Of a stretch of DNA of 64,000 nt, positions 1 through 64,000 are shown one piece after another. Below the pieces are notes generated by a model. It worked only from the letters and a program-made list of their open reading frames with translations. It was not told where the DNA came from and ran no database searches. Positions within the stretch are counted from its first letter, which is position 1. Each line of letters opens with the position of its first letter. The translations under genes and the position numbers were made by a program. This stretch comes from an uncultured bacterium (lineage in GTDB: Bacteria; Patescibacteriota; Minisyncoccia; Phycocordibacterales; UBA2100). The stretch lies in the NCBI GenBank assembly GCA_903854215.1, contig CAINVT010000009.1, forward strand, positions 191 to 64,190. Reading direction: 5' to 3'.

Positions 1-2
1 CC

Positions 3-173
3 ACAGCAGGAAATCCGCATGCCGCACAAGCAGTCGGCGCAGTCATGAGGGCGAATTTCGATTCCGATATCCCGTGCCATCGAGTCATCAAGAGTGATGG
101 CTCAGTCGGCAGCTACAATCGCGGCGGCGCGAAGCGCAAGGAGGATATCTTAAAAGCGGAAGGTGCAATCTGA
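3..173 (+). CDS. ogt: 3' end of methylated-DNA-protein-cysteine methyltransferase (Ogt/MGMT); partial, continues upstream of window
   Basis: Frame 3 translates to ...PCHRVIKSDGSVGSYNRGGAKRKEDILKAEGAI*. The PCHRV active-site motif and the G-x-GGY...K..LL..EG C-terminal pattern are typical of MGMT. Confidence 0.6.
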   Translation, partial: TAGNPHAAQAVGAVMRANFDSDIPCHRVIKSDGSVGSYNRGGAKRKEDILKAEGAI

Positions 174-197
174 AGTGCCTGCTGCTATACTCGTTCG

Positions 198-1250
198 ATG
201 AAATACAAAAAACTGAATGGCACCGACATTGATGTCTCGCTCATCTGTCTCGGCACCATGAATTGGGGTCAGCAGAATACAGAGCAGGATGCGCATGATC
301 AGCTGGATTATGCAGTCGCGCATGATGTGAACTTCATCGACACTGCGGAGGTCTACCCGGTGCCACCCGAGGCAGAGAGGCAGGGAAGGACCGAGTCGTA
401 TCTCGGCAGCTGGCTCAAGAAGACGGGAAAGCGCAAAGATCTCATCCTTGCGAGCAAGGTTTCGCCATCGGACGTTATCAGGACCAGGTCGTACGCGGGC
501 GATTTTCCGCGTCTCGATCGCAAGAATATCCTTGCTGCTATCGACGGTTCGCTCACGCGCCTCAATACCGATTATCTCGATCTCTATCAGGTGCATTGGC
601 CGGAGCGGAAAACGAATTTTTTCGGCGTTCGCGGAGTCGAATCTATCTCGTCGGACGATGCGGCTGTGACAACGATCGAAGAGACTCTTTCGGCACTTGC
701 CGAGGTGGTGAAGTCCGGCAAGGCGCGCTACATCGGCGTATCGAACGAGACACCGTGGGGTCTCACGGAATATCTGCGGCTTGCCAAAGAAAAAGGACTG
801 CCGCGCATCATCACGACACAAAACCAGTATTCGCTCACGAACCGCACCTTCGAGATCGGTCTCTCCGAAATCTGTCTTCGCGAGAATGTCGGACTCCTCG
901 CATATTCGCCGCTTTCCATGGGAGTTCTCTCCGGCAAGTATCTTGACGGGGCACGGCCTGTCGGCGCACGATTCACGCTCTTCGAGCGCAACGGTACACG
1001 TTATAATCCGCCGAATACCCAGGAAGCTGTCCGGAAGTACGTCGCGCTCGCGCGCGCGAACAATCTCGATCCGGCGACGCTTGCGCTTGCGTTCGTGAAT
1101 GGCCGTTCCTTCGTTACATCGAATATTATCGGGGCGACAAGCGTCGAACAGCTGGCAATCGATATCGCAAGCGCTGACGTGGAGCTATCTGCGGATATCA
1201 TGAATGAAATCACGGCTATCTATGCGACCTATCCGGATCCGACCGCATAG
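198..1250 (+). CDS. NADP-dependent aldo/keto reductase (Tas-like)
   Basis: 350 aa. The N-terminus LICLGTMNWGQQ...NFIDTAEVYP and the C-terminal IIGATSVEQL are characteristic of the AKR family (Tas/YajO-like). Confidence 0.85.
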   Translation: MKYKKLNGTDIDVSLICLGTMNWGQQNTEQDAHDQLDYAVAHDVNFIDTAEVYPVPPEAERQGRTESYLGSWLKKTGKRKDLILASKVSPSDVIRTRSYAGDFPRLDRKNILAAIDGSLTRLNTDYLDLYQVHWPERKTNFFGVRGVESISSDDAAVTTIEETLSALAEVVKSGKARYIGVSNETPWGLTEYLRLAKEKGLPRIITTQNQYSLTNRTFEIGLSEICLRENVGLLAYSPLSMGVLSGKYLDGARPVGARFTLFERNGTRYNPPNTQEAVRKYVALARANNLDPATLALAFVNGRSFVTSNIIGATSVEQLAIDIASADVELSADIMNEITAIYATYPDPTA

Positions 1251-1261
1251 CAATCTCAGTC

Positions 1262-1942
1262 ATGACCGATGAACACGAGGTGAAGATCGAGCCCTCTTGG
1301 CAGCGGCATCTTTCATCGGAGTTCCAGGCGGCTTATTTCAAAGCGCTTTCATCATTCGTGCGGGAGCAATACACGCATGCGATCGTCTATCCGCCGCCGA
1401 AGAATGTCTTTCGTGCGTTCGAGCTGACTACGTTCGACAATGTCGAGGTGGTGATCCTTGGGCAAGATCCGTACCACGGGCCGAAGCAGGCAAATGGTCT
1501 GTGTTTTGCGGTGTCGGAAGGAATCAATGCACCGCCGTCGCTTCAGAATATTTTCAAAGAGATCGAGAGTGACCTCGGCAGGCCGATCATTCATCGCACT
1601 GGGGATCTCGAACGCTGGGCGAAACAAGGCGTGTTGCTTCTCAATGCGACGTTGACCGTCAAGGCTCACAAAGCGGGTTCGCATCAGGGACGGGGTTGGG
1701 AACAATTCACAGATGCCGCAATCAAGGCGCTCTCGGAAGGGCGCGAGCATCTCGTCTTCATGTTGTGGGGCAATTATGCGAAGGCAAAAGGTGCACACAT
1801 AGATCGGTCGAAACATTTCGTACTTGAGTCTGCGCACCCGTCACCATTCTCGGCATTCAACGGATTTTTTGGGAATAAACATTTTAGCCGTGCGAATGCA
1901 TATCTTGAAGCTCACGGGAAAAAGCCTATCGACTGGCTATAA
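1262..1942 (+). CDS. ung: uracil-DNA glycosylase family 1
   Basis: 226 aa with the VVILGQDPYHGPKQANGLCFAV and HPSPFSA motifs (UDG family 1 catalytic motifs). Confidence 0.9.
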   Translation: MTDEHEVKIEPSWQRHLSSEFQAAYFKALSSFVREQYTHAIVYPPPKNVFRAFELTTFDNVEVVILGQDPYHGPKQANGLCFAVSEGINAPPSLQNIFKEIESDLGRPIIHRTGDLERWAKQGVLLLNATLTVKAHKAGSHQGRGWEQFTDAAIKALSEGREHLVFMLWGNYAKAKGAHIDRSKHFVLESAHPSPFSAFNGFFGNKHFSRANAYLEAHGKKPIDWL

Positions 1943-1956
1943 AAAGTGCGCTATCC

Positions 1957-3264
1957 TTGGGCGCTATGAAGGCGACCCTAAAAAAAGTCCGCAACGTATA
2001 CGGAATCACAGAATACAAACTGTCGAATGGTCTACGAGTCCTGTATAAGCGTGATACGACACTACCGATCGCGGCCGTATGCGTAACCTTTCACGTCGGA
2101 AGCCGCAATGAGGCAACAGGACATACCGGCGCGACGCATATTCTCGAACATCTCCTTTTTAAGGATTCGGAAAATTACACAAAGGCAAAAGGTAATTCGA
2201 TCACCGATCATCTCGAATGGATGGGGGCGCTGATGAATGCGACGACCTGGCTCGATCGAACCAACTATTTCGAAGTATTGCCCAAAGAACGGGTCGGTGA
2301 AGCGCTCGCGATGGAGGCGGATCGCATGCGCGGCAGTTTGTTCAACGATGCTGATCTCGTTTCCGAAATGACGGTCGTGCGCAATGAATTTGAACGCTCG
2401 CGCAATAATCCGTACGAGATCCTCGACGAAGCGGTCACAGCGACGGCGTTCACCACACATCCGTATCGTATCCCGACGATCGGGCTCAAAGAGGATATTG
2501 AGGGTGCGACGGCCGCGAAACTACGTGAATTCTATGATCAGTTCTATTGGCCGAACAATGCCACGTTGGCTGTGTTCGGCGATGTCTCTCCGAAAGATTT
2601 CGAGAAACTTGTCGTCAAACATTTTGGAGCGATCCCGCATTTGCTGCATGAGATTCCTATCATGACGACGACAGAGCCGACTCAAACAGAATCGCGATCA
2701 TGTGAGATCCGCAAACCAGCCGGCGTATCGATTGCAACGCTCACATACAAGGCGCCGCGTGCGACCGACATCGATTTTGTTCCGGTCCACGTCCTCGCGA
2801 CGATACTCGCGGGAGGATTTTCCAGCAGATTACAGAAGAAGATTGTCGACAAAGGGCTCGCCGCGGAGATCCATTCATCGGTATTTCCGCTTTTTGATCC
2901 GGGTACGATGTCGTTTACTGCGACGATCGGCAAAAATGTCGAACCAAAACGGGTGCTTGATAGCATGCGACGCGAAATGCGAACAATCGCACAGAAGGGC
3001 ATCCTTGCCGCCGAGCTCACGCGTGCGCGTGAACGGATCCTGTCGCAGATCGCCGACGAGCGTGACGGAATTTTTAACGAGATCCGTTCGGTATCCGAAT
3101 CGATCGCGGCGGGGGATTGGACGCTCGGATATGCGTTCGAAGAGCGTCTTATACATCTAAAAGTGAGCGACATTCACAGAGCGGCTAAAAAATATCTCAA
3201 TACAACACAGGAGACATCAGGAATATTGGTCGACACCTTATCAATACCATCTGCAACGATATGA
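1957..3264 (+). CDS. M16 (pitrilysin/insulinase) family zinc peptidase, active subunit
   Basis: 435 aa. Inverted zinc-binding motif HILEHLLF (HxxEH) with a downstream Glu; M16B architecture. Confidence 0.8.
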   Translation: MGAMKATLKKVRNVYGITEYKLSNGLRVLYKRDTTLPIAAVCVTFHVGSRNEATGHTGATHILEHLLFKDSENYTKAKGNSITDHLEWMGALMNATTWLDRTNYFEVLPKERVGEALAMEADRMRGSLFNDADLVSEMTVVRNEFERSRNNPYEILDEAVTATAFTTHPYRIPTIGLKEDIEGATAAKLREFYDQFYWPNNATLAVFGDVSPKDFEKLVVKHFGAIPHLLHEIPIMTTTEPTQTESRSCEIRKPAGVSIATLTYKAPRATDIDFVPVHVLATILAGGFSSRLQKKIVDKGLAAEIHSSVFPLFDPGTMSFTATIGKNVEPKRVLDSMRREMRTIAQKGILAAELTRARERILSQIADERDGIFNEIRSVSESIAAGDWTLGYAFEERLIHLKVSDIHRAAKKYLNTTQETSGILVDTLSIPSATI

Positions 3265-4526
3265 GCTACGCAAAACGCATACACGTTCATAAGCCTCGTA
3301 CCGGCGGTACGGCACTCATTTCATCATTCCCGTCGCACGGAATGGTCTCGATTGTCGGAAGTGTTGCGGGGGGTGGGCGACTCGCCGGCAGTGATGCGCT
3401 CGCACAGGCACATGCTGCGATGCTGCTCGAGGGGACGAAACGACGCTCAAAGTCTGATATACAGATTGCCCTCGATACGATGGGCGCGTCACTCTCGTTT
3501 GCGATTCAGCGTGATCGGCTCACCTTTAGCGCGCATGTTCGCGACCACCATCTCAAAAAATTACTTATACTCATCGCCGAGGTTTTGATCGAACCGTCAT
3601 TTCCTGTGCGTGAATTGGCGATCTTTAAAGAGCGAACTGTCGCCGAACTTTCACTCGAAGGCCAAGATACGCGCGCGCAGGCGGAGATAAATCTTTCGCA
3701 TCTATTGTATGATTCGGAACATCCGAATTATCAGGTCTCGACCGAAGATTCTCGTGCAGCGTTCGCAAAAATAACGCGTGCCGAACTCGTGAAATATCAT
3801 ATTCGCGCGATCAGTCGGAAAACACTTGTGGTATCTGCTTGCGGTGATATGAAAAGTTCAGAACTTTTCGATATGATCGAACGTACATTCGCAAAACTTC
3901 CCGACAATGAGGTGCAGCTTCCGCCTTTTGTGCCCGCAGTGCCGCATAGAGCTCGTTCTATTACGACTTCTATCGAGGACAAAGCGAGCATCGATCATAG
4001 GCTGGGATGTGCGACCGCTATTACCAAAGACAATCCCGATTATCCGGCGCTTGTGCTTGGTTTGCAAATACTCGGCAATCGAAGCGGTTTTACCGGTCGT
4101 CTGATGAAAACGGTGCGTAAGGTCGAAGGACTGACCTATGGCGTCTACGCGTATCCTGCGGGCTTCAACAATGCCGATGGGTACGTTACGACCTGGGCAA
4201 CATTCGCGCCGGAGCTTTACGAACGCGGTAAAAATGCCGTCATGAGAGAGATTCGCATGATCGTCACCGATGGTGCGACCGCCGACGAGGTGAAGAAGCA
4301 TCGTACGATGTTCGAAGCGCGTTCTCGCGTGACCATATCGAATTCGGGAGACCTCGCACATGCTGCTCATGATAATGCGGTTGAAGGACATGCACCGTCA
4401 TATCTCGACGAATTTCCCCAACGTGTGCTCAAGCTCACCAGTAAGCAGATCAATGCAGCACTCAAAAAATATCTCATTCTAGATGATCTCTCAGAATCCG
4501 CCGCCGGCCCGATCCCTCAGGCATAG
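3261..4526 (+). CDS. M16 family peptidase-like protein lacking HxxEH (non-catalytic partner subunit)
   Basis: 421 aa, overlaps the upstream gene by 4 nt (ATGA). M16-like length and position but no HxxEH motif, as in heterodimeric M16B pairs. Confidence 0.65.
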   Translation: MSYAKRIHVHKPRTGGTALISSFPSHGMVSIVGSVAGGGRLAGSDALAQAHAAMLLEGTKRRSKSDIQIALDTMGASLSFAIQRDRLTFSAHVRDHHLKKLLILIAEVLIEPSFPVRELAIFKERTVAELSLEGQDTRAQAEINLSHLLYDSEHPNYQVSTEDSRAAFAKITRAELVKYHIRAISRKTLVVSACGDMKSSELFDMIERTFAKLPDNEVQLPPFVPAVPHRARSITTSIEDKASIDHRLGCATAITKDNPDYPALVLGLQILGNRSGFTGRLMKTVRKVEGLTYGVYAYPAGFNNADGYVTTWATFAPELYERGKNAVMREIRMIVTDGATADEVKKHRTMFEARSRVTISNSGDLAHAAHDNAVEGHAPSYLDEFPQRVLKLTSKQINAALKKYLILDDLSESAAGPIPQA

Positions 4527-4574
4527 TCGTGCAGTCGCTTTTCAATCGCGACAAAATACGCTACGCTAACCACC

Positions 4575-6536
4575 ATGAAGGTCAACGAAGTTCGCGCCAA
4601 ATATTTCGAATATTTCAAAGCGCGCGGTCATGTCGAAATTCCGTCGGCATCTCTCGTGCCGCAAAACGATCCGACGACACTCTTTACCGGTAGCGGTATG
4701 CAACCGCTTCTGCCGTATTTGCTGGGCGAAGTGCATCCGAAGGGTAACCGACTCGTCGATAGTCAGAAAAGTTTTCGTGCGGAAGATATTGAGGAAGTCG
4801 GTGATAACCGTCATACGACGTTCTTCGAGATGCTCGGCAACTGGTCTCTCGGTGATTACTTCAAGCACGAACAGCTGCAATGGTTTTTCGAATTTCTTAC
4901 CGACGAGGTCGGTGTCGATCCGAGTAGGCTCTACGTGACCGCGTTCATGGGCGATGAGAAGAATAACTTGCCCAAAGATACTGAGGCTGTTGATATCTGG
5001 AAAGGACTTTTCGCCGGAAAAGGTATTGAGGCACATGCAATTGAGATCGGTTCCGAGGCTGACGGATATGCGAAGGGAATGCAGGGCGGCCGTATCTTTT
5101 ACTACGAAGCGAAGAAGAATTGGTGGAGTCGGGCAGGCGTACCCGAAAAGATGCCGGCCGGGGAACCAGGTGGACCGGATAGCGAGGTTTTTTACGATTT
5201 CGGATTGCCTCATGACGAAAGCTTTGGTGCGAATTGCCATCCGAATTGCGACTGCGGGCGATTCATGGAGCTCGGAAACTCGGTTTTTATGCAATATCTG
5301 AAGAATGAAGACGGCACATTCGGCTTGCTACCGAAGCAGAATGTCGATTTCGGAGGCGGAATAGAGCGCATCACGGCAGCAAGTAATAACGACCCCGATG
5401 TATTCCATATCGATGCATTCATGGATGTGATCGATCTACTGGTCCATTTTTCCGGTAAGCCCTATGACGATAGTGCCTGGAAGAAGTCCTATCGAATCGT
5501 TGCGGATCATATGCGCGCTTCAGTTTTTATGCTCGCCGACGGCGTTCGTCCGAGTAATACCGATCGCGGATATGTTTTGCGACGACTCTTGCGTCGCGCA
5601 GCGCAGCATGCACAGAAGCTTGGTGTTGAAAATGATCAGAAAGAAGAAAGTATGCTCAATCGATGTGCCGTGATTATTATCGAAAAATACAAGGAAGCGT
5701 ATCCGGAGCTTGCAACGGAAGAGATGTACGAGGCAATAACCAGTGAGATATGGAAGGAAGAGAAGCAGTTCGGCCACGCATTGGTGACCGGAATGAAAGA
5801 ATTCGAAAAACTCACTTCAAATGTGGGACTTACGAAGTCCCACATTTTGGGGGAAGATGCTTTTATGCTTTTTACAACGTATGGATTTCCGTTCGAAATG
5901 ACTCAAGAGATCGCAGCAGAGCGTGGTCTTTCTGTCGACGCCGATGGTTTCAAGGCGCTCATGATCAAACATCAGGATCTTTCTCGTGCGGGCAGTGAAC
6001 AAAAGTTCAAAGGTGGCTTGGCCGATCATTCAGAAGCGACTACTCGGCTGCATACCGCGCATCACGTGCTTCTCAAGGCACTGCAGACCGTTCTGGGCGA
6101 TCATGTGAAGCAGCGCGGCAGCAATATCACGAGCGAGCGATTACGCATCGACTTTTCTCATACTGCCAAGATGACGCCGGAACAGATCGCAGCTGTTGAA
6201 TGTATCGTCAATGAAGTGATCAGAAAGGAATTACCAGTGGTCCGTAGCACACTTCCGAAAGATGAGGCGGAGAAGCTCGGTGCCGAGCACGAGTTCGGTG
6301 CAAAGTATCCGGACATGGTCTCGATCTATTCAATCGGTCCTATTGGTGCAACGGAATCGGATCCGCATTATGATCAGGCATATTCACTCGAATTCTGCGG
6401 CGGTCCGCATGTATCGAATACTCGCGAGCTCGCTTTTTCAGACAGCTCCTCGACTGCGCTCGGGCCAAAATTTAAAATTTTGAAAGAAGAGGCGGTCGCA
6501 GCAGGAATTCGTCGTATCAAGGCGGTGATCCAATAA
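4575..6536 (+). CDS. alaS: alanine-tRNA ligase, short form (653 aa; lacks the C-terminal oligomerisation/C-Ala region)
   Basis: The N-terminus MKVNEVRAKYFEYFKARGHVEIPSASLVPQNDPTTLFTGSGMQ is the class II AlaRS catalytic core. The editing-domain HxxxH motif is present (HTAHHVLLKAL). The protein ends roughly 200 aa short of the canonical bacterial AlaRS. Confidence 0.85.
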   Translation: MKVNEVRAKYFEYFKARGHVEIPSASLVPQNDPTTLFTGSGMQPLLPYLLGEVHPKGNRLVDSQKSFRAEDIEEVGDNRHTTFFEMLGNWSLGDYFKHEQLQWFFEFLTDEVGVDPSRLYVTAFMGDEKNNLPKDTEAVDIWKGLFAGKGIEAHAIEIGSEADGYAKGMQGGRIFYYEAKKNWWSRAGVPEKMPAGEPGGPDSEVFYDFGLPHDESFGANCHPNCDCGRFMELGNSVFMQYLKNEDGTFGLLPKQNVDFGGGIERITAASNNDPDVFHIDAFMDVIDLLVHFSGKPYDDSAWKKSYRIVADHMRASVFMLADGVRPSNTDRGYVLRRLLRRAAQHAQKLGVENDQKEESMLNRCAVIIIEKYKEAYPELATEEMYEAITSEIWKEEKQFGHALVTGMKEFEKLTSNVGLTKSHILGEDAFMLFTTYGFPFEMTQEIAAERGLSVDADGFKALMIKHQDLSRAGSEQKFKGGLADHSEATTRLHTAHHVLLKALQTVLGDHVKQRGSNITSERLRIDFSHTAKMTPEQIAAVECIVNEVIRKELPVVRSTLPKDEAEKLGAEHEFGAKYPDMVSIYSIGPIGATESDPHYDQAYSLEFCGGPHVSNTRELAFSDSSSTALGPKFKILKEEAVAAGIRRIKAVIQ

Positions 6537-6576
6537 CAACTTTGCGGTGCCGTTGCTCTGGTATACTTGATAGCGC

Positions 6577-7731
6577 ATGTTCGGAAGAACGAACGTATCA
6601 AAAAAGATCGTCGCGGTCGCTCATGTCGAGAGCGCGGGTGTCGGTGTTGCGATCATTGCGATCAGCGCGAAAGGTCCCGCGATGGTGCTTGAGTATGAGC
6701 GGGTGACGTTACCCGAAGGAAATCGCGATACGAACGCGATCGCGACCGGCGTTGTAACGAGTTTGGCTGATGCATGGAAGAACGCGCTCACCCGATTCGT
6801 AACAGGTCCCCATAAAGGTACGCAGATATCCGACGCATACGCCGTTATCGATGCGCCGTGGACACATTCACAGACGACACATGCGAGCAGTATTTTCGAA
6901 AAAGAGACCCGTATTGCAGCCGTAATGATCAAAGACGCCGCCCAACAGGCTCTGACGACCGGCACGGAGATTGATATGAGCAATCTTATCGAATCTACCG
7001 TTGTTCGCGTAGAACTCAATGGGTACCCGACCGGATCTCCGATTGGCAAAATGGCGCATCAACTATCGGTCGCTGCACTCATGAGTGATTGCGATACGAC
7101 GATCAAAAAAGGACTTACTGAAACGTTTGCGAACCTATTTCCGGGTGCCGCATTGACATTGCGTTCAAAGTCACGTGCACTCGTCTCCGCTATGAATATG
7201 ATACCCTGCCTGGGAAAGGACTATGTAATCCTCACCGTGACGACTGAGGCGAGCAATGTGCTGGTCATACGGGATGGCCTTACCGTGCAGTCCGTGCAGA
7301 TTTCAGAAGGAATACACTCGATCATAAAAAGAATTTCTGATAAAAGCGTCCCTGAAGAGGCGCTCTCGCTCCTGCGAATGATCGAACGTAACGAATGTAA
7401 CGGCGAAGCGTGTGAAGCTATAACTGATTTGATGGCGCGTGCAGAAATCGATCTCGCACGCGTATATGGAGATACATTTGCGAAGATTGCGTCATTGGCA
7501 CGTCTACCGGCAGATCTCATTCTGATAACTCAAAGCGATCTCGTCCCTTGGCTCGCCGCCTTTTTCACCCGTATCGATTTTACCCAATTCACTCTTACGA
7601 CGCAGCCGTTTTCCGTTCATGTGCTGGGTCGTAAAGAACTTGTATCCCAGGTCAATGCCGATACTGCAGTGGTTCCCGATATTGAACTCATGATCGCCGG
7701 AGCACTTGTCAACAGTGAAGAACAATCTTGA
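6577..7731 (+). CDS. hypothetical protein; possible actin-fold (FtsA/PilM-like) ATPase
   Basis: 384 aa. The N-terminal KIVAVAHVESAGVGVAII resembles the phosphate-1 motif of ASKHA/actin-fold ATPases. No other recognisable motif, so the fold assignment is tentative. Confidence 0.45.
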   Translation: MFGRTNVSKKIVAVAHVESAGVGVAIIAISAKGPAMVLEYERVTLPEGNRDTNAIATGVVTSLADAWKNALTRFVTGPHKGTQISDAYAVIDAPWTHSQTTHASSIFEKETRIAAVMIKDAAQQALTTGTEIDMSNLIESTVVRVELNGYPTGSPIGKMAHQLSVAALMSDCDTTIKKGLTETFANLFPGAALTLRSKSRALVSAMNMIPCLGKDYVILTVTTEASNVLVIRDGLTVQSVQISEGIHSIIKRISDKSVPEEALSLLRMIERNECNGEACEAITDLMARAEIDLARVYGDTFAKIASLARLPADLILITQSDLVPWLAAFFTRIDFTQFTLTTQPFSVHVLGRKELVSQVNADTAVVPDIELMIAGALVNSEEQS

Positions 7732-7759
7732 TTGTGCGTGTGATATACTAATCACTTGT

Positions 7760-9241
7760 ATGGCGAAAGATTTTTTTCAAGATATCGTACCTCCATCGAA
7801 TGACCGAACTCCGCGTCCGACTGCGCGAAAGGCTGCGGTTAAACCTCCCGTACAAGACGTGCAACCGCGCATAGCACCGGAACCGCCGTCAATACCTGCG
7901 GCCTCGTCGACTACGGAATACGTTGATGACGATATTTCATCCACTGAAACGGCTCCCGCACGCGGTATACGCAATATCAGTATGCCGCCGCGAGCTCGTT
8001 ATCGTTCGATGACAGGTGAGTCCGGAGAACCGCTCACTACTGCCGTCGGTATCCCGCCAACGAGACGTCGTTCGAATTTTTCGCGCACATGGATCTGGAT
8101 CATTGCCGTTGTGTGTCTCGCATTACTTGGTTTTCTTGCTCTTTTCATGTTTCGTGCGACGACAGTCACGCTCACTCCACGCTCACAAACAATTCATTTT
8201 GATCAGACATCGCAGTTTAGCGCGTACCCCGTTTCTACTTCGGCAACGGGAACACTTGCATACACCGTTGCGACGACTGATCTGCAAGATTCTGAAACGG
8301 TAACGAGCAACGGGACGACATCGACACAAATGAAAGCGTCCGGATCGATCACCGTTTACAACAATTCTTCCGCCTCCAGTGTCAAACTCATCAAGAATAC
8401 GCGTTTTCAGACACCGGATGGTCTTATATTCCGTGCCCCTGCGGATATTACTATTCCCGGCAAGCAAGGTTCGACACCCGGACAAGTGACCGTCACGGTC
8501 GTTGCCGATCAGGCCGGTCCGTCGTACAACGTCGGCCCGATTTCGCATCTCACCGTGCCCGGTCTGCAGTCCAATGCCGCGATGTATGCGAGTATTTATG
8601 CGCAATCTTCCGGCTCAATGACAGGCGGACTTTCAGGCACTCAGCCGGGCGTATCGGCAAGTGTTCGACAGGCCGCTATTTCCGACATACGGGCTCGACT
8701 TGCGCAAAAAGCGGCGCAGTATATTCAATCGCAAAACACATCGACGATGTTCGCTTTCGCGGGTCTTGCCGATATTACGTATAGCGATGGAACTGATAAC
8801 GCGGCTTCGAGCAGTCAGGTGACGATCAATGAAAACGCGCATATCCAAGTACCGGTCTTTGACGCTCATGCGCTTGCGACAACGGTCGCTCAGACCATGG
8901 CGGTCGATACCGGCAATACCCCGATCCAACTCGTTGACGGATCGGGTTTTAGCGCTCAACCTACAAATTCGACGGCGATCGCACTCGGCACTGACCCCAT
9001 CGACTTTTCATTGGTGGGGAGCGCGCAGATTTTGTGGAGTATTGACACAACAGCATTGGCACGTGCTCTCGCAGGACGCGATCAGAGTGTTTTTCAAACG
9101 GTTATCGGCAAATTTCCCGGTATTGAGTCGGCGCGTGCCCGTATAGAGCCGTTTTGGAGCAGTAGCTTCCCGAGTGATCCTGCCAAAATTACGGTCATTG
9201 TTTCGAATGCTGCAGCTTCTTCTTCAGTGCAAATCAAATAA
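7760..9241 (+). CDS. hypothetical bitopic membrane protein (Pro-rich cytoplasmic N-terminus, one TM helix, Ser/Thr-rich extracytoplasmic domain)
   Basis: ATG at 7760 in frame with the longer ORF from 7706. TM segment WIWIIAVVCLALLGFLALFMF. Low-complexity T/S-rich C-terminal 350 aa. Confidence 0.5.
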   Translation: MAKDFFQDIVPPSNDRTPRPTARKAAVKPPVQDVQPRIAPEPPSIPAASSTTEYVDDDISSTETAPARGIRNISMPPRARYRSMTGESGEPLTTAVGIPPTRRRSNFSRTWIWIIAVVCLALLGFLALFMFRATTVTLTPRSQTIHFDQTSQFSAYPVSTSATGTLAYTVATTDLQDSETVTSNGTTSTQMKASGSITVYNNSSASSVKLIKNTRFQTPDGLIFRAPADITIPGKQGSTPGQVTVTVVADQAGPSYNVGPISHLTVPGLQSNAAMYASIYAQSSGSMTGGLSGTQPGVSASVRQAAISDIRARLAQKAAQYIQSQNTSTMFAFAGLADITYSDGTDNAASSSQVTINENAHIQVPVFDAHALATTVAQTMAVDTGNTPIQLVDGSGFSAQPTNSTAIALGTDPIDFSLVGSAQILWSIDTTALARALAGRDQSVFQTVIGKFPGIESARARIEPFWSSSFPSDPAKITVIVSNAAASSSVQIK

Positions 9242-9285
9242 GCTTGACGATAGAAGGACTTTTTGTTACTCTCCAACGCGCAGAT

Positions 9286-9492
9286 ATGGCTGAACTAGAG
9301 GTTGTGGAAGGAATAGTCGATGAGACGCTTCCGAATACGCTCTTCCGTGTAAAGTTGGAGAGCGGTGTGGTTGTTCTTGCGTATCTTGCCGGGAAAATGC
9401 GTTTGCATCGGATCAAGGTCTTGGTGGGTGATCGCGTTCAACTGCAACTCGATCCCTATGGCGGCCGTGCTCGCATTGTTCGTAGAACGTAA
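9286..9492 (+). CDS. infA: translation initiation factor IF-1
   Basis: MAELEVVEGIVDETLPNTLFRVKLESGVVVLAYLAGKMRLHRIKVLVGDRVQLQLDPYGGRARIVRRT is an S1-like IF-1. The ORF track starts at an upstream TTG (9244); the ATG at 9286 gives the canonical 68-aa protein. Confidence 0.9.
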   Translation: MAELEVVEGIVDETLPNTLFRVKLESGVVVLAYLAGKMRLHRIKVLVGDRVQLQLDPYGGRARIVRRT

Positions 9493-9525
9493 GTTCACCG
9501 TGTCTTGTCAATCTATCTTATATTC

Positions 9526-9639
9526 ATGAAAGTCAAAGCTTCAGTAAAAAAGATTTGCATGCATTGTCACAGCGTTAAGCGCCGTGGTCGCTTGTGGGTG
9601 ATCTGCACCAATCCTCGTCATAAGCAGCGTCAAGGTTAA
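9526..9639 (+). CDS. rpmJ: 50S ribosomal protein L36
   Basis: Hand-translated, below the ORF-track size cutoff: [37 protein letters not shown]. Zinc-ribbon L36, in the canonical position between infA and rpsM. Confidence 0.9.
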
Positions 9640-9659
9640 TTTTTATATACATTTTATTT

Positions 9660-10043
9660 ATGTTGCGCATTTCAGGAGTTACCATACCGGATACCAAACG
9701 TCTCGAGATCGGATTGACCACCATCTACGGTATCGGTCGTCCGCGGGCGTTGACGACACTTGCGGACCTCGGGATCGATCCGGGAATGCGCCCGACTGAT
9801 CTTTCTGCGGCGCAGGAGTCAGCGCTGCGCGAAGCCATCGAGAAGTTCGCCGTAGAAGGAGAATTGAAACGCGATATTAGCACGAACATCCGCCGCCTTA
9901 AGGACATCAAATCATATCGCGGTAGCCGTCATGCGAAGCATTTGCCCGCACACGGTCAGGGCACGAAGACGAATTCTCGTACGGTTCGTGGTAATGTTCG
10001 TAAGACTATGACTTCAGGTCGCCGTAAGCTTGAGAAGACATAA
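9660..10043 (+). CDS. rpsM: 30S ribosomal protein S13
   Basis: MLRISGVTIPDTKRLEIGLTTIYGIGRPRA... is the canonical S13 N-terminus. Confidence 0.95.
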   Translation: MLRISGVTIPDTKRLEIGLTTIYGIGRPRALTTLADLGIDPGMRPTDLSAAQESALREAIEKFAVEGELKRDISTNIRRLKDIKSYRGSRHAKHLPAHGQGTKTNSRTVRGNVRKTMTSGRRKLEKT

Positions 10044-10129
10044 GGAAATTTGAGCTTCTAGCTGCTAGGGACTAGGTTTTAGAAGTCTCAAAAAGCTAGC
10101 AACTAGAAACTAGAAACTAATTCAAAACC

Positions 10130-10564
10130 ATGGGAAAAAAACGAATCATAAGAAAATCAGGCGGAACTGTCGATGCGGGACTCAAGTCGCGCTCTCTTGC
10201 ACGCGTCGCCAAGAAGAATATCACTGCCGGTACGCTGCACATCCACGCGACGTTCAACAACACGAAGGTGCTGCTTGCAGACAGAAGCGGTAACACCGTC
10301 GCATGGTCATCTTCCGGAAGTCTTGGATTCTCAGGAGCCAAAAAGGGCACTCCGTTCGCCGCTGCAAAAGTCGGAGAATTGGTCGGCGACAAAGCGAACA
10401 TTATTGGCATGAAGGAGGTCGAAGTTGTCATCCGCGGTGTCGGTGCCGGTCGCGAATCAGCATTGCGTGCCTTTGCCGGTAAGGGGATCGATGTCACCCG
10501 CATTGCAGATGATACGCCGATCCCGCATAATGGCCCACGACCCCCGAAGCCTCGTCGTATATAA
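10130..10564 (+). CDS. rpsK: 30S ribosomal protein S11
   Basis: GTLHIHATFNNTKVLLADRSGNTVAWSSSGSLGFSGAKKGTPFAA is the S11 signature. Confidence 0.95.
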   Translation: MGKKRIIRKSGGTVDAGLKSRSLARVAKKNITAGTLHIHATFNNTKVLLADRSGNTVAWSSSGSLGFSGAKKGTPFAAAKVGELVGDKANIIGMKEVEVVIRGVGAGRESALRAFAGKGIDVTRIADDTPIPHNGPRPPKPRRI

Positions 10565-10681
10565 GCAGTTATTAGTTGTTAGTTTATAGTTTTTAGATAT
10601 GAACATCATGAAAGCAATCTGCCGGGAAAACAAAAACTGTTTGCTATCAACTGACAACTACTAGCTAACAACTGATTCATT
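10565..10681 (+). promoter_or_regulatory. structured rpsK-rpsD intergenic leader with long imperfect inverted repeats; candidate S4 autoregulatory site
   Basis: The 5' arm CAGTTATTAGTTGTTAGTTTATAGTT pairs with the 3' arm CAACTGACAACTACTAGCTAACAACTG, and there is an inner 4-bp GCAA/TTGC stem. It sits immediately upstream of rpsD. Confidence 0.3.
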
Positions 10682-11287
10682 ATGTTACTCGTAAAATCAC
10701 AATACAGGATCGCCCGTCGCCTCGGCGCCGGTGTCTTTGAGAAGACACAATCACAGAAATTCGCGCTTTCAGAAGCTAATACGAAAAAGCCGCGCGGGCG
10801 TGCGCTTTCTGATTACGGTCGCCAATTGATCGAGAAGCAAAAGGTGCGATTTACGTATGGCCTGTCCGAACGCCAGCTTTCAAATTACGCACAGGCTGCG
10901 TTCAAAGAAAAAGAGCCGTCAGTTGCATTGAACATCGCACTCGAGATGCGTGCAGATTCTGCGGTCTATCGAGCCGGCTTCGCCGCCACTCGTCGTGCCG
11001 CTCGTCAGATCGTCAGTCATGGCCATATTGTCGTGAACGGTGTACGAATTACGACGCCTTCGTACCATGTTCGCGTCGGCGATGTCATCACGGTACGAGA
11101 GGGAAGCCGTACCAGTCCGCTTTTTGCCGGTCTCGCAGAAGTTAATCCCGAAAGTGGTCGTGCGATTCCAGGCTGGATCACGGCAGATCCAAAGGTACTT
11201 CGAGCGGAGATCAAGACTGAACCGACCTACAACAGTATAGATATGGGACTCGATTACCCGACGGTGTTTGAGTTTTACAGCAGATAA
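10682..11287 (+). CDS. rpsD: 30S ribosomal protein S4
   Basis: 201 aa with RQLIEKQKVRFTYGLSERQLSNY and an S4 RNA-binding domain. Confidence 0.95.
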   Translation: MLLVKSQYRIARRLGAGVFEKTQSQKFALSEANTKKPRGRALSDYGRQLIEKQKVRFTYGLSERQLSNYAQAAFKEKEPSVALNIALEMRADSAVYRAGFAATRRAARQIVSHGHIVVNGVRITTPSYHVRVGDVITVREGSRTSPLFAGLAEVNPESGRAIPGWITADPKVLRAEIKTEPTYNSIDMGLDYPTVFEFYSR

Positions 11288-11343
11288 TGTATAATGATGC
11301 AACTTTTTATTAGTCTTTTGGGACGCTAACTTTTATTACATTT

Positions 11344-12318
11344 ATGTCGGACTACCACATTGCATTGCCGAGCAAGCCACGCGTTGTCTCCGAGACGGAA
11401 CGAAGCGGTATCTACGAGATAGATGGCTTATATCCTGGGTATGGTAACACGCTGGGTAATTCTCTGCGTCGCATCATCTTGTCATCCCTTCCGGGTGCCG
11501 CGGTTACTCATGTGAAGATTCCCGGAGTACCGCATGAATTCTCGACGATCGAAGGCGTCAAAGAAGATGTCGTCACGATTCTTCTCAATATCCGTAAGAT
11601 CCGTTTCCGATTGCTTTCCGACGAACCACAGACCATTACGCTTTCGATCAAAGGACCGGCGCTCGTGACGGCGGCTGATCTGAAGCTCCCCGGCCAAGTC
11701 GAGATCCTCAACCCCGAACAGCCGATCGCAGAAGTGACCGCTAAAGTGAACTTCGAACTTGAACTGCGAGCCGAACAGGGATTGGGTTACATTCCGAAGG
11801 AGGAGCATCAGAAGGAGCGTGTTGATATCGGCACGATCGCGATCGATGCGATCTTCTCACCGATTCGCCGCGCGAATTACGAAGTAGAGAACATGCGCGT
11901 CGGTGACCGCACCAACTTCAATCGTTTGCGCATTATGATCGAGACCGATGGTACGCTTGCACCGCGCGAGGCACTCGAACGTTCCATCGAGACCATGATC
12001 CATCAGCTCAAAGCGGTAGTCGGATTCAAGGAAGAAGAAGAGTCGGAAGTATCGGCTACAGTCGCCGACTTGCGGGCACCTGTTCGTGAGGACAAAACGA
12101 CTCCGATGGATGCCGAGGTCTTGAAGACTCGTATTACAGAGCTTGGTATGCCGCAGCGCGTCGAGATGGCGCTCGATAATGCGTCTATCCGTACCGTCGG
12201 TGGCCTTGTGCGCAAGCGAGAGGACGACTTGCTCGCTATCGAAGGATTGGGCCAGAAGGGGCTGCAGGATATCAAGCGTGCGCTTTCTAACCTCGGCCTG
12301 ACGTTACGTTCACAATAA
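11344..12318 (+). CDS. rpoA: DNA-directed RNA polymerase subunit alpha
   Basis: 324 aa with an N-terminal dimerisation domain and a C-terminal alpha-CTD. It follows rpsD as in the alpha operon. Confidence 0.95.
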   Translation: MSDYHIALPSKPRVVSETERSGIYEIDGLYPGYGNTLGNSLRRIILSSLPGAAVTHVKIPGVPHEFSTIEGVKEDVVTILLNIRKIRFRLLSDEPQTITLSIKGPALVTAADLKLPGQVEILNPEQPIAEVTAKVNFELELRAEQGLGYIPKEEHQKERVDIGTIAIDAIFSPIRRANYEVENMRVGDRTNFNRLRIMIETDGTLAPREALERSIETMIHQLKAVVGFKEEEESEVSATVADLRAPVREDKTTPMDAEVLKTRITELGMPQRVEMALDNASIRTVGGLVRKREDDLLAIEGLGQKGLQDIKRALSNLGLTLRSQ

Positions 12319-12341
12319 TCATTCAGTCGTTAAAGTTATAT

Positions 12342-12698
12342 ATGTTGCATCATAAAAAAGGTCGCACACTCGGTAGGAAGAAGGGGCAGCGCACGGCACT
12401 CCTACGATCTCTCGCACGCTCGCTGGTGTTGCAAGAAGGTATCGTGACGACGGTCGCTAAGGCAAAGGAGCTTCGGCCGTTCGTTGAACGTCTGGTGACC
12501 GCCGGCAAACAAAATACCGTCGCTTCGCGCCGTCTCATTGCAAGTCGGCTGGGGAGCGCGCCGGATGCCGTCATTAAGATTCATGGCGATCTTCGTGAGC
12601 GATATGCGACACGCGCAGGAGGCTATACACGCATCATCTTGCTTGGTAAGATCGGCAAGCAAGCGACGGAGTCAGCTCGCATCGAATTTGTAAAATAA
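12342..12698 (+). CDS. rplQ: 50S ribosomal protein L17
   Basis: MLHHKKGRTLGRKKGQRTALLRSLARSLVLQEGIVTTVAKAKELRPFVERLVT. Confidence 0.95.
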   Translation: MLHHKKGRTLGRKKGQRTALLRSLARSLVLQEGIVTTVAKAKELRPFVERLVTAGKQNTVASRRLIASRLGSAPDAVIKIHGDLRERYATRAGGYTRIILLGKIGKQATESARIEFVK

Positions 12699-12699
12699 T

Positions 12700-13059
12700 A
12701 TGACAATAAAAACGACGACTGCGTACGAGATCAATGCTGCTGGCAAGTCCCTGGGGCGTGTCGCGGCGGAAGCGGCCAAGATGCTCATGGGCAAGACGTC
12801 TGCCGACTACACGCCGAATATCCGTTCTGATGTGAAGGTCACGATCAGTAATGTCTCAAAGCTTACGACCCGCGAGAAGAAGCTCGTGCAGACGAAGTTC
12901 ACTCGCTACACGGGATATCCGGGCGGTCTTAAGACGCTGTCACTTCAGCAGCTCAACGAAACGAAGCCAGGAGAAGCATTGCGTCGGGCGATCGAACGTA
13001 TGATGCCGCGCAATACGTTCCGGACTGAACGTATGAAGAATCTTACTATCAACGTATAA
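12700..13059 (+). CDS. rplM: 50S ribosomal protein L13
   Basis: 119 aa. The L13 N-terminus includes [14 protein letters not shown]. Confidence 0.92.
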
Positions 13060-13066
13060 TTTTAGT

Positions 13067-13465
13067 ATGGCAACAAAAGCATTGGTATATACAGAAGCCG
13101 TCGGACGCCGTAAGACTGCGTCTGCGCGTGTTCGTATCACACCGGCGAAGAATTCGACGATGACGGTCAACGACAAGCCGGCTGAGGAATATTTCCCGTT
13201 GCCGATGATGGTGAAGACTGCCTTCGCGCCGATTACACTGCTCGGTACCCCATACGCAGTGACCGTCAAGGTCCACGGCGGCGGTCATAAGTCACAGGCA
13301 GAAGCAGTGCGCCTCGGTATTTCTCGCGCAATGATCGAGATCGTGCCGGAACAACGAAAGGATCTCAAAGTTCGCGGATATCTGAAACGCGACCCGCGTG
13401 CAAAGGAACGCAAGAAGTTCGGTCTCAAGGGCGCACGCCGTGCTCCTCAATGGTCGAAGCGATAG
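13067..13465 (+). CDS. rpsI: 30S ribosomal protein S9
   Basis: The C-terminus [22 protein letters not shown]...[24 protein letters not shown] is the S9 signature. Confidence 0.95.
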
Positions 13466-13480
13466 AACTAATATCAAGAA

Positions 13481-13508
13481 CCGCCACGTCAGACGTGGCG
13501 GTTTGCAT
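13481..13508 (+). terminator. rho-independent terminator-like hairpin after rpsI
   Basis: Perfect 10-bp inverted repeat CCGCCACGTC-a-GACGTGGCGG followed by TTTGCAT. Confidence 0.5.
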
Positions 13509-13541
13509 ATGTGTAAGGCATCTGTGATATACTCCCGCTGT

Positions 13542-14081
13542 ATGAACGATCTCGTAGATGATGAAATAAACTTCGAGCCCGAAGACGAGCTCGGTGACAT
13601 CGGCGCGGCTACCGCAAAGATTAAGAAGTTGCGTGAACAGTTAAAAGAAGCGCAAGAGAAACGCGACGAATATCTCGATGGGTGGCAACGTTGTAAAGCC
13701 GATGCGATCAATGCACGCAAGGAAGCAGCACAGCAGCACGATCGTGCACATGGTCGCGGCAAAGAGTCGGTACTTGAGGATATCATTCCTGTATTGGATA
13801 GTTTTGATATGGCAGCGAACGGTGAGGCATGGCTTGCGGTAGATGAGAATTGGCGCAACGGTGTCGATCTTATAAGAAATCAATTACTCGACGTGCTTTC
13901 ACGCCATGGGATCGAGCGATTCGGAAAGGTAGGCGAACAATTCGATCATCAGCTACACGAGGCAGTGCAGGAAGTGGACGACATGCCGGGTGAGAGCGGG
14001 GAAGTCGTACGTATTTTGCGCTATGGTTACAGGATGGGTGATCGTGTGATCCGTCCCACACAGGTCATCGTGAAGCAATAG
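13542..14081 (+). CDS. grpE: nucleotide exchange factor GrpE
   Basis: ATG at 13542 (internal M of the longer ORF 13398). It has a coiled-coil N-terminus and the GrpE C-terminal beta-domain (...VRILRYGYRMGDRVIRPTQVIV). Confidence 0.85.
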   Translation: MNDLVDDEINFEPEDELGDIGAATAKIKKLREQLKEAQEKRDEYLDGWQRCKADAINARKEAAQQHDRAHGRGKESVLEDIIPVLDSFDMAANGEAWLAVDENWRNGVDLIRNQLLDVLSRHGIERFGKVGEQFDHQLHEAVQEVDDMPGESGEVVRILRYGYRMGDRVIRPTQVIVKQ

Positions 14082-14291
14082 CATTTTTCTCGCTGGCGAC
14101 ATTGGTACTCGCAACTTTGACCTCGTTCATACATAAAGTGCTCACTGCGGTGAGCATTACGGACGTGGCACAAGGGCAACAGACTCAAATAAATAAGTAC
14201 ATTATTGCGGAAGAGCACTTTGACCTCGTCGCGCCATCTTTCGCTACATCATCATCCATCCTCACCACAATACACGGTATGTGTCGCTCAT

Positions 14292-14332
14292 AAGTCCGTG
14301 AATTACCCAATTGGGTTATTTACGGGCTTTCA
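14292..14332. repeat. palindromic repeat copy 1 (core TTACCCAATTGGG)
   Basis: AGTCCGTGAATTACCCAATTGGGTTATTTACGGGCTTTCAC forms a 15-bp-arm hairpin with one mismatch and one G-U pair. It is nearly identical to the copy at 14977 and related to the perfect palindrome at 46309. Confidence 0.8.
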
Positions 14333-14356
14333 CAACGATGCTATTGTTGGACTGAT

Positions 14357-14956
14357 ATGGTCAATTCCGAGAAGATAAAACTAAAATTTCGCGGTATCAA
14401 AAAGGCTTCCGAATATCGCCGCGGAGAGCTTGCGCGCGATGTTCTGAAGGTTGCTGCTGCAGGTCTTGCAGTCGGATCAGTGATCGTGGCTCCGAATATG
14501 CCTCAAATAATTGATTACTTCGATCCGAAAGGTGTCGCAGAACGCCGGCGTATATGGCGCGCGATAAGATATTTGGAAGAGCGAAATACGATAGAGATTC
14601 GCAAGGAAGACGGACATGAGATGGTATTCCTGACGAAGAAAGGCAAAGTACAGCTCGATGAAGATTCGATATGGGATATGGAGATCAGAAAACCGTGGCA
14701 CTGGGATCATAAGTGGCGATTGATCATGTTTGATCTTCCCGCACGTTTCGAGCGGGTGCGTCGGCCATTCCGCGAGAAACTAGCCGATTTCGGTCTCGTA
14801 TCATATCAGAAATCCATCTTCATTTATCCGTATGAATGCCAGGAGGAGATCCTTACGCTCGCGGAATTTTACGGAGTTCGCGAATATATTTGTTACATCG
14901 TTGCGGACGAGATAAGTAACATGCGGGAGATTGCAAAACGGTTTGACTTGTCATGA
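14357..14956 (+). CDS. PaaX-like protein: N-terminal winged-helix domain plus C-terminal Cas2/VapD-like domain; inserted between grpE and dnaK
   Basis: 199 aa. The C-terminal WRLIMFDLPARFERVRRPFREKLADFGLVSYQKSIFIY follows the Cas2/PaaX_C pattern (hydrophobic strand-D-x-P ... R-rich ... GF/G-x-vQ-S-V/I-F). The N-terminal RYLEERNTIEIRKEDGHEMVFLTKKGK is wHTH-like. The domain assignment is from motif recognition only. Confidence 0.5.
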   Translation: MVNSEKIKLKFRGIKKASEYRRGELARDVLKVAAAGLAVGSVIVAPNMPQIIDYFDPKGVAERRRIWRAIRYLEERNTIEIRKEDGHEMVFLTKKGKVQLDEDSIWDMEIRKPWHWDHKWRLIMFDLPARFERVRRPFREKLADFGLVSYQKSIFIYPYECQEEILTLAEFYGVREYICYIVADEISNMREIAKRFDLS

Positions 14957-14976
14957 AGAATTCTTATAATGCATAG

Positions 14977-15017
14977 AGTCCGTGAATTACCCAATTGGGA
15001 TTTTTACGGACTTTCAC
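14977..15017. repeat. palindromic repeat copy 2
   Basis: AGTCCGTGAATTACCCAATTGGGATTTTTACGGACTTTCAC. The first 24 nt are identical to copy 1. It lies between the PaaX-like gene and dnaK. Confidence 0.8.
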
Positions 15018-15182
15018 CTTGGTTTCAGGTATCAACTGCAAGAATGTATATTGCACTGGATTACACTAGCAGATACCTCAAATCATGCAGGGTGTATACT
15101 GGGGGCCGGATACGTTCACCTGCACAGGAACGCGAGGAAGACGTTTAATTACGAACAGTATTAATAACATAGCAGCATACAT

Positions 15183-17069
15183 ATGGCAAAAATTTTAGGC
15201 ATCGATTTGGGTACGACCAATTCAGCAATGGCGGTGGTCAAGGGCGGCGAACCTGAGATCATTGAGAATGCTGAGGGGGCCCGTACGACACCGTCCGTCG
15301 TCGCAACATCAAAGACCGGCGAGCGTCTCGTCGGATTGCTCGCACGCCGACAGGCAGTGACCAATCCGAAGAACACGGTCTATCAGATCAAACGCTTTAT
15401 CGGTCACAATTTCGACGAGCCAGCAGTCGAAAAAGATCGTGCTTCCGTGCCATTCGAGACTCAAAAATCCGCTACCGGCGGTATCGAGGTGAAAATGGGC
15501 GATAAATGGTATCGTCCGGAAGAGATTTCGGCGATGATCCTTCAAAAATTGAAGACTGATGCGGAGACACGCCTCGGCGAAACAATCACTGAAGCGGTCA
15601 TAACCGTACCGGCGTATTTTAACGATGCACAGCGCCAGGCCACGAAGGATGCGGGCAAGATCGCCGGCCTCGATGTGAAGCGCATCATCAACGAACCGAC
15701 CGCAGCAGCGCTCGCGTACGGATTCAATAAGAAGAAGAACGAGAAGATCGTCGTATTCGATTTCGGCGGGGGCACCTTCGATATCTCCGTACTTGAAGTC
15801 GGTGATGACGTCATCGAAGTACGTTCGACCGACGGCGACTCACACCTCGGCGGCAAAGACATCGATCAAAAGATCATGGACTGGATCGCAGAAGAATTCA
15901 AAAAAGAATCCGGTATTGATGTTCGCAACGATCCGCTCGCTCGCCAGCGTCTCGACGAAGCCGCGGAGAAAGCGAAGATCGAGCTCTCGACCGCTGTCGA
16001 AAGCGAGATCAACATCCCATTCATTACCTCCGACACTTCGGGCCCCCGTCACCTGCTGGTGAAGTTGAGCCGTGCCAAGCTTGAAGAGCTTACCAATGAA
16101 TTCATCGAGCGTGCCATGACGATTACGAAGCGCGCGATGGAAGCATCGCCGTTCAAGATCACTGATATCAACGAAGTGATCCTTGTCGGCGGTCAGACAC
16201 GTATGCCTGCGATGCAGAAGGCGGTTGAGACATTCTTCAGTAAGAAACCGAATCTGAGCGTCAATCCGGACGAAGTCGTTGCCCTTGGCGCGGCTATACA
16301 GGGCGGTATTTTGCAGGGAGATGTGAAGGACGTACTTTTGCTCGATGTGATCCCGCTCTCGCTGGGTATTGAAACATACGGCGGTGTTGCCACGAAGCTT
16401 ATCGAACGCAATACGACGATCCCGACATCACGTTCGCAAACATTCTCAACCGCATCCGATAATCAACCCTCGGTCGAGATCCACATCGTACAAGGTGAAC
16501 GTCCGATGGCGACTGACAACAAATCGCTCGGCCGGTTCAATCTTGATGGTATTCCTCCCGCGCCGCGCGGTATGCCGCAGGTCGAAGTAAGCTTCGACAT
16601 CGATGCGAACGGTATCCTTTCGGTCAAAGCAAAGGATAAGACAACCAACAAAGAGCAGTCGATCCGCATCGAAGCATCATCCGGACTTTCTGACACAGAA
16701 GTTGAAAAAATGCGCAAAGATGCGGAAGTGAACGCCGAGGCGGACAAGAAGAAACAAGAGCTCGTCGAATCGCAGAATGCTGCCGACCAGATGGTCTATG
16801 CCGCAGAAAAGGCACTCAAAGAACACGGAGACAAAGTATCAGATGATATCAAAAAAGGTGTTCAGGAGAAGATTGATGCTCTGAAGGCGGCGCGCGCCGG
16901 TGTGGACGCACTGACGATCAAGTCCGCCGCGGATGTGCTATCCACTGAAATGAGTAAGATCGGCCCCGCCGTCGCCCAAGCTAAGACAGACGAGGAAGCG
17001 GCAGCGAAGAATCAGCAACCGCCACAAGATCAGACACCTCCTACAGACACAACGGGTGAGCAGAAGTAA
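15183..17069 (+). CDS. dnaK: molecular chaperone DnaK (Hsp70)
   Basis: 628 aa with [21 protein letters not shown] and the full Hsp70 ATPase and substrate-binding domains. Confidence 0.97.
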
Positions 17070-17140
17070 GATTGCTGTGCAAAGGCGTATCAGTGTCCGC
17101 AAAACGAAACACGTTGTGCGTTTAGCAGTGCCAGAATATA

Positions 17141-18241
17141 ATGAATAGCATGAAGGACTACTATACGATTCTCGGCGTACCACGATCGGCGACCGAAGAT
17201 GATATCAAAAAGGCATTTCGCAAGCTCGCCCAAAAATATCATCCCGACAAAAAAGGCGGCGACGAAGCCAAGTTCAAGGAGATGAGCGAAGCGTATTCGA
17301 TCCTTTCCGACAAAAAGCGCCGTGCGGAGTACGATACCTACGGCAAAACGTTCGCCGGCGGCAATGGCGGCAGCGCTTCGGGCGCAGGATTCGGCGGATT
17401 CGACTTCTCGAATTTTCAGCAGGGATTTCAAGGATTCAACGGTCAGAACGTGGAGTTCGATCTCGGCGATATTTTCGGCGATATCTTTGGAGGTGCAGGT
17501 GGGCAATCGCGAGAACAGGCGAGAGGGCGTGATATTTCGATCGATATCGAGCTCACATTTCGCGAGAGTATTTTTGGTGCCGATCGACGCGTGCTTATTT
17601 CAAAGATGGCCGTCTGTGATGTATGCTCCGGCACCGGTGCCAAAAGAGGCACGAAGCTCGTGTCGTGCAAGACATGCAACGGCAAAGGTGAGATCCGCGA
17701 GACACGTAATACGTTCTTCGGTAATTTCACTTCTGCCCGATTATGTCCGACCTGTAGTGGGCGTGGAGAGGTGCCTGAAACACCGTGCGAAGTATGTCAC
17801 GGTGCCGGCGTCGCCAAACGGCAAGAAGAGATTCATATTTCCGTTCCGTCGGGCGTTCTCGATGGAGAAATGATCCGTATGCCCGGTCGCGGCGAAGCGG
17901 TAAAAGCCGGTGGATCGGGTGATCTCTATGTCAAATTACACATAAAGAAAGATGCGTCGTTCTCGCGCGATGGCAACAATCTCCTGACCGCGCTCTCGAT
18001 CAAGCTTACCGATGCACTGCTCGGCGGTGAATATCACATCCGGACACTCGATGGGGAAGAGGTCGTCACTGTGCCTGCAGGTATCGTGCACGGCGAGACC
18101 ATTCGTATCCGCGGCAAAGGAGTTCCCGGAGCTCGCGGCGGCCGAGGTGATCTTCTGGTGCGGATCGATATCGAATTCCCGAAAAAACTGACTCACACGG
18201 CACGTGATCTTATTGATAAGCTTCGCGCTGAAGGACTCTAA
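17141..18241 (+). CDS. dnaJ: molecular chaperone DnaJ
   Basis: J-domain with HPD (KYHPDKK), a G/F-rich linker, and four CxxCxGxG zinc-finger repeats. Confidence 0.95.
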
Positions 18242-18251
18242 AATTTGATGT

Positions 18252-18746
18252 ATGCACCTTCCTGCTCTTTTCCCCTCGTGGCTCTTGAACATTCCGCTCG
18301 GTTGGATCGTCGTCGTCATAATCGTATTGCTGCTCTCATTCGATGCAATGCGCTCCGGTCCCGGACGCGCCGTCGTTCTCGCCATTGCCTCCCCGATATC
18401 TATTTTTCTTTTTGAAATTCTTCCTCAAACATTTCTGGTGGGTAAGATGTTTACGGCCCTTTCGGCATCGTTTGTCATCGCCGGAATTGCACTTGCGATA
18501 TATATTGTCATCTATCTTCTCCTGCACCGAATGACCGCTACATTTAGCGGTTTATCAACAGGATTGCTCAATTCTCTACTCGCCGGTATTAGTGGAACGA
18601 TCGCATTCATCATACTGTGGCTTCAGATCCCTGCACTCGTGTCGCTCTGGAATCCGGGCAGTCAGATAGATGCGCTATTCGGCTTGCCGTATGCACTCCT
18701 CTGGTTTTTAGGCTCGTTTCTCGTACTTGCTTTTGTGCGGAGCTGA
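18252..18746 (+). CDS. small polytopic membrane protein, possibly CvpA-like
   Basis: 164 aa with four predicted TM helices. The family assignment is weak. Confidence 0.45.
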   Translation: MHLPALFPSWLLNIPLGWIVVVIIVLLLSFDAMRSGPGRAVVLAIASPISIFLFEILPQTFLVGKMFTALSASFVIAGIALAIYIVIYLLLHRMTATFSGLSTGLLNSLLAGISGTIAFIILWLQIPALVSLWNPGSQIDALFGLPYALLWFLGSFLVLAFVRS

Positions 18747-18828
18747 AAAACCTATACACTTCTGTTGTTTTGTGATATAAAGCATAGAGGGAAGCCCGTC
18801 GGCTTCAGATAAGAAAAGGGAGATAAAC

Positions 18829-19062
18829 ATGCACATTTACATTCCGCTGTGGATCGTCTGCTTGTATATGGCCATTGTAACGGTCGGGGCCTTATCGTGC
18901 TGGTTAACAGTTGATTACGGGTGGGGAAGCGAGAAAAAACGCGGTTTTTTCTACCATCTGTCAAGATTTCTAATCTATTTCGTAATATGTGCAATCTTCT
19001 GGCCGCTCTCCCTCCTCGAGGAGGGGCTCGACAAGCTGCCTGCGAGAGGAATTTTGCGCTGA
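18829..19062 (+). CDS. small membrane protein (two TM helices), hypothetical
   Basis: 77 aa. A GGAG-like RBS (GGGAGATAAAC) lies upstream and a terminator hairpin downstream. Confidence 0.4.
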   Translation: MHIYIPLWIVCLYMAIVTVGALSCWLTVDYGWGSEKKRGFFYHLSRFLIYFVICAIFWPLSLLEEGLDKLPARGILR

Positions 19063-19080
19063 TCGCTGATGTTGTGAGCG

Positions 19081-19112
19081 GCGTGGCTTGGAAGCCACGC
19101 CGATTTCTGTTA
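19081..19112 (+). terminator. rho-independent terminator-like hairpin
   Basis: GGCGTGGC-TTGGAA-GCCACGCC (8-bp perfect stem) followed by GATTTCTGTT. Confidence 0.5.
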
Positions 19113-19453
19113 TACCCACATGGGACTTGCATAATATGAATTATTGTTTTAAAGTAATAAAAGTAGGCGTCTTGAAGCGTCTGGATAGGATTGGTGAAGG
19201 AGATGGGCGATGACACTTCGTAACCAGATGGCGATAATAACGGTGTTGCTGCTGCTCATTGTGGTAGCGGCAGTTTGTGTCACACCGGATTCGACCTCAT
19301 CAGGCGCGGAAATCCTCCGTATGATCGGGCTTGATCCAGGCAAATTTAGGTGACACGCGACATCTTTGGTCAAGATGATCAAAAATTTCGTGCTACCCTA
19401 TCAGTAGGATCTTTTCCATCCTCATAGAGAGTAGAGTCCAAAAGGAGAAGGCC

Positions 19454-20734
19454 ATGAAGACAACGACTCAAGTCGCTCGGGATGTTGCCTTTACGGCCAA
19501 CACCCTCGGACGAGTAGCCTGCGATGCGCTCACTCTGCGAACTGGCTACCAGTTTTCGCGTAAACCTGGCAGATTTGCTTTTCTTGTTCATCCGAGAACT
19601 GCAAAACTTAGTCAAACAGGCGTGTATGGCGACAGTGATGTTTTCAAGGCAATTCCCGCCTTCAAATATCTCCGTCACATATTGCCAAAGCAATACGCAG
19701 AGCGTACTACGTTGCGGTTCTTAAGGAGACTACCACCGTCAACGATCGGGTATATATCTGCTCGGGGCGACGGGTATGACGTTTCTGGTCGTCTGCTCAC
19801 CACCCCCCGGCCGTTGGACATTCTGTTCAAGAATCCTGAAGAGACGCGCCCGCATCTCGAAGAGCTTTTCAGACTTGCAGCGTTGCAAGGAAATGATCGG
19901 GTGGGGCTTGGCGGACTTCTGCCTTCGCTCACCCGGGGTGGCAGACTGTTCGCCGGGATGGAACTAGCGTCGCGACCCGCAGTTTCAACCGGACACGCGT
20001 ACACGGCATATGTGATCTCCGAGTATCTGTTGCATCTTGTTTCTCACCGAAATAGAGATGGGGCAGCGCCGGAAGTGGCAGTTGTCGGCGCGGGCGGTTC
20101 AACTGGCAAGGCGATAGTGCGAACGTTTACTCGCGCATGGCCCAGCCGCGACATGTCTCCGATTAACCTGCTTCTCGTCGATACCAGGGAAGATCGGCTG
20201 ACTGAGATTGCTCAAGAAATCTCTGCCTGTCCAGCATTCAATCGTGTCAGGACGAGTGACAATCTCGCATCGATACGGAATTGCGAGTATGTGATCGTCG
20301 TAACTAATGCTCAAAATGCGATCATTAAGCCCGAGCACGTACGTCCGGGAATGGTGATCATTGATGACTCGCAACCTCGCAATACAGGTCCCGAGCTCGA
20401 AAAAGCCGGCTGCTTCGTGCTCGACGTGCTTGCTCGAATCAATGGTCTTGATTGTCGTTTCAACTTCGGCTTCAAAACTCTTGATCGAACGGTAACATTC
20501 ACGTGCTTGGCAGAGACAGTTCTCGCCGCTATTGCGGGATGTTCCGATGACCTCGCAGTCGGGGAAGTGACTTATGACGTGATCGAGCGGATGCTCGAGA
20601 TCGTCGAAGTCGGGAAACATCTCGGAGCGATCGGCGCGATGCCATTTTTCACCTTCGGGAGAGAGATGTCACCGAGCTTGAAAGAAAGACTGCATCAACC
20701 GGCAAAAGGTCGTGCGCTTGCCGCTGCAGAATAG
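19454..20734 (+). CDS. acyl-ACP reductase (AAR)-like NAD(P)-binding protein
   Basis: 426 aa. Three motifs line up with my recollection of cyanobacterial long-chain acyl-ACP reductase: STGHAYTAYVISEYL (cf. TGNTHTAYVICRQV); the Rossmann VAVVGAGGSTGKAIV (cf. VAVVGATGDIGSAV); and YVIVVTNAQNAIIKPEHVRPGMVIIDDSQPRN (cf. [33 protein letters not shown]). The Cys in LDCRFNFGF sits at the position of the AAR catalytic Cys (EHCFDID). Confidence 0.55.
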   Translation: MKTTTQVARDVAFTANTLGRVACDALTLRTGYQFSRKPGRFAFLVHPRTAKLSQTGVYGDSDVFKAIPAFKYLRHILPKQYAERTTLRFLRRLPPSTIGYISARGDGYDVSGRLLTTPRPLDILFKNPEETRPHLEELFRLAALQGNDRVGLGGLLPSLTRGGRLFAGMELASRPAVSTGHAYTAYVISEYLLHLVSHRNRDGAAPEVAVVGAGGSTGKAIVRTFTRAWPSRDMSPINLLLVDTREDRLTEIAQEISACPAFNRVRTSDNLASIRNCEYVIVVTNAQNAIIKPEHVRPGMVIIDDSQPRNTGPELEKAGCFVLDVLARINGLDCRFNFGFKTLDRTVTFTCLAETVLAAIAGCSDDLAVGEVTYDVIERMLEIVEVGKHLGAIGAMPFFTFGREMSPSLKERLHQPAKGRALAAAE

Positions 20735-20815
20735 TGCATATACACTGAGAGCCCCAAGACACCTTGGTGGCTCTCTTTCTTTTGTTACAATATAGAGCGT
20801 GTATACAAGTACGAC

Positions 20816-22417
20816 ATGTCTTTAAACTTCGACACAATCAATATCCTTGTCACCGTTGCGGGCGTGGCAAACCTCGCGTATGGCTTTCTCGTATGGGAGC
20901 GTGGAAAACACGAAAAAATGAATGAGGCGTTTTTCTTTTTTGCTTGTACCGTTACCCTTTGGGCAATCGGAATGTTCTTGTTTCGTGGTACTCTTACAGA
21001 AAGTTCAGCAGTCTTTGCTGCGCGTTTCTTGTACATAGTTGCAGCGCTTATTCCACTTGCTTTCGTTCATTTCGCATTCGTATTTGAAGCACCGTCATAT
21101 AAATACACATCATCAAGGGCAACATTAATCGCAATACCAGGTGCAATAGCTGTTGGCCTCGCAGCGATACCGAACATGCTTATCACCAGTGTTATTTTTG
21201 TACCGGGACATGAGCCGATCATCTTATTCAATCTTTTTTTCCACCTGCTGTATTTTTGCTATATTACCACGTATGCACTCGCCGTTTTAATACTGCTGTT
21301 GAAGCGATTTTCGCAGAGTTCAGGAGTTGTTCGCAACCGGATCGTGTACATTTTAATTGGTACATCTTTGCCGTGGACTGTCGGTATAACAACGAACATT
21401 ATTCTTCCCCTGTTCGGCATCTTTGCCTATAACTGGCTTGGACAAGTATCAACCTTCTTTTCTACGACGGTCATTTCCTACGGAATTTTTCGGTCGCGGC
21501 TCTTCAATGTTCGAGTCGTCACGACCGAGTTGCTCGTGCTTATTGTGACATTCATTTCATTCATACAGATACTTTTGAGCGCGAATGTCAAACAAACATT
21601 TTTGGAAGCGTGTGTCTTCATATTACTGCTCATTGCCGGTTACCTCCTCATTCGGAGTGTTTACCATGAAGCCGAACAACGTGAACTAATCGAACGTCAG
21701 GAAAAAAATCTTGAGGCAGTCAATCTTCAACAAGAAAGCCTCCTTCATTTCATGAGCCATGAGATCAAGGGGTATCTGACAAAAAGCGAGGCGGGGTTTG
21801 CCGCCATCGTACAAGGTGATTTTGACCCCGTCACACCGGAACTTGCGCGCATGGCGAATGATGCGCTTGTCGACATACGCAGGGGCGTTCGCACTGTCAT
21901 AGATATTTTGGACGCGTCGAATCTCAAGCGTGGAACCGTTTCCTTCAAGAAGAATGTGTTCGATCTCAAAGATGTGGTACAAGGCGTAGTCGATCACCTG
22001 AAACCCGCCGCAGACGAAAAACATCTGACCATCAACATGTCTCTCGCGTGGGAAGTGCCGTGCAAGGTTATCGGTGATGAAGAGAAGATTCGCAATCATG
22101 TCATTCGTAATCTTGTCGACAACGCGATCAAATACACACCCGCGGGCACTATTTCCGTGGAAGTCATCCGAGTCGACAAAATAGTGCGATTTAGCATACA
22201 AGATAGCGGCGTTGGCATCACCGATGAAGACAAAAAGAAGCTTTTCACCGAGGGTGGTCATGGCAAAGATTCGGTCAAGGTCAACGTGCATTCGACCGGC
22301 TATGGTCTCTACATCGCGAAGACTATTGTCGAAGCCCAAGGCGGCAAGATTTGGGCCGAGTCCGAAGGGGCAGGGAAGGGGTCGAGATTCGTGGTCGAAT
22401 TGCCTGCTGTTACATAA
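20816..22417 (+). CDS. sensor histidine kinase with an N-terminal polytopic (about 8 TM) sensor domain; no adjacent response regulator
   Basis: H-box SHEIKGYL, N-box VIRNLVDNAIKYT, G1 IQDSGVGI, G2 GYGLYIAKTIVEAQGG. Confidence 0.85.
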   Translation: MSLNFDTINILVTVAGVANLAYGFLVWERGKHEKMNEAFFFFACTVTLWAIGMFLFRGTLTESSAVFAARFLYIVAALIPLAFVHFAFVFEAPSYKYTSSRATLIAIPGAIAVGLAAIPNMLITSVIFVPGHEPIILFNLFFHLLYFCYITTYALAVLILLLKRFSQSSGVVRNRIVYILIGTSLPWTVGITTNIILPLFGIFAYNWLGQVSTFFSTTVISYGIFRSRLFNVRVVTTELLVLIVTFISFIQILLSANVKQTFLEACVFILLLIAGYLLIRSVYHEAEQRELIERQEKNLEAVNLQQESLLHFMSHEIKGYLTKSEAGFAAIVQGDFDPVTPELARMANDALVDIRRGVRTVIDILDASNLKRGTVSFKKNVFDLKDVVQGVVDHLKPAADEKHLTINMSLAWEVPCKVIGDEEKIRNHVIRNLVDNAIKYTPAGTISVEVIRVDKIVRFSIQDSGVGITDEDKKKLFTEGGHGKDSVKVNVHSTGYGLYIAKTIVEAQGGKIWAESEGAGKGSRFVVELPAVT

Positions 22418-22483
22418 AAGTCTCTTTCTAAAGCAAATAGACAGTTTTTATAAACGAGCATATTACGCTCATAATAGCTTTGT

Positions 22484-23944
22484 ATGTCGCGATTAGTCGT
22501 CTTTTGCGGGGGGATGGGAAGTGGAAAATCCACCTGCGCTGAGATCTTGGGAAACCATTTATCGGGAAAAAAAATTCGAGTGAAATACCTTAATGCATAT
22601 AAAGATCTTTACGAACCATTCGCGAGAAAGCAAGGTTTGGAGATACCTACGGACGTAACTCGCGAGAAGAGTAGTGACCTCGTACAGCAACTCTATAAAC
22701 GCTTTGGCAAGGAAATTGGAAGTGAACTTGTTATCGATCTCATGCGCAACAGTCACGACGAGGACATCTATATACTTGACAGTAAAAGGAATCCTGCCGG
22801 TATCACATTTCTTAAAAAAGAGCTCCACGAGCAATGTGTGGTCATTGGTGTTTATGCAAATGAGCAAATTCGCGCGAATCGCCTCATGCGTAGGCAACGC
22901 CCAGATGATGAGTTTCGGAACAGAGACGTAATCACTAATGCCATGCTCAAAGAGGAAACGCTGTATGCTCTCAGTGAATCGCTTAAGCTTGCGGATCACA
23001 CCATTGCGAACATATATGATTCGATTCAAGAACTTGAAGAGGCGATGGCGCCGATCATTGTCCTCCTTTGTGATCAGGAGTATGATCTTGTCAGATATGT
23101 GAGGGCACTTTGGGCGAAATTGATGGCTGTATATTTTCCCACAGAGTCAGTAGATTCAAAAAACAATATGAATACGCTTTTAAAGCTCGCAGTGCAAAAA
23201 GTAGAGCTTGCGAGATTCTATGATAAATATTGCATCAACATACTATCAAACGTAGATATTTCCACTCTGGAGCAGTCCAACAACGAGTTTGAGGTTAAGT
23301 TTCGGTGCACAAACAAGAACAAGGATATTCTATGCTCCTATCTTGAACGTATAGGCATATCAAAACTCCCCGATCACGTGCTTGAAGACGATATTGTTAT
23401 TGACACGGAAGATGGAAAATTGAAGCGGCTGGGTGTTTTGGTAAGATTTCGCAATTCGAATCAAGAACCGTGTCCACTGCTCACTTTAAAGTTTAAACAA
23501 TCGGGAGACAGGACGACCAAGCACGACATCGAATTACAAAAGAATTTGACGAGAGCAAACATGTTTTTCTCCGAACTGGTGAACGACTTCTTCCAGGCGC
23601 TCAACTTAGAAAAAATTGATTTAGAATCCGTTTCGACCCTTCAAAATGGCGATGCCATTCAAAATTTTTTCAGCAATACGGTTTATAATCGCGTGAGAAT
23701 GCGTATCCAGAAACGAAGGAGCTCAATATCGCTATCGAACCACATTCAGGTATGCATTGATGAGCTACCTCATGATATCGGCACGTTTATTGAACTGGAG
23801 TCGGATTCCAAACTACAGCTCGAAAAGTTTATTGATAAAGTTGGTCTTGGTTATGATGTTGCGATAACCGACGACTATGGCAAGCTGGTAATCTCCTTTA
23901 ATGAACAGCACGGACGGACACCTTCTCGCGTAGCGATCTTTTAA
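22484..23944 (+). CDS. P-loop NTPase/kinase domain fused to a C-terminal CYTH (triphosphate tunnel metalloenzyme) domain
   Basis: Walker A VVFCGGMGSGKST at the N-terminus. The C-terminal FEVKFRC...LKRLGVLVRFR...LTLKFKQSG...KHDIELQ...RVRMRIQKRR...GTFIELE matches the CYTH ExExK/R-x-R/ExE pattern. Confidence 0.55.
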   Translation: MSRLVVFCGGMGSGKSTCAEILGNHLSGKKIRVKYLNAYKDLYEPFARKQGLEIPTDVTREKSSDLVQQLYKRFGKEIGSELVIDLMRNSHDEDIYILDSKRNPAGITFLKKELHEQCVVIGVYANEQIRANRLMRRQRPDDEFRNRDVITNAMLKEETLYALSESLKLADHTIANIYDSIQELEEAMAPIIVLLCDQEYDLVRYVRALWAKLMAVYFPTESVDSKNNMNTLLKLAVQKVELARFYDKYCINILSNVDISTLEQSNNEFEVKFRCTNKNKDILCSYLERIGISKLPDHVLEDDIVIDTEDGKLKRLGVLVRFRNSNQEPCPLLTLKFKQSGDRTTKHDIELQKNLTRANMFFSELVNDFFQALNLEKIDLESVSTLQNGDAIQNFFSNTVYNRVRMRIQKRRSSISLSNHIQVCIDELPHDIGTFIELESDSKLQLEKFIDKVGLGYDVAITDDYGKLVISFNEQHGRTPSRVAIF

Positions 23945-23950
23945 CCGAAC

Positions 23951-24939
23951 ATGAAGACAACCGTCACATCTCCCGCGCGGTTACATCTTGGTCTGATAGA
24001 TTGCGGTAACGCCACCCACCGTCTTTTTGGAGGTTTGGGCATATCGGTTGCGGGTCTACACGTACGGCTTGTCGCACAATCGTCAGATAAATGGAACTTT
24101 ACCTTGCGGGCGGACGCGAAGATGAACGGCTTGAACATGAAGTACGATTACTCTTCGAAAGACTACAAAAAATTGGCGCAGCCCCGTGTGATGTTGTCGT
24201 AGTGGACATGCCTCAACAACATTGCGGTCTCGGTTCCAAGACGAGCGTGTTGCTAAGTACAGCTGTCGCGATCGCTGACTTTTCAAATCTTCAACTTGAA
24301 CCCGCACAGCTTATCGCACTCTCGGGCCGCGGAGGTACCTCGGGCATTGGAATTAATACTTTTTTTCTTGGCGGAGTGATTGCCGATTCCGGCCATAGCG
24401 AACCAAAGCACTCTCGGAACTTTGCACCATCTTCGCGACGGATGGGACCAGCATCCTTACCAAAGGTTGTTGCACGAGTCGAAGTACCGGACAATATGCG
24501 CGTTCTCCTTTTTATCGATACTTTCTCGTCGAAAATACGTATTCAAGGCAACGAGGAAATGCGAATATTCGCAGAAACTATGCCTCTCAAAGAAATAGAG
24601 AACCTTCGATCACTCGCCGCCGTGTATCACGGCGTGATACCAGCGTTGCAGGAGGGTGATATGAATATGCTGTTCCAGTCCATCCGTGATCTCAACAGTT
24701 GTGGAATGAAGCAGATTGAAGTAAATCTACAGTCGAATATTACTCAAACTTTTATCCGCGATGTCTGGAGCAATTCGATACCGTGCGGTGTTTCAAGCTT
24801 TGGTCCAATTGTCTTCTGTATAGTTAACGCGAATTCTGACGCTATTACAGTGGCAATGAGGCTGGCACATGTCCATAACCTCACTTGTATGGGCCTCTTT
24901 GCATTCGACAATACTGGTGCAATCAGCGAGCGCTCATGA
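23951..24939 (+). pseudogene. GHMP-kinase superfamily, beta-RFAP-synthase-like gene interrupted by a frameshift near 24105-24130
   Basis: The N-terminal 83-aa ORF (23951..24202, frame 2) carries PARLHLGLID...GGLGISVAG. The 282-aa ORF (24091..24939, frame 1) carries the ATP-binding motif QHCGLGSKTSVLLSTAVAIAD. Both halves are needed for one GHMP-fold protein. Junction sequence: GCGGGCGGACGCGAAGATGAACGG. Confidence 0.5.
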
Positions 24940-24940
24940 T

Positions 24941-25822
24941 ATGGAACGGCTTTCTTTTTTGATTGACGATAGTGATCTTAGGCGCGCGCTCGAAACACTT
25001 GATATTGTCCTTGATTTAAAAAATATTCATAGAACACAACGAGGTTCAGTGATTATTGGAATGCGCGGTTCAGAGAAAGTCGCTGTCAAAATCGCTTCAA
25101 AAGATATATGCGATACGGAATTCGGAATCGTTCCAGCACGTAGTGTGGGACTTCAGAACGAAATTTGTGCACTCCTCAATCTCAAGGACAGCGGTCCGTT
25201 TCCCGAAATGATTGCCTGTATGGTCTCGCCCAAATTCAATATCTGCGTTATGAGATACATAAACGGAATGAGTGGCTTTGGAATTCCCGCCAATCAACGC
25301 CTCTCCGCCGTGCAGGGTCTATTCGTAGCTGTACGACGCCTTCATGAGCTTGGCTACACGCACGGAGATATCCAACCCAACAACATCATCTTTACTGATG
25401 GTCAGAGACCTGCTGTTACTCTGATCGATTTCGAGCTAATTTCACGCATTGATTCATCAGCCCCGCAATATCCCGGAAAGAGAGAGTATCTGTCTCCTGA
25501 AAGTGCGAACGAGGTATTAGGCATAGGATACGTCTCGCGGCACCTGTCACAAGATCTTTATGCGCTTGCTTTATCGTCGCTGACAATTCTTGCAGATAAA
25601 GAGCAAGTGACATACCACGGGCACGATCTTTCCGATGAGCAGAAACTTGGACAAATAGCCGCGCGAAACGTTCGAATTAACACTCCTTCGGGATATTCAG
25701 AACCAGTCTTTGCTCAAGCGCTGGAGAGGCTGATTCTCGATCCAAAATGGTTTGCGCTACGTACTGTAGATGATCTTGCTAAAGTAACTGATCTCCACTT
25801 CGAGAACTTCAATGTGCGCTGA
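24941..25822 (+). CDS. protein-kinase-like (ePK/APH/Kdo-kinase fold) phosphotransferase
   Basis: ATG at 24941, 2 nt after the preceding stop. Catalytic-loop-like YTHGDIQPNNIIF (HGD-x-x-P-x-N) and DFG-like TLIDFE. Lys candidate in VAVKIASKD. Confidence 0.55.
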   Translation: MERLSFLIDDSDLRRALETLDIVLDLKNIHRTQRGSVIIGMRGSEKVAVKIASKDICDTEFGIVPARSVGLQNEICALLNLKDSGPFPEMIACMVSPKFNICVMRYINGMSGFGIPANQRLSAVQGLFVAVRRLHELGYTHGDIQPNNIIFTDGQRPAVTLIDFELISRIDSSAPQYPGKREYLSPESANEVLGIGYVSRHLSQDLYALALSSLTILADKEQVTYHGHDLSDEQKLGQIAARNVRINTPSGYSEPVFAQALERLILDPKWFALRTVDDLAKVTDLHFENFNVR

Positions 25823-25914
25823 ATTCTCAATATTCTAAAAAGAGTACACATTCCCAGATTAAATGGTATAGTATTAAGGGGTATGCTCCTAGTACCCTTT
25901 GGGAGAAACGACTC

Positions 25915-26097
25915 ATGACTGTTTATGACCCTGTTGCAGCGCGGAAAGCCACCGAGAGACGCTTTCCTGTCACCTTTATCCGTGCTGCCGATGGCTGCCC
26001 AGTCGGGGCAGCAAAAGCGGACGATCTTGAAGCCGCGCTTGCAATCTTGTTCGAAAACGGCAACACTCGCGTTGACATCTCGTTTCCTGAGAAGTGA
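25915..26097 (+). CDS. small hypothetical protein (60 aa)
   Basis: RBS-like GGGAGAAACG upstream and a strong terminator hairpin downstream. No recognisable motif. Confidence 0.35.
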   Translation: MTVYDPVAARKATERRFPVTFIRAADGCPVGAAKADDLEAALAILFENGNTRVDISFPEK

Positions 26098-26108
26098 CGC
26101 TACGTCCG

Positions 26109-26145
26109 TGGCCGCCGTCTGATCGGCGGCCATATTTCATGTAAT
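26109..26145 (+). terminator. terminator-like hairpin upstream of trpS
   Basis: TGGCCGCCG-tctgat-CGGCGGCCA (9-bp perfect stem) followed by TATTTCATGTAATTTATT. Confidence 0.45.
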
Positions 26146-26191
26146 TTATTACACGGCTTAAAAAATTACTAGTTTCTGGTATTATAGGCTT

Positions 26192-27127
26192 ATGCAAAAA
26201 CTATTCAGCGGAATAAAGCCAACGGGCACCTTGCACCTGGGGAATTACTTCGGCGCGATGCGGCAATTCGTCGAATTGGCGCCACGCTACGACTGTATGT
26301 TCATGGTCGCCGATTATCATTCAATCAATTCCCAGCGAGACCCAGGCGAGCTTCGCAGCGGTATTATCGACATTGCCGCGGCATTCGTCGCGATCGGGAT
26401 CAATCCGGCACAATCGATCATTTTCAAGCAATCTGACGTGCCGGAGCACACTGAACTCACCTGGGTCTTCAACAACCTCGTCTCGGTATCATTTCTCATG
26501 CAGGCGCATGCGTACAAGGACGCAGTCGCCAACGGCAAAGAGGCCAACATGGGTCTGTTCGATTACCCGATGCTGATGGCATCCGATATCTTGCTCTACA
26601 ACACCGACATCGTTCCGGTCGGCAAAGATCAGCAGCAGCACGTCGAGTACGCGCGCGAGGCTGCGGCAAAGTTCAACAACGCATACGGCGAGACGTTCAA
26701 AGAGCCCAAGGAACACATCCTGGAAGCGGTCGCAGTCGTTCCCGGCACCGACGGCCGCAAGATGAGCAAGAGCTATGGCAATACGATTCCGCTCTTCGGC
26801 ACCAAGGACGAAATCGTGAAGGCAGTCATGTCCATCGTCACAGATTCCAATGCCGAAAGTCCGGAGAATGTTTATGCGATCCACTCGCTCTTCCGCGACA
26901 AGAATGAACTCGCCATCATATATACGGAAAACAAGGGCAAGTATAAGGCGCTCAAAGAAGCGTTGATTGAGGATATCGAGGCATTTGTCGCACCGATGCG
27001 CGAGGTGCGCGACGCGATCACCGATGGAGATGTGAAGAACATCCTGAAAGATGGCGGTGAGCGCGCCCGCGCCATCGCGTCGAAAAAGATGGAAGACGTA
27101 CGGCAAAAAATCGGCATTACCATATAA
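26192..27127 (+). CDS. trpS: tryptophan-tRNA ligase
   Basis: 311 aa with the class I motifs GIKPTGTLHLGNY (HIGH-like) and KMSKS, and TrpRS-length architecture. Confidence 0.93.
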   Translation: MQKLFSGIKPTGTLHLGNYFGAMRQFVELAPRYDCMFMVADYHSINSQRDPGELRSGIIDIAAAFVAIGINPAQSIIFKQSDVPEHTELTWVFNNLVSVSFLMQAHAYKDAVANGKEANMGLFDYPMLMASDILLYNTDIVPVGKDQQQHVEYAREAAAKFNNAYGETFKEPKEHILEAVAVVPGTDGRKMSKSYGNTIPLFGTKDEIVKAVMSIVTDSNAESPENVYAIHSLFRDKNELAIIYTENKGKYKALKEALIEDIEAFVAPMREVRDAITDGDVKNILKDGGERARAIASKKMEDVRQKIGITI

Positions 27128-27152
27128 GGGTTTACGAAACCCATAATTTCTT

Positions 27153-28481
27153 ATGGAACGAACATACATCAAAGATTTGAGTCAAAAAGTGGGAGAGTCG
27201 GCCTTGATCAAAGGTTGGGTATCGGTGCGACGCGACCAAGGCAAGATGATCTTTTTCGATTTTCGTGACATGACCGGCACGGTGCAGGGTGTCGTCTTAC
27301 CGAATAGTCCGGCAATGGAGACGGCAAAAGAATCACGGACCGAGTACGTCGTTGCAGTCGTTGGCACCGTCAACAAGCGCCCGGAAAAGAACATCCAATC
27401 TGATAAATTGAATGGAGATATCGAATTGCAGATCGAGAAGATAGAGATATTGAGTGCCGCTCAAGCACTACCGTTTGAACTTGATGCGGATCTTAATATC
27501 GATACATTGTTTGATTATCGTCCACTAACTTTGCGTCGCGAACGCGATCGAGCTGTATTTCGTGTTCAAGCAGAGATCGTACGCGCATATCGAGAATTCC
27601 TAAACAGCGAAGGATTCACGGAATTTCAAGCCCCCAAACTCGTCGGCGATGATGCCGAAGGCGGCGGCAATGTATTTAAGGTCGAATATCTCAAAGAAAA
27701 GAACGCCTATCTAGCTACGAGCCCGCAGCTTTATAAGCAGATCTTAGTGGGTGTTTTTGAGCGCGTATTTGCGGTTGGTAACGTCTTCCGTGCAGAAAAA
27801 CACGCAACGACGCGCCACTTGAATGAATACACCTCGATGGATATCGAGATGGGATTCATCAAGGATCACACCGATATTATGCGGATGGAAAATCGTCTCA
27901 TGAAGCACATCGTCGAACATCTGAAACGCACATCTGCGGCTGATTTTGCATTTATGAACGCCGAACTGCCGGTCGTTCCTGATGAAATTCCGCATATGAA
28001 GTTACGAGAGGCGCAGGTGTTGATTTCCCAAGCGACTGGTGTTGATTGCACCAATGAGCCTGACCTCGAGCCCGAACACGAACGCTGGCTTTGCAATTAC
28101 TCTAAAGAAAAATTTGGGAGTGATTTTATTTTTATTTCGCATTATCCTGTATCGAAACGTCCGTTTTACACGATGGAAGATTTTGAGGATCCGGGTTTTA
28201 CTAAGAGCTTCGACCTCTTGTTCCGCGGCGTTGAGATAACGACCGGTGGTCAGCGCGTGAATGAGTACCAGATGATGACCGACAAAATGCGCTCAAAAGG
28301 TCTTGATCCCGACAATTTTTCGTTCTATCTTCAAGCGTTCAAATATGGTTTACCTCCGCACGGCGGGTGGGGCATGGGACTCGAGCGATTGACACAGAAA
28401 ATGCTTGGACTTGATAGTGCAAAGGAAGCGGCTGTATTTCCGCGTGATATCAATCGCATCGATACGCGGCTCACCGAATAA
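27153..28481 (+). CDS. aspS: aspartate-tRNA ligase, archaeal/eukaryotic-type short form
   Basis: 442 aa with an N-terminal OB-fold anticodon domain. Class II motifs include FRAEKHATTRHLNEYTSMDIEMGF (AspRS-like LDMEM, rather than the AsnRS pattern), QLYKQ and GLERL. Confidence 0.8.
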   Translation: MERTYIKDLSQKVGESALIKGWVSVRRDQGKMIFFDFRDMTGTVQGVVLPNSPAMETAKESRTEYVVAVVGTVNKRPEKNIQSDKLNGDIELQIEKIEILSAAQALPFELDADLNIDTLFDYRPLTLRRERDRAVFRVQAEIVRAYREFLNSEGFTEFQAPKLVGDDAEGGGNVFKVEYLKEKNAYLATSPQLYKQILVGVFERVFAVGNVFRAEKHATTRHLNEYTSMDIEMGFIKDHTDIMRMENRLMKHIVEHLKRTSAADFAFMNAELPVVPDEIPHMKLREAQVLISQATGVDCTNEPDLEPEHERWLCNYSKEKFGSDFIFISHYPVSKRPFYTMEDFEDPGFTKSFDLLFRGVEITTGGQRVNEYQMMTDKMRSKGLDPDNFSFYLQAFKYGLPPHGGWGMGLERLTQKMLGLDSAKEAAVFPRDINRIDTRLTE

Positions 28482-28484
28482 TAC

Positions 28485-29216
28485 ATGGACACGCGATTCA
28501 ATCTTGCGACCCAAACCTTTGAAGGTCCGCTTGAGACACTGCTCAATCTCATCGAGCTTCGTAAGATGTCGATCTCAGAAATATCACTTTCGGAAGTTTG
28601 TGATGCATATCTCGCGTATGTCGAACAGTTACCGGAACTTCCGCTCGGCGAGACCGCGCAGTTCATTCTTGTCGCTTCGACCTTGCTCTTGATCAAATCC
28701 CGCACATTGTTGCCGACACTTGAGTTGAGCACCGAAGAACGCGAATCGGTCGAGGAACTCGAACGACGTCTCGCGCGTTATGCGGTGATTCGCAAAGCGG
28801 CGAAAGTCATGCGCAGCGAGTGGGGGAAAGCACCGCTCATTTTGGCAAAACGTGCGCCGCTGCGCGAGGCGGTCTTTTCTCCCGCGGAGACGAGCACCAT
28901 ACGCATCCGAGACGCGGCGATCAATCTCATCAAAAGTATTCCCAAGCCGGAACAATTGGCTCAAGCCGCCGTCGCACCTGTATTGGCCCTTGAGGACGTT
29001 ATTAAAAGTTTGCATGCACGCCTTACGACGGCGATTCGTACCCGCTGGAGCGATCTCACCAAAAATACGTCCGACAAACACGTGCTTATTGTCCATTTTC
29101 TTGCGGTGTTGGAACTCGTTCGCAATGGCAGTGCGAGCGTCTCGCAAGATAAACTCTTTAGCGACATCACCATAGAGATCGAAAACCTAACCGGCGCGCC
29201 GCGGTACGGCATTTGA
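28485..29216 (+). CDS. scpA: segregation and condensation protein A
   Basis: 243 aa; the N-terminus FEGPLETLLNLIELRKMSISEISLSEVCDAYLAYV is the ScpA signature. Confidence 0.85.
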   Translation: MDTRFNLATQTFEGPLETLLNLIELRKMSISEISLSEVCDAYLAYVEQLPELPLGETAQFILVASTLLLIKSRTLLPTLELSTEERESVEELERRLARYAVIRKAAKVMRSEWGKAPLILAKRAPLREAVFSPAETSTIRIRDAAINLIKSIPKPEQLAQAAVAPVLALEDVIKSLHARLTTAIRTRWSDLTKNTSDKHVLIVHFLAVLELVRNGSASVSQDKLFSDITIEIENLTGAPRYGI

Positions 29217-29285
29217 GTATGCATATGGTTCCCATGCACAGTCATGTGTGTTTGCGAATTTCAAAACGTGACCTATAATTTCCAC

Positions 29286-29546
29286 ATGGCAAAGAAGACG
29301 ACACTCAACGAACTCGGCTCGATGCTGGAGCATGTGGTCAAACACATGGCGACAAAGGACGATATTGCGAATATGGCGACCAAGGATGATATCGCTGCTA
29401 TTCGCAACGAGATGGCGACCGGCTTCCTAACGCTTCAGACCCAAGTCAATTCGATCGAAACCGATATCCACGGCATGAAGCATGCAAAACTGGAGTTTCG
29501 CGTACTTGATCTGGAAGAAAAAGTCTTCGGCAAAGTCCGCGCTTGA
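29286..29546 (+). CDS. small coiled-coil protein with a repeated MATKDDIA motif (DUF1640-like); paralog of 50983..51249
   Basis: MAKKTTLNELGSMLEHVVKHMATKDDIANMATKDDIAAIRNEMATGF...; ATG at 29286 within the longer ORF 29244. Confidence 0.5.
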   Translation: MAKKTTLNELGSMLEHVVKHMATKDDIANMATKDDIAAIRNEMATGFLTLQTQVNSIETDIHGMKHAKLEFRVLDLEEKVFGKVRA

Positions 29547-29560
29547 CTTGTTCGGTCGTT

Positions 29561-29615
29561 ATGGCCGTGCATGGTGCCCATGATGGGCACCATGCACGGC
29601 CATTGGGTATTTTCG
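29561..29615 (+). terminator. very strong perfect hairpin (21-bp arms) plus T-tract between scpA and scpB
   Basis: ATGGCCGTGCATGGTGCCCAT-g-ATGGGCACCATGCACGGCCAT followed by TGGGTATTTTCG. Confidence 0.6.
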
Positions 29616-29647
29616 AGCGCAAGGGTTAGAATTAAAACAAACATTTT

Positions 29648-30304
29648 ATGGAGTCTGCAGATTCTAAAGAACTTGCGAACAAAATAGAAGCCTTTATCTT
29701 TGTCGAAGGTGGCTCACTTTCGATCAAACGACTCATTCAACTCACGAACACTGACGATGTGCAGGTGCGCGCCGCACTTACCGAGCTTGCGCGCAGGCGC
29801 GATGGTAGCGGACTTATGCTCGTGCAAACGGATACCGATGCGACACTTGCAGCAGCTCCAAAAGAAAGCGAGATCTTGCGATCAAATTACGAAAAAGAAT
29901 TGGGGCGAGAGGTCGGTGATGCGGGCCTTGAAGTACTCGCGATCATCCTCTACCGCGGTCCATCGACCCGCGCGCAGATCGATTATATTCGCGGTGTCAA
30001 TACAAGTTCGACGATTCGCACGCTGCTCGCACGCGGACTCATCACCCGCGCGGGTAATCCCTTGGATGGCCGTGAATACGTCTATCGTCCGACCGTTGAA
30101 TTGCTCGCGCATATCGGCGCAGCTCATGTGCAGGATCTCCCGGAATATGATACGATTTCAAGTGAATTAAAAGCATTCGAGGAGATTGAGCAGGAAAGCG
30201 GACCTTTTAACCAAAATCATGAGCGAAATGCAACCGACACAACCGGAGGAGGAACTTTTGTTGACACCAGCACCACAAGAGATCCTTCTGCCACAGCAGA
30301 CTGA
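29648..30304 (+). CDS. scpB: segregation and condensation protein B
   Basis: 218 aa; tandem wHTH ScpB pattern (IEAFIFVEGGSLSIKRLIQL...LEVLAIILYRGPSTRAQIDYIRGVNTSSTIRTLLARGLI). Confidence 0.85.
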   Translation: MESADSKELANKIEAFIFVEGGSLSIKRLIQLTNTDDVQVRAALTELARRRDGSGLMLVQTDTDATLAAAPKESEILRSNYEKELGREVGDAGLEVLAIILYRGPSTRAQIDYIRGVNTSSTIRTLLARGLITRAGNPLDGREYVYRPTVELLAHIGAAHVQDLPEYDTISSELKAFEEIEQESGPFNQNHERNATDTTGGGTFVDTSTTRDPSATAD

Positions 30305-31289
30305 TATCGCACAGTCACTTCCGGAACAGGAAGTAGTTGTGCCATCACGTAATGCGTTACTTGTCATCGCCGGTATGGTGATCGTCTTCGCATTGGGCGG
30401 TTTTACGACATTTGCATATTTCAGCCACGCACCGCATATGGCGAGTTCCGTCACCAAACAAACCGCAGCGGTCGCTGCGACACTGCCGGATGCATTTGCA
30501 TCGGTCAAACTACAGGCGCAAAGCAGCTATGTATACGATATAGCGACGCACCAGGTACTCTTTACGCTCAATCCTGACGCCGAACGGCCGCTTGCATCGC
30601 TCACGAAGATCATGATGGCACTGGCCGTATCGCAGGTGTTGCCGCTTGATTCCAACATAACCATTCCGTACGATACGGCAGCTCCCGATAGTGCTGAGGT
30701 GCTTACAAAAGGTTCTGTGTGGCCGGTACGCGATGTCCTCAACTTCACGCTCATAGCTTCTTCCAACCAAGGGGCAGATATTCTGGCGGGAGCCGCTAAT
30801 GACGCGATACATGCCACCTATCCGCAATCGCCGGTTGTCGGCGCGACCGTGTGGCGCATGAACAACATCGCCCGTGATCTCGGGCTTTCCAGTATGACCT
30901 TTTCCAACGATAACGGGCTTGATCTCTCATCGACGCAGTCCGGCGCCTACGGCTCTGCGCGTGATGTCGGTACGCTCGTTGCCTATGCAGCCTCAACTTC
31001 GCTACCTGTCTTTTCTGCGACGACCAAGAGTAACATGACATTCAAGAATGATGACGGCCAAACGGCGACTGCGTACAATACCGATACCGCCCTCGGTGCG
31101 ATTCCCGGCATCATCATGGGAAAGACAGGCTATACCGACCTCGCCGGAGGAAATCTTGCAGTGGTATTCGACGTCGGCGTCGGGCATCCGATCGTTGCGA
31201 TCGTAATGGGGTCGACCGAAGAAGGCCGTTTCAGCGATATGAAGCAGTTGGTCGATGCGACCATTGCGGCGGTGAATCAGGGTCAGTGA
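30219..31289 (+). CDS. D-alanyl-D-alanine carboxypeptidase (serine-type, PBP5/6-like, S11)
   Basis: SxxK motif ASLTK, then SSN (IASSNQGA) and KTG (MGKTGYT), after an N-terminal TM anchor. ATG at 30219; the track ORF begins at a TTG at 30186. Overlaps the scpB 3' end. Confidence 0.8.
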   Translation: MSEMQPTQPEEELLLTPAPQEILLPQQTDIAQSLPEQEVVVPSRNALLVIAGMVIVFALGGFTTFAYFSHAPHMASSVTKQTAAVAATLPDAFASVKLQAQSSYVYDIATHQVLFTLNPDAERPLASLTKIMMALAVSQVLPLDSNITIPYDTAAPDSAEVLTKGSVWPVRDVLNFTLIASSNQGADILAGAANDAIHATYPQSPVVGATVWRMNNIARDLGLSSMTFSNDNGLDLSSTQSGAYGSARDVGTLVAYAASTSLPVFSATTKSNMTFKNDDGQTATAYNTDTALGAIPGIIMGKTGYTDLAGGNLAVVFDVGVGHPIVAIVMGSTEEGRFSDMKQLVDATIAAVNQGQ

Positions 31290-31331
31290 TCTATCGTTGC
31301 CCATAGAAAAAAGAGGGTATAATCAACCGAT

Positions 31332-32396
31332 ATGGACCAGTCGATCGTGAAAGTACTCGTTCCTGCGACCATTGCGTTCGTCATCGGTATACTGTCGACC
31401 CCCGTGGTCACGCACTACCTCTACAAATATCGCGTGTGGAAAAAAGTTGGGGGGAAGACTGCGCTCGACGGCTCGACCGCACATGAATTCAATCGTCTGC
31501 ATGGCGATTACGAGACAAAAACCCCGCGTATGGGTGGAATCGTCGTATGGGGAAGTGTCTTCATCACGACGATCGGTCTTGCATTTCTCGCGAGCATTTT
31601 TCCTTTCAACTCGGTCGTCCGATTTAATTTTTTGACACGCAGTGAGACGTGGATACCGTTCTTTACCCTTATCATGGGTGCAGTAGTCGGTTTTTTTAAC
31701 GATCTCTTGGATATCAGTCCTGAAGGAACAGGCCTTACACTGCGGATCCGTCTTTTTATCGTCGTCATCCTTTCGGGTTTTATCGGCTGGTGGTTCTATG
31801 CGAAGCTTGCGGTGACCGCTATTAACATTCCATTCGCACAACCGCTTTCTATCGGTTGGCTCATTATTCCGCTTTTTATTTTTGTATCGCTTTGTCTGTA
31901 CGCTTCGGGAGTGATCGACGGCATTGACGGTCTTTCCGGCGGCGTGTTCGCATCGATCTTCGCTTCGTATACGATCATCGCATTCGCGGAACAGCAATAT
32001 GAGCTTTCTGCGCTGTGCGCAACACTCGTCGGAGGTCTGCTTGCGTTCTTATGGTTCAATATTCCGCCTGCTCGATTCTATATGAGCGAGACCGGCACCA
32101 TGGGTATCACGCTCACCATCGCTGCGGTTGCCTTTCTTACGGATAGTCTGGGGCATGGCATTGGCATCGCGGTCTTGCCTATTATCGGTGGACTCCTCGT
32201 AGCTACCGTCGTTTCAAACATCCTACAAATCGTCTGGAAAAAGATCTTCCGCAAAAAACTTTTTCGCATTGCACCCTTGCATCATCATTTCGAAGCGATC
32301 GGATGGCCCAGTCCTAAAGTCGTCATGCGGTATTGGATCCTTTCGGTCATGTTCGCATTCGCCGGAGTCATACTCGCACTCTCATTCCTCCTCTGA
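31332..32396 (+). CDS. mraY: phospho-N-acetylmuramoyl-pentapeptide transferase
   Basis: 354 aa, polytopic, with the MraY TPRMGGIVVW and DDLLD-type motifs (NDLLDI). Confidence 0.93.
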   Translation: MDQSIVKVLVPATIAFVIGILSTPVVTHYLYKYRVWKKVGGKTALDGSTAHEFNRLHGDYETKTPRMGGIVVWGSVFITTIGLAFLASIFPFNSVVRFNFLTRSETWIPFFTLIMGAVVGFFNDLLDISPEGTGLTLRIRLFIVVILSGFIGWWFYAKLAVTAINIPFAQPLSIGWLIIPLFIFVSLCLYASGVIDGIDGLSGGVFASIFASYTIIAFAEQQYELSALCATLVGGLLAFLWFNIPPARFYMSETGTMGITLTIAAVAFLTDSLGHGIGIAVLPIIGGLLVATVVSNILQIVWKKIFRKKLFRIAPLHHHFEAIGWPSPKVVMRYWILSVMFAFAGVILALSFLL

Positions 32397-32397
32397 T

Positions 32398-33516
32398 ATG
32401 AAATCGCGCCGCGGTCACATCGATACAACACTGGCGTTCCTCATCGCCCTGCTGCTCGTTGGCGGATGCATGATCTTCGCGTCGGCGGCATTCGGCTTGC
32501 TCGCACGCGGTGCTGCCGGTATCACATCTGCGGTATTCAGTCATTTGGTCCTGGGCGTCGGTGCGGGCGTCGTTGCGCTTATCATAACGACAACCGTAGA
32601 TTATCGAGTATGGCAGCGGTATGCGCCGTACATATTTGGCGTCGCATTGCTGCTCACCGCTTGTGTATTTATTCCTCATCTGGGGGCGACATTCGGCGGC
32701 GGACGACGCTGGATCGTGTTCGCGCACGTCTCGTTCCAGCCGTCAGAAGCGCTCAAGATCGGTACGATCATCATGGCAGCGGCATATTTCGCAGCTATGA
32801 AAAATAAAATCACGACGATCAAATTCGGACTCGGCGGATTATGTGCGATTCTTGCGTTACCTGCACTGATCTTAGTCGCACAACCGGATATCGGTACGCT
32901 CGGTGTGGTATGTTCGTCGGCGCTTGCGGTCTTTTGGGCAGCCGGTGCACGTTGGTGGCATATTCTACTTTTGATCGCTGCGGGGGTGGCCGCCATTGGC
33001 TTGCTCTCGTTTGTTCAGCCGTACATCCGCGCGCGCGTCGAGACGTTTCTCGATCCGTCACAGGGGCAACAATCAAGCGGCTATCAGATCAAGCAATCGC
33101 TCATTGCGATCGGATCAGGTGAGATAATCGGACGCGGTTTCGGACAAGGGATACAAAAATTTACCTACCTTCCTGAGCCGATGGGAGATTCCATTTTCGC
33201 TGTTGCGGGCGAGGAACTCGGCTTCATCGGGACGGCGTTCATCGTGCTTCTATTTCTCGCGTTCGTACTTCGCTCATATACGATCGCGACGACTGCACCG
33301 GATCTCTTCGCTTCCCTGCTTTCGGTCGGCATCGGGACATACCTCGTGAGTGAGGCGTTCATCAATATCGCTGCAATGCTCGGTGTCGCGCCGCTCACCG
33401 GCATTCCGCTGACGTTCATTAGCCAAGGCGGAAGCGCCATGCTTGTTTCTCTTGCCAGTGCAGGAATACTTCTTAATATATCCCGACATCGTATCGTCAA
33501 ACATACTTCGGTGTAA
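32398..33516 (+). CDS. ftsW: SEDS family peptidoglycan glycosyltransferase (FtsW/RodA)
   Basis: ATG at 32398, 2 nt after the mraY stop. About 10 TM helices, with the SEDS motifs PSEALKIG and ...GSGEIIGRGFGQG. Confidence 0.85.
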   Translation: MKSRRGHIDTTLAFLIALLLVGGCMIFASAAFGLLARGAAGITSAVFSHLVLGVGAGVVALIITTTVDYRVWQRYAPYIFGVALLLTACVFIPHLGATFGGGRRWIVFAHVSFQPSEALKIGTIIMAAAYFAAMKNKITTIKFGLGGLCAILALPALILVAQPDIGTLGVVCSSALAVFWAAGARWWHILLLIAAGVAAIGLLSFVQPYIRARVETFLDPSQGQQSSGYQIKQSLIAIGSGEIIGRGFGQGIQKFTYLPEPMGDSIFAVAGEELGFIGTAFIVLLFLAFVLRSYTIATTAPDLFASLLSVGIGTYLVSEAFINIAAMLGVAPLTGIPLTFISQGGSAMLVSLASAGILLNISRHRIVKHTSV

Positions 33517-33557
33517 CGTATCTTTGATATCGATGCGTAAAGCGATACAATATACGT

Positions 33558-34696
33558 ATGAAGATAGTGCTTACCGGTGGGGGCTCAGGAGGTCATTTTT
33601 ACCCGCTTATTTCGGTCGCGGAGGCGATTGAAGATATTTGCGCGGAACGTGTTCTGATTGAACCGGAACTCATATATATGGGACCTGTTCCATTCGACGC
33701 CGAGGCTCTGTTTGAGCACGATATCGCGTACAAACCAAGCTCTGCAGGTCGCATACGTTCATACAACACATTTCTCAATATCTTTAGCATCTTCAGCATT
33801 ATTCGCGGCGTGATACAGACTTTGATCCAACTCTTCGACCTGTATCCGGATGTCATTTTTTCAACGGGCGGTTTTGCCGCGTTCCCGACGTTGTTGGCGG
33901 CGCGACTGCTCCGCATTCCGGTCATCATATATGACGCAGACGCGTCGCCAGGCCGTGTATCGCTCTGGTCATCAAAGTTCGCCCGATGGGTCGCTGTCGC
34001 ACACGCCGATGCGGCGAGTAAGTTTTCGAAAAATGTACAATCACGAGTCGCGCGCGTCGGACATCCGATACGCAAAGAGATTGCCGGTACAGCAAAGGAA
34101 GGCGGCTATGAGTTTCTAAAACTTGATCCGACCGTGCCGACAATCCTCGTTATGGGCGGTTCACAGGGCGCTCAAGCGATCAATGAGACCGTACTCGATG
34201 CCCTCGCTGAATTGGTGCAGTCATACAACATCATTCATCAAACGGGATCGGCCAACCTCGATGAAGCACAGAAGATATCCTCGGTCGTATTGAAAGATTC
34301 ACGCTACGAGAATCGTTACCGTGCATTCGGTCTCTTGAACACGCTTGCAATGCGCATGGCGGCGGGAATCGCGACGATCGTTGTCGCACGTGCAGGCAGC
34401 GGAACGATCTTCGAGGTCGCCTCATGGGGCATTCCGGCAGTACTCGTTCCCATTCCCGAAGATATTTCTCACGATCAAACAGAAAACGCATTCTCGTATG
34501 CGCGCTCGGGTGCGGCGGTCGTCATCGAGCAGCACAATCTGGCACCGCACGTGCTCATCTCCGAGATCAACCGTCTCGTAGGAGATGCGGCACAGCGAAC
34601 CAAGATGTCGGAAGCCGCGCATGCCTATGCGCGCCCCGATGCCGCCCGTAAGATCGCCACCATTCTTCTCGAGAGCGCGATCGCGCACGAACCGGT

Positions 34697-34700
<4 letters not shown>
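33558..34700 (+). CDS. murG: undecaprenyldiphospho-muramoylpentapeptide beta-N-acetylglucosaminyltransferase
   Basis: MKIVLTGGGSGGHFYPLISVAEA N-terminal G-loop; GT28 architecture. Confidence 0.9.
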
Positions 34701-36168
<1,468 letters not shown>

Positions 36169-36172
<4 letters not shown>

Positions 36173-37500
36173 ACGGTCGTGCACGATACATAGCCACGTT
36201 CATGATGATATCGCTGTTGTCTGTGCCCGTTATTTCGTTTGCCGACGCCGCAACGAGTTCAGCAAGCACTATCCAAGCTCAAATTGATCAGCAGAATTCA
36301 CAAATAACGCAGCTGAATAACGAGATCGCGCAATATCAGAATCAGCTTAATGCGACCGATGCGAAGAAACAAACGCTACAGAGCACCTTGAATCAGATAA
36401 GTATCTCGCTCAAAAAAACAGGCACATCGATCAACCTCTCTCAAGCACAGATCAGCGCTACCGAACTTCAGATTCTCCAGCTTGCCGCGTCGATCAATGC
36501 AAAACAAGCATCAATGCAAAGTGACGAAGCGGCGCTCGGCGAATCGTTACGCACGCTTGACCGGACAGAATCGCAGCCGCTGGTGTTGCAAGTCTTATCC
36601 GACAGCAATATTTCTGCCGCATGGAATGATATCGATGAGGAATCGAATCTTCGTGATGCATTCCAGGTACAGCTGAACTCATTACAAGCCGCCCAACAGG
36701 CACTCACCAGTTCGAAAGCCGCGCAAGAAACGAAGCAGACACAATTACAACAGCATCAACAAGCATTGAAAACGCAACAAGGATCGCTCACCGCGACGAA
36801 GCAAGCACAGGCGGATCTCTTGACGCAAACGAAGGCACAGGAAGCAAATTTCCAGGCTATCATCGCGCAAAAGAAAGCGCAGGAAGCGAGCTTCGAGTCT
36901 GCATTGACCGATCTCAAAGCATCCGCCAATCAGATGGTGAGTCAAAGTGAGATCACGACCGCAGCGCCCGGCGTTCTCCAATGGCCGATCGAAGGTCCGA
37001 TTACAATCTCACAATTTTTCGGAAATACTGCATTTGCGGACGTCCACGCTGCGCTCTACAGCGGCCACGGTCATGATGGTCTTGATATAACGGCTCATAT
37101 CGGCACACCGGTCCATGCCGCACTCTCGGGTACGATCATCGGTACCGGCAATACCGATGCCACACCGGGATGCAAAGGTGGCAGCTTCGGCAAATGGGTG
37201 ATGATCCAGCACGGGAACGGTCTCAATACGATGTATGCGCACCTTTCGCAGATCAATGTCACGCAGGGCCAGCACGTTTCGACAGGAGATACGATCGGCT
37301 ACAGCGGCGAAACAGGATATGCTACTGGGCCACATTTACACTTTGGTGTCTATGTTTCGGCGGTGACGCAGATCGTGCCGTTAGGTCAGATCACGAATGG
37401 TCATTCACCGTGCTCCAAAGCGATCATGCCGGTACCGCCGGTCTCAGGATATTTGAACCCGCTGAACTATTTGCCCGCAACACCGTACAAGACGCTCTAG
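36169..37500 (+). CDS. M23 family metallopeptidase with an N-terminal signal/TM and a long Q-rich coiled coil (EnvC-like)
   Basis: LytM motifs HGHDGLDITAHIGTPVHAALSG ... GPHLHFGVY at the C-terminus; coiled coil over residues about 40-250. Confidence 0.8.
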
Positions 37501-37503
37501 CCA

Positions 37504-38187
37504 TCAACGCCGCTTCCTCGGCTTCCATTCTTTTTTATCCGTCGCTTTGATCTCCAACGCGCTCGCCGGACGCAATTTCTGCAACGCTTTTTTTGATGCA
37601 ATTTTTAGGTGCGGTGCATCATCCAGCGCTTTGACGAGCCAGTGCAAATCAGCTTCGGTGATGAGCCATGACGATAGCTTGTAACGCGAAAGATCGAACG
37701 GATTTGAATATTCGCGCAAGGTCTTCTTGCCGTTCTTCGACATGAAATATTCATGGAAATACGACATCACGAGCTCGCGCGGTGTCTTATAGACAGCATC
37801 GCGAAACCGCAATACGGGATGATTGGTCTTACTGATCGCACCCCAGCAACCATTCTCACGATAGAGAGTAATAACATGATCTTCATCGTCGACGGACGTG
37901 CGCAGATCCAACAGGAGCGTCTTCTTGCCGTGATAGGCGAGCGCAGCAGCAGCCAAAAGTGCACCCTCGAAACAATGTGCCGTCCGTTCGCGCAGCACAC
38001 GACGCGGTGACATATATGTCTCGCCGCGGAGTTCAAAATTGATCGGCAGGGAATCAAGAAAATCTTGAATTTTGCCGGGGGAGTCGAGCTTCTGAAATAT
38101 CCGGAGTTCTTCCTGCGAAAGCAATTTTTGAAATTCGCGCCGGCTCATAATGCGACAATGATACCTCGCGACCGTCTTCTGTACCAT
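37504..38187 (-). CDS. hypothetical protein; possible transglutaminase-like Cys/His/Asp fold
   Basis: 227 aa. Cys in TAHCFEGALLAAAALAYHG and His/Asp in DEDHVITLY have the spacing of a papain/transglutaminase-like core. Weak. Confidence 0.35.
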   Translation of the reverse strand: MVQKTVARYHCRIMSRREFQKLLSQEELRIFQKLDSPGKIQDFLDSLPINFELRGETYMSPRRVLRERTAHCFEGALLAAAALAYHGKKTLLLDLRTSVDDEDHVITLYRENGCWGAISKTNHPVLRFRDAVYKTPRELVMSYFHEYFMSKNGKKTLREYSNPFDLSRYKLSSWLITEADLHWLVKALDDAPHLKIASKKALQKLRPASALEIKATDKKEWKPRKRR

Positions 38188-38737
38188 GAACGTCCATAAG
38201 TAGGGAATCCGACTCCCCCGAAGTTTCCAAATTTTTTTCTTAAATTTTTAACTCACATAAGCAAGCGATGATAGGTCAGGTACGGACTCTACATGCGAAC
38301 GATCAAAATCAGCCCGACACGTCCCAGGGGACATTAAGGTGCTAAATATCCATTGACCATCGCAAACACCGGCATTGCAGACACTAGACCGCAATCGGCA
38401 AGAAGCGGGAAGATTTGTCGGCATATCCGTACTGAATGCTTTTGTGGCTTATTTGTTATAGTCATACGTCGCAAAAGATATATTGTGCGACGTTTGATAT
38501 TTTAATCTCGTCTACACCAGACAACTACCCTGTCAAGTTATCCACCGGCATTTTTCCGGATTTGAGATTCCTAGAATGCGCACTCACCCACATTCGCATG
38601 TATAGAAAATTATCTGCATTGCAATTGTGTGCACGCGGCAGTTTTTTCAGTTTTGTCGGGGGATAGACCGTATATCGGGGGATGGTTAGCTATTCCTCAT
38701 TCCCCTATTCCCTACTTCATTGATGCCTTCCTAAAAT

Positions 38738-39523
38738 TTATTCAAACTCTAAATACATTGCATTGTGATCAGATACTTCGTCTGGAAGAATTTTAAAATC
38801 TTTTACAAAAATATTTTCACCAACGAACATATAATCGGCAAAACGCTGTTCCTTCTTGTACAAACTTGTTCGTGTTGATGTGACCCCATACTCCTTGATA
38901 AGGTTTCGAAGTCCTGACTCTTCGAGCATCTTGATACTGTGTGTATCGGGTAAAAGATTAAAATCGCCGGAAAGAATTTTTCTGCCAGGTATACGTTCCA
39001 TACATTCGATGATCTTCTGGGATTGTTCTAGACGCTCGGGAGTGTCTACTTTACCGTTCGATTGAACAAGCCCGTGCAGATTGAAGATTGCTGTTTGCGA
39101 ACCATCACCGCCGGCGATCGTGCTCCACTGGATCAGACGCGGGTTGGTCGAGTAGTCTTTCCGCTGATGCGCTTCGATGTTTATTGAATTGCGTCCACCG
39201 TGTATAAACGATTCACCGTGCTCACACAGCTCGATTCGCTTTCGAATAAACATGGCGTTCCCCGTTGCGAGTTCGAAATTGACAGGACCACCATGCCCGA
39301 TACCTTCCTGTGTTATCGAAAAATAGCCCTGGTGATCGTGAAGCACTTGTTCGATTTCCTGCAAGAGGTTTGGCCGAGTATCAGCATGTACAGTATGCCC
39401 AGTCGGCGTACTCCATATTTCTTGAAAAGAAAAAATATCCACTGAATTTCTATATTTCTTCAGAAACTCTACGAGCGGATCAAACAAGTTACCGCCCCAC
39501 GTATTCAGAGATATGAGCTTCAT
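38738..39523 (-). CDS. endonuclease/exonuclease/phosphatase (EEP) family protein
   Basis: MKLISLNTWGG...FSFQEIW N-terminus and C-terminal SDHNAMYLEF (catalytic D-H) are typical of EEP. Confidence 0.75.
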   Translation of the reverse strand: MKLISLNTWGGNLFDPLVEFLKKYRNSVDIFSFQEIWSTPTGHTVHADTRPNLLQEIEQVLHDHQGYFSITQEGIGHGGPVNFELATGNAMFIRKRIELCEHGESFIHGGRNSINIEAHQRKDYSTNPRLIQWSTIAGGDGSQTAIFNLHGLVQSNGKVDTPERLEQSQKIIECMERIPGRKILSGDFNLLPDTHSIKMLEESGLRNLIKEYGVTSTRTSLYKKEQRFADYMFVGENIFVKDFKILPDEVSDHNAMYLEFE

Positions 39524-39532
39524 ATGCAGTCC

Positions 39533-40123
39533 TTACTTCCACGGAATCTCAAACTGCATGAATTCGGGAAGAAGTTTTCGTCCGTATAACAGGCGAGCGA
39601 TCACTTCGGCATGAGAGAGTGCGCCAGTGAGCGCATTGTGCGGGTGTGGCTCTTCGGGTATGCCGCAATAGTTGAGAACAGCGTCGAGATCCAAAGCGCT
39701 TCGCTTGTGCCGTACCGGCGGCTGGAGACCGTGCGTAATGTAGTGCATGTAGCACAACGTGTGTGTGTCGATCGTGCGATACGCGAAGGGCCAATCGGTG
39801 TGTCCAGCGCGTTCAGATGCATATTTCAAAAAGTCGCGATCGAATGATACGTTTTGACCGGCAAGTGTTCGTTCTTCCAGATTGTCACTCCATCGCAGAA
39901 ACGAATGTGCGAGATCTGCCTCACTTCCTTTCTTCGGATCAGTGATTTCCTCCTTAGTAAAGCCATTGACCGCCAAGGCACCGTCCATAATATGTGCACC
40001 GTCCCAAATGCGACATTCTTCATAGAAGCGATTCTCCGGATGAGCAAGATCAAGAGCGCCCACACTGACGATGGAATGCTTAGACGGGTCTGTCCCCGAT
40101 GCTTCGACGTCTACGACTAACAT
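39533..40123 (-). CDS. DEDD-type 3'-5' exonuclease (DnaQ/RNase T-like)
   Basis: Exo I VVDVEASG, Exo II SFDRDFL, Exo III HNALTGALSHAEV (YxxxD/H-x4-D variant). Confidence 0.8.
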   Translation of the reverse strand: MLVVDVEASGTDPSKHSIVSVGALDLAHPENRFYEECRIWDGAHIMDGALAVNGFTKEEITDPKKGSEADLAHSFLRWSDNLEERTLAGQNVSFDRDFLKYASERAGHTDWPFAYRTIDTHTLCYMHYITHGLQPPVRHKRSALDLDAVLNYCGIPEEPHPHNALTGALSHAEVIARLLYGRKLLPEFMQFEIPWK

Positions 40124-40139
40124 ACGAGTGAGTATAGCG

Positions 40140-40520
40140 TCAATTTAACCCCTTGCAATTCTTTGCGGGAGCATAGCCGGCGGCTTTGGCGGCTGCAGCT
40201 GTCGGAAACCAGACCTGACGCTCGGGGGGAATCCCCTCCCCACCGGCACACCAGGGATAGTAATAGACACTTCCCGTCCGCGAAGCCACGTATTGGCCCC
40301 CTGGGTAGATTCCCTGCGGTGAGGCTAGAGTTGGTGCCATTTTGACTGAAACGGGCGCCTGGACGGCTTCTAGAGCCGATAAACGACCAAGTCCGAAGGC
40401 ACACAAAGCGACCAAAAGCACCACGATATAGAGCCCCCATTCCCCTACCCCGCTTTCAGTACGGTTCTTGATTTCCAACCAGACATCCTGTATACTCCCC
40501 ATGCGTAAATGATATCGCAT
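40140..40520 (-). CDS. membrane-anchored hypothetical protein with a C-terminal Ada-like metal-binding motif
   Basis: One TM helix; C-terminal YYYPWCAGGEGIPPERQVWFPTAAAAKAAGYAPAKNC resembles the Ada N-terminal Zn-binding pattern. Confidence 0.4.
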   Translation of the reverse strand: MRYHLRMGSIQDVWLEIKNRTESGVGEWGLYIVVLLVALCAFGLGRLSALEAVQAPVSVKMAPTLASPQGIYPGGQYVASRTGSVYYYPWCAGGEGIPPERQVWFPTAAAAKAAGYAPAKNCKGLN

Positions 40521-40571
40521 CTTCTGTTTTTTCCTATAAGCTACAAGCTATCACCTATAAGCTAATTCTCT

Positions 40572-40847
40572 ATGGCACATACAAAAGCGGGCGGTTCCGC
40601 AAAAAACCTACGTGATTCGAATCCTAAATATCTCGGCGTCAAGCGCGCCGATGGTCAAAAGGTATCGACGGGCGAAATCATCGTTCGTCAGCGTGGCACT
40701 GCCATCATGGCCGGCAAGAATATCGGTGTCGGTAAGGATCATACGCTTTTTTCATTGATCAACGGCGTCATTCATTTTCGCACCGCACGCAAGACTAACT
40801 ACGATGGCCAATCGGTCCGTCGACACGTTGTCGATGTGATCGCGTAA
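40572..40847 (+). CDS. rpmA: 50S ribosomal protein L27
   Basis: [31 protein letters not shown]...; the canonical L27. No rplU is adjacent. Confidence 0.9.
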
Positions 40848-40868
40848 ATTTCGAAGTGAACAAATTAC

Positions 40869-40916
40869 AAAGATCTGACCTTAAGGGAATCCCAAGGTCA
40901 GACCTTTGTTTTTTGT
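40869..40916. terminator. bidirectional rho-independent terminator between convergent rpmA and rplI
   Basis: AAAGATCTGACCTT-aagggaatccc-AAGGTCAGACCTTT followed by GTTTTTTGTT. Confidence 0.65.
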
Positions 40917-40930
40917 TCTCTATTTTGTTG

Positions 40931-41374
40931 TTATGCCGCTTTCACAACGACCGTCATGTGCGCTGTATGACCGCCAAGCTTAATCGTCATCTTTGACTCC
41001 CCTATCGTTTTGATGTGACCGTCGAAATAAACCGCATCACTACTCACCTTTATTTTATATTCATTCTCGATCGCTTCGACGACTGCATCCGGTGAAAGTT
41101 GTTTATAGAGATTTCCCTTATCATTCGCTTTTGCGGCGATGGTGATTACCTTACCATCTATTTGCTTTACCCATGCACTTTCGAGTGCTTTGTGCTCACT
41201 ATCTTTATCCGCTTGCACTTTCATTTCAGATTGAACACGCACGACTTTGTCCGGAGTGGCCTGTTCGGCGAGCTTGCGCGGAATGAGAAAATTAAGCGCA
41301 TACCCGTCGGCAACATCTTTAATCGTACCGCGAGCTCCTACACCGCCGACATCTTTGAGAAATATGACTTTCAT
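40931..41374 (-). CDS. rplI: 50S ribosomal protein L9
   Basis: [36 protein letters not shown]... starts at an internal Met of the longer ORF; 147 aa. Confidence 0.85.
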
Positions 41375-41376
41375 AG

Positions 41377-42666
41377 TTAGTTGCCGTTTAAGACTTTTAT
41401 CGCGGCCTGCATTTGAGTATCCGTACTTGTCGCCGATGTCGCCTCGGTCGTGGTCGCGGTGACATCCGGCAGGATGCCGGTGTGTGGGATTTGTAGTCCA
41501 TCGGGGCCGAGCCAACGGGCGACCGTCACTTTAAGCGACGTCGTATCGGTAATCGGGAATAGTTCCTGTACGACACCTTTGCCGAAGGTGTGTGTGCCGA
41601 CGAGCTTCGCGACGCCATAGTAACGCATCGCATCGGCAAATATTTCGGATGCCGACGCGGAGCCTTGGTCAACGAGGATCACCGCTTTTAGATTTTTGTT
41701 GAAGATACTGTAGCCGAGCGAACGATGAATGATGTTGCTCGCGTGGCCATCATAATCCTCGGTGACGACAACATCGCCGGATGGCAGGAACCAGCTTGCC
41801 ATATCGACGGCCGCATCGAGATAGCCGCCCGGATTACCGCGCAAATCGAGGATAAGCTTATTGTCTCCTGATTGTACGAATGAGCGCAACGCATCGCGGA
41901 AAAGATCCGGAGAATTGCTCGTGAACTGCGATACGGCGATCACATAGATACCGCCGGTCTGCGTCGATGTGGTAACGATCGGTACGTTGATGACCGCACG
42001 AGTGACTTTGAAATCTTGCGGCGCACTCCAGCCATCACGCATGATGGAAAGCGTGACGACTGTTCCGGCGGCTCCGCGAATGTCATCGACGGCGGTATTT
42101 ACATCCATACCGGAAGTGGAAACACCGTTGATCGAAATGACTTGGTCGCCGCTTTTGATGCCCGCAGCTTCCGCCGGCGTACCCTTGAGCGGCGAAATGA
42201 CGGTCAATACGCTGTTCTTCACGTCGACCTGCATACCGACGCCGGCGAACGAGCCGCTCATGCTCGAGCTAAAATCGGTGTTTTGTTGCGGCGGAAGGAA
42301 GAAGGTATACGGGTCATTCAAGGAGCCTGCCATTCCCGAGATCATTCCCCACACCTCCGTCTGATCAATACCCGCGGTCGACGTAGCGATCGGCGTCGAC
42401 GTAGCAACGGCATCCGGTACGAAATTTTGATTGAGGATGTTCCACGCTTTCCATACGGGTGAAAAGTCGATATTCGACGGTTCCGCGCTATCAGAGCTCA
42501 GATTGACCGTTATATCTGCCGCGCGTACCGATATGAGAAATCCCGCACCGAAACCCGTAATAAGGAATAGTACCGCAGCGAACGCCGCCGACCGCACCGA
42601 CAAGAATCGCCTTCCATCGTGTTCATACATATGCGGATAGTATCTCACAGTCTTCTCGGGTAACAA
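41377..42666 (-). CDS. ctp: carboxyl-terminal processing protease (S41) with a PDZ domain
   Basis: 429 aa with an N-terminal anchor, a PDZ domain ([11 protein letters not shown]), and the S41 catalytic region [14 protein letters not shown]...HTFGKG. Confidence 0.85.
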
Positions 42667-42688
42667 AGTATGAGCTAATCGCCGAAAA

Positions 42689-43753
42689 TTAGCGGTAGAA
42701 AAAGAACGCGGTCACCATGATGGCATAGGCGATGAGGAGCAAAAGACCTTCGAACCAATTACTCTCCCCATCTTCGACAATAGTGTCGACGATGAGTACG
42801 GCAAGGATCAAAGCGATAAGCTCGAAACTGCCGAAGATCAATGTCATGTGCGTGTTGAAAAAGAAACTCACCAGTACGAGTATCGGGGCTACGAACATTG
42901 CGATTTGTGTGGCAGATCCGATCGCCACTTGGAATGCGAGATCCATGTTGTCTTTGAGTGCCACACGGATCGCGGAAGCGAATTCTGCGATGTTGCCGAT
43001 GATCGAAAGTACGACGATACCGATGAAGACTTGCGACCAACCGATGATCGCAATGACCGGCTGGATCGAATCGACTAAGATCTCACTCATTGCGGCGATC
43101 GCGAAGGTCGTTGCAAGCAGGATGCCGATACTTTTCCATTTGCTCCAGCGCGGTTCGTATGCGGCAACTTCACGCGTATAGAGATGTTGGTGCGTCCAGA
43201 GCGAAAAGAAAAGGCTCGCGACATAGGCGATGACGAGCAGGATTGCAACGATCACACTGATATCCTCGACCGTAGATGCGCTCGCTCCGCCCGATGTCGA
43301 TATGAAGATTGCCGGAATAATAAGCGCCGAGACGGCGAGCAGCAAGGTGGAACCGCTCGTCTTCGCCGCCGTTGCGTTGAACTTTTGATGCTTGTGACGT
43401 GTGCCGCCAAGAAATATCGCGAGTCCGAGTCCGAGGAGGAGGTTAGAAAGGATCGATCCGGTTATGGATGCTTTGACGACATCGATAAGTCCGGCATGCA
43501 AGGCAAAGGCAGCGATTATCAATTCCGGCGCGTTACCGAACGTCGCATTGAGAAAACCGCCGACGGCCGCACCGGTGTAGGTCGTTAATTCTTCGGTCGA
43601 TTCGCCGATCAGCTTCGCGAGCGGAATAATAGCGAAGGCCGCAGCACCGAATACCACCAGTGACGGTAACGGCGCGAAGAACGCTATAATCGCGACCGGC
43701 ACGAAGATCAATAGCGCATAAAAAACTTTGTCCAGCGTCGACATTCGGATCAT
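42689..43753 (-). CDS. Ca2+/H+ antiporter (CaCA family, ChaA/YfkE-like)
   Basis: 354 aa, about 11 TM helices, with the two alpha-repeat motifs GNAPELIIA and GNIAEFASAI. Confidence 0.8.
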   Translation of the reverse strand: MIRMSTLDKVFYALLIFVPVAIIAFFAPLPSLVVFGAAAFAIIPLAKLIGESTEELTTYTGAAVGGFLNATFGNAPELIIAAFALHAGLIDVVKASITGSILSNLLLGLGLAIFLGGTRHKHQKFNATAAKTSGSTLLLAVSALIIPAIFISTSGGASASTVEDISVIVAILLVIAYVASLFFSLWTHQHLYTREVAAYEPRWSKWKSIGILLATTFAIAAMSEILVDSIQPVIAIIGWSQVFIGIVVLSIIGNIAEFASAIRVALKDNMDLAFQVAIGSATQIAMFVAPILVLVSFFFNTHMTLIFGSFELIALILAVLIVDTIVEDGESNWFEGLLLLIAYAIMVTAFFFYR

Positions 43754-43811
43754 TGTACCATTTTTCGTTCATCAACAGGTCAGCGCCGCCTCCCTCTGTA
43801 CGGGGCGGGAT

Positions 43812-44741
43812 ATGTTGTATACTGAAACCATGTATTCGCGTTACGAACACGAAGGTTTGGTGTGGATCGATCTTGAATCACCGACCCGCGATGAGATCAC
43901 CCGCATTATCGAGGAATTCCAGATCGCGCCACTCATCGCCGAAGAGTTGCTTTTCCCCGCGACGAAGCCGCGTGCTGAATTCTACAAAGACTACATGTAT
44001 CTCGTCTTGCACTTCCCCGCCCTGCGCCATAGCCATAAGACGCGCGAGCAGGAAATAGATTTTATCGTCGGAGAACGTTTTCTTATCACGACGCACTACG
44101 ATGTCATCGATCCGTTGCATAAGTTCGCAAAAATATTTGAAGTGCATTCGATTCTCGAGAAAGACGAGGTCGATGATCATGCGGGATTCCTTTTCTTCTA
44201 TATGCTCAAAAAACTGTATAAAGCCGTCGAACACGAAGTAGAATATGTCCGGCACGAAATGGCACTCATCGAAGAGCACATCTTTTCTGACCAGCAGGTG
44301 GAGATGGTTGCAGCGATTTCTCGCAGCGCGCGCGATCTCTTGAATCTCCGACAGATGATCGAACCGCACCGCGATGTGTTACAGACGATCGAAGCGGAAG
44401 GTCCGCAGTTATTCGGCAAAGAATTTTCTCCGTATTTGCGCGCGTTGTCCAACGAATACTACCGCGTCCACAACCACGTCATGCGCGAGATGGAATCGCT
44501 GCACGAATTGCGCGAGACGAACAATTCTCTACTCACCACGAAGCAGAATGAGACAATGAGAATTTTTACTATTCTGGCATTCGTTACTTTTCCGCTTTCT
44601 CTGATCGTCGAGATTTTCAGTATGGACACGCATAACACGCCGATCGTCGGCCTGCCTTACGACTTTTGGATCGTCATGGCTATCCTTACATTTGCCTCTG
44701 TTCTTATGGTATGGTTTTTCCGTTACAAAAATTGGTTCTGA
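43812..44741 (+). CDS. corA: CorA-family divalent cation transporter with a variant pore motif (SMD in place of GMN)
   Basis: Cytoplasmic alpha/beta domain plus two C-terminal TM helices; loop FSMDTHNTPIVGLPYDFW. The start is ambiguous (ATG at 43812 or 43830; the track ORF begins at 43728). Confidence 0.75.
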   Translation: MLYTETMYSRYEHEGLVWIDLESPTRDEITRIIEEFQIAPLIAEELLFPATKPRAEFYKDYMYLVLHFPALRHSHKTREQEIDFIVGERFLITTHYDVIDPLHKFAKIFEVHSILEKDEVDDHAGFLFFYMLKKLYKAVEHEVEYVRHEMALIEEHIFSDQQVEMVAAISRSARDLLNLRQMIEPHRDVLQTIEAEGPQLFGKEFSPYLRALSNEYYRVHNHVMREMESLHELRETNNSLLTTKQNETMRIFTILAFVTFPLSLIVEIFSMDTHNTPIVGLPYDFWIVMAILTFASVLMVWFFRYKNWF

Positions 44742-44744
44742 TCT

Positions 44745-46271
44745 ATGAGATTTTCCGGTCTATTCCATCGTGCGCACCGCGAGAGCGGTACTACCGAAAA
44801 AACACCGCTCTTCCTTCACAATACGCTCGGTAACATAACGGAGCGTTTTGATCTTCCCCCACACGTACGGACGGTGCGCATGTATAACTGCGGTCCGACG
44901 GTCTACGGTGTCCAACACATCGGCAATCTATCGATGTTCGTATTCACCGATGTGCTGCGACGAACGCTTGAATACAATGGGTTTAAGGTCAAGCAGGTCA
45001 TCAACATAACCGACTTCGGCCATCTTACGTCTGACGCCGATGAGGGCGAGGATAAAATGACCAAAGGACTTAAGCGTGAGAAGTTAGCGATCACGATGGA
45101 AAATATGGTCGTGCTCGCCGAGCGCTACGCCACGATCTTTTTTACTGATCTCAAACAGCTCAATATCAACACAGACACGATAGAATTCCCGCGTGCAAGC
45201 GCCTACGTCCCCGCGCAGATCGCGATGATCCAATCGCTTGTCGAGAAAGGCTACGCGTACCAAACGGCACATGGCGTTTATTTCGACACGTCGCGATTCC
45301 ACGACTACGGCAAGCTCGGCGGCGTTGATCTTGTCGGCCAAAAAGAGGGCGCCGGCCTTCGCCAAGGCTCCGGCGGGCAAAGCACGCATGTCGAGATCAA
45401 TCACGAGAAACATCATGCGCATGATTTTGTCTTATGGAAATCCGATTCGAAGCTCGGTTGGGAATCACCGTGGGGATTGGGCTTCCCCGGCTGGCACATC
45501 GAGTGCTCAGCAATGATTCGTGCCGTCTTGGGCGAACAGATCGACATCCACACCGGCGGCATCGAACACATTCCGATCCATCATAATAACGAGATCGCTC
45601 AGTCCGAGGCCGCAACAGGAAAAAAACCATTCTCGCGATTCTGGATGCATCGCGCACACATACAGATCGAAGGCGGCAAGATCGCAAAATCGACCGGTAA
45701 TGTTATTTTTTTGTCCGATGTCATTGCACAGGGATACCATCCGCTCGCCCTTCGGTACCTTTTTCTCGGCGCGCACTACCGCACCAACTCAAATTTCTCC
45801 TGGGAAGCACTTGCTGCATCGCAGTCTGCCTTTGCCAAGCTCCTCGCGGTATGCGTACATTTCGCCGATCGCGAGCCAGGCACGGTCCCCGTTACATGGC
45901 GAGAGAAATTCATCGAGCGCATTAACGACGATCTTGATACTCCCGGAGCGCTCGCGGTCATTTGGGAAATGATCAAAGACAAGTCCCTTTCGCCGGAAGA
46001 TCTCGTCGCCGGGCTTCTGGACTTCGATCGCGTCCTGGGTTTGAATCTTGTTGATCCTAACGAAGCCGCTCTCGCGCTGGCGACGGCCGAGCTCAAAGAA
46101 GAAGTCGCGCTCGACGATCTCACCGTCCAAGTCCGCACCCTCATCGAAGAACGCGAGCAGGCGCGCCGCGACCGTTCATGGGACAAAGCTGATGCACTTC
46201 GCGACCAGATTGACGCCCTCGGCTATACACTTGAAGATGCTAAAGACAGCCTGCGGGTTTTCAAAAAATAA
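44745..46271 (+). CDS. cysS: cysteine-tRNA ligase
   Basis: [16 protein letters not shown] (HIGH region), WHIECSAM zinc site, and KIAKSTGN (KMSKS-like). Confidence 0.9.
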
Positions 46272-46308
46272 GGGTTTTGTAAACCTGTGTTTCGCTTAAT
46301 TTGAGATA

Positions 46309-46342
46309 GTCCGCAATTTACCCAATTGGGTAAATTGCGGAC
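46309..46342. repeat. palindromic repeat copy 3 (perfect 34-bp palindrome) between convergent cysS and leuS
   Basis: GTCCGCAATTTACCCAATTGGGTAAATTGCGGAC shares the TTACCCAATTGGGTAA core and AGTCCG...CGGAC ends with the copies at 14292 and 14977. Confidence 0.8.
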
Positions 46343-46394
46343 ATCATGATATTGATATCTAAATACGCGAGTTGCTATCGCACATCTACCGCCC

Positions 46395-49300
46395 TCAATC
46401 TTCGACAACAACGAAGTTGACTAGCCGATTCGGTACGATGATGACGCGCGAGACAGTCTTACCATCCAGCTTTTCTACTACCGCTTCGTGGGCTAAGTTT
46501 TCAAGCGTCGATTTGTCCGAATCAATGGCCGCATCGATTTCCCCACGGGTCTTGCCGTTGATCTGTATCGCAATGTGCGCGGTGGTGCCTTTTGATTTCG
46601 TCTCGTCGGCGACCGGCCATGGCTCGAGTCGCAATTCGGTCGGGTGACCGCTTTTTTCCCAGAGCTCGTGAGTGAGATGCGGTGCGAATGGCGCGAGCAA
46701 TTTGAGAAACGTCTCGTACGCTTCAGATGAAACACTGTCGAGCTTCTCATATTCATTCAAAAGGATCATCAGTGCCGAGACGGCCGTATTCATTTTGAGC
46801 TTCTCAATATCATCGCTGACCTTCTTGATCGTCTGATGCAAAAGTGTTTCGAGCGGAGGTTCAAGCTTCGTCACGTTATCGGCCTTGATATCGGCAACGC
46901 GTTCAAGGAATCGCCGCATACCAACGACGCCGTTGTTGTTCCACGCGACCGGCTGATCGAATGGCCCGATGAACATTTCGTACAGGCGCAACGAGTCAGC
47001 GCCGACGGATTCAACGAGCGCATCTGGGCTCACCGAGTTCCCCTTCGACTTTGACATCTTCGAGCCGTCTTCGGCGAGAATAAGCCCATGGCTCGTGCGC
47101 TTCATATACGGCTCTGGCGAAGGCACTAATCCCTGGTCGAATAGGAATTTATGCCAAAAGCGCGAATAGAGAAGGTGCAGCACCGTGTGTTCCATGCCTC
47201 CGTTGTACCAATTCACCGGTGTCCAATACTTCATCAGGTCCGGCGAAGCGAATTCATGCGTATTCTGCGGATCTATATAGCGCAAGTAGTACCAGCTCGA
47301 GCCCGCCCAGTTGGGCATCACGTCCGTTTCTCGCTTTGCATCACCGCCGCACTTCGGGCACTTTGTGTTGACCCACTTAGTGATATTTGCGAGCGGAGAT
47401 TCTCCCGTTTCGGTCGGTTCATATTTTTCCACTTCCGGTAACGTGACCGGCAATTGATCTTCCGGCACCGGCTGCCATCCGCATCTCTCACAATGGATCA
47501 TGGGTATCGGCTCGCCCCAGTATCGCTGGCGGCTGAATACCCAATCTCGAAGTTTGAATGTCGTTACCATCTTCCCGCCGACGAATTCAGTGATCATTTT
47601 CTTCGCCTCATCGCTCGGAAGCCCGCTCAGTGTACCGGAGTTGACCAGAAATCCGTCATCGACAAAAAATTTGTCATTGAGATATTCCCAATCAATTTTA
47701 TCCTTGTCTTTTCCTCTATTTTTAAGCTGTTGCTCCTTGAACTTTTTAACAAATCGCTGTGACAACACCAGGGCTGTGTGGTGATTCAGTGATTTCTCTT
47801 GTTCCTCGAAATCATCATCCTGGCAATCAAATTCTCGAATATATGGTCCTATATCAATTTCGATTCCCTCGTCGTTTTTTAATATTGAATTCGTCAAATT
47901 TTCTGATATTTTCTTTTCTGCCACCTTGTGGAATCCAAGTTCGCCGAATAACGTAAGCAATTTCTGGTATGAATTGTCATCTTTTGTTATCAGATCAATA
48001 TCCTCAAATTCGCGATAAATGATTTTTGCATAAAAAGCGCAGGCCAAACCACCCAAAACCCAGAATTTGATATCTTTCTTTTTTGCGGCCTCATATATGG
48101 TGTCCAATGCAGTCAAAACTTTTTCAGTTTTTTCAAAGGCGGACATATCCGGCGTAACGGATTGAATAATAGGTAACCCGTACTTCTTAGCAAATGCACC
48201 ATCGCGCTCATCATGGGCTGGCACGGCCATGATAGCGCCGGTGCCGTAACTGCCGAGCACATAATCAGCAATGAAAATCGGAATCTCTTTTTTATTCGCC
48301 GGGTTTATAGCCTTGATCCCCTTCAGTTCGACGCCGGTCTTTTCTTTACCTTCAGCTGTGCGATCGATATCCGATTTGTTCCGTGCCGCCGTTTGATACG
48401 CGATCACCTCATCTTTGTTATCGAATTCATTCGCAAGCATCGAGACCAACGGATGTTCCGGTGCAAGTACCATATACGTCGCGCCGAATAATGTATCCGG
48501 GCGAGTCGTGAATACGGTCAAGCTCTGCATAAAGAGTTTCTTGAGACCATCGGTAATGGGCCCGAGTTCAAGCGATTCTTCAGCATCCGTCTGTTCGAGC
48601 ACATACTTTCCAGTCGCCTTCGAGATATATAATCCGCGAAGCGGAAGGTACGGGTCTACAGCGCCGTGCGATTCCGAAGTCAGAATAACGGGTCGTGTCG
48701 TTTCTATATGTGTTGCAACTTTCCCGGGCGTTATGAAGCATAAATTATTTCTCCATTCCGCATCAACTTTTCCACCACGCTTTCGGGCGATGTCCGCATA
48801 ATATGACTGCATACGACCACCTATCTCTTCGATGGAAAGTGATTTCTCGTCATCTCCGGCGAGCGCATTCCGTTTTACAGCGATCGGATCGATCATTTCC
48901 CCGTCGATAAAGAATCCGCTGTCATCGGCGAATACCGGCAGATCGGTGAGCGCTGCGAGAGCCCGAGCTTTTTTTTCGGAATTTTCTTCGAGAGTTCGGG
49001 CGTCTTCCGAGACGTCAAACCGTTCGATGCCAATATCCTTTGGCATCAACAATTCGATATCGATATGCCCTTCTTCGAAAAGTTTCCGCATACGCTTGAG
49101 CTTTCCCAGATTATTCGTGGCGAAAACGATCCTCATGCGCGGACGTTGCCACGAAAGCGAAAATGATATCTCCGCTCCATCCGACGGTCCGATCCAATTG
49201 CGCTGTTCCGTCTTCGCTCGCTCGATGTAATCAACGGTATCGAGGTCGTCGTAAAGTCGCTGCGCATATTTCGTAATTGCCATCATCCACTGTTCCTTTT

Positions 49301-49883
49301 CACGCTTCTCAACCGGCGTACCGCATCGCTCGCAGCAGCCGTCGACGACCTCTTCGTTGGCAAGTCCGATCTTGTCCTTCGGGCACCAATTGATCAGCGT
49401 CTTTGCTTTATACGTCAGACCTTTTTTAAAGAATTGTAAAAAAAGCCACTGCGTCCATTTGTAATATGAAGAATCGGTCGTGTTGATCTCGCGAGACCAA
49501 TCGAACGAGAGCCCGAGCGATTTGATCTGCCGGCGGAAGTTGTCGGTGTTCTCTTTGGTAACGATACGCGGATCCCGACCTGTCTTCAGTGCATAATTTT
49601 CCGTCGGTAAACCGAATGCATCCCAGCCGATCGGATATAAGACGTTATACCCTTGTGCACGGCGTTTGCGCGCCAGGACGTCGAGCGCGGTCCAGCTCCG
49701 CACATGCCCTACATGAAGCCCCTCACCGGAAGGATATGGAAACTCGATCATCAGATAATCCTTCGGCTTCTCTGAAACATCATCGGCGCGATACGCCGAT
49801 TCCTTCTCCCATCGAGACTGCCACTTCTTCTCTATCTTCTTGTGATCGTAATTCTTCATAATAAGTAATGTACGTCCTTCCAA
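46395..49883 (-). CDS. leuS: leucine-tRNA ligase (1162 aa) with two large insertions in the CP1 editing domain: a Ham1/ITPase-like domain and an ANT(2'')-like nucleotidyltransferase domain
   Basis: Class I HVGH and KMSKS motifs and an intact editing core (TVFTTRPDTLFGATY; GTGAIMAVPAHDERD). Insertion 1 (residues about 245-453, nt about 48525..49151) contains RIVFATNNLGKLKRMRKL ... LEENSEKKARALAALTDLPVFADDSGFFIDG, the Ham1/RdgB motif set. Insertion 2 (residues about 578-745, nt about 47649..48152) contains KFWVLGGLACAFYAKIIYREFEDIDLI...LFGELGF, the aminoglycoside 2''-nucleotidyltransferase-like pattern. Confidence 0.88.
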   Translation of the reverse strand: MEGRTLLIMKNYDHKKIEKKWQSRWEKESAYRADDVSEKPKDYLMIEFPYPSGEGLHVGHVRSWTALDVLARKRRAQGYNVLYPIGWDAFGLPTENYALKTGRDPRIVTKENTDNFRRQIKSLGLSFDWSREINTTDSSYYKWTQWLFLQFFKKGLTYKAKTLINWCPKDKIGLANEEVVDGCCERCGTPVEKREKEQWMMAITKYAQRLYDDLDTVDYIERAKTEQRNWIGPSDGAEISFSLSWQRPRMRIVFATNNLGKLKRMRKLFEEGHIDIELLMPKDIGIERFDVSEDARTLEENSEKKARALAALTDLPVFADDSGFFIDGEMIDPIAVKRNALAGDDEKSLSIEEIGGRMQSYYADIARKRGGKVDAEWRNNLCFITPGKVATHIETTRPVILTSESHGAVDPYLPLRGLYISKATGKYVLEQTDAEESLELGPITDGLKKLFMQSLTVFTTRPDTLFGATYMVLAPEHPLVSMLANEFDNKDEVIAYQTAARNKSDIDRTAEGKEKTGVELKGIKAINPANKKEIPIFIADYVLGSYGTGAIMAVPAHDERDGAFAKKYGLPIIQSVTPDMSAFEKTEKVLTALDTIYEAAKKKDIKFWVLGGLACAFYAKIIYREFEDIDLITKDDNSYQKLLTLFGELGFHKVAEKKISENLTNSILKNDEGIEIDIGPYIREFDCQDDDFEEQEKSLNHHTALVLSQRFVKKFKEQQLKNRGKDKDKIDWEYLNDKFFVDDGFLVNSGTLSGLPSDEAKKMITEFVGGKMVTTFKLRDWVFSRQRYWGEPIPMIHCERCGWQPVPEDQLPVTLPEVEKYEPTETGESPLANITKWVNTKCPKCGGDAKRETDVMPNWAGSSWYYLRYIDPQNTHEFASPDLMKYWTPVNWYNGGMEHTVLHLLYSRFWHKFLFDQGLVPSPEPYMKRTSHGLILAEDGSKMSKSKGNSVSPDALVESVGADSLRLYEMFIGPFDQPVAWNNNGVVGMRRFLERVADIKADNVTKLEPPLETLLHQTIKKVSDDIEKLKMNTAVSALMILLNEYEKLDSVSSEAYETFLKLLAPFAPHLTHELWEKSGHPTELRLEPWPVADETKSKGTTAHIAIQINGKTRGEIDAAIDSDKSTLENLAHEAVVEKLDGKTVSRVIIVPNRLVNFVVVED

Positions 49884-50006
49884 TGGCTTAGCGAGTGCAG
49901 ACTCGCCCTGCGAAGCTTTAGCGAAGTAGGGTCTATCTTCTTATGGTCGTACGATTTCATATGCAAGCGGTTATCCACAGAAGTTACCGAGCTCTGAGCT
50001 TTGTAG

Positions 50007-50978
50007 TTATTTTGTCGGAGCCGGATTTACGATGTTCGGTCCATATCGCTTCGGGTCGATCGTTCGTACGAAACAAGCTTGACCGACGTCGTGGTACCAA
50101 GAATCCGGCGCAGCATACTGACCAGCTACACCTGTCGATACGGGAACAGCAAGTGCTTCCGAAAACGTCGGAGAATTCGGTTGTGTCACTGCATTGAATG
50201 TCGCACAGAGCTTGAATGAAAGCGCCGATGTCGTCGCGTATTCATACGGGTTCCCGGTCTGCACGTCGACGGAGACGGCCGAATAGCTGCTGAGTGCATC
50301 AGCAAGGTCTGCAAGATGCGCCGGAAGCTTTCCTTCTACCTGCCAGTAGTACACGACTTGTGTCTGAATACTTTGAAGGTCGTTCACCTTCTCGTCGTCG
50401 AATCGATACGACCGCACTTGCCCCGGTGTACCGATAATAAGGAATCCTGACAGGATCGTTACTACGACGAGAATACCGATACCGACTCCGACTGACATGG
50501 CATAGCGTGGGTTGATATCCCAGTAACCCCAGAGGTCTGCAAGGAAATGCATCAAGCCGATACTCATGACAAAGAACACGATCAACACCTTCAGGATGAA
50601 ATGTGTCGTCAATTCTCCGCTAAGAAACGTATTGATGAGTGTGATGAGATCGATGACGACGGTGACGCCGGCAATGAAGATCGTGAGGACTAATGCCCAG
50701 CGACGGATCCAGAGGCTCTTCTTTACCGGCTCGCGCACGACGTCACGTCGGATGAAATGTATTAAGATGAAATACACCGGTACGAGGACGACCAGCGACG
50801 CCATCGCAAACCGGATACTGCTCGAGTATGGATCGATGTATGAATTCAGCGCGTCCGGAAACGCGATATCGATGTAATTGAAAAAAAGCGTGATAAGCGA
50901 TACTGCGCTCACATAGAGTGCTGCCATCGCTGCGACCCACAAGAAGAAATCTTTCGGACCTGTCTTTATTTTTTCCAT
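50007..50978 (-). CDS. polytopic membrane protein with a C-terminal extracytoplasmic domain (DUF5671-like), hypothetical
   Basis: 323 aa, about 5 TM helices in the N-terminal 200 aa. Confidence 0.45.
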   Translation of the reverse strand: MEKIKTGPKDFFLWVAAMAALYVSAVSLITLFFNYIDIAFPDALNSYIDPYSSSIRFAMASLVVLVPVYFILIHFIRRDVVREPVKKSLWIRRWALVLTIFIAGVTVVIDLITLINTFLSGELTTHFILKVLIVFFVMSIGLMHFLADLWGYWDINPRYAMSVGVGIGILVVVTILSGFLIIGTPGQVRSYRFDDEKVNDLQSIQTQVVYYWQVEGKLPAHLADLADALSSYSAVSVDVQTGNPYEYATTSALSFKLCATFNAVTQPNSPTFSEALAVPVSTGVAGQYAAPDSWYHDVGQACFVRTIDPKRYGPNIVNPAPTK

Positions 50979-50982
50979 ATTA

Positions 50983-51249
50983 CTATTTTACAAACTCACG
51001 CTTTTCAACCCTCGTCAGTCTTTTTTCAAAATCAAGAATCGTCAGAGAATCTTTGTCAACCGCGCGGCCCAGTGCCCGTACCTCGAGTCGTACCTCACTT
51101 ATTCGTTCTTCAAGCTTATTCCGTGTGAAATCGAGATCCTCCTTCGTAGCCATATCCGATAATCGTTCTTCAATATTCGTGATTCGAGTATCGATTGAGA
51201 TCAAAAGCTTTAAGATCCTATCTTCGTCTGAGGATGGTTTCTTACTCAT
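50983..51249 (-). CDS. small coiled-coil protein with an MATKEDL motif (DUF1640-like); paralog of 29286..29546
   Basis: MSKK...SDMATKEDLDFTRNKLEERISEVRLEVRALG...ILDFEKRLTRVEK. Confidence 0.5.
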   Translation of the reverse strand: MSKKPSSDEDRILKLLISIDTRITNIEERLSDMATKEDLDFTRNKLEERISEVRLEVRALGRAVDKDSLTILDFEKRLTRVEKREFVK

Positions 51250-51282
51250 GGATTGAGTATATCACGCAGCGCAAGACGTCCG

Positions 51283-64000: not shown

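Follow-up and report, generated by a model that had tools for sequence, protein, structure and literature searches.

Introduction

The genes scpA and scpB encode the kleisin and kite subunits of the bacterial SMC condensin. In the canonical scpA-scpB operon the two genes overlap or are spaced by a few nucleotides, and in the locus described here this arrangement is replaced by a 431-nt insert that carries a promoter, a small coiled-coil gene (ORF A) and a hairpin.

The closest described counterparts of the encoded protein are alpha/beta coiled coils, in which beta-layers with the consensus [aliphatic]-A-T-K-[polar]-[DE] recur in otherwise unrelated families (PMC4786415). One example is Tcar0761 of Thermosinus carboxydivorans (PDB 5APZ; Hartmann et al., eLife 2016, PMC4786415), in which the nonad MATKDDIAN was shown by crystallography to form trimeric beta-layers and 14 consecutive nonads make up a long fibre. 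The same motif is found in DUF1640 and marks the start of the coiled-coil stalk in the DUF1640/CCDC90-like proteins (MCUR1, CCDC90B and Kcr_0859; PF07798; PDB 6H9L), integral membrane proteins that combine a head domain with a TM helix at the C-terminus (PMC4786415).

Two further kinds of known system provide a comparison for the insert itself. Rho-independent (intrinsic) terminators share with its hairpin a GC-rich perfect stem-loop shortly past a stop codon (14 nt in this case), and morons and the cargo genes of integrative elements share with ORF A the organization as a self-contained promoter-ORF-hairpin unit. Within the window, i.e. the whole stretch of 64,000 nucleotides that was analyzed, the overall explanation that we consider best, and on balance probable, is that a self-contained, horizontally acquired beta-layer coiled-coil gene unit was inserted into scpA-scpB, while a second small coiled-coil gene of the window, ORF B, is a separate matter.

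Insertion of a gene unit between scpA and scpB

The features that define the junction are:
28485..29216, + strand: scpA (segregation and condensation protein A; PF02616 SMC_ScpA, E 2.6e-21; stop codon TGA at 29214-29216)
29217..29647, + strand: lineage-specific insertion of 431 nt from the scpA stop to the scpB start, delimited by alignment and by the junctions of relatives
29286..29546, + strand: ORF A, an 86-aa soluble protein predicted to be a trimeric alpha/beta coiled coil
29648..30304, + strand: scpB (segregation and condensation protein B; PF04079 SMC_ScpB, E 4.8e-33)

As in the canonical operon, both genes were intact, in the usual order and embedded in the conserved aspS-scpA-scpB-dacB neighbourhood, a synteny that was kept across 80 related loci wherever the contig reached. 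The spacing of 431 nt compares with a usual median of about 1 nt in related loci. An earlier first-pass annotation, made from the sequence alone, had noted that ORF A interrupts an otherwise contiguous pair and had suggested inspecting the junction in relatives, and this inspection bore the observation out: no more than 36 nt separated the two genes in 64 of the 69 related loci, and the closest relatives had the scpA TGA followed by 5 nt and the scpB ATG. ScpA of the window was 90% identical to that of L012 and L013 and 86% identical to that of L014, with the relatives that have the 5-nt gap at 90% (93.5% over the C-terminal 62 residues). None of the 80 scpB loci retrieved from the metagenome collection carried ORF A. 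The otherwise tightly coupled scpA-scpB junction has here received the 431-nt unit as a lineage-specific insertion.

The insert was shared with only one other contig, L092. Since ScpA of the window is closer to the proteins of insert-free relatives than to that of L092, loss or recombination has to be invoked for this distribution. Loss would follow an ancestral insertion and fall in the L012 lineage, while transfer by recombination is suggested by mosaic identities in the comparison. Pure palindromic inserts occupied the same junction in other lineages (137 nt in L040, 110 nt in L079). The scpA-scpB junction of streamlined CPR genomes tolerates an autonomous gene unit and, elsewhere, palindromic elements. 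The insert was not accompanied by any GC or skew anomaly, and no recombinase, repeats or element borders were recognisable in the window.

The location of ORF A could also be read functionally, with the protein acting as an accessory subunit or regulator of SMC-ScpAB that was placed there for co-expression. In the window as well as in L092 ORF A sits within the scpAB pair, SMC complexes themselves work as coiled-coil machines, and in L092, because a terminator is missing there, co-transcription with scpB is likely. We nevertheless rate this explanation as very improbable: ORF A was missing from 80 scpB loci, including those of relatives with a 90% identical ScpA, neither scpA nor scpB was found near at least 12 other loci of the ORF A family (family A), and ORF A comes with a promoter of its own and, in the window, would be shielded from scpB by the hairpin.

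ORF A and its family

The reading frame at 29286-29546 on the + strand encodes the 86-aa protein reported by the first-pass annotation, and both ORF A and ORF B were confirmed as real small coiled-coil proteins. A longer frame from an ATG at 29244 was not conserved, since the homologues begin with M-x-K-K. The protein database search returned 727 homologues of ORF A, and the family comprised at least 777 representative clusters at 50% identity, all of them small proteins. Alignments of family A revealed conserved N-terminal and C-terminal blocks, which in ORF A read TTLNELGxMLxHVVKH and RVADLEEKVFG, respectively. ORF A is a real gene. Its product is small, stand-alone and probably soluble, and the large family to which it belongs is uncurated.

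Searches of Pfam, NCBIfam and PADLOC did not yield an above-threshold match for either ORF A or ORF B, with PADLOC returning nothing for the ORF A protein. EAD10 (PF19954) scored 14 bits against residues 6-30 of ORF A (E 0.055), below its gathering score of 24.1 bits, and appeared below threshold in 22 of 43 family A members (best E 9.2e-4). PHROGs matches were confined to families of unknown function, namely phrog_25353 (24 of 43 members) and phrog_9415 (12 of 43). Apparent domain fusions in longer family A representatives turned out to be read-throughs, frameshifts or extra repeats, none of which was informative. Nothing linked the ORF A protein to condensin function.

ORF A is a real and fairly ordinary acquired accessory gene, and the findings on it do not overturn current understanding. 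The most likely role of its product is that of accessory cargo with a protein-protein interaction or scaffold function. What the analysis adds is a large family of proteins of ~80 residues built around the crystallographically characterised MATKDD beta-layer, for which Pfam, NCBIfam and PADLOC hold no model that scores above cutoff.

Beta-layer motifs and predicted fold

Three segments of ORF A carry the MAT triplet:
29346..29363, + strand: beta-layer motif 1, M21-A-T-K-D-D26 (fits the consensus; helix break at residues 21-23 in the model)
29373..29390, + strand: beta-layer motif 2, M30-A-T-K-D-D35 (nonad MATKDDIAN; helix break at residues 29-32 in the model)
29412..29420, + strand: degenerate third MAT, M43-A-T followed by G-F (read from the sequence; modelled as helix)

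Both M21ATKDD26 and M30ATKDD35 match the beta-layer consensus. In the family A alignments A22 was invariant, while M21, T23, K24 and D26 were invariant or nearly so (at least 90%). The distance from M21 to M30 is 9 residues (a nonad) and that from M30 to M43 is 13 residues (6+7). The repeat represented by motif 2 was missing from L092, so the number of beta-layer repeats is variable. When compared with the PDB, the A2 profile matched the Tcar0761 construct 5apz_A (E 5.9e-7, 32.7 bits; an alignment dominated by the repeated motif), followed by 6h9l (E 2.3e-4) and 5apx (E 7.6e-3).

The AlphaFold2 monomer model of ORF A was of moderate confidence (pLDDT 76, pTM 0.37) and placed helices at residues 7-20, 24-28 and 33-85, which flank the MAT triplets of motifs 1 and 2 and are broken only there. 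Because the model shows helix at the third MAT, it is uncertain whether this triplet forms a beta-layer. When the model was compared with the PDB by Foldseek, only 6h9l was returned (E 3.3), which is not significant. On the basis of motif identity with solved structures, ORF A most likely assembles as a parallel homotrimeric alpha/beta coiled-coil rod. The predicted layout would consist of an N-terminal helix (residues 7-20), two nonad-spaced beta-layers and a long C-terminal heptad helix (residues 33-85).

ORF A thus shares the identical MATKDDIAN nonad with Tcar0761, and as in that protein its beta-layers are situated between heptad coiled-coil segments of a stand-alone polypeptide that lacks an enzymatic domain. 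In contrast to the long fibre of Tcar0761, however, ORF A has only 86 residues with two canonical motifs and a degenerate one, and its conserved N- and C-terminal blocks are its own. The similarity between the two proteins may lie largely in the motif itself. DUF3782, a coiled coil of PD-(D/E)XK endonucleases and the Pfam family assigned to Tcar0761, was absent from the matches of ORF A at E<=1 and from those of its multi-repeat relatives, nor was it among the 25 most often matched of the 85 Pfam families recorded for 43 family A members. The alpha/beta coiled-coil class is hereby extended by a form that is compact, stands alone, is probably soluble and should be structurally easy to study.

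The small proteins of the window had been likened to DUF1640-type coiled coils in the first-pass annotation. This comparison stood as far as the motif is concerned: ORF A and DUF1640 have the beta-layer in common, PF07798 was the nearest Pfam model, below threshold, for 4 of 43 family A members (best E 4.4e-5) as well as for P0204, P0144 and P0042, and 6h9l was the sole structural match to the ORF A model, albeit not a significant one. Family membership did not stand. The head domain and C-terminal TM helix of DUF1640 proteins, which Adlakha et al. (2019) are also reported to have described, are both missing from ORF A: its maximum Kyte-Doolittle mean over 19 residues, KD(19), was 0.52 with no TM segment, and only 20 residues precede its first beta-layer, which leaves no head domain. 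Moreover, ORF A had no PF07798 match at E<=1, and the family A scores of 15-21 bits were all under the cutoff of 33.5 bits. Since ORF A lacks a PF07798 match, a membrane segment and a head domain, we consider it scarcely credible that it belongs with the membrane-anchored coiled-coil proteins of the DUF1640 / MCUR1-CCDC90B type, and membership was rejected, while the resemblance in motif remains.

Putative promoters and leaderless-type arrangement

Two promoter-like elements were noted within the insert:
29252..29279, + strand: sigma-70-like promoter TTGCGA-16-TATAAT (scan match 10/12; the -10 box ends 6 nt before the ATG of ORF A)
29627..29632, + strand: TAGAAT, a weak -10-like hexamer (read from the sequence; 15 nt before the scpB ATG)

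A TAnnnT hexamer was located 6-7 nt before the ATG at all 15 of the 15 family A gene starts examined (13 of them distinct), and most of these starts also had a -35 element of the form TTGC[AG]N or TTGTGG 16 nt upstream. With the -10 box only 6-7 nt before the ATG, a leaderless mRNA is implied, and the ORF A transcript, judged from the DNA, is probably of this kind. The start of ORF A fits the pattern of leaderless genes, in which such a hexamer stands in front of the start codon and a Shine-Dalgarno sequence is lacking. The leaderless-type -10 arrangement was found at 10 of 50 window genes; leaderless transcripts seem to be used extensively by this CPR genome, a feature of relevance to gene calling.

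The TAGAAT hexamer is a possible candidate promoter for scpB. The promoter scan did not report it at 29627..29632, because its -35 counterpart TTGGGT matches only 3 of 6 positions. In the present arrangement scpB would be expressed either via read-through of the hairpin or from this weak downstream promoter.

Hairpin downstream of ORF A

The third part of the unit is:
29561..29603, + strand: perfect hairpin of 20 bp with a 3-nt loop, starting 14 nt past the ORF A stop (resembles a terminator; T-tract weak)

The arms at 29561-29581 and 29583-29603 are 21 nt each and 100% complementary, which corresponds to 20 pairs and a 3-nt loop; 13 of the 20 pairs are G-C. The exceptional strength ascribed to this structure in the first-pass annotation was confirmed, with an MFE of -52.3 kcal/mol, a z-score of -6.8 and none of 200 shuffles folding as well, and it was the strongest gene-end hairpin in the window. 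The T-tract that had been described along with it is present in weaker form than claimed, as the tail TGGGTATTTT contains four T starting 7 nt past the stem. This same tail passed a permissive terminator scan (5 T in 8), yet its longest run is 4 T. Poor T-tracts were usual among the gene-end hairpins of this genome, and homologues in L093 and L007 were likewise followed by strong hairpins, that of L093 having 22 bp and a TTTTT run. By the standard of intrinsic terminators, however, the 20-bp stem is unusually long, the 4-nt T-run is set 6 nt off the stem, and the sister locus L092 lacks such a structure, with only 22 nt between the gene stop and the scpB ATG.

Taken from its sequence and placement, the hairpin probably terminates and/or stabilises the ORF A transcript, so that the termination between scpA and scpB proposed in the first-pass annotation is plausible. 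An assembly artefact was ruled out for it, because the independently assembled contig L099, which differs from the window by 2 internal SNPs elsewhere and by mismatches in the last ~18 bases of the contig, reproduces the identical hairpin. Rfam gave no match above threshold for the hairpin, only generic miRNA-hairpin matches below it.

Given the lack of a proper U-tract and the absence from L092, the hairpin may represent a separate, later event and not part of the unit. Taken further, it would be a palindrome gained independently (a MITE/REP-like element, or a site for recombination or protein binding) and not the terminator of ORF A, having landed beside the gene or arisen by inverted duplication. 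We regard this combined reading as possible but rather doubtful. It would account for L092, which has the same gene at the same site and no hairpin, for the palindromic inserts at the same junction in L040 and L079 and for the poor T-tract, and it is consistent with the recurrence of the core ATGGTGCCCATG, which is the left hairpin arm, just past the scpA stop (one mismatch) and downstream of the L094 homologue. Against it, neither the 64-kb window nor 540 kb of sequence from related loci contained a second copy of the palindrome, the alignment with the other palindrome family of the window is unconvincing, the similarity of the flank to the hairpin is not significant alone, and both the position (14 nt past the stop) and the form of the hairpin match those of other gene-end hairpins, here and in homologues. 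Only about 11 of 20 left-arm positions match the L092 spacer, which had been compared with a view to an origin by inverted duplication.

The other candidates considered for the palindrome were rejected. Membership in the palindrome family at 14292, 14977 and 46309 was dismissed on account of the unconvincing alignment. The parS consensus is TGTTTCACGTGAAACA, and the palindrome, when compared by eye with this consensus, is unlike it.

Flanking motif and possible mobility

A further element lies between the scpA stop and the promoter:
29225..29241, + strand: 17-mer ATGGTTCCCATGCACAG, a possible cassette-border motif (15/17 match to ATGGTGCCCATGCGCAG)

The sequence ATGGTGCCCATGCGCAG is situated 30 nt downstream of a 69%-identical ORF A homologue in L094 and L095. 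Terminal repeats of an inserted element, for which the 17-35 nt that follow scpA were compared with the hairpin, were rejected: 32 of 2000 shuffles and 70 of 3730 genomic windows attained the local alignment score of 19, which taken alone is not significant.

Members of family A were encountered at unrelated loci and, in Alphaproteobacteria, beside integrases or transposases. In L005 the order was tRNA-Ser, P4-type integrase, the family A gene, HTH_36 and a coupling-protein-like gene, while other family A loci contained an integrase (L003), a DDE_3 transposase (L001) or an adjacent DGR (L100), and those of L008 and L011 were variable islands. The occurrence at unrelated loci and in integrase- or transposase-bearing islands of Alphaproteobacteria argues for horizontal acquisition, which is the most likely origin of the 431-nt unit. 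With identities of only 48-58% between CPR and alphaproteobacterial copies, any transfer between these groups would have to be old.

Similar to morons and integrative-element cargo genes, family A is patchy in distribution and located near integrases, transposases or a DGR in other genomes. In contrast to such genes, the window is devoid of a recombinase, repeats and borders, and no phage or plasmid copy was found: tblastn searches of the plasmid and phage collections gave no match to ORF A.

A more specific proposal is that the promoter, the leaderless ORF and a flanking ATGGTKCCCATGCRCAG-type motif together form a tiny mobile cassette that moves by site-specific or hairpin-mediated recombination, with traffic between CPR (Paceibacterota) genomes and the integrative elements that soil Alphaproteobacteria carry. 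We consider this joint proposal improbable. If it were true, recombination would have left the 20-bp palindrome and the 17-mer after scpA as its scars, and a gene pool shared in this way would be a hint that these CPR cells are physically associated with alphaproteobacterial hosts. In a weaker variant of the proposal, the trimeric rod would have been co-opted to modulate SMC-ScpAB in the lineage of the window.

ORF B and the question of paralogy

The second small coiled-coil gene is located on the opposite strand:
50983..51249, - strand: ORF B, an 88-aa coiled-coil protein with a single MATKED motif (separate family)
51136..51153, - strand: beta-layer-type motif M33-A-T-K-E-D38 of ORF B (conserved in family B)
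50007..50978, - strand: DUF5671 membrane protein (PF18920, E 1.7e-20), 4 nt downstream of ORF B

The first-pass annotation had treated ORF A and ORF B as paralogues. Its description of ORF B as an 88-aa protein encoded at 50983-51249 on the - strand was correct, and so was its observation that both proteins begin with M[AS]KK and contain MATK[DE]D. The third shared feature, a C-terminal LD[LF]E[EK], was seen when BLASTP aligned LDLEE with LDFEK; comparison of the family profiles did not recover it. The paralogy itself was not supported. Although the pairwise BLASTP alignment gave 23% identity with E 3e-4 (for a single comparison), hhalign assigned a probability of 27% to a match between the two families that covered 13 columns around the motif, masking of the motif lowered the profile score from 15.7 to 6.4 bits, and the families behave differently, family A being patchy and associated with mobile elements and family B small, syntenic and lineage-restricted.

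Some evidence is nonetheless compatible with ORF A and ORF B being true paralogues, i.e. remote homologues derived from one ancestral beta-layer coiled-coil gene. Beyond the BLASTP E-value for this single pair, the family A profile scored 15.7 bits on ORF B, more than any of about 2000 composition-matched shuffles, and with the motif masked 6.4 bits remained, a value reached by 18 of 1998 shuffles. Both genes also share the M-[AS]-K-K start, a length of about 87 aa and a -10 box 6 nt before the ATG. However, since shuffling destroys the heptad periodicity, the residual masked score may reflect coiled-coil regularity alone. Furthermore, the aligned region was restricted to 13 columns, database searches with ORF A and ORF B returned disjoint lists of matches, the genomic behaviour and the conserved blocks of the families differ, and families without common origin are known to have beta-layer motifs (PMC4786415). 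Common ancestry of the two genes is unlikely in our view; ORF B represents a different family that has essentially only the beta-layer motif in common with ORF A.

The search with ORF B retrieved 23 homologues, the named ones belonging to Kaiserbacteria, Paceibacterota and Patescibacteria. Within family B, T35 and K36 were invariant and M33 nearly so. ORF B was found between ychF and leuS and always directly upstream of the DUF5671 membrane protein, an adjacency that was repeated in L096-L098. ORF B is probably the partner of this adjacent DUF5671 membrane protein.

The scpA-scpB junction

The two peptides quoted in the first-pass annotation are both encoded where it placed them, ORF A (86 aa) between scpA and scpB and ORF B (88 aa, a coiled-coil protein with a single MATKED motif) elsewhere on the opposite strand. 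ORF A is a real gene. The features concerned are as follows.

28485-29216, scpA (PF02616, E 2.6e-21)
29217-29647, segment of 431 nt between the scpA stop and the scpB ATG
29225-29241, 17-mer directly after the scpA stop
29286-29546, + strand, ORF A
29561-29581 and 29583-29603, hairpin arms (100% complementary)
29627-29632, candidate scpB promoter (weak TAGAAT)
29648-30304, scpB (PF04079, E 4.8e-33)
50983-51249, - strand, ORF B

Comparison with the junction in relatives, a check the first-pass annotation had suggested, confirmed its statement that ORF A interrupts a normally contiguous gene pair. Scanning metagenome contigs with ScpB retrieved 80 related loci, none of which contained the small ORF and in which the order aspS-scpA-scpB-dacB was kept wherever the contig reached far enough. 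The scpA-scpB gap measured -32 to +36 nt in 64 of the 69 loci having both gene ends (median ~1 nt), and the closest relatives, whose ScpA is 90% identical overall and 93.5% identical in its last 62 residues, have ...TGA-tatat-ATG... at this position. Because these gaps are so small, the 431 nt of the window are almost certainly an insertion.

Only one other contig (L092) carried a small gene at the same site. This gene was 79% identical and preceded by the same promoter as in the window (TTGCGA-16-TATAAT). In L092, the scpB ATG follows the stop codon after just 22 nt, and there is no hairpin. The 3' end of scpA (29028-29213) showed 78.5% DNA identity to an insert-free locus (L012) versus 71.0% to L092, and the 5' end of scpB (29648-29932) showed 72.0% to the insert-bearing L092 versus 64.9% to L012; in the same regional comparison the small genes were 84.6% identical. 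This mosaic identity around the insert suggests recombination or loss.

The scpA/scpB junction of other lineages has received different inserts: a 137-nt long inverted repeat (L040, 273-411), a 110-nt AT-rich palindrome (L079, 3881-3992) and a segment of 654 nt that contains an ORF plus a terminator hairpin (L091, 819-1474). In the window, the longest ORF that can be called for the D-Ala-D-Ala carboxypeptidase begins with a TTG at 30186 and shares 119 nt (30186-30304) with the 3' end of scpB; the true start of this gene is probably further downstream.

Family A and its predicted fold

A search of a 5.8-billion-protein collection yielded 727 homologues of ORF A (family A) at E<=0.01. Representative clusters (50% identity) numbered 777, and 184 of these had E<=1e-10. 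The listed cluster-representative hits were 45-204 residues long, and the longer database hits were read-throughs or carried extra repeats, without informative fusions. The family consensus is MxKKTTLNExGxMLxHVVKH-MATKDD-(variable number of further motif/heptad segments)-LQTQVNSIE..RGM.H.KLE.RVADLEEKVFGK.RA, with motif number differing among homologues (the L092 protein, for example, is without the second nonad). No above-threshold match was found in Pfam, NCBIfam or PADLOC, and matches in PHROGs were to unknown-function families only.

Among PDB chains, the family A profile matched 5apz (GCN4-Tcar0761-GCN4, E 5.9e-7), 6h9l (2.3e-4) and 5apx (7.6e-3), all alpha/beta coiled-coil structures from the Lupas laboratory. 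The nonad repeat of Thermosinus Tcar0761 is MATKDDIAN, in which MAT makes up a three-residue beta-layer within a parallel trimer and KDDIAN occupies positions e-f-g-a-b-c; the beta-layer consensus is [aliphatic]-A-T-K-[polar]-[DE] (PMC4786415). ORF A shares this nonad and contains HMATKDDIAN-MATKDDIAAIRNE-MATGF, in which two canonical motifs are spaced by exactly nine residues and a third, degenerate one follows at a distance of 13 (6+7) residues. In the AlphaFold2 monomer model (pLDDT 76), helices span residues 7-20, 24-28 and 33-85 and break only at M21-A-T and N29-M-A-T. Given the profile matches, the motif spacing, these helix breaks and the absence of a hydrophobic segment from the protein, ORF A probably encodes a short, soluble, homotrimeric alpha/beta coiled-coil rod; a beta-layer trimer is likely.

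The likeness to DUF1640-type proteins proposed in the first-pass annotation stood for the motif and failed for membership. DUF1640 membrane proteins carry the same beta-layer motif at the start of their stalk (eLife, PMC4786415), and the motif of ORF A works like this one, but the ORF A protein lacks a PF07798 match as well as a TM helix and a head domain, which rules it out as a DUF1640 member. For a few family A proteins, PF07798 came closest among the Pfam models, every time below cutoff. DUF3782, the Pfam family to which Tcar0761 belongs, gave no match to ORF A either.

Promoter arrangement

All 15 family A gene starts examined, 13 of them distinct, have a TAnnnT hexamer whose end lies 6-7 nt ahead of the ATG. 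In most cases a -35 box (TTGC[AG]N or TTGTGG) stands 16 nt further upstream, and no Shine-Dalgarno sequence is present. This arrangement reads as the signature of a leaderless mRNA, and we consider leaderless expression of ORF A likely. The signature fits the host, since 10 of the 50 genes called heuristically in the window, ORF B among them, have a TAnnnT whose end is exactly 6 nt ahead of the ATG (examples are the starts at 198, 13067, 26192, 33558, 50983(-) and 59427(-)); any other offset was seen in 0-4 genes, typically 1-2. SD-like motifs were rare (5 of 50 genes), and this genome appears, as far as such patterns predict, to make wide use of leaderless transcripts.

The hairpin downstream of ORF A

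Of the exceptionally strong hairpin plus T-tract described earlier for this site, the hairpin was upheld. It folds into a 20-bp stem with a 3-nt loop (MFE -52.3 kcal/mol, z = -6.8; 0 of 200 shuffles fold as well), is the strongest among the gene-end hairpins of the window and matches no Rfam family. The T-tract proved weak (tail TGGGTATTTT), its T-run being short and offset from the stem. An assembly artefact was ruled out, as the hairpin recurs without change in L099, an independently assembled metagenome contig whose only differences from the window are two internal SNPs in scpA and mismatches within its final ~18 bases.

The hairpin is best read as putatively terminating the small transcript and/or stabilising its 3' end, because it starts 14 nt after the ORF A stop codon and is similar to the hairpins at other gene ends of this genome, whose T-tracts are poor as well. 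With the short, offset T-run and the hairpin-free L092 speaking against it, a terminator role has about an even chance. Several family A homologues are followed by strong hairpins of their own with unrelated sequences (for example 22 bp plus TTTTT in L093). If the hairpin terminates efficiently, scpB would need read-through or the weak TAGAAT promoter.

Alternatively, the hairpin could have arisen by independent insertion of a palindrome or be the scar of a recombination event, as hinted by the 17-mer ATGGTTCCCATGCACAG (also written ATGGTKCCCATGCRCAG). Its core equals the left hairpin arm, and it matches at 15/17 positions ATGGTGCCCATGCGCAG, located at an unrelated locus, 30 nt downstream of a homologue with 69% identity (L094, 2971-2987; L095, 1907-1923). 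The pattern ATGGNNCCCATG has only four independent occurrences in 0.6 Mb, three of them adjoining family A genes; however, it was defined post hoc, and a simple flank-versus-hairpin alignment was not significant. We retain the terminator/stabiliser reading, and the 17-mer may represent a candidate cassette-border or binding motif at the scpA-proximal edge of the insert.

Three related palindromes (about AGTCCGTGAATTACCCAATTGGGTnATTTACGGAC) at 14292-14329, 14977-15012 and 46309-46342 are intergenic or at gene ends, one copy lying between convergent genes, and may constitute a terminator or REP-like family. Their kinship to the hairpin at 29561 was not convincing.

Genomic contexts of family A

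Other family A genes reside in unrelated genomic contexts. Alphaproteobacterial MAGs (Methylovirgula, Roseiarcus, Xanthobacteraceae) carry them on islands (L005, L003 and L001 below), and mobile elements were found close by in several loci.

L005, 1294-6710, tRNA-Ser / P4-type integrase / small gene / HTH_36 / coupling-protein-like ATPase, in this order
L003, 5688-6521, integrase adjoining the family A gene
L001, 7419-8108, DDE_3 transposase, <=2.2 kb from the family A gene
L100, 5260-7850, family A gene between ftsEX and a diversity-generating retroelement (RVT_1 + bAvd)

Nothing links ORF A to condensin. Of 81 distinct related scpAB loci, 80 lack the gene, and it occurs at many loci without scp genes. 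In the model we favor, an acquired, autonomously expressed, leaderless gene would encode a trimeric alpha/beta coiled-coil protein acting via protein-protein contacts. The promoter-ORF-hairpin unit would be carried as accessory or mobile-element cargo, and its place between scpA and scpB would be an accident of insertion into one of few tolerated intergenic sites. Taken as a whole, this package is moderately probable. Its motif and fold class were already known, the hairpin belongs to a generic type and the insertion is particular to one lineage. The new elements are a large family of compact, predicted beta-layer proteins covered by no Pfam, NCBIfam or PADLOC model, its conserved, putatively leaderless promoter and its association with mobile elements.

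ORF B

The proposed paralogy of ORF A and ORF B was not demonstrated, as profile comparison aligned the motif columns only and the genomic behavior differed. The two proteins share 23% identity over 56 residues (BLASTP, E 3e-4 for a one-to-one comparison), while alignments of family A with the ORF B homologues (family B) covered just 13 columns around the motif with a probability of 27% (hhalign). The family A HMM scored 15.7 bits on ORF B and 6.4 bits once MATKED was masked, a value reached in 18 of 1998 shuffles; heptad periodicity alone could account for this residual score.

Family A and family B behave quite differently in genomic context. Family B is small, its 23 hits being assigned to Kaiserbacteria, Paceibacterota or Patescibacteria where source names were given. 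It keeps a strict synteny (ychF ... ORF B - DUF5671 membrane protein - leuS), and ORF B is always directly upstream of the DUF5671 gene at 4-12 nt or overlapping it (window 50007-51249 (-); related loci L096-L098). The arrangement points to a two-gene module conserved in Kaiserbacteria and Paceibacterota. The neighboring leucyl-tRNA synthetase ORF (46395-49883 (-)) is unusually long at 1162 aa, and the LeuRS called in L096 has an extra NUDIX Pfam match, which suggests an inserted domain. Directly upstream of ychF, the window encodes a protein of 897 aa that bears a ResIII helicase domain (Type III restriction enzyme, res subunit; 52403-55096 (-)).

Follow-up and report, generated by a model that had tools for sequence, protein, structure and literature searches.

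Few known enzymes are as conserved as the aminoacyl-tRNA synthetases. In the leucyl-tRNA synthetase (LeuRS) encoded in the window, the 64-kb stretch of DNA analysed here, two blocks of additional sequence interrupt the CP1 editing domain. The questions raised by this locus are what these blocks are, how they came to be there and whether they serve the synthetase that carries them. The sequence-only reading had taken them for a Ham1/ITPase-like and an ANT(2'')-like nucleotidyltransferase domain, either recruited as functional modules or accreted within one lineage.

The leuS gene and its two inserts

The leuS open reading frame lies at 46395..49883 on the minus strand and codes for 1162 aa from a TTG, as described earlier. 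Translation probably starts instead at the ATG at 49859 and yields 1154 aa, because an SD-like GGAAGGA is present upstream, homologs begin there and the length matches that of database entry P0001 (1154 aa), which is 100% identical to the window LeuRS. The whole protein scores 920.9 bits against TIGR00396 (bacterial-type LeuRS, equivalog cutoff 548.4) and matches Thermus thermophilus LeuRS (1H3N) at E=6e-206. The gene codes for the bacterial-type LeuRS of a Patescibacteria/Paceibacterota (CPR) bacterium. It is a single, syntenic and orthologous copy; leuS alleles with filled and with empty loops are orthologous and stand in the same order, DUF5671-leuS-cysS-corA. All four motifs said to be intact were located on the minus strand: the class I motifs HVGH (49704-49715, aa 57-60) and KMSKS (47046-47060, aa 942-946), the Thr-rich editing peptide TTRPDT of CP1 (48492-48509, aa 459-464) and the conserved Asp region AVPAHDERD (48201-48227). 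This Asp region reads GTGAIMAVPAHDERD, its last residue being aa 561, and the CP1 editing domain family PF13603 scores 181 bits on the protein.

Mapping on 1H3N and loop alignment with relatives bore out that two blocks interrupt CP1 while its editing core is intact. The catalytic Rossmann N-half with HVGH, the ZN region and the first CP1 strand (...NWIGPSDGAEISFS) occupy 49158..49859 (minus strand) and align with 1H3N residues 1-240. The editing core between the inserts (aa 455-575, 48159..48521, minus strand) is covered by PF13603 and aligns with residues 243-360. The end of CP1 (FLVNSG...), the second catalytic half with KMSKS, the anticodon-binding and C-terminal domains and the stop are found at 46395..47651 (minus strand) and align with residues 375-876. 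The insertion loops are thus at residues ~240/243 (site 1), just ahead of TTRPDT, and ~360/375 (site 2), about 15 residues past the editing Asp. In relatives without inserts these loops measure 7 aa and 0-64 aa respectively.

The insert at site 1 (aa 243-454, 48522..49157, minus strand) is a complete Ham1/ITPase-like module. Its boundaries were set by alignment and differ slightly from the earlier limits of 245-453 (nt about 48525-49151). Pfam Ham1p_like (PF01725) gives 51.1 bits for the full protein and 54 bits for the module against a gathering score of 22.5, with only profile positions 1-72 of 186 aligning. A profile of the module finds RdgB/Ham1 in the PDB at E=3e-16. The AF2 model (pLDDT 91.3, pTM 0.84) retrieves RdgB/Ham1/ITPA structures by Foldseek at E 1e-12 to 1e-8, TM 0.63-0.81 and over 204-223 aligned columns, and on this model the insert has the full ITPase fold with both lobes. 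EEN and DDSG are present as claimed, within EENSEKK (48969-48989) and at 48915-48926, and the supposed TGNxGK reads TNNLGK instead (49101-49118, all minus strand). Residues N16, K19, E51, N59, K63 and D79 are invariant among 22 embedded and free-standing Ham1-like sequences and align with N10, K13, E41, N49, K53 and D69 of RdgB. The family keeps the phosphate/metal-binding residues T-x-N-x-x-K, E, E-N...K and D-[ST]-G, each N-terminal motif being found in 25-27 of 27 modules and the catalytic motif overall in 27/27. The module therefore has the whole fold and the N-terminal catalytic motifs in common with RdgB/Ham1/ITPA. It differs from them in that the C-terminal base-recognition motif SHR is found in 0/27 modules, the window's included, and in that scores stay under the RdgB/HAM1 equivalog cutoffs (40 bits against 145 for TIGR00042, 49 bits against 234 for NF011397). 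Judged by these scores and motifs, the Ham1-like modules are a separate subfamily, embedded in LeuRS or adjoining leuS of DPANN archaea, and ITP/XTP specificity should therefore not be assumed.

The insert at site 2 (aa 576-744, 47652..48158, minus strand) is, by profile and fold model, a minimal Pol-beta-type nucleotidyltransferase (NTase) of the ANT(2'')/Lnu/TM1012 kind. The class proposed earlier stands, with its limits of 578-745 (nt about 47649-48152) slightly adjusted. In about 170 aa the module keeps the GG...DxD...D carboxylates, as GG-x14-DID (47994-48053) and EIDIG (47847-47861, both minus strand). It has the alpha-beta-alpha-beta-alpha-beta core, the pattern G[GS]-x(9-16)-[DE]x[DE] and the third carboxylate on the following strand, as minimal Pol-beta NTases do. 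PF10706 (Aminoglyc_resit) gives 26.9 bits for the full protein and 31.2 bits for the module against a gathering score of 21, and NTP_transf_5 gives 26-30.8 bits, slightly under its 31.2. ANT(2'')-Ia was the closest match in the fold search; the model can be trusted only over residues ~6-107, pLDDT falling below 50 for 108-169, the C-terminal substrate side. The sequence-only PDB match is weak (TM1012, E=0.007). Orthology to ANT(2'')-Ia is ruled out (12.3 bits against a cutoff of 350), as is orthology to the Lnu resistance enzymes (15-17 bits for Lnu(D), Lnu(AN2) and Lnu(P) against 300-340). Thus, unlike ANT(2'')-Ia and LnuA, the module is no ortholog of any resistance enzyme, and going by the model it resembles ANT(2'') in its fold alone. 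The catalytic motif is kept in 4/4 NTase modules. Members of this family are very scarce: 1.84 billion representatives gave 5 below 1e-10. Profile searching and structure prediction, both suggested as checks, hence agree for the two inserts: each scores above the Pfam gathering score of its own family and folds as Ham1/ITPase and NTase, respectively.

Cassette families and their exchange

The 120 closest LeuRS were surveyed, and a neighbour-joining (NJ) tree of their cores served as host tree. In these proteins each CP1 loop is either empty or filled, and the modules that fill the loops come from at least six families: Ham1-like, NUDIX, a/b serine hydrolase, two kinds of NTase and a further, unknown one. 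Alignment with related LeuRS thus shows that filled loops are not confined to the window gene. The inserts are 130-240 aa long and have unrelated folds. NUDIX and a/b-hydrolase cassettes each occur at either site, and one LeuRS (L037) carries tandem modules. Among the LeuRS surveyed, the pairing of Ham1 with NTase was seen on the window's own contig only. A UvrC with an NTase-like insert was also found. Free-standing Ham1-like proteins (P0121-P0128) align end to end with the site-1 module, the best at 59%, and a free-standing NTase-like protein (P0133) has 46% identity to the other over 147 aa. By these alignments both modules are whole copies of free-standing proteins.

On the host tree at least 13 changes of state are required for site 1 and at least 38 for site 2, and the identity of Ham1 inserts does not follow that of the cores (Spearman 0.05). 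The NTase module of the window shares 77.6% DNA identity (third positions 59%) with that of P0013, as against 62.6% (38%) for the core; with P0002 the module shares 77% and the core 80%. It had been noted that the DNA of this block is AT-rich, and indeed its GC is 0.369 and GC3 0.391 against 0.516 and 0.613 in the remaining gene. NTase modules have GC3 of 0.39, 0.40 and 0.24 in host genes of 0.61, 0.59 and 0.58. The leuS genes of P0017 and P0024 share 100% DNA identity outside nt ~840-1620; within that stretch, at site 2, one has a NUDIX cassette and the other an unrelated 61-aa filler. The dN/dS of the NTase module is ~0.09. No recombination tract was resolved at site 1 of the window leuS.

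The modules are interchangeable cassettes derived from free-standing proteins and kept under purifying selection, and for the architecture and the exchange taken together our confidence is high. Patchy occupancy, purifying selection, lack of co-divergence, foreign GC3 and the P0017/P0024 swap point to exchange by recombination. The foreign composition, the discordant divergence and the allele pair with identical flanks make it likely that a cassette passes from one leuS allele to another when the conserved CP1 flanks undergo homologous recombination; such transfer would involve neither a transposon nor an intein mechanism. The choice between recruited modules and lineage accretion is thereby sharpened to complete, constrained and laterally exchanged copies of free-standing enzymes.

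A proposed partnership with LeuRS and other explanations

Unfused relatives of both families adjoin leuS elsewhere, which suggests that the modules work with LeuRS as partners. A free-standing Ham1-like gene is directly upstream of an archaeal-type leuS in DPANN archaea (Nanoarchaeota, Pacearchaeota). A free-standing NTase-like gene starts 1 nt past the stop of a distant bacterial leuS with empty CP1 sites; this locus (L038) was the one intact free-standing NTase locus with context that was found. The neighbourhood link of Ham1 rests on one archaeal lineage group, because the bacterial free-standing copies do not adjoin leuS, two of them being placed between secY and adk, one overlapping a NUDIX gene and one occurring elsewhere. 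In NJ bootstraps the archaeal genes are nested in the embedded clade with mixed support (99/100 inside its MRCA, strict clade 46/100).

It could be argued that the modules have nothing to do with LeuRS and that house-cleaning enzymes (ITPase, Nudix) are simply parked, neutrally or by streamlining, in tolerant loops of a highly expressed essential gene of a tiny CPR genome, from where they serve the general nucleotide pool. The modules are complete copies of proteins of house-cleaning type, bacterial free-standing Ham1-like genes do sit in housekeeping operons such as secY-adk, and both loops vary naturally in length when empty (0-64 aa). The UvrC mentioned above hints that housekeeping proteins may receive such inserts more widely. 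No further copy of Ham1, NTase or NUDIX occurs in the window, as would be expected if the embedded copy were the only one in the cell, although the window is a small sample. However, loop tolerance leaves unexplained why unfused relatives of both families adjoin leuS of two types, and at least six unrelated families converge on two loops of one protein. Presence/absence polymorphism between alleles otherwise 100% identical argues for an accessory and not a core house-cleaning role, and we consider this explanation rather improbable. Less probable still is that activity is irrelevant or lost and that the folds act on CP1 as structural, regulatory or binding platforms, for example as nucleotide sensors or as docking surfaces for tRNA or a partner protein. 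It is true that the Nudix box is non-canonical in 24 of 66 NUDIX cassettes, with E-to-Q changes among the deviations, and that GxSxG is missing in 2 of 7 hydrolase cassettes. In some cassettes, then, selection may act on something other than catalysis; the absence of SHR from the Ham1-like modules and the position of the modules within ~5-15 residues of the editing-site peptides also fit such a role. Against it, both window modules keep their catalytic signatures, the six invariant Ham1-like residues match their RdgB counterparts and the free-standing relatives carry the same catalytic residues. The replacement of unrelated folds by each other at one site is hard to square with a specific structural role.

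A selfish element, too, would be patchily distributed, foreign in base composition, laterally spread and located in an essential gene, and inteins in particular are, like these cassettes, foreign self-folding modules placed in frame and patchily in conserved regions of essential genes. But unlike an intein, the LeuRS cassettes have no splicing residues or homing endonuclease and, as read from the sequence, would remain in the mature protein. The junctions (LSWQ...FMQS|LTV for module 1, VTPD...VDDG|FLV for module 2) lack intein residues, in agreement with what had been stated before, and the modules fold as Ham1 and NTase and not as Hint. No terminal repeats, target-site duplications or boundary-matched direct or inverted repeats were found at the cassette borders, and no transposase-like gene among the immediate neighbours and scanned long ORFs. 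Genes fused by faulty assembly or gene calling would hardly give a reading frame that is unbroken through both cassettes with CP1 sequence picking up again on each side. The nested architecture recurs in dozens of independent assemblies and in 17 species-representative genomes, and the dN/dS of ~0.09 speaks against both an artefact and a selfish insertion, which are largely refuted.

The best explanation as a whole, to which we give a probability of roughly 60%, is that of nested, interchangeable enzymes partnering LeuRS. Two CP1 surface loops each host a complete, autonomously folding predicted enzyme: at site 1 a Ham1/ITPase-fold nucleotide pyrophosphatase with the phosphate/metal residues and without SHR, at site 2 a minimal nucleotidyltransferase of the ANT(2'')/Lnu/TM1012 type. 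They would be tethered accessory enzymes acting together with LeuRS, and such a functional partnership is somewhat favoured by our data. As a best guess, they could hydrolyse or nucleotidylate small molecules of nucleotide type at the synthetase. The weakest step is the use made of this chemistry. Most plausibly it would detoxify adenylate-like inhibitors of LeuRS or remove nucleotide by-products, and a protective role of this sort is put forward tentatively; candidates for a LeuRS-linked activity include inhibitor detoxification, clearance of adenylates or dinucleotides and tRNA 3'-end chemistry.

A wider and equally speculative possibility is that the CP1 loops form a recombination-driven cassette platform. 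Interchangeable enzymes that process nucleotides and esters (Ham1-like, NUDIX, NTase, serine hydrolase), tethered to LeuRS or, in DPANN archaea and distant bacteria, coupled to it by an operon, might protect it from adenylate-mimicking or nucleotide-type inhibitors or clear toxic, LeuRS-specific by-products, and cassette turnover might reflect an arms race within groundwater communities. If true, an accessory genome of sorts would be expressed within an essential protein, and the Ham1-like subfamily would be a dedicated LeuRS accessory factor across the bacterial-archaeal divide.

Known insertions and the place of the LeuRS cassettes

The known CP1 insertions are idiosyncratic peptides that differ between eukaryotic/archaeal and bacterial enzymes. 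Like the inserts of the window LeuRS, they add sequence in surface loops and leave the editing core (Thr-rich peptide, Asp) intact. However, they are short peptides or sub-domain elements fixed in large lineages, whereas here whole predicted enzymes of unrelated folds are laterally exchanged and polymorphic even between near-identical alleles. Eukaryotic aminoacyl-tRNA synthetases carry appended domains, and an IleRS with an N-acetyltransferase domain exists as NCBIfam model NF040702. In such fusions, too, an essential synthetase bears an unrelated enzyme that modifies small molecules, but they are terminal or single fixed fusions; the LeuRS modules are nested in the editing domain, at two hot-spot loops and from at least six families, and are polymorphic for presence or absence. 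The insertion domains of RNA polymerase beta/beta' (BEAN/HABAS) form a small set of structural insertion folds (PMC11515920), and variable segments within genes have been described as 'segmentally variable genes' (PMC387263). As far as the available portions of these two sources go, both resemble the present case in being conserved essential enzymes with lineage-variable hot spots, and differ from it in that interchangeable catalytic enzymes, encoded also in free-standing form next to the host gene, are not involved. A 2026 survey (PMC13114784) counts PF13603 among the families that occur only as inserts, with zero instances as a host; the LeuRS editing domain, so far regarded as an insert and never as a host, here hosts predicted whole enzymes. 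In the literature searched, no published description of swappable enzyme cassettes in LeuRS CP1 loops was found, and a pattern of alternative enzymes in two LeuRS loops appears to be undescribed so far.

The cassettes are swapped between alleles of an essential single-copy gene, and they provide a natural map of two highly permissive CP1 insertion sites that could be used in engineering LeuRS fusions or switches. LeuRS is the only consistent genomic partner of the Ham1-like subfamily and the rare NTase family, and sharing of modules between CPR bacteria and DPANN archaea is documented. Since leuS often serves as a phylogenomic marker, gene-content variation hidden in this CPR core marker is relevant to phylogenomics. 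Annotation is affected as well, pipelines naming such LeuRS 'class I tRNA ligase family protein' or even 'non-canonical purine NTP pyrophosphatase'.

The leuS product and the modules in its editing domain

The leuS ORF lies at 46395-49883 on the minus strand and codes for 1162 aa when counted from a TTG codon. In public databases the protein is present as P0001 (100% identical), which begins 8 codons downstream of this TTG, at the ATG at 49859. This ATG is preceded by GGAAGGA and is the start shared by homologs. The ORF of the sequence-only reading is real; on these grounds its likely product is 1154 aa and not 1162 aa. The product is a LeuRS of the bacterial type: its TIGR00396 score is 921 bits (cutoff 548), and the match with T. 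thermophilus LeuRS 1H3N has E=6e-206. The class I and CP1 motifs that had been taken as intact (HVGH, KMSKS, TTRPDT and AVPAHDERD) were all found. The alignment with 1H3N consists of four collinear pieces and leaves two large gaps, at Tth ~240/243 and ~360/375, both of which fall within CP1, the LeuRS editing domain, in agreement with the claim that two blocks interrupt it. The Thr-rich editing peptide follows shortly after the first gap (site 1), and the second gap (site 2) is about 15 residues past the conserved editing Asp region. In a 2026 survey of domain insertions the LeuRS editing domain is insertion-exclusive, with zero host instances (PMC13114784), whereas here it serves as the host.

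Block 1 (aa 243-454, nt 48522-49157, minus strand) was assigned as a Ham1/ITPase-like module from Pfam, a family profile and an AlphaFold model. Pfam Ham1p_like gave 51-54 bits against a gathering score of 22.5, the aligned part being limited to profile positions 1-72 of 186. A family profile built from 14 embedded and 8 free-standing relatives matched RdgB/Ham1 crystal structures with E=3e-16. The model is confident (pLDDT 91.3, pTM 0.84) and can be superposed, with a TM of 0.63-0.81 across ~205-220 columns, on the structures of RdgB, Ham1 and human ITPA. Taken together, the profile match, the model and the superposition indicate that a complete ITPase fold is present in block 1. The family-invariant residues N16, K19, E51, N59, K63 and D79 (module numbering) align with N10, K13, E41, N49, K53 and D69 of RdgB. 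None of the 27 embedded copies has the C-terminal SHR motif that canonical enzymes possess, and block 1 falls far short of the RdgB equivalog cutoffs. Block 1 represents a distinct Ham1-like subfamily, for which the canonical nucleotide specificity is not to be assumed. In the fold search, the model also matched Maf proteins and, with E~1e-7 to 1e-8, one chain from the KomBC complex (9v0g_A, 8zsg_E); the KomBC entries, released in December 2025, were at ranks 22 and 27.

Block 2 (aa 576-744, nt 47652-48158, minus strand) was assigned as a nucleotidyltransferase (NTase) module from Pfam PF10706, motifs and a partial model. It passes PF10706 (Aminoglycoside-2''-adenylyltransferase) with 26.9-31.2 bits against a gathering score of 21, and the motifs GG-x14-DID and, downstream of it, EIDIG are invariant, also in a relative of 23% identity. 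The model is confident for residues ~6-107 only, because the alignment consists of just four sequences, and the PDB match by sequence is marginal. By curated models, block 2 is orthologous neither to ANT(2'')-Ia nor to the Lnu enzymes. It follows from the profile and fold results that the earlier calls, Ham1/RdgB-like for block 1 and ANT(2'')/Pol-beta-like for block 2, were correct at the level of fold and family. The suggestion that no intein motifs are present was also right: an intein was rejected as there are no intein junction residues and no endonuclease, and the folds are Ham1 and NTase. The analysis shows what looks like a functional LeuRS bearing two enzyme modules, intact and under constraint, on its CP1 loops.

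Cassette families and their probable exchange between leuS alleles

The sequence-only reading had proposed an alignment with related LeuRS, and this was done with the best 120 homologs, which are Patescibacteria/Paceibacterota LeuRS of 762-1268 aa. In the joint alignment all length variation is confined to the same two CP1 loops. Unoccupied, site 1 has 7 aa and site 2 has 0-64 aa; with an insert, they have ~182-242 aa and ~131-240 aa, respectively. After trimming the conserved CP1 flanks, the inserts clustered into unrelated families. The Ham1-like cassette (n=27) is found at site 1 only. The NUDIX cassette (n=64, plus 2 divergent) is found mainly at site 2, and at both sites in one protein (P0102), and the a/b Ser_hydrolase cassette (n=7) is found mainly at site 1, and at site 2 in P0100. 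The window-type NTase cassette occurs in three proteins (the window's LeuRS, P0002 and P0013), a distant NTase cassette occurs in P0068, and a family of 131-133 aa with no Pfam match at E<0.1 occupies site 2 of P0011 and P0047. Among the 120 homologs the most frequent combination is an empty site 1 with NUDIX at site 2 (46), followed by both sites empty (35), Ham1-like with NUDIX (14), Ham1-like with an empty site 2 (9) and a/b hydrolase with an empty site 2 (4), others being rarer. Among the compared LeuRS, Ham1-like together with NTase occurs in the window only.

A more distant LeuRS ORF of 1232 aa (L037:171-3866, 40% core identity to the window's LeuRS, the core being LeuRS minus inserts) carries tandem modules around site 2: an NTase-like module at site 2 itself and, ~5 residues on, a 171-aa a/b-hydrolase module (GHSAG). 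This arrangement possibly reflects a third insertion point. A UvrC of 773 aa (P0143; GIY-YIG, UVR and UvrC RNase H domains, HhH) has an Aminoglyc_resit-like NTase stretch at ~480-573, apparently inserted in the RNase H endonuclease region, and LeuRS may therefore not be the only housekeeping protein that takes up enzyme domains.

The order DUF5671-leuS-cysS-corA is common to the window and two related loci, L001 and L002. In L001 (P0002) site 1 is empty, site 2 holds an NTase and the core is 89% identical; in L002 (P0005) both sites are empty and the core is 86% identical. The three leuS genes are single-copy orthologs and not paralogs. An NJ tree of 120 taxa, computed from the core without inserts, showed occupancy to be highly patchy; by parsimony, site 1 needs at least 13 changes and site 2 at least 38. 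The identities of the Ham1-like modules and of their cores are uncorrelated (Spearman 0.05, p=0.31). The nearest module to that of the window (69%) belongs to P0029, whose core is only 54% identical, and closer hosts carry more distant modules. The NTase module gives a sharper signal: at the DNA level, the window's leuS and that of P0013 share 62.6% identity in the core (third positions 38%) and 77.6% in the NTase module (59%), compared with 80.3% (55%) and 77.2% (52%), respectively, for the sister P0002. Block 2 had been described as AT-rich, and indeed the GC3 of the module is 0.39 in the window's leuS and 0.40 and 0.24 in the other two hosts, against 0.58-0.61 for the rest of leuS. The bordering residues LPIIQS and GFLVNSG travel together with the NTase module. 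In the clearest case, the leuS genes of P0017 and P0024 are 100% identical in DNA save for nt ~840-1620, where a NUDIX cassette is swapped for an unrelated AT-rich filler of 61 aa, with mosaic patches alongside.

The modules thereby emerge as members of an exchangeable cassette system. The observation itself is confirmed, and the earlier proposal of recruited modules or lineage-specific accretion finds support and can be extended to exchangeable cassettes. The simplest mechanism would be that leuS alleles recombine by homology in their conserved CP1 flanks. In sliding windows of DNA identity against P0002 and P0005, the expected pattern was seen at the site-2 flanks only, the site-1 signal being noisy at ~80% identity. 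A transposon-like mechanism was considered and rejected, as the cassette borders have no terminal repeats or target-site duplications.

Insert-bearing LeuRS sequences are already public but are unnamed or misnamed. Many are annotated merely as 'class I tRNA ligase family protein'; the label of P0047 (1129 aa) is 'non-canonical purine NTP pyrophosphatase'. Core enzymes, aaRS among them, are already known to carry domain insertions or fusions. Enzyme domains nested in LeuRS CP1, or their cassette-like exchange, were not described in the literature searched, which left most subscription journals uncovered, and this absence is therefore no proof of novelty. The aspects that look new are the cassette polymorphism in an essential gene, the editing domain as host and the cross-domain association of LeuRS with Ham1-like proteins.

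Free-standing relatives and their association with leuS

Eight free-standing proteins (P0121-P0128, 199-218 aa, at most 59% identical) align with the Ham1-like module from Met to end, and over 147 residues the NTase module shares 46% identity with a free-standing protein of 160 aa (P0133). Each of the two modules thus copies a free-standing protein over its full length. A survey with one genome per species located the Ham1-like module within LeuRS at 17 Patescibacteria loci and as a free-standing protein in two DPANN archaea. Both archaea, and further assemblies of one of them, have eIF-1A, the Ham1-like gene and an archaeal-type leuS (TIGR00395, 965 and 831 bits) in this order on the same strand, with a 22-nt gap between the Ham1-like gene and leuS in one locus and a 35-nt overlap in the other; these cases may represent one ancestral arrangement. 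In the NJ tree the archaeal genes join the embedded modules of the crown clade; 99 of 100 bootstraps placed them inside the MRCA of this clade, but only 46 of 100 recovered the strict clade. They are 54-59% identical to the window's module, as against 42-49% for bacterial free-standing forms.

For the NTase, a metagenome scan with its profile recovered one case with context, in which the ATG of a free-standing homolog lies 1 nt past the stop of a bacterial-type leuS (TIGR00396, 883 bits; core 42% identical to the window's) with both CP1 sites empty. Both module families of the window's LeuRS thus show the classic pattern of a fusion in one lineage and neighbouring genes in another, and the LeuRS types involved differ.

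The free-standing Ham1-like genes of bacteria are found away from leuS. Two of them (L028:4001-4606 and L029:510-1118), 46-49% identical to the module, are flanked by secY and adk where the ribosomal-protein super-operon ends, and an unannotated gene of 270-275 aa comes next. In a cell-wall gene cluster (L031:3613-4657), the gene for the free-standing P0127 shares 41 nt with the end of a NUDIX gene of 142 aa, the domain pair being the one that co-occurs in 14 LeuRS. This NUDIX protein was rejected as one of the LeuRS type, the similarity being that of a generic Nudix box (18 bits).

Possible role of the modules and other features of the window

The catalytic signatures are present in all Ham1-like and NTase copies by motif scan. 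The NTase module has a dN/dS of ~0.09 between the window's LeuRS and P0013, other pairs have a pN of ~0.10-0.13 with synonymous sites saturated, and these values place the module under purifying selection. The Nudix box is non-canonical in 24 of the 66 NUDIX cassettes (e.g. P0017, P0027, P0033, P0036, P0037 and P0039), with deviations from GX5EX7REUXEEXGU such as EINQETGY and EIEQETGF, and GxSxG is missing in two of the seven hydrolase cassettes. This counts against uniform catalysis, and part of the NUDIX family may be catalytically altered or inactive.

NTP and dinucleotide pyrophosphatases, small-molecule-type nucleotidyltransferases and serine hydrolases are typical house-cleaning and antibiotic-inactivation classes. 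The cassette chemistries would all be directed at nucleotides, nucleotide-linked groups or esters, and the modules would act together with LeuRS. They may protect LeuRS from nucleotide- or adenylate-like inhibitors. This reading is preferred because of the enzyme classes, the rapid turnover and the within-population polymorphism, and it remains tentative, with a probability of about 0.3. LeuRS is known to be targeted by such compounds, agrocin 84/TM84 being an example (PMC5059758). Alternatively, the modules might clear by-products of the synthetase, such as dinucleoside polyphosphates, or might act on the tRNA 3' end; the fold neighbours of the NTase module include CCA-adding enzymes and MenT toxins. 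A further alternative is that generic house-cleaning enzymes are simply parked in a tolerant loop.

Rfam (at gathering score) and tRNA scans of the whole 64-kb window gave no Rfam family, tRNA or rRNA. The window is dense in translation genes, with AlaRS, GluRS, CysRS, LeuRS and YchF. The minus-strand stretch 52403-58244, which starts ~2.5 kb from leuS and immediately after ychF, codes for a ResIII helicase-type protein (897 aa) and, next to it, an N6/N4 DNA methylase (747 aa), likely a type III restriction-modification pair. The leuS neighbour cysS (44745-46271, plus strand, 508 aa) codes for a CysRS with a Gly/His-rich stretch of 29 residues.
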